Positions 1 through 15,679 of a stretch of DNA of 15,679 bases are shown in pieces. Position numbers and translations under genes: made by a program. Numbering within the stretch: position 1 is the stretch's first letter; every line of letters begins with the position of its first letter. Source of the DNA: Nitrospinota bacterium (lineage in GTDB: Bacteria > UBA8248); assembly GCA_046581755.1 (NCBI GenBank), contig JAYGFR010000325.1, positions 1 to 15,679 of the forward strand, read 5' to 3'. Under the pieces are notes generated by a model. The model saw only the letters and a list, made by a program, of their open reading frames with translations. It was not told where the DNA came from and did not search any database.

Positions 1-43
1 GGCTCTCTTGGCTTATAGGTCCTCTTCTGACAGTCTTCTTCAT
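1..43 (-). CDS. 5' end of an unknown ORF running off the window (MKKTVRRGPISQES...)
   Basis: ATG at 43-41 on the minus strand, preceded by AAGGAG with 6-nt spacing (aaggagccaccgATG); 14 open codons to the window edge. Too short to assign a family. Confidence 0.5.
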   Translation of the reverse strand, partial: MKKTVRRGPISQES

Positions 44-44
44 C

Positions 45-109
45 GGTGGCTCCTTGGTATTAGGGTTGATGACATCCCCCGATCGTCTCATCGGGGCCAA
101 GGAGCCGCC
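45..109 (-). promoter_or_regulatory. RBS-sequestering stem-loop leader
   Basis: 13-nt arms ggtggctccttgg (45-57) and ccaaggagccgcc (97-109) are complementary at 12/13 positions and enclose a second hairpin ccccgat/atcgggg (77-83/90-96). On the minus strand the anti-SD CUCCUU pairs with the AAGGAG of the ORF starting at 43. Confidence 0.55.
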
Positions 110-208
110 ACTCGAATTTCAATAGCCTTCGGGACTATGCCTGTATTTAGGCAGTTATCGTTTTTGTTTTTCGTCCGAATCGCACTTCTCGCCCTAAGCA
201 GGATCGTT

Positions 209-629
209 GTGGCCCGGATATATTTTTCCCTCGCTTATTCCGACTATAGAAATGGGACTTTGATTTACAACGCGTGCAAATACAAGCGTGCGGCAGAATC
301 CATATTTTTCGACGAATCCATCTGGAACGAAGCGCGAAAAAAGGGGATGCGGCTTCCCGGGAATTGATCGATCGCTCCGTTGAGCGTTCGGATGTGACGG
401 TTTTTCTTGTCGGGAAAAAACATACGTAAACAAATAGTGTCAATACGCTCTTCAAAAGAGCGTTAAAAATAAAAAAGGAGTATTCGGAATTTACCTCCCG
501 AATCAGATGTCTCGGGGGAAGGGAGATTGGATAACGCGCAATAATTTTCCTATCTACGAGTGGGAAAGCAACAGTTTGCACGGATGGATTATCAAGGCTA
601 TTCAGAAGTCCTTGACGAAAGCTTCCTGA
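209..629 (+). pseudogene. Disrupted TIR-like domain gene (Thoeris ThsB/DUF1863-like)
   Basis: GTG at 209 after AGGA. Joining frames across A/G runs at 337-346 and 415-420 gives MARIYFSLAYSD...FFDESIWNEARKKG/DAASRELIDRSVERSDVTVFLVGKK/TYVNK*CQYALQKSVKNKKGVFGIYLPN...PIYEWESNSLHGWIIKAIQK. This follows the ThsB-like pattern along its whole length. TAG at 435-437 sits where Trp is expected; TGA at 627-629. Confidence 0.72.
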
Positions 630-661
630 ATTCGCAGGGCGCTCTGCGCTTGCTTCAGGAA
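623..661. terminator. Hairpin over the TIR-like stop codon, possible terminator between convergent genes
   Basis: ttcctgaa (623-630) / ttcaggaa (654-661) with inner cgcag/ctgcg (633-648); no clear U-tract. Confidence 0.3.
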
Positions 662-881
662 CGAATGAGCGTATTCGGAATTTACCGTAAAATATTCTCC
701 TCGCTTTCCCGGAAATGAACTGTCTGCGGGACCGTTCCCAAACGGCATTCGGCCCCTTGGCATTGACGGTGAAAGCCGCATCCTGCCTCAAGCGGGGCAA
801 TTCCTCCCCTCGCCGGTTGGCGAAACACCCGCACAGACCGCACACTGAGCTATATCCGCCCTTCCTGGCTGGCGCGCGCGG

Positions 882-1709
882 TTATTTCGAGGGATTTATA
901 TCGATTTCCCACCCGGTGACGAACCGGATCCGGTCGGCGATTTTTTTTCGCGCTCCGGGGGCTCTTTTGTAATAAGCAACGACTTGATAGCGCTCGGCCC
1001 CATTTTTTTCGATTTCGTAAAATACGTTTTTGATGGGAACCCTTTCCTTCAGGTCCCTGAAGTGCTCCTTCGTGTACGAATAAAAACGGAATTCATAAGG
1101 AGTTAAAATCAACTTGCCCCGTTGTTTATCCAATTCGCTGGATCGGAACACGAGTTCCGGGAGGCGGGCCCCGCGGAAGGGTGTCCCGGTTAACGAGACA
1201 TATTTACTGTAGATATAGTCCACATAATCGTGGGCGCCCGGCGGAACATCCGCATCCTTGCGAATCCGGCCCGGCCCGTAATTATATGCGGCAATTCCGC
1301 GGTAAACTTCACCGTCATATCTTTTGATAAGGCTTGCCAGGTATTTCCCTCCCAGCCGGATATTCAAGCAGGGTTCAAACAAGCGGTTTCGCGACCGGAC
1401 GCCCAGTTCCTTGGTGGTCAGAGGCCAACGAATCTGCATGACGCCAATGGCATTTTTGTTGGAGACCGCCCGGGGATTAAAGTTGGATTCTCCCTTTGCA
1501 ACGGCGATCAGCAAAGATACGGGTAAATTTGTTTCTTTCGCCGTCGATAGAAAACATTCGCGAAAGGGAAATCCGCCGTTGACCGGAATGGGATGGGCGA
1601 TCATGTTTTGAACGTCGCCTTGAAGGCTGGCATGGGTTGGCCCCGGGAAAAACCCCGCCAGAATAAATATCAAAAGTGAATAGAGCGGCGCCCTACGGCA
1701 AGGGCTCAT
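882..1709 (-). CDS. Secreted SLT-domain lytic transglycosylase with a basic C-terminal (possibly SPOR-like) domain
   Basis: Signal peptide; SLT motifs AKGESNFNPRAVS (catalytic Glu), AIGVMQI and IAAYNYGPG. ATG at 1709 is preferred over the ORF-track start at 1739; it overlaps the upstream gene end by 17 nt. Confidence 0.9.
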   Translation of the reverse strand: MSPCRRAPLYSLLIFILAGFFPGPTHASLQGDVQNMIAHPIPVNGGFPFRECFLSTAKETNLPVSLLIAVAKGESNFNPRAVSNKNAIGVMQIRWPLTTKELGVRSRNRLFEPCLNIRLGGKYLASLIKRYDGEVYRGIAAYNYGPGRIRKDADVPPGAHDYVDYIYSKYVSLTGTPFRGARLPELVFRSSELDKQRGKLILTPYEFRFYSYTKEHFRDLKERVPIKNVFYEIEKNGAERYQVVAYYKRAPGARKKIADRIRFVTGWEIDINPSK

Positions 1710-2604
1710 GTTCGATTCTTCCCGTTCGGGTGATGACAAACTTCCCGGACAGATGGCGGTTCAAGGAATCGCTCAGGTTTTTTTGTATCGAGGGAGAGAG
1801 TTTTAGTTCGTACCGGTGGTCATCGCGAAGTATATTCCCCAAATATTGCATCGATGCCCGGCGAATCGCCTCCGGTATTCTTGAATTCGGCATCGTGTAC
1901 CGGGATCCCGATATGCGGTCCAGGCGGCGATAGGTCATATTTCCGTTCCGGTATTGCAATTGAAATCCGTAATCGCCGGTGAACAGGAAAATGCGCACCT
2001 TGCTGGATTCGACAAATTCGAGGAGCGTCTGTTGCGAAGCGAAGACGATATCGACCCTGGGCGGCCCTTTTCTCGATTTTTTCTCGGTCTTTTTCCTGAT
2101 CCTTTCGGGGGCTTGTGAAAAAATTCGGTTGGTTTCCAGCTTTTTTTGAATCGCTCTCAGGCGCTTTCTTCCGGCGACGTTGTTTCGTTCCAGGACTTTC
2201 ATTTTTGCTTTTAGCTGCTGGGCCTCGATCTTTTTTTGAGACAAGGCGGCCTGAAGCCGATTCGACTTGGTTTGTCTGTTCTTCAGGGTTTTTTCCATAT
2301 CCAGCAATTCTTGTATTTTTTTATTCTTTTGCCGCAAGGCTTCATTGAGGGATTCAATCACCCGCAGTTGGCTCCCGATCTCGGCGCCGATCCGAGCCAG
2401 CCTTCTTTTGAGAATTCTGTTTTCTTCGATAAGAACCGGAACCGCTTGGGTGGCCTCCCGGGGGAGGCTTTGGACGATGGGGATAAAAATGACCAAAAGA
2501 GAAAAGGCGATAATCGCCAGAAACCGCATGACGTCGGTCTGCAGCGCTTCATCGTCGCTGTTGCCGTCTACAGCATCGATATTGTCGTCATCGAATAAAG
2601 ACAC
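1693..2604 (-). CDS. Single-pass membrane protein with TM-proximal Asp and long coiled coil (MotB/ExbD/TolR-like motor partner, inferred)
   Basis: Acidic N-terminus, LQTDVMRFLAIIAFSLLVIFIPIV TM segment resembling the Asp-bearing TM of ExbD/MotB, ~110-aa K/R/E/Q coiled coil, and a C-terminal globular region with no recognisable OmpA motif. Starts 5 nt after the MotA-like gene. Confidence 0.65.
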   Translation of the reverse strand: MSLFDDDNIDAVDGNSDDEALQTDVMRFLAIIAFSLLVIFIPIVQSLPREATQAVPVLIEENRILKRRLARIGAEIGSQLRVIESLNEALRQKNKKIQELLDMEKTLKNRQTKSNRLQAALSQKKIEAQQLKAKMKVLERNNVAGRKRLRAIQKKLETNRIFSQAPERIRKKTEKKSRKGPPRVDIVFASQQTLLEFVESSKVRIFLFTGDYGFQLQYRNGNMTYRRLDRISGSRYTMPNSRIPEAIRRASMQYLGNILRDDHRYELKLSPSIQKNLSDSLNRHLSGKFVITRTGRIEHEPLP

Positions 2605-2609
2605 CGCTC

Positions 2610-3209
2610 TTACTTTCCATTGAGGTTGTTGATTCCGTCCCTGATTTCATGGAGCACCGATAATATCTCTCTATCCCGGGTCTCCCGGTTCCATTTCCGC
2701 GCCTTTTCAATCAACCTGCCCAGGGTCAAATGGCGGAGCAATCTCATGATGTACCCCCCGACTCCGCCGACAATCGTCGTGGTCAGGGCCATAATGATTC
2801 CGCCCCGTACCATCCGGTTTAATATTCCCCATGCGCCGATATCCTTGGCGGTCTCCTGGGTCAAATTACCCAACGAAGCATTCAATCCGCTTTGCATGCC
2901 GATGGCCGTGTAAATAACTCCGATTCCGAGGAAAATATTGATCGACAAATCGTTCATGCGGTACCAATACGATGAGTTTTCCGCATCTTTTTTATCGAGA
3001 CTTTTTCTGATTTGACCGAGGGAATAAAAATACAGGCATAAATCCAGGAAGAAGAATACAACCGAGGTTCCCAATATGCTCCAGACATGGTTGAGCAACA
3101 CCGAGGTGGAGGGGAACTGGTTGATGAAAACGACAAAACCACTGAAAAAAGCCAGGGCAACGATGGCGCCGGCCAGGAAAATCGACAAAAGAACAACTTT
3201 AAATCCCAC
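2610..3209 (-). CDS. MotA/TolQ/ExbB proton-channel-like membrane protein
   Basis: Four hydrophobic segments; the last two (IFLGIGVIYTAIGMQSGL and GGIIMALTTTIVGG) resemble the family GLxGTxxGM and GIxxALxTTxxG helices. GTG start with AGGA upstream. Confidence 0.72.
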   Translation of the reverse strand: MGFKVVLLSIFLAGAIVALAFFSGFVVFINQFPSTSVLLNHVWSILGTSVVFFFLDLCLYFYSLGQIRKSLDKKDAENSSYWYRMNDLSINIFLGIGVIYTAIGMQSGLNASLGNLTQETAKDIGAWGILNRMVRGGIIMALTTTIVGGVGGYIMRLLRHLTLGRLIEKARKWNRETRDREILSVLHEIRDGINNLNGK

Positions 3210-3316
3210 AGAAGTCTTCCTAAGAGAAAATTCCGCCGTTACGGATTCATCGCTGCATCAATTCACACCTTCCAAAAACGGCGCGGGAACTATTTCGGGC
3301 GAATGCGGCCCGGCAG

Positions 3317-3877
3317 CTATTTGATCGCGGTCAGGATTCCGAAAGTGCTTTTAAACTCTTTCACCCTGATTTGAAGTTGCCGAAATTCCTTTTTCAGGCC
3401 CATGACATACTCGAACCCGACTCTTTTCTTGACCATCTCCTTGTCGATTAAATTCGAGATAATTTCGGGTTTTTTTCGATAGAATGAAATCTTGCGGGAG
3501 GAACTGAACGCCACCAGGTTTTTGTCGAAATAGGTGCGGAACAAAATATTTGTTTTCTTGAACGGGATCTTATTTTCCCGGACCAATATTTCAAGAAAAT
3601 TGACGATTTTCGTCCTGTTCCGGACCCCTGGCCGATGGGCGGATACACGCAGCAGGGCTTCGAACACCCGGTCGAAGGAATTTCCGCAATTCGGCAATCG
3701 CATGGTTTTCAGGCCTTGTGAAATCCCCTTGTCGATGGAATATCCCGAAGGAATCGTGCAAGGCGGCGGAGAGGGAACCTCGACCACAGGCGGGGGAGGT
3801 TCCACGCATCCGGCAATGCCCAACGCCACCGCCGCCAAGAACAAATATTTTTTGGTGATTGATTTCGGGTTTGTCAA
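3317..3877 (-). CDS. Hypothetical lipoprotein with Pro-rich linker and basic helical domain
   Basis: TTG at 3877 follows GGAG (ORF track extends to 3952). KKYLFLAAVALGIAG-C lipobox, then VEPPPPVVEVPSPPP and two further Cys. Confidence 0.75.
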   Translation of the reverse strand: MTNPKSITKKYLFLAAVALGIAGCVEPPPPVVEVPSPPPCTIPSGYSIDKGISQGLKTMRLPNCGNSFDRVFEALLRVSAHRPGVRNRTKIVNFLEILVRENKIPFKKTNILFRTYFDKNLVAFSSSRKISFYRKKPEIISNLIDKEMVKKRVGFEYVMGLKKEFRQLQIRVKEFKSTFGILTAIK

Positions 3878-3930
3878 AACATGAACTCCATCATGAAATT
3901 TTGCTGGCCGGTCATGAATCCGGGTGGGCA

Positions 3931-4782
3931 TCAAAAGCGCTGTTTCAGCCATTTGTTGACCGTCGGGTTTTGGGGCCTGCTCGGCGGCGCGGGGGCGGAG
4001 CCCGCCGGTTCCACCTCGGCAACCTCCTCAGTGCCGAATATGACGCCCAATAGCCCCTCGAATTTTTCGACGTTCCGATCATAGTTTTTATTGAATTCCG
4101 CATCCGTTAGCGAAACAATATCGAGTTCCAGTTTTTGTTGGTTTACCTCACGGTTCAATACTCGGATCGTTTCGACCGAGTCCCTGAGGCTGGCGTAGTG
4201 CCTGGCCGTTCCCAGGATTCCCGAACTCGAGCTCCTGACCTTGAATGCCCGGACCAATCCCAGCAGCATTCTCAGCCTCCCCGCCATCCCCTTTTTCCGG
4301 CTTACTTTCCGGGAGATTTTATTCTTGGGCGATTCGCTTCCGTTAATCCGGATGTCTTCCCACATTTTTTCGACCGTCGTTTCGCTACGATACCTTATCA
4401 GATTGCCCCGGTATGAATCTGCGGCCCGCTCCAGCTTTTCCTGGAGGGCGGGAAGCTTGTCCGAAAGGGTGTCCATGAATTCCCCGTACTTCCGGACGAT
4501 CTGCTGGAGCATTTTCGCGCAGTCTTCCCCCGCGCCCTGGACACACCCGTTTTTTTTGTACGAGTCGTACATCTTCACCAGCTGTTGAAGCGGCGCGTCG
4601 ATATGTACCGCGATTTTTTTATGTTCCGCAATCGCCGCCTTGTTCAACTCCACCGAGCCCCGCGTCACCACGGGCCGGATGGGAACCTCGGCGGCATCGA
4701 GATCCGGAATCCATTCCCCCGAGAGATTCGACGCCAAAATGACGGCCGGAAATATGGCGAGCCATCTAATCATTCTTATCAT
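3931..4782 (-). CDS. Hypothetical secreted alpha-helical/coiled-coil protein
   Basis: 283-aa ORF with GGAG RBS, N-terminal signal-like segment, Cys pair (GCVQGAGEDC), heptad-rich helices and Pro-rich tail; co-oriented with its neighbours. Confidence 0.8.
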   Translation of the reverse strand: MIRMIRWLAIFPAVILASNLSGEWIPDLDAAEVPIRPVVTRGSVELNKAAIAEHKKIAVHIDAPLQQLVKMYDSYKKNGCVQGAGEDCAKMLQQIVRKYGEFMDTLSDKLPALQEKLERAADSYRGNLIRYRSETTVEKMWEDIRINGSESPKNKISRKVSRKKGMAGRLRMLLGLVRAFKVRSSSSGILGTARHYASLRDSVETIRVLNREVNQQKLELDIVSLTDAEFNKNYDRNVEKFEGLLGVIFGTEEVAEVEPAGSAPAPPSRPQNPTVNKWLKQRF

Positions 4783-5008
4783 TCCGCTCCCCTAGGCAAA
4801 CCCTTTTGAAATGGACAGCCGCGGCACGGTTCAAAATATCCTTCCGCTCACCGCGGGCTCGTTTTTTTGGCCTCTAAAAATCCTCTCCGCCAGGCTCATG
4901 GGTCCAGCCGCAACCTCTCGTTCGGTCTTTCGCATTCTAGAAATTCATCGCGGCGGGGACAACCATTGAAACCCGTACTCGAACGGCTTGGCGGAATGGA
5001 TGTATGCG

Positions 5009-6082
5009 CTAATTTGATCGGCCGCCCGACTTGCCGGAGTCCGATTTGTCCGGCGGCTGGTTTTTGTTCTTGTTTCGAATGCTCTGGACCTCGGCCCTGG
5101 GCATATTGGCCCATGCCGCGGCCATCTGGTTCATGATCTTCACCGCGATTTTCCGGCTTTCTTCGACCCCGTTGGTTTCCCGAGAGGGCGGACCGGACAT
5201 GTACGACGGCTGGGGGGAGCCAGAACCCTGCCCCGGAAAAATCGCCTCCGCTTCTTCCTTCTTATGGCTCGTTGCGATGGAAATGATCCGGCCCGTCGAT
5301 ATCTCAATGCCCTTTACGGATATCTGCCATTTTCTTTGGCCTGAATCCCAGACGAACAAAAATTCAATGATGATGTCGGCAAATTGTTTCCACGCCGAAA
5401 ATTCCACAACCCGGGAGGAATTTTTCGATGTGCTTGCGTTGGATTGAGACGCAAACGAGCGGACGGCCAAATTGGGGTCGATCAACCGAACGCCGGCTCC
5501 CAGGAAAGGCTCCGTAAAAACCTGCCGGGCTCGCAACGTGTCCCATTCCACCGGCGCGCTTCGGCGGGTTCGGGCAATCCGTACTTCTTGGGTCACCGCG
5601 CGCCGCCGGTTGAGGTCAATATTCCGGTCGAAGGAGGATTTTGTTTTTTTCAGCGAGGCCGTTTTTTTGGAATCGGGGCCTTTTTTCAGGCCGATATCTT
5701 TATTGGCATACCCGCCGGTTAGTTTCCCCTGGACAGTGTCTTTCCAAACCCACCGCCTTCCGGATCGGTAATCCTGGTATTGGCGCTCCAAAATTTCGTT
5801 GAACAAAATCATGATGCGCGGGCGCCCGGCACGGTTGTAGGCCGATAGAAATTTCGGGTCGGCGCTGGTTGCGAAACCGGGCGTGCTCGGCTCGGGCGGC
5901 GGGGCGACGGAGCGGTGGCTCAGATTCGGGCTCACGCCGCCCCCATAGGCGGCAATCCGCAGGTTTTCACGGCGATCGGAAACCTTGCTTACGGCGAGTT
6001 CCTTGGAAAACACAACCCCCGGAAAAAGAGCGATGGCCATCAGCCACACGAATTGTCTTTTACATGTTTTCCCCAAAGTCAT
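5009..6082 (-). CDS. Hypothetical secreted protein (possible CsgG/LpoB-like alpha/beta fold)
   Basis: 357-aa ORF with signal peptide and ATGA overlap with the upstream gene. PRIMILF...VRLID...ADIIIE...VKGIEISTGRIIS resembles the strand pattern of CsgG/TolB-N-like folds; fold assignment is inference. Confidence 0.75.
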   Translation of the reverse strand: MTLGKTCKRQFVWLMAIALFPGVVFSKELAVSKVSDRRENLRIAAYGGGVSPNLSHRSVAPPPEPSTPGFATSADPKFLSAYNRAGRPRIMILFNEILERQYQDYRSGRRWVWKDTVQGKLTGGYANKDIGLKKGPDSKKTASLKKTKSSFDRNIDLNRRRAVTQEVRIARTRRSAPVEWDTLRARQVFTEPFLGAGVRLIDPNLAVRSFASQSNASTSKNSSRVVEFSAWKQFADIIIEFLFVWDSGQRKWQISVKGIEISTGRIISIATSHKKEEAEAIFPGQGSGSPQPSYMSGPPSRETNGVEESRKIAVKIMNQMAAAWANMPRAEVQSIRNKNKNQPPDKSDSGKSGGRSN

Positions 6083-6501
6083 TTAATTTCCCTTACCCGA
6101 ATCGTAAATCGCCTGGCTTTTGCATTGAGCGAATTGACCACGTACGTTTTCGTCTCGTTGGGTTCGAAAATTAACCGGTGCCAGGTCGTTATGTCGTTTA
6201 CGGAAAATCCCTGCTTGTCCTTAAAAACGGTTTGAACCTCCACCTGGAGCGGTTTCTCCGTCCGGTTCCGGAGCCGGGCTTGAACCTCCAATAGATTCGC
6301 ATCGGTCCACTTGGCCCGCTGCCCCTCGACGGTGACCAGATCTCTCAGATTTCGGGTAAGGAGCACAAAGGTTTCGTCGTTCTCCACATTGGCGCCCGGA
6401 ACGCTTACCGGCCGGTATGCGCCCTCGCAACCGAAATTGAAAAAACCAAGGAGAGCCAATACAAAGATTCGATTCCGAAATATTCGCATTATGGGTCGCA
6501 T
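6079..6501 (-). CDS. YcfL/DUF1425-family lipoprotein
   Basis: Lipoprotein-type signal ending FNFG-C; LRNRTEKPLQVEVQTVFKDKQGF...W..LIFEPNE...S.NAKARRFTIRVR matches the YcfL pattern; adjacent to an LpoB-like gene, as is typical for the family. Confidence 0.8.
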   Translation of the reverse strand: MRPIMRIFRNRIFVLALLGFFNFGCEGAYRPVSVPGANVENDETFVLLTRNLRDLVTVEGQRAKWTDANLLEVQARLRNRTEKPLQVEVQTVFKDKQGFSVNDITTWHRLIFEPNETKTYVVNSLNAKARRFTIRVREIK

Positions 6502-6540
6502 CCTTAATAGTGAGGTTGCCTCGCGAAAATAGACGGCGTT

Positions 6541-7173
6541 TTATCTGTAGATGACATCGTCGAGACCTTGTTTTTTGATCTGATACAAATCTTCCCAGAC
6601 CTCGATCGACGATTCTGTATCGATCAACTTGAACGTATAGAGAATATAATCGGATACGCCCCTTCGACCCGCGGTGCTCAGGCCATCCATGCTGCCGGTG
6701 AGGAAATAATCCGCTCCGGCGACCGCTTTTCGGGTCTTGGATGCGTCAAAATCCGTCTTGCCCCGGCGTTTCAATTTTCTTTCCTGCTGAATGGCCAGAA
6801 TCTGCTCGCGGGCAAGGAAGTAAATTCGGCCGCGCGCTTTGCTGTTCAGCTTCGCTTTCATCAACTTGAGAAAAAGACTCTGGTTGATGGCAAACCGGGT
6901 ATTGTTTTTAACCGGAAGCAAGGCCACCGTGGGCGGATTCTTCGCACGCGCGATGACTGGAACGGTCAGCATGGAGCGGACCATTTTATCGGCGACGGCA
7001 TTAATGTCGTTCGACTCCACCCCAACCCCCGATATCGAACTCTGCCTGGTGGGGTCAACCCGGACCACCGGACGCCCGATTTCCACAGGGGGGGCGGCGG
7101 CGCATCCGGCGAGGGAAACGGCCAATACTCCGGTCAACAAGAATTTGCCTCGGAGTTTACATTTTCCTTGCAT
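6541..7173 (-). CDS. lpoB: LpoB-family (PBP activator-like) outer-membrane lipoprotein
   Basis: ATG at 7173 after AAGGA; lipobox LAG-C; DINAVADKMVRSML, VKNNT, AGADYFLTGSM and YTFKLIDTESSIEVW match LpoB/CsgG-superfamily lipoproteins. True orthology to lpoB is not established. Confidence 0.78.
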   Translation of the reverse strand: MQGKCKLRGKFLLTGVLAVSLAGCAAAPPVEIGRPVVRVDPTRQSSISGVGVESNDINAVADKMVRSMLTVPVIARAKNPPTVALLPVKNNTRFAINQSLFLKLMKAKLNSKARGRIYFLAREQILAIQQERKLKRRGKTDFDASKTRKAVAGADYFLTGSMDGLSTAGRRGVSDYILYTFKLIDTESSIEVWEDLYQIKKQGLDDVIYR

Positions 7174-7319
7174 GATGAAATTCCTTTTGGCTGAAAATTG
7201 AATCGGAAAATGGGGACAGACATGCAGTTGATAAAAGATGAAATTCAAAGCTCACAGTCCGCATGCTGGAAATCGGCGCGGCAACGGACTTTCATCCTAT
7301 ATTTATCCTATTTAAAAAA

Positions 7320-7368
7320 CAATCTAATTCATCGTCAATCTAAGTCATTGGGAAAAAGGCATTTAGAT
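7320..7368. promoter_or_regulatory. Candidate protein-binding site in the AT-rich region upstream of the envelope cluster
   Basis: Tandem caatctaattcatcgt / caatctaagtcattgg (7320-7351) and an inverted half-site atttagat (7361-7368). Confidence 0.3.
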
Positions 7369-7642
7369 CGCACGGTTGGTGTTTCCACTGTCGATGGGTC
7401 TTCCGGAGGGGAGGGGCTCCCGTAAATAGCGGGGGTGAATATCGAGAACAGGTCTGCCCGAAATTTTGAGCATGCCTTTTTAAGAATAAATAAATATTTG
7501 ATCATTTTCCGGCGCCCGGGGCTGGCTGCGAAATGGAGCGAAATCGCCCGGTTTCGGGCTTGCCCGGGATCCGGCTCCCCGGGGCCGGGGTCTCCCATCA
7601 CGCCAAAAGGTGGCACGTTCGCGTGGCCTCGGCCTTCCCGCC

Positions 7643-7885
7643 GGCGCGCCACTGCCGCGCGGTGCTCGGCTACGGGTGACGCGGGGTTGCAAGCGTTGTT
7701 GAGCCCGGAGAGGGATCATTGCGCCCCGATAAGGAGAGAACCAATTATGCACCGTTATTTTGGCTGTAGGAGCCGTCTCAAAGGGATCTTTCAGTGCACT
7801 CGATGGACATCGGCGGGAGGCGGCGCCGAGGAAGGAAATTAGGCCGGATTTTGCTAAATGGAGAGCGTTGCAGCATAATTCCAGA
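7643..7885 (+). repeat. ~245-bp imperfect direct repeat, copy 1
   Basis: Aligns end to end with 8481-8731 (roughly 80% by eye). Shared blocks include tcggctacgggtga, gatcattgcgc, ctcaaagggatctttc and gattttgctaaatggagagcgttgc. Confidence 0.92.
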
Positions 7886-7930
7886 TAATTATAGTTATCC
7901 GACTACATCAAGAAGCTATGAGAATGGGCC

Positions 7931-8366
7931 ATGAATGATACCGCAATCAAAGATTTGAAAATCCTCGTCGTGGAAGACGAAGAATTTATGCTCAACATGA
8001 TTGTCAGATTGTTGAAAAACTTCGATATACAGACCATTACAACCGCATTAAACGGGCAGGATGCACTTCAAGAAATGGAGGAGGCGAAAGAGAAATCCCA
8101 GCTGGAATTCGACCTTATTTTTTGTGATCTAGAGATGCCGATCATGGACGGGTTCCAGTTTTTGAAGAATCTCAGAGGCAGCGCAGACACAGGGAACCGA
8201 AATGTCCCGGTGATTATCTTGACGGGGCACGGCGATAAGGAACATTTCAGGGGAAGCGCTGGAGTTGGGGTTTCATGGATTCCTGGTCAAGCCGGTTACT
8301 CTGGAATCGCTCGAGAAAATTCTCCAAATTTGCTCGAATAAAAAATTATTTCTGTTTAAAGGATAA
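7931..8366 (+). CDS. Single-domain CheY-like response regulator, +1 frameshift at G-run 8250-8253
   Basis: ILVVEDE, IFCDLEMPIMDG, VIILTG. Removing one G restores EALELGFHGFLVKPVTLESLEKIL (conserved KP), ending at TAA 8364-8366. Confidence 0.88.
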
Positions 8367-8480
8367 AGTCGGCCTATATTTTTCAAGTGCATCCGATCCG
8401 CCTCCGCTCATTTTCCCACTCCCTGGCCCCCAACCTGCTTCACATGCTCCGCCGGTTCCATGTCATGGGTGAGAGAGTGA

Positions 8481-8731
8481 GGCGCGCCGCTACCGGTCGG
8501 TTTTCGGCTACGGGTGATTCGGGGCCGCAAGCGGTGTTGAGTCCGGAGGAGAAAAGATCATTGCGCGCCGAAAAGGAGAAAACCGCTTATGCCCCGTGAT
8601 TTTGGCTATAGGAGCCGCCTCAAAGGGATCTTTCGGTCCACTTGATGGCAATCCCTGTGAGAGGCACTGCCCGAGGAAGGAGGATTGGGCCAGATTTTGC
8701 TAAATGGAGAGCGTTGCCGCATAAATCCGGA
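8481..8731 (+). repeat. ~250-bp imperfect direct repeat, copy 2
   Basis: Homologous to 7643-7885; both copies start at ggcgcgcc. Confidence 0.92.
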
Positions 8732-8758
8732 GTTTAATTTCTCAATTTTGGGTGCCAT

Positions 8759-9454
8759 ATGCTCCGCAAGCTCGTATCTTACCCGCTAGGTTTTCTCATC
8801 TGCGCCATCGCGGCACACGAAATCTTGAACCCGACGAATATTATCGGGATGCACGCCCAGCGCCTCTTGCGGCAGACCGAAGAGGATATCCGGGAGTATA
8901 AATCGGCCGAGGTGATCCAGCGGAACGTGGAGCGGATCAACCATATTTGCGACGATCTCCGGCGGTTTTCCCGGGACGAAAAACCTCAGTTTGCGCCTTT
9001 CGATCCGGACAAGGTGGTTCGGGATTCCATCGATCTCGTTCTCCACGAACTTCGCCTGGTCAGCGTCCGTCACTCTCTGGAGCTGAACGGAGGAAATGTC
9101 CGGGTCATCGGCGATCACAATCAGATTCAGCAGGTGTTTTTCAACCTGATCGGAAACGCCCGGGACGCCATGCATTCCGGAGGCCGCCTCACCATCACGA
9201 CAAGCGAGGTATTTGAAGAGGACAAAAAATGGTGGGAGTGCCGGGTAATCGATACGGGTACCGAGATCAGCGATGAGGTGCTCCCGAAGCTGTTCGAACC
9301 GTTTTTCACGACCAAGCCCGAGGACAAGGGGACCGGGCTGGGCCTTTCGGTGACGTTTGGTATCATCGAAAGCCACGGCGGAAAAATATGGGCGGAAAGC
9401 GACGGAAAAAACGGGTCCACTTTTTATGTCCGCCTTCCGGTGGAGGAGCCCTGA
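8759..9454 (+). CDS. Histidine kinase core (HisKA + HATPase_c) without a sensor domain; possibly truncated
   Basis: H-box AHEILNP at residue ~20, N-box QVFFNLIGNARDAM, DTG, F-box LFEPFFTTK, G2 GTGLGLS. Confidence 0.88.
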   Translation: MLRKLVSYPLGFLICAIAAHEILNPTNIIGMHAQRLLRQTEEDIREYKSAEVIQRNVERINHICDDLRRFSRDEKPQFAPFDPDKVVRDSIDLVLHELRLVSVRHSLELNGGNVRVIGDHNQIQQVFFNLIGNARDAMHSGGRLTITTSEVFEEDKKWWECRVIDTGTEISDEVLPKLFEPFFTTKPEDKGTGLGLSVTFGIIESHGGKIWAESDGKNGSTFYVRLPVEEP

Positions 9455-9829
9455 ATGCCTCGAATTTTGATCGTGGACGATGAGCAGGAATTGGTTAATT
9501 TTTTGGCTGAGGAATTCAAGGACCGGGGCCTGGATGTGGATACGGCTTTGAACGGACTGGAGGCGGTGGAGAGCGTCATGGCAAAATCACCTAACATTGT
9601 TCTTCTGGATGTCCGGATGCCGGGGATGGACGGGATTGCGGCGCTGAAAAAATTCAAGGACATCAATCCGGTATTGAAGGTGGTGATGATGACGGCGTTT
9701 CAGGATGAGAAAATAATGGAGCAGGCAAGGGCTCTAGGGGCCATCGATTATATTAAAAAGCCCGTTTCGCTTGCTTATCTGGACACCGTGATCATGGGGG
9801 AAATTTCCAGTCTGCTGGATCCTCCTTAG
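9455..9829 (+). CDS. Single-domain response regulator receiver
   Basis: ILIVDDE, LLDVRMPGMDG, MMTA, YIKKP; ATG directly follows the kinase stop. Confidence 0.93.
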   Translation: MPRILIVDDEQELVNFLAEEFKDRGLDVDTALNGLEAVESVMAKSPNIVLLDVRMPGMDGIAALKKFKDINPVLKVVMMTAFQDEKIMEQARALGAIDYIKKPVSLAYLDTVIMGEISSLLDPP

Positions 9830-10191
9830 GCATTCCGCCTGCCGATGAACGAAGAGCACATAGTGCAAAAAAAAACAATAGCGCCATCTCCCGCGATATT
9901 CCCCTTTTTGCAAATGAAATATCGGGCTTTAATATTGTAATTTCCCTCCTCTAAATGGGTAATCCGGATTTGGTGCCTATCATCCATCCATGGCGCGCCG
10001 GGCCGCCCCAGCCCGCGGCTGGCCCGCGGATGGCCCGCGAAAAGGCGGCGCGTCTCCTGGATCGCCCCTTGCCGGGCGAGTATAATATCTGCCACTTTCC
10101 AATCATTCTAATGGCCGAAACGCGGATCGCCAGGGGCGAAGGATATTCGCCGCCGCCGCCGGGCGCCTAAATGGCTATGCGGGGAGAAAAA

Positions 10192-11944
10192 ATGGACCAG
10201 ACGAAGAGCGATGTCAGGGACGGGATGCAGATCGACTGGGATGTCCCCATTCCGATGGAGGACGGTATCGTCCTGCGGGCCGATGTCTACCGTCCGATTG
10301 AAGAGGGCGAATATTCGGTCATCATGACCTATGGCCCGTACGGCAAATATCTTCATTTCGAGGATTTGTACGATACCTGCTGGACGCGCATGGTCGAACA
10401 GCATCCCGACGTTCCCGCCGGCTCGACCAACAAATACCAGAATTGGGAGGTGGTCGATCCTGAAAAATGGGTGCCCGACGGATACGTAGTCGTGCGTGTC
10501 GATTCGCGGGGCTCGGGCCGCTCGCCGGGCCACGTCGATATCTGGTCGGCGCTGGAGGCGAAAGATTTTTACGAATGCATCGAGTGGGCGGCCGGCCAGC
10601 CCTGGAGCAGCGGAAAAATCGGCCTGAACGGCATCTCCTACTACGGAATGAACCAATGGCAGGTGGCCTCTCTTCAGCCGCCGCATCTGACGGCGATGTG
10701 CGTATGGGAGGGCGCGGCCGATTACTACCGCGACATGGGCCATCACGGCGGCATCTTTTGCAACGGCTTCGCCCGGGCCTGGCCCGAGATGCAGGTCTAT
10801 ACGATCCAGAACGGGCGCGGCACGCGCGGGTTCCGCAGCCGCATGAACGGCGATTGGGTTTCCGGCCCCGAAACGCTGTCCGAGGAGGAGTTGGGCGCCA
10901 ACCGCAACGATTTCGGAGAGGACGTTTTCTCGAACAAACTTGCCACCGATGAATTCTGGACATCGCGAATGCCCGATTACTCGAAAATTCAGGTGCCCCT
11001 CCTTTCATCGGCCAACTGGGGCGGCCAGGGCCTCCACCCGCGCGGCAACTTCGAGGGCCATGCCCCGTTCGGGTTCGTCCCAGAAATGGCTCGAGGTCCA
11101 CGGCATCGAACACTGGACGGAGTTTTACACCGACTACGGCGTGAACCTTCAAAAGAAATTCTTCGGCCATTTTCTCAAGGGAGAGGACACGGGATGGCAG
11201 GATCAGCCCCCGGTTCTCCTCCAGGTGCGCCATCCCGGCGAGAGGTTCGTCGAGCGCGAGGAGAACGAATGGCCGCTCGCCCGCACCCAATGGACCAAGT
11301 TCTACCCCGATCCGGCCAACAATAGCCTGACCGCTTCTCCGCCTCCCACTGCGGGAAGCGTCACCTACGCCGGGTTCGGCGAGGGCGTGACCTTTCTCAC
11401 CGGCCCGCTCGATGCGGATACCGAAATTACGGGCCCCTCGGCGGCGAAGCTGTTTGTCTCCTCCGAGACCGAGGACGCGGATTTGTTTCTCGTGTTGCGC
11501 ATCTTCACGGGCGACATGAAGGAGGTGGTCTTCCAGGGGGCCCTCGATCCGCACACCCCTATCGCCCAGGGCTGGCTCCGCGCCTCCCACCGAAAGCTCG
11601 ATCCCGCTCTCACCACCGAGATTCGCCCCTACCATATCCACGACGAGGAGCGGAAGCTGACCCCGGGCGAGGTGGTCGAGTGCGACGTGGAGGTTTGGGA
11701 TACGTGTATCGTGGTTCCGGCCGGCCACCGGATCGCGCTGACCGTGCGCGGAAAAGATTACGAATACCCCGGCGGAGCGAGCGGCGGCCTCTCGAACATG
11801 AAAAATGCGTTCACGGGTTGCGGGTGTTTCCTGCACAACGATCCGAGAGATCGGCCCGCAGATGTTTTCGGGAAAAACGTGACGCTTCACACCGGCCCCG
11901 ATCGGCCGGCCTATATCCTGCTTCCGATAGTCCCGGCGAAATAG
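10192..11944 (+). CDS. CocE/NonD-family (peptidase S15-like) serine hydrolase, paralogue 1, +1 frameshift near 11063-11066
   Basis: DGIVLRADVYRP, DSRGSGRSPG, nucleophile motif GISYYG and C-terminal TEITGP...GWLRAS. ORFs 10171-11325 and 10940-11944 join to match paralogue 2 when one C is removed. ATG at 10192 has a GGGGAG RBS. Confidence 0.9.
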
Positions 11945-11984
11945 GCGCGCGGAAAATAAAACAAAAGGATCGAGGTATGGCGCG

Positions 11985-13739
11985 ATGAGCGAGGAGAATT
12001 TTAAAAGCGATATCCGGGACGGAATGCGAATCGATTGGGACGTTCCGATTCGGATGGATGACGGCTTGATTCTCAGGGCCGATATCTACCGGCCGATCGA
12101 AGAGGGCGAGTATCCGGCCATTTTGACCTACGGGCCTTACGGCAAGTACCTGGCCTTCCAGGATGGCTATGAGGACCAATGGAACCGAATGGCCGAAATT
12201 CATCCCGACGTGGTCGCGGGCTCCACCAACAAGTACCAGAACTGGGAGGTCGCCGACCCGGAGAAATGGGTGCCGGACGGCTATGTCTGCGTGCGCGTGG
12301 ATTCACGAGGGTGCGGCCGCTCGCCGGGCTACATCGATCTCTGGTCGGCGCGGGAGACCCGGGATTTCCGCGACTGCATCGAATGGGCGGCCGGCCAGCC
12401 GTGGTGCTCGGGGAAAATTGGCCTCAGCGGAATCTCCTACTACGCCATGAACCAGTGGCAGGTGGCATCGACCCAGCCCCCTCACCTGGCGGCCATGTGC
12501 ATCTGGGAGGGGGCGGCGGATTTCTACCGGGACCTGAGCCACCACGGGGGCATCGTGAACACCTTTTGCGAGCACTGGTATGACATGCAGGTCAAGACCG
12601 TCCAACACGGTGTTGGCAATCGCAGCTACCGCAGCCGAATCGCAGCCGAATGGGTTGCCGGTCCCGATACGCAGTCCGAGGAGGAACTCGGCGCGAACCG
12701 CTCCAACTTCGGCCACGATGTCTTGTCGAATCCCCTGGACAACTGCGAGTACTGGCAGTCCCGGATGCCGGATTGGTCGAAAATTACCGTTCCCTTTCTC
12801 TCGGCGGGCAACTGGGGCGGGCAGGGGATTCACCCGCGCGGCAACGCCGAGGGCTTCGTGCGCGCCGCCTCGGCCGAAAAATGGTTCGAGATGCACGGCA
12901 TCGAACACTGGACGGAGTTTTATACCGACTACGGGGTGAACCTGCAGAAGAAATTCTTCGGCCACTTTCTCAAGGGGGAGGACACGGGTTGGAAGGATCA
13001 GCCGCCCGTCCAGCTCCAGGTCCGGCACGTGGGGGAGAGGTTCGTCGAGCGGGCCGAGAACGAATGGCCGCTCGCCCGCACCCAGTGGACAAAATTTTAT
13101 CTTCACCCCGAAGATCATAGCCTGACCGATTCCCCGCCTCCCACTGCGGGAAGCGTCACCTACGGGGCCTTCGGCGACGGCGTGACCTTTCTGACCTCGC
13201 CCTTCGGGGAGGATACTGAAATTACGGGACCCTCGGCGGCGAAGCTATTCGTCTCCTCCGAGACCGAAGATGCCGATTTGTTTCTCATCGTCCGCTTGTT
13301 CACGGGCGACCTGAAAGAGGTGGTTTTCCAGGGCGCTCTCGATCCCCACACCCCGATTGCCCAGGGCTGGCTCCGGGCCTCCCACCGAAAGCTCGACCCC
13401 AGCCTCACCGAGCCGTACCGGCCCTATCACACGCACGATGAAATACAGCCTCTGACCCCCGGGGAGGCGGCCGAACTGGACGTGGAAATCTGGGTGACGA
13501 GCATCGTCGTCCCGGCGGGCTACAGGCTGGGCCTGAGCGTGCGCGGCAAAGACTACGAATACGCCGGAGCGAGCGGAGAGGGGCTGGCCACGATGAAGAA
13601 CGAGTTCAAGGGCTGCGGTCCTTTCCTTCATAACGATCCGCGCGACCGTCCGGCGGAAGTCTTTGGCGGCAACGTGACGATTCACACGGGTCCCGGCAAC
13701 CCTTCCTATCTGCTTTTGCCGGTCATCCCGCCGAAATAG
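11985..13739 (+). CDS. CocE/NonD-family serine hydrolase, paralogue 2 (intact, 584 aa)
   Basis: DGLILRADIYRP, DSRGCGRSPG, GISYYA, TEITGP, GWLRASHR and SYLLLPVIP end; GAGGT RBS. Confidence 0.95.
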   Translation: MSEENFKSDIRDGMRIDWDVPIRMDDGLILRADIYRPIEEGEYPAILTYGPYGKYLAFQDGYEDQWNRMAEIHPDVVAGSTNKYQNWEVADPEKWVPDGYVCVRVDSRGCGRSPGYIDLWSARETRDFRDCIEWAAGQPWCSGKIGLSGISYYAMNQWQVASTQPPHLAAMCIWEGAADFYRDLSHHGGIVNTFCEHWYDMQVKTVQHGVGNRSYRSRIAAEWVAGPDTQSEEELGANRSNFGHDVLSNPLDNCEYWQSRMPDWSKITVPFLSAGNWGGQGIHPRGNAEGFVRAASAEKWFEMHGIEHWTEFYTDYGVNLQKKFFGHFLKGEDTGWKDQPPVQLQVRHVGERFVERAENEWPLARTQWTKFYLHPEDHSLTDSPPPTAGSVTYGAFGDGVTFLTSPFGEDTEITGPSAAKLFVSSETEDADLFLIVRLFTGDLKEVVFQGALDPHTPIAQGWLRASHRKLDPSLTEPYRPYHTHDEIQPLTPGEAAELDVEIWVTSIVVPAGYRLGLSVRGKDYEYAGASGEGLATMKNEFKGCGPFLHNDPRDRPAEVFGGNVTIHTGPGNPSYLLLPVIPPK

Positions 13740-13755
13740 GGATTCCGTGTTGCCG

Positions 13756-13795
13756 TCCCCGCCGGGGCCATCCCGTTCCCGGCGGGGATTTCTTT
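13756..13795 (+). terminator. Probable intrinsic terminator
   Basis: tccccgccggg (13756-13766) / cccggcgggga (13778-13788) 11-bp stem followed by tttcttt, 16 nt after the hydrolase stop. Confidence 0.65.
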
Positions 13796-13892
13796 ACCGG
13801 GAGGGCCAGGCGCCGGATTCTTCAACGCCCGCCGCACTTATCGGAAACGGGCGTTTGCCCGGCTCCTCGCCATTTTCTCGAAAATTAATCCG

Positions 13893-13920
13893 TTGACGCT
13901 GATCAAAAGCCATCTATAAT
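13893..13920 (+). promoter_or_regulatory. Sigma70-type promoter for fdhD
   Basis: TTGACG-N16-TATAAT, about 90 nt upstream of the start codon. Confidence 0.6.
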
Positions 13921-14013
13921 GGGTTTATCCGCATTTTTCGGTATGTACCTTGTTTTAGATCTCGATAGTTCGAGCCTGTATTCGGAGGCGGATTTTCTCA
14001 TCCCGGGAGATCG

Positions 14014-14820
14014 GTGAACATGCTTCACATGGTCTATCACTACTACAAAGGCCGGTTCAGCCAGTCCGAGATCGACGTGGTGACCGAGATTCCGTTCCGG
14101 ATCATGGTGGATGGCGTGGAACTGGCCACCATGATGTGCACCCCGGTCAAACTTCGCGAGTTGGCGCTGGGTTTCCTCGCCTTCGAGCGCATTATCGAAT
14201 CGATGGACGACGTGGTGAGCGTCGAGGTGGATGAGGATGAGTCCGATGCCTACGTTCAGTTGAAAAAGCCGCTGAAAATAATCGAGCGCCGCATATTCAC
14301 CTCGGGATGCGGAGGCGGCGTCACGTTTCACCTCGATTACCACGACTATCCGCCCGTTCGGACCGAACGCACGCTCGACCCGAAGACCGTTCCCTCCCTG
14401 ATTCAAGACCTTCACGATGCCGCGGTGCTGTACCACCAGTCCCGTGGAATTCACACGGCCGCCCTCTCCGACGGCGAAAAGCTCATCGCCGTGGCCGAGG
14501 ATGTGGGCCGCCACAATGCGCTCGATAAATTGCGGGGAGAGACCCTGGAGCGGGGGATCGACACGAGGGACCATATTTTGATCAGCACCGGGCGCATCTC
14601 CTCGGACATGCTCCGCAAGGCGGCGCGCATGAACACGCCTTTTGTGATCTCCCGGACCTCGCCGACGAGCCTTTCGATTTATGTGGCGAAGCGGCTCGGA
14701 ATCACGCTCATCGGCTATGTCCGCCGCGATAAATTCAACGTCTACTCTCACCCCGAAAACCTGGCCTCCCGGATGGAGGCCGTGGTGGAGCGGGCCTGGA
14801 ACAGCGTCTCGTCCACCTGA
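14014..14820 (+). CDS. fdhD: Formate dehydrogenase accessory sulfurtransferase FdhD
   Basis: TMMCTP...ELALGFL, TSGCG, GIHTAAL, EDVGRHNALDKL, TGRISSDM, SRTSPTSL, TLIGYVR and YSHPE are all FdhD family motifs. Confidence 0.95.
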   Translation: MNMLHMVYHYYKGRFSQSEIDVVTEIPFRIMVDGVELATMMCTPVKLRELALGFLAFERIIESMDDVVSVEVDEDESDAYVQLKKPLKIIERRIFTSGCGGGVTFHLDYHDYPPVRTERTLDPKTVPSLIQDLHDAAVLYHQSRGIHTAALSDGEKLIAVAEDVGRHNALDKLRGETLERGIDTRDHILISTGRISSDMLRKAARMNTPFVISRTSPTSLSIYVAKRLGITLIGYVRRDKFNVYSHPENLASRMEAVVERAWNSVSST

Positions 14821-14852
14821 GGCCGGCAGCCAATTCGGGGAGGCTTGGATCC

Positions 14853-15398
14853 ATGATCTCTCGGGAAAATCTGGAAAAAAATCCGGCCCCGGATTCCGAT
14901 TCCGATTCCAATTCCGAGGTTGCCCCCGCCCCTCCGCCCCCGGCCGCCCGCCGAAAGGGGCGGCGGAAAAAAGGCGGCGGCGGGGGCCGCAAGAAGGCGA
15001 AAGAGTTCATGGACGTCGCCGATCAGGCTTTTGCCCATCAGGCGGCAATGTCGGTTTGGAGGGAGGTCGAAGGGGTGATCGACGCTTCGCCCTCCCCGAA
15101 AGAGGGAGCGGTGAGGCTTCGCAGCCTTGGCACGTTCGAGGATCGGGGCGAGTTTGCCCCCATCTGGCAAAAAAATTGGGAGGACGCCTGGGGCCGGACC
15201 GAGAATGCGGCGACGCCACCTGAACGGCTGGAAATCGTGATGAGCGTGGTGGTGAAGTCCTTCGAGCAAGAAAACGAAGCGCGGCTGGAGGCGGGGCTTC
15301 CCCTCATTATCGATGAGAGGGAAGGCCAGCAATTTATCGATTTCGCTTTGAATCGCCTGTTTGAAGAAGCCGGAGGGGAAATAGAAGAAGAAATTTAG
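14853..15398 (+). CDS. Hypothetical protein with low-complexity N-terminus and acidic helical C-terminus
   Basis: GGGGAGG RBS; 181-aa ORF starting 32 nt after fdhD on the same strand. Confidence 0.75.
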   Translation: MISRENLEKNPAPDSDSDSNSEVAPAPPPPAARRKGRRKKGGGGGRKKAKEFMDVADQAFAHQAAMSVWREVEGVIDASPSPKEGAVRLRSLGTFEDRGEFAPIWQKNWEDAWGRTENAATPPERLEIVMSVVVKSFEQENEARLEAGLPLIIDEREGQQFIDFALNRLFEEAGGEIEEEI

Positions 15399-15493
15399 CC
15401 CCATCGCCCTGGCGCTCATCCCGGTGGCGGATGGGCGCGGATACGGGCGTTTGCATTTTATTGCCGCCGAAATTTCCCGCTTCATTTGAGAGA

Positions 15494-15521
15494 GATTGGC
15501 TGAGAGGGATTGGCTGAGAGG
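15494..15521 (+). repeat. 14-bp tandem duplication (gattggctgagagg x2)
   Basis: Exact copies at 15494-15507 and 15508-15521 with partial flanking copies. Confidence 0.8.
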
Positions 15522-15644
15522 GAATGGATCCGAAAGGGAAATGCCGGGCCATTCGGGAATCGGATCCGTTGCGTGGGATGACTTGCTGGTTTTGATGGCA
15601 TGGAAAATTCGATGGCTCGCAGAATCTGAGGAGGAGTGGAAGCG

Positions 15645-15679
15645 ATGCCCAAGGATCGATGGGCGGTGCATTTGTGCTC
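15645..15679 (+). CDS. 5' end of an ORF running off the window (MPKDRWAVHLC...)
   Basis: GAGGAGGAG RBS then ATG at 15645; open to the window edge. Confidence 0.55.
   Translation, partial: MPKDRWAVHLC

Follow-up and report, generated by a model that had tools for sequence, protein, structure and literature searches.

A conserved envelope operon pairing a candidate ion-driven motor with a lytic transglycosylase

Gene content of the locus

The window (the whole 15,679-nucleotide stretch of DNA analysed) carries eight co-oriented open reading frames at 882..7173, all on the minus strand, as the preliminary description had it. The features are as follows.

G1, 6541..7173, minus strand: LpoB/CsgG-fold-family lipoprotein, accessory here (PF13036, E 7.7e-18; lipobox LAGC)
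G2, 6079..6501, minus strand: YcfL-like (DUF1425) putative lipoprotein (PF07233, E 4.5e-11)
G3, 5009..6082, minus strand: exported protein, possibly LpoB/DUF6175-like (signal-like N-terminus by eye)
G3/G4 gap, 4783..5008, no strand: 226 bp, where module A (G1-G3) meets module B (G4-G8), from ORF spacing
G4, 3931..4782, minus strand: core; protein with an invariant Cys pair, secreted and probably helical (signal-like N-terminus by eye)
G5, 3317..3877, minus strand: core; Cys-rich lipoprotein of no known family (lipobox IAGC; invariant Cys residues)
G6, 2610..3209, minus strand: core; candidate divergent MotA/ExbB/TolQ/ZorA-type A subunit (four hydrophobic stretches)
G7, 1693..2604, minus strand: core; candidate motor B subunit with fused arm (one hydrophobic stretch; Asp-bearing TM helix)
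G8, 882..1709, minus strand: core; lytic transglycosylase of the SLT family (PF01464, E 5.2e-26), exported, its C-terminal domain being f7-type (SPOR-like)

Recomputed ORF coordinates reproduce the 226- and 107-bp gaps described earlier (G3-G4 and G5-G6); the other spacings are 39 nt (G1-G2), -4 nt (G2-G3), 5 nt (G6-G7) and -17 nt (G7-G8). G5 likely starts at a TTG with GGAG 8 nt upstream, while its longest ORF reaches 3952. The claim that all products are exported or membrane-bound holds for G1 and G5 (lipoboxes) and for G6 and G7 (hydrophobic stretches); for G3, G4 and G8 it is a reading of signal-like N-termini by eye, and G2 has a non-standard lipobox (FNFGC). No Pfam match above cut-off was obtained for G3-G7. 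Pfam, NCBIfam and PADLOC profiles recognised none of the eight as a TonB, TolA, TolB, Pal, flagellar, ZorC/D/E or PBP1B gene, and in these searches no described system matched the cluster, both in agreement with the earlier account.

Window positions 500-7351 align without gaps, at 36 differences, to a single contig of 7,242 nt assembled from another seawater run, and the G3-G4 gap is also bridged in a second run; these contigs of two other runs rule out misassembly as the source of the arrangement. A promoter-like site within this gap (4962-4934) is within chance expectation (7 found against 6.0 +/- 2.6 expected). With 48-51% GC in G5-G8 compared with 60% in the host, the cluster is the more AT-rich of the two.

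A conserved core and a separate lipoprotein module

The eight genes constitute two modules: G4-G8 are a conserved operon, and G1-G3 are a separate lipoprotein module joined to it here. The parts of the core are, in order, the secreted helical protein, the lipoprotein, the MotA/ExbB-like A subunit, the Asp-bearing B subunit and the SLT. The G6 family has 367 genome matches, and in 76 well-flanked loci it is accompanied by G7 (76/76), G5 (76/76), G4 (73/76) and the SLT (71/76). The core is conserved across 166 distinct loci with shuffled gene order, including an f7-SLT fusion in Halieaceae. Its recurring partners are all envelope proteins and no cytoplasmic effector recurs among them. Two genes absent from the window are yet present in most relatives, f3 (a lipoprotein of ~490 aa) and f7 (TM-linker-SPOR-like). 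A glycine-zipper/YcfJ-like family occurs in 56 of the 166 loci, and two-component or sigma/anti-sigma genes frequently adjoin the core.

Searches with narrow profiles found G1-G3 in none of the 166 core loci. In two relatives from the host family, G3 precedes a different TPR-SLT, with G1-G2 also there in one of them, and no G6 was found in either genome. The proposal that all eight genes form one machine therefore fails as a general rule, G1-G3 being motor-free in these genomes. The expected recurrence across phyla was seen for G4-G8 only, as G1-G3 were not found beside them. Possibly G1-G3 fill the lipoprotein slot in this lineage.

The preliminary assignment of LpoB and YcfL lipoproteins stands at the level of Pfam families: as in the LpoB-YcfL module, G1 (PF13036) and G2 (PF07233) lie adjacent to each other, while in the relatives this module is followed by G3 and the TPR-SLT. 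G1 reaches 56 of the 110.55 bits of TIGR02722 (LpoB), under the NCBIfam equivalog cut-off, and has a weak Pfam match to CsgG. Its orthologue in genome G006 is next to G2 (E 3.7e-52) and G3. G3 has no Pfam or PDB match, and of 50 other genomes from the phylum only 2 contain a homologue; Atlas searches gave leads only (unnamed clusters, 0.95-0.96; DUF6175, 0.89; an LpoB-17% cluster, 0.87). The host genome encodes a single UB2H-domain protein, on another contig, and from its Pfam family G1 is possibly a PBP1B activator.

G4 is the most conserved core family, with a mean column identity of 56% and invariant C80 and C88, and it has homologues in 1,697 unnamed clusters. It has no stretch over the hydropathy threshold, and neither G4 nor G5 has a PDB sequence match. 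A divergent G4 gave a weak SseC-like match (E 1.9e-4, under cut-off).

The catalytic Glu of G8 (E74) is found in 112 of 126 family members, the other 14 being unparsed. The IagB and flagellar SLT models give G8 further scores, both under cut-off. In hhalign, its C-terminal domain aligns to f7 (97.6%, E 3e-12). Among 32 members of f7, 3 gave a PF05036 (SPOR) match, at E 0.015 for the best; a comparison of the f7-type domain with one SPOR seed gave no match, and its pattern likeness was judged by eye. FtsN, DamX and DedD have a TM-linker-SPOR layout, which that of f7 resembles. The domain layout of G8 resembles that given for RlpA, a lytic transglycosylase with a SPOR domain (PMC6895207), but the catalytic domain of G8 is an SLT and the SPOR identity is tentative.

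A candidate motor pair with a fused arm

G6 does not match PF01618 (MotA/ExbB), and only 6 of 124 family members do so with an E-value of up to 0.1, the lowest being 0.0028. Ten of its top 12 Foldseek rows are TolQ, ZorA or ExbB (best E 0.27), hhalign against canonical A subunits gives E 0.0016, and an Atlas search also points weakly toward the MotA/ExbB clan. T101 is invariant and T145 occurs in at least 90% of the family; a motif count over 166 loci found Thr at the first site in 166 and at the second in 159. Both sites align with the canonical motifs G.lGTV.G and iS.ALiTT (hhalign). The G7 gene directly follows G6 in 152 of 153 loci. Its D24 is invariant across 68 sequences. Of 162 ORFs, 157 contain the Asp motif; four of those without it are fragments and the fifth is an LQVD variant. 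The G6/G7 triad matches the Thr/Thr/Asp triad that is described as essential in ZorAB (PMC11946911). Across 124-166 sequences with an identity of otherwise about 25-45%, the Thr and Asp are invariant at the expected helix positions. Through this convergence of weak evidence, with no significant family match, G6 and G7 are very probably a motor pair. The central idea of the earlier account stands: a motor-like pair, so far uncharacterised, comes with a lytic transglycosylase of its own and recurs across phyla, its motor part remaining a probable reading.

The G7 model has helices at residues 16-45 and 56-160 (~105 aa), followed by a C-terminal alpha/beta domain (184-300). The spacer after the Asp helix varies from 41 to 302 aa and is coiled-coil or proline-rich; among 137 spacers, 63 are proline-rich, 53 proline-poor and 21 intermediate. 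Helical and proline-rich forms are described as interchanging in domain II of TolA/TonB (PMC12204202). The end domain has no fold match. For vWA there was no Pfam match in G7 and no row in fold searches that took the end domain as part of a longer model; Pfam likewise gave no OmpA-like or ExbD-domain match. Since an invariant Asp is followed by a long spacer and then an end domain, G7 is probably both a motor subunit and the arm that transmits its force, joined in a single chain.

The TPH-vWA transducers, as presented in PMC12204202, similarly have a TolQ-like gene followed by an Asp-bearing trans-pore helix fused to a periplasmic extension, with no separate ExbD/TolR and no SHLS motif. Here, none of the 80 TM segments of f7 has the SxxxH motif, and among 158 G7 segments just 5 have it. 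The core differs in having an end domain without a vWA match, one B gene rather than heterologous pairs, a G6 outside PF01618 and fixed partners (G4, G5, f3, f7 and the SLT). The main text of PMC12204202 contains no transglycosylase or SPOR, and its supplement no transglycosylase, SPOR or DUF4384. TolQR-TolA and ExbBD-TonB share the top Foldseek rows of G6, the Thr/Thr/Asp positions, a helical or proline-rich spacer spanning the periplasm and a small cytoplasmic part (the G6 tail has a median of 54 aa in 158 sequences), but in the core the spacer sits on the B subunit itself and no TolB, Pal or TonB-dependent receptor is among the recurring families. ZorAB shares the membrane-part fold resemblance of the A subunit and the ion-site triad, whereas the core lacks the long tail, the OmpA-like peptidoglycan-binding domain and the ZorC/D/E/F/G effectors, and lies outside defence islands. 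Four hydrophobic segments in A and a B helix with an Asp at its start are shared with MotAB/PomAB; in contrast, there is no OmpA-like domain and 33 of 67 carriers have no FliG match. With only ~25 residues between TM2 and TM3, G6 would have no torque-generating interface.

Proposed function and rival explanations

We infer that five G6 subunits form an inner-membrane ring round two G7 helices, and that ions passing Asp24 of G7, along a path lined by Thr101 and Thr145 of G6, would turn the ring against the dimer. Work would be delivered outward by the spacer and end domain of G7 itself, not to a cytoplasmic rotor or effector, and TonB or TolA would be unneeded because G7 carries this periplasm-spanning spacer and end domain. 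The end domain may act on a periplasmic or outer-membrane scaffold of G4, G5 and, in most relatives, f3. The SPOR-like domains of G8 and f7 would direct the SLT to glycan strands, with the scaffold placed at SLT-cut sites in the wall. The likeliest job would be local remodelling of wall or envelope (repair, or tethering of the outer membrane to the wall), accessory to Tol-Pal. That G4-G8 are a variant 5:2 ion-driven motor with this role has a probability of about 0.47; if a motor is granted, a remodelling function is slightly favoured.

The dedicated SLTs that accompany trans-envelope machines bring export or surface assembly into consideration. It is rather unlikely that G4-G8, with f3 and f7, are a trans-envelope machine of their own, alongside Mot, Ton, Tol, Agl and Zorya, in which a directly driven periplasmic B-subunit shaft with a new end fold exports or assembles G4 through a hole made in the wall by the SLT; if true, Woeseiaceae, Desulfobacterales and other abundant bacteria of marine sediments would possess a secretion or surface apparatus of a new kind. 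We also consider unlikely a motor-driven export or surface-assembly system in which the wall is opened by the SLT, G5/f3 or G1-G3 provide the outer-membrane scaffold, and the motor pushes or assembles G4, be it cargo, a filament or a helical pore. In its favour, G4 is a secreted protein whose gene leads the operon and whose family is the best conserved, the sub-threshold IagB, flagellar SLT and SseC-like scores and the weak CsgG match point the same way, and Desulfobacterota loci lie amid arrays of exported caspase/DUF4384, TPR-OmpA, FlgT_N and CsgG-like proteins; however, the loci share no recurrent beta-barrel, secretin or ATPase, the core has no variable cargo or immunity gene as a regular neighbour, and the hydropathy of G4 is against it. 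Improbable, too, is a non-energised G6/G7 pair anchoring a wall-enzyme scaffold: each structural and profile match is individually non-significant, but the Thr and Asp conservation over 124-166 diverse sequences and the fixed A-then-B order argue against it.

A surface-motility or adhesion motor like the myxobacterial Agl-Glt, its lytic transglycosylase coupling motor to wall, has a precedent in AgmT of the gliding motor (PMC11444678). Carriers are largely sediment MAGs by their record titles, and the TonB and GltJ models give weak scores to one G7 rich in proline, a compositional likeness only. This reading is distinctly improbable, as the core has no Glt-like barrel, FHA/TPR platform or adhesin, and there is no link to FliG (among 151 related, non-independent genomes, 34 have both, 33 the operon only, 47 FliG only and 37 neither). 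Flagellar motility and phage sensing are disfavoured. A Zorya-like sensor would fit the patchy distribution, the AT-richness and the ZorA fold matches of G6, but is very improbable: none of the eight proteins has a PADLOC match better than E 0.004, neighbours matching PADLOC at 1e-20 number 4 of 119 sampled (of 323 eligible) with two in one locus, no nuclease or helicase effector recurs, flanking genes recur within lineages, and plasmids and viral contigs gave no match.

The core would be a second case of a motor subunit serving as its own force transducer, here hard-wired to a wall-cutting enzyme. Motors of the 5:2 type drive motility, uptake, outer-membrane upkeep and phage defence; new biology has come from each new coupling. 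The family escapes Pfam and NCBIfam and is annotated as hypothetical wherever named. The operon is common in sediment bacteria, with some 370 matches among species genomes and about 45% of sampled Woeseiaceae, and named carriers include Desulfobacter latus AcRS2 and Ca. Litorirhabdus singularis IMCC14734.

The predicted motor pair

Re-reading of the open reading frames bore out the eight minus-strand genes listed in the preliminary description. Numbered in order of transcription (G1 to G8), only three received a family assignment from Pfam or NCBIfam:

G1, 6541-7173, minus strand: LpoB (PF13036, E 7.7e-18; under the NCBIfam cut-off)
G2, minus strand: DUF1425/YcfL family
G8, 882-1709, minus strand: SLT family

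G3 encodes an unnamed exported protein, and the core (G4-G8) a secreted, probably helical protein (G4), a lipoprotein (G5), a putative motor A subunit (G6), its candidate B subunit (G7) and the SLT. A PADLOC scan of the eight proteins gave, at best, weak matches on the long helix of G7. The window is contig C152 of the host genome (4.2 Mb), and one contig of another seawater run spans all eight genes without a gap. Nitrospinota is the label on proteins that share a 90% cluster with a close G3 relative.

We predict with high confidence that G6 and G7 form a working 5:2-type ion-driven pair. G6 itself does not match PF01618, which is the family most often matched by its relatives (6 of 124 members). 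Its named neighbours in the Atlas are MotA/ExbB (0.81) and ZorA-like (0.78). The structure model of G6 is confident (pLDDT 93), and with it TolQ, ZorA or ExbB made up 10 of the 12 top Foldseek rows, all at E 0.27 or worse. Alignment with 27 canonical A subunits by hhalign (E 0.0016) paired GVIwTAIGM of G6 with the canonical G.lGTV.Gm, and ALSTT with ALiTT. Two results count against a motor identity: generic bundles ranked higher in VIA-align of G6, and a profile of the G7 transmembrane segment gave no match to any of the nine canonical B segments compared. Thr101 of G6 is present in 166/166 loci and the second Thr motif in 159/166, Asp24 of G7 is invariant, and in 152 of 153 loci the gene directly after G6 is G7. 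For ZorAB, PMC11946911 shows that the Thr/Thr/Asp triad is essential. This residue pattern is a stronger argument for a motor than the four weak lines from PF01618, the Atlas, Foldseek and hhalign.

In the G7 model a transmembrane helix (16-45) is followed by one unbroken helix of ~105 residues (56-160); a flexible linker then leads to an alpha/beta domain (184-300), which had no match in fold searches. Across 137 homologues the spacer ranges from 41 to 302 residues (proline-rich in 63, proline-poor in 53). Domain II of TolA/TonB varies in the same manner (PMC12204202), and from this parallel the G7 spacer is probably a reach element. G7 would thus probably be B subunit and transducer in one chain. 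The start region of another contig of the same genome (C148) holds a canonical MotA-type gene; genes for a coiled-coil OmpA/MotB-like protein and for an SLT lie on that contig too.

Composition and spread of the core operon

Relatives of G6 number 179 at the 50%-cluster level. A profile from 124 of these plus G6 gave 367-370 matches in species genomes and at least 532 in metagenomes, and none in viral contigs; a search of plasmids with one G6 homologue also found none. The 215 genome loci returned and examined represent 166 distinct loci, and 76 of these are well flanked (5 kb or more upstream and 6 kb or more downstream). Among the 76, G7 and G5 are each present in all, G4 in 73, SLT in 71, f3 in 70 and f7 in 56; counts for the first 80 loci are partly circular because the profiles were built from those loci. 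The f3 product is a ~490-aa lipoprotein (DUF4384 match in 13/48), and f7 has a transmembrane segment, a linker and a small end domain. Over its last 70 residues G8 is homologous to this end domain (hhalign 97.6%, E 3e-12). The domain looks SPOR-like in pattern, but among 32 members 3 reach Pfam SPOR, none with an E-value better than 0.015. Neither f3 nor f7 was found in the host genome by profiles or own-genome search.

The commonest order is G4-G5-G6-G7-f3-f7-SLT (48/76 loci). In Halieaceae, f3 and a fused f7-SLT are relocated to the front of the operon, and Desulfobacter shows a further order. Where a locus gave no G4 match, it has a gene that is probably a divergent G4 (hhalign 52%, E 1.4e-4). 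G6 is without a recognisable G7 after it at L283 (9965-11297), where G5 follows and the locus ends shortly after, and at L256 (1-543), where an unrelated gene follows. Loci L241-L251 form a divergent subtype without f3, with a divergent G4, a mostly proline-rich G7 and an unrelated transmembrane protein preceding G6; their downstream lipoproteins include DUF6844, LpoB (L245), vWA and tubulin-like proteins (L242). In one Desulfobacterales group (L008, L018, L022, L031, L051, L058, L116) a sigma-70-like/anti-sigma-like pair lies on one side of the core, and caspase-DUF4384 and TPR-OmpA proteins are arrayed on the other.

Hosts, as titled in the records, are mainly Gammaproteobacteria and Desulfobacterota. 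Of 151 genomes in the family to which a Woeseiaceae record belongs, 67 match strongly and one weakly, nearly always in single copy. Among 51 genomes of the host's phylum, the G6 family was found in a single one, that of the window itself, and the eight genes have a GC content of 48-56% against 60% for the genome; together these suggest that the core was acquired.

The G1-G3 module in relation to the core

The preliminary description took the eight genes for one machine, a view that fails as a generalisation; in this window G1-G3 may still serve the motor. Profiles of G1-G3, which are narrow, had no match in the 166 core loci, and single-sequence searches of 80 metagenome loci (mostly short) gave none. 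Two host-family relatives (95% and 87% complete) have no G6 or G4 match; the first carries G1-G2-G3 followed by a TPR-SLT gene, the second G3 followed by TPR-SLT. Since G1-G3 occur apart from the core and the core apart from G1-G3, the window joins a host-family lipoprotein module to the motor core, with the 226-bp gap as the junction. A suggestive point is that, in other genomes, either module carries what the other brings here (an SLT; extra lipoproteins). Pfam on 68 hand-picked neighbours found LpoB at L245 and a CsgG/LpoB-TPR protein at L237, so LpoB-family lipoproteins sometimes lie near the core. No significant similarity was detected between f3 and G1 or G3. In the first relative (C155, 549-6018) the LpoB/YcfL module has its own SLT and no motor, and a TPR protein and a glycine-zipper lipoprotein lie on the opposite strand.

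Possible function and other features of the window

G4-G8 would work like a 5:2 motor system, and membership tests placed it outside Mot, Ton/Tol and Zorya. With its short TM2-TM3 loop and short tail (median 54 residues), G6 lacks both the flagellar torque interface of Mot, as described in PMC12505986, and the long ZorA tail. TPH-vWA proteins, described in PMC12204202, follow the same logic as G7, a B subunit plus transducer, but end in a vWA domain and occur in pairs, and the paper mentions no SLT. Core homologues, where named, are hypothetical apart from one automatic label, and NCBIfam gave no model above cut-off for 26 core proteins. We found no description of the operon in a literature search that reached few subscription papers.

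We propose that ion flow would rotate a ring of G6 relative to a dimer of G7. The arm of the dimer would act on a scaffold in the periplasm or outer membrane, made up of G4, G5 and f3, at places where the SLT opens the wall and SPOR-like domains mark it. Envelope or wall remodelling is favoured over all rivals, at a probability of a little under one half (about 0.47), because no recurring barrel, ATPase, cargo or cytoplasmic effector was found in the core loci and because core neighbours include glycine-zipper, two-component and sigma/anti-sigma genes. The same lack of a barrel, ATPase and cargo weighs against export or surface assembly of G4, which we consider rather unlikely. That G6 and G7 make no working motor seems quite improbable, and surface motility slightly more so: AgmT offers a precedent (PMC11444678), but operon presence is unrelated to FliG. 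A role in phage defence is very unlikely, PADLOC matching in 4 of 119 sampled neighbours.

Two-component genes often adjoin the core in relatives, as they do in the window, where three such genes, the first listed below, are transcribed away from the cluster; the other three genes listed lie farther along the plus strand:

7931-8341, plus strand: response regulator
8759-9454, plus strand: histidine kinase without sensor part
9455-9829, plus strand: second receiver
10171-11944, plus strand: presumed CocE/NonD-type hydrolase, split over two frames near 11050-11300
11985-13739, plus strand: similar tandem gene, intact, presumably of the same type
14014-14820, plus strand: what we take from sequence appearance to be an FdhD-like sulfurtransferase

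The response-regulator and kinase genes are preceded by two copies, 81% identical, of a ~240-bp intergenic repeat (7643-7885 and 8481-8731), possibly a MITE or REP-like element; blastn gave 26 matches to it, spread over 25 of the genome's contigs. The contig end (1-141) is also repetitive: four other contigs carry stretches 98-100% identical to it, three of these at or near the contig start, and three more contigs have partial copies. This end is probably that of an insertion sequence at which assembly stopped.
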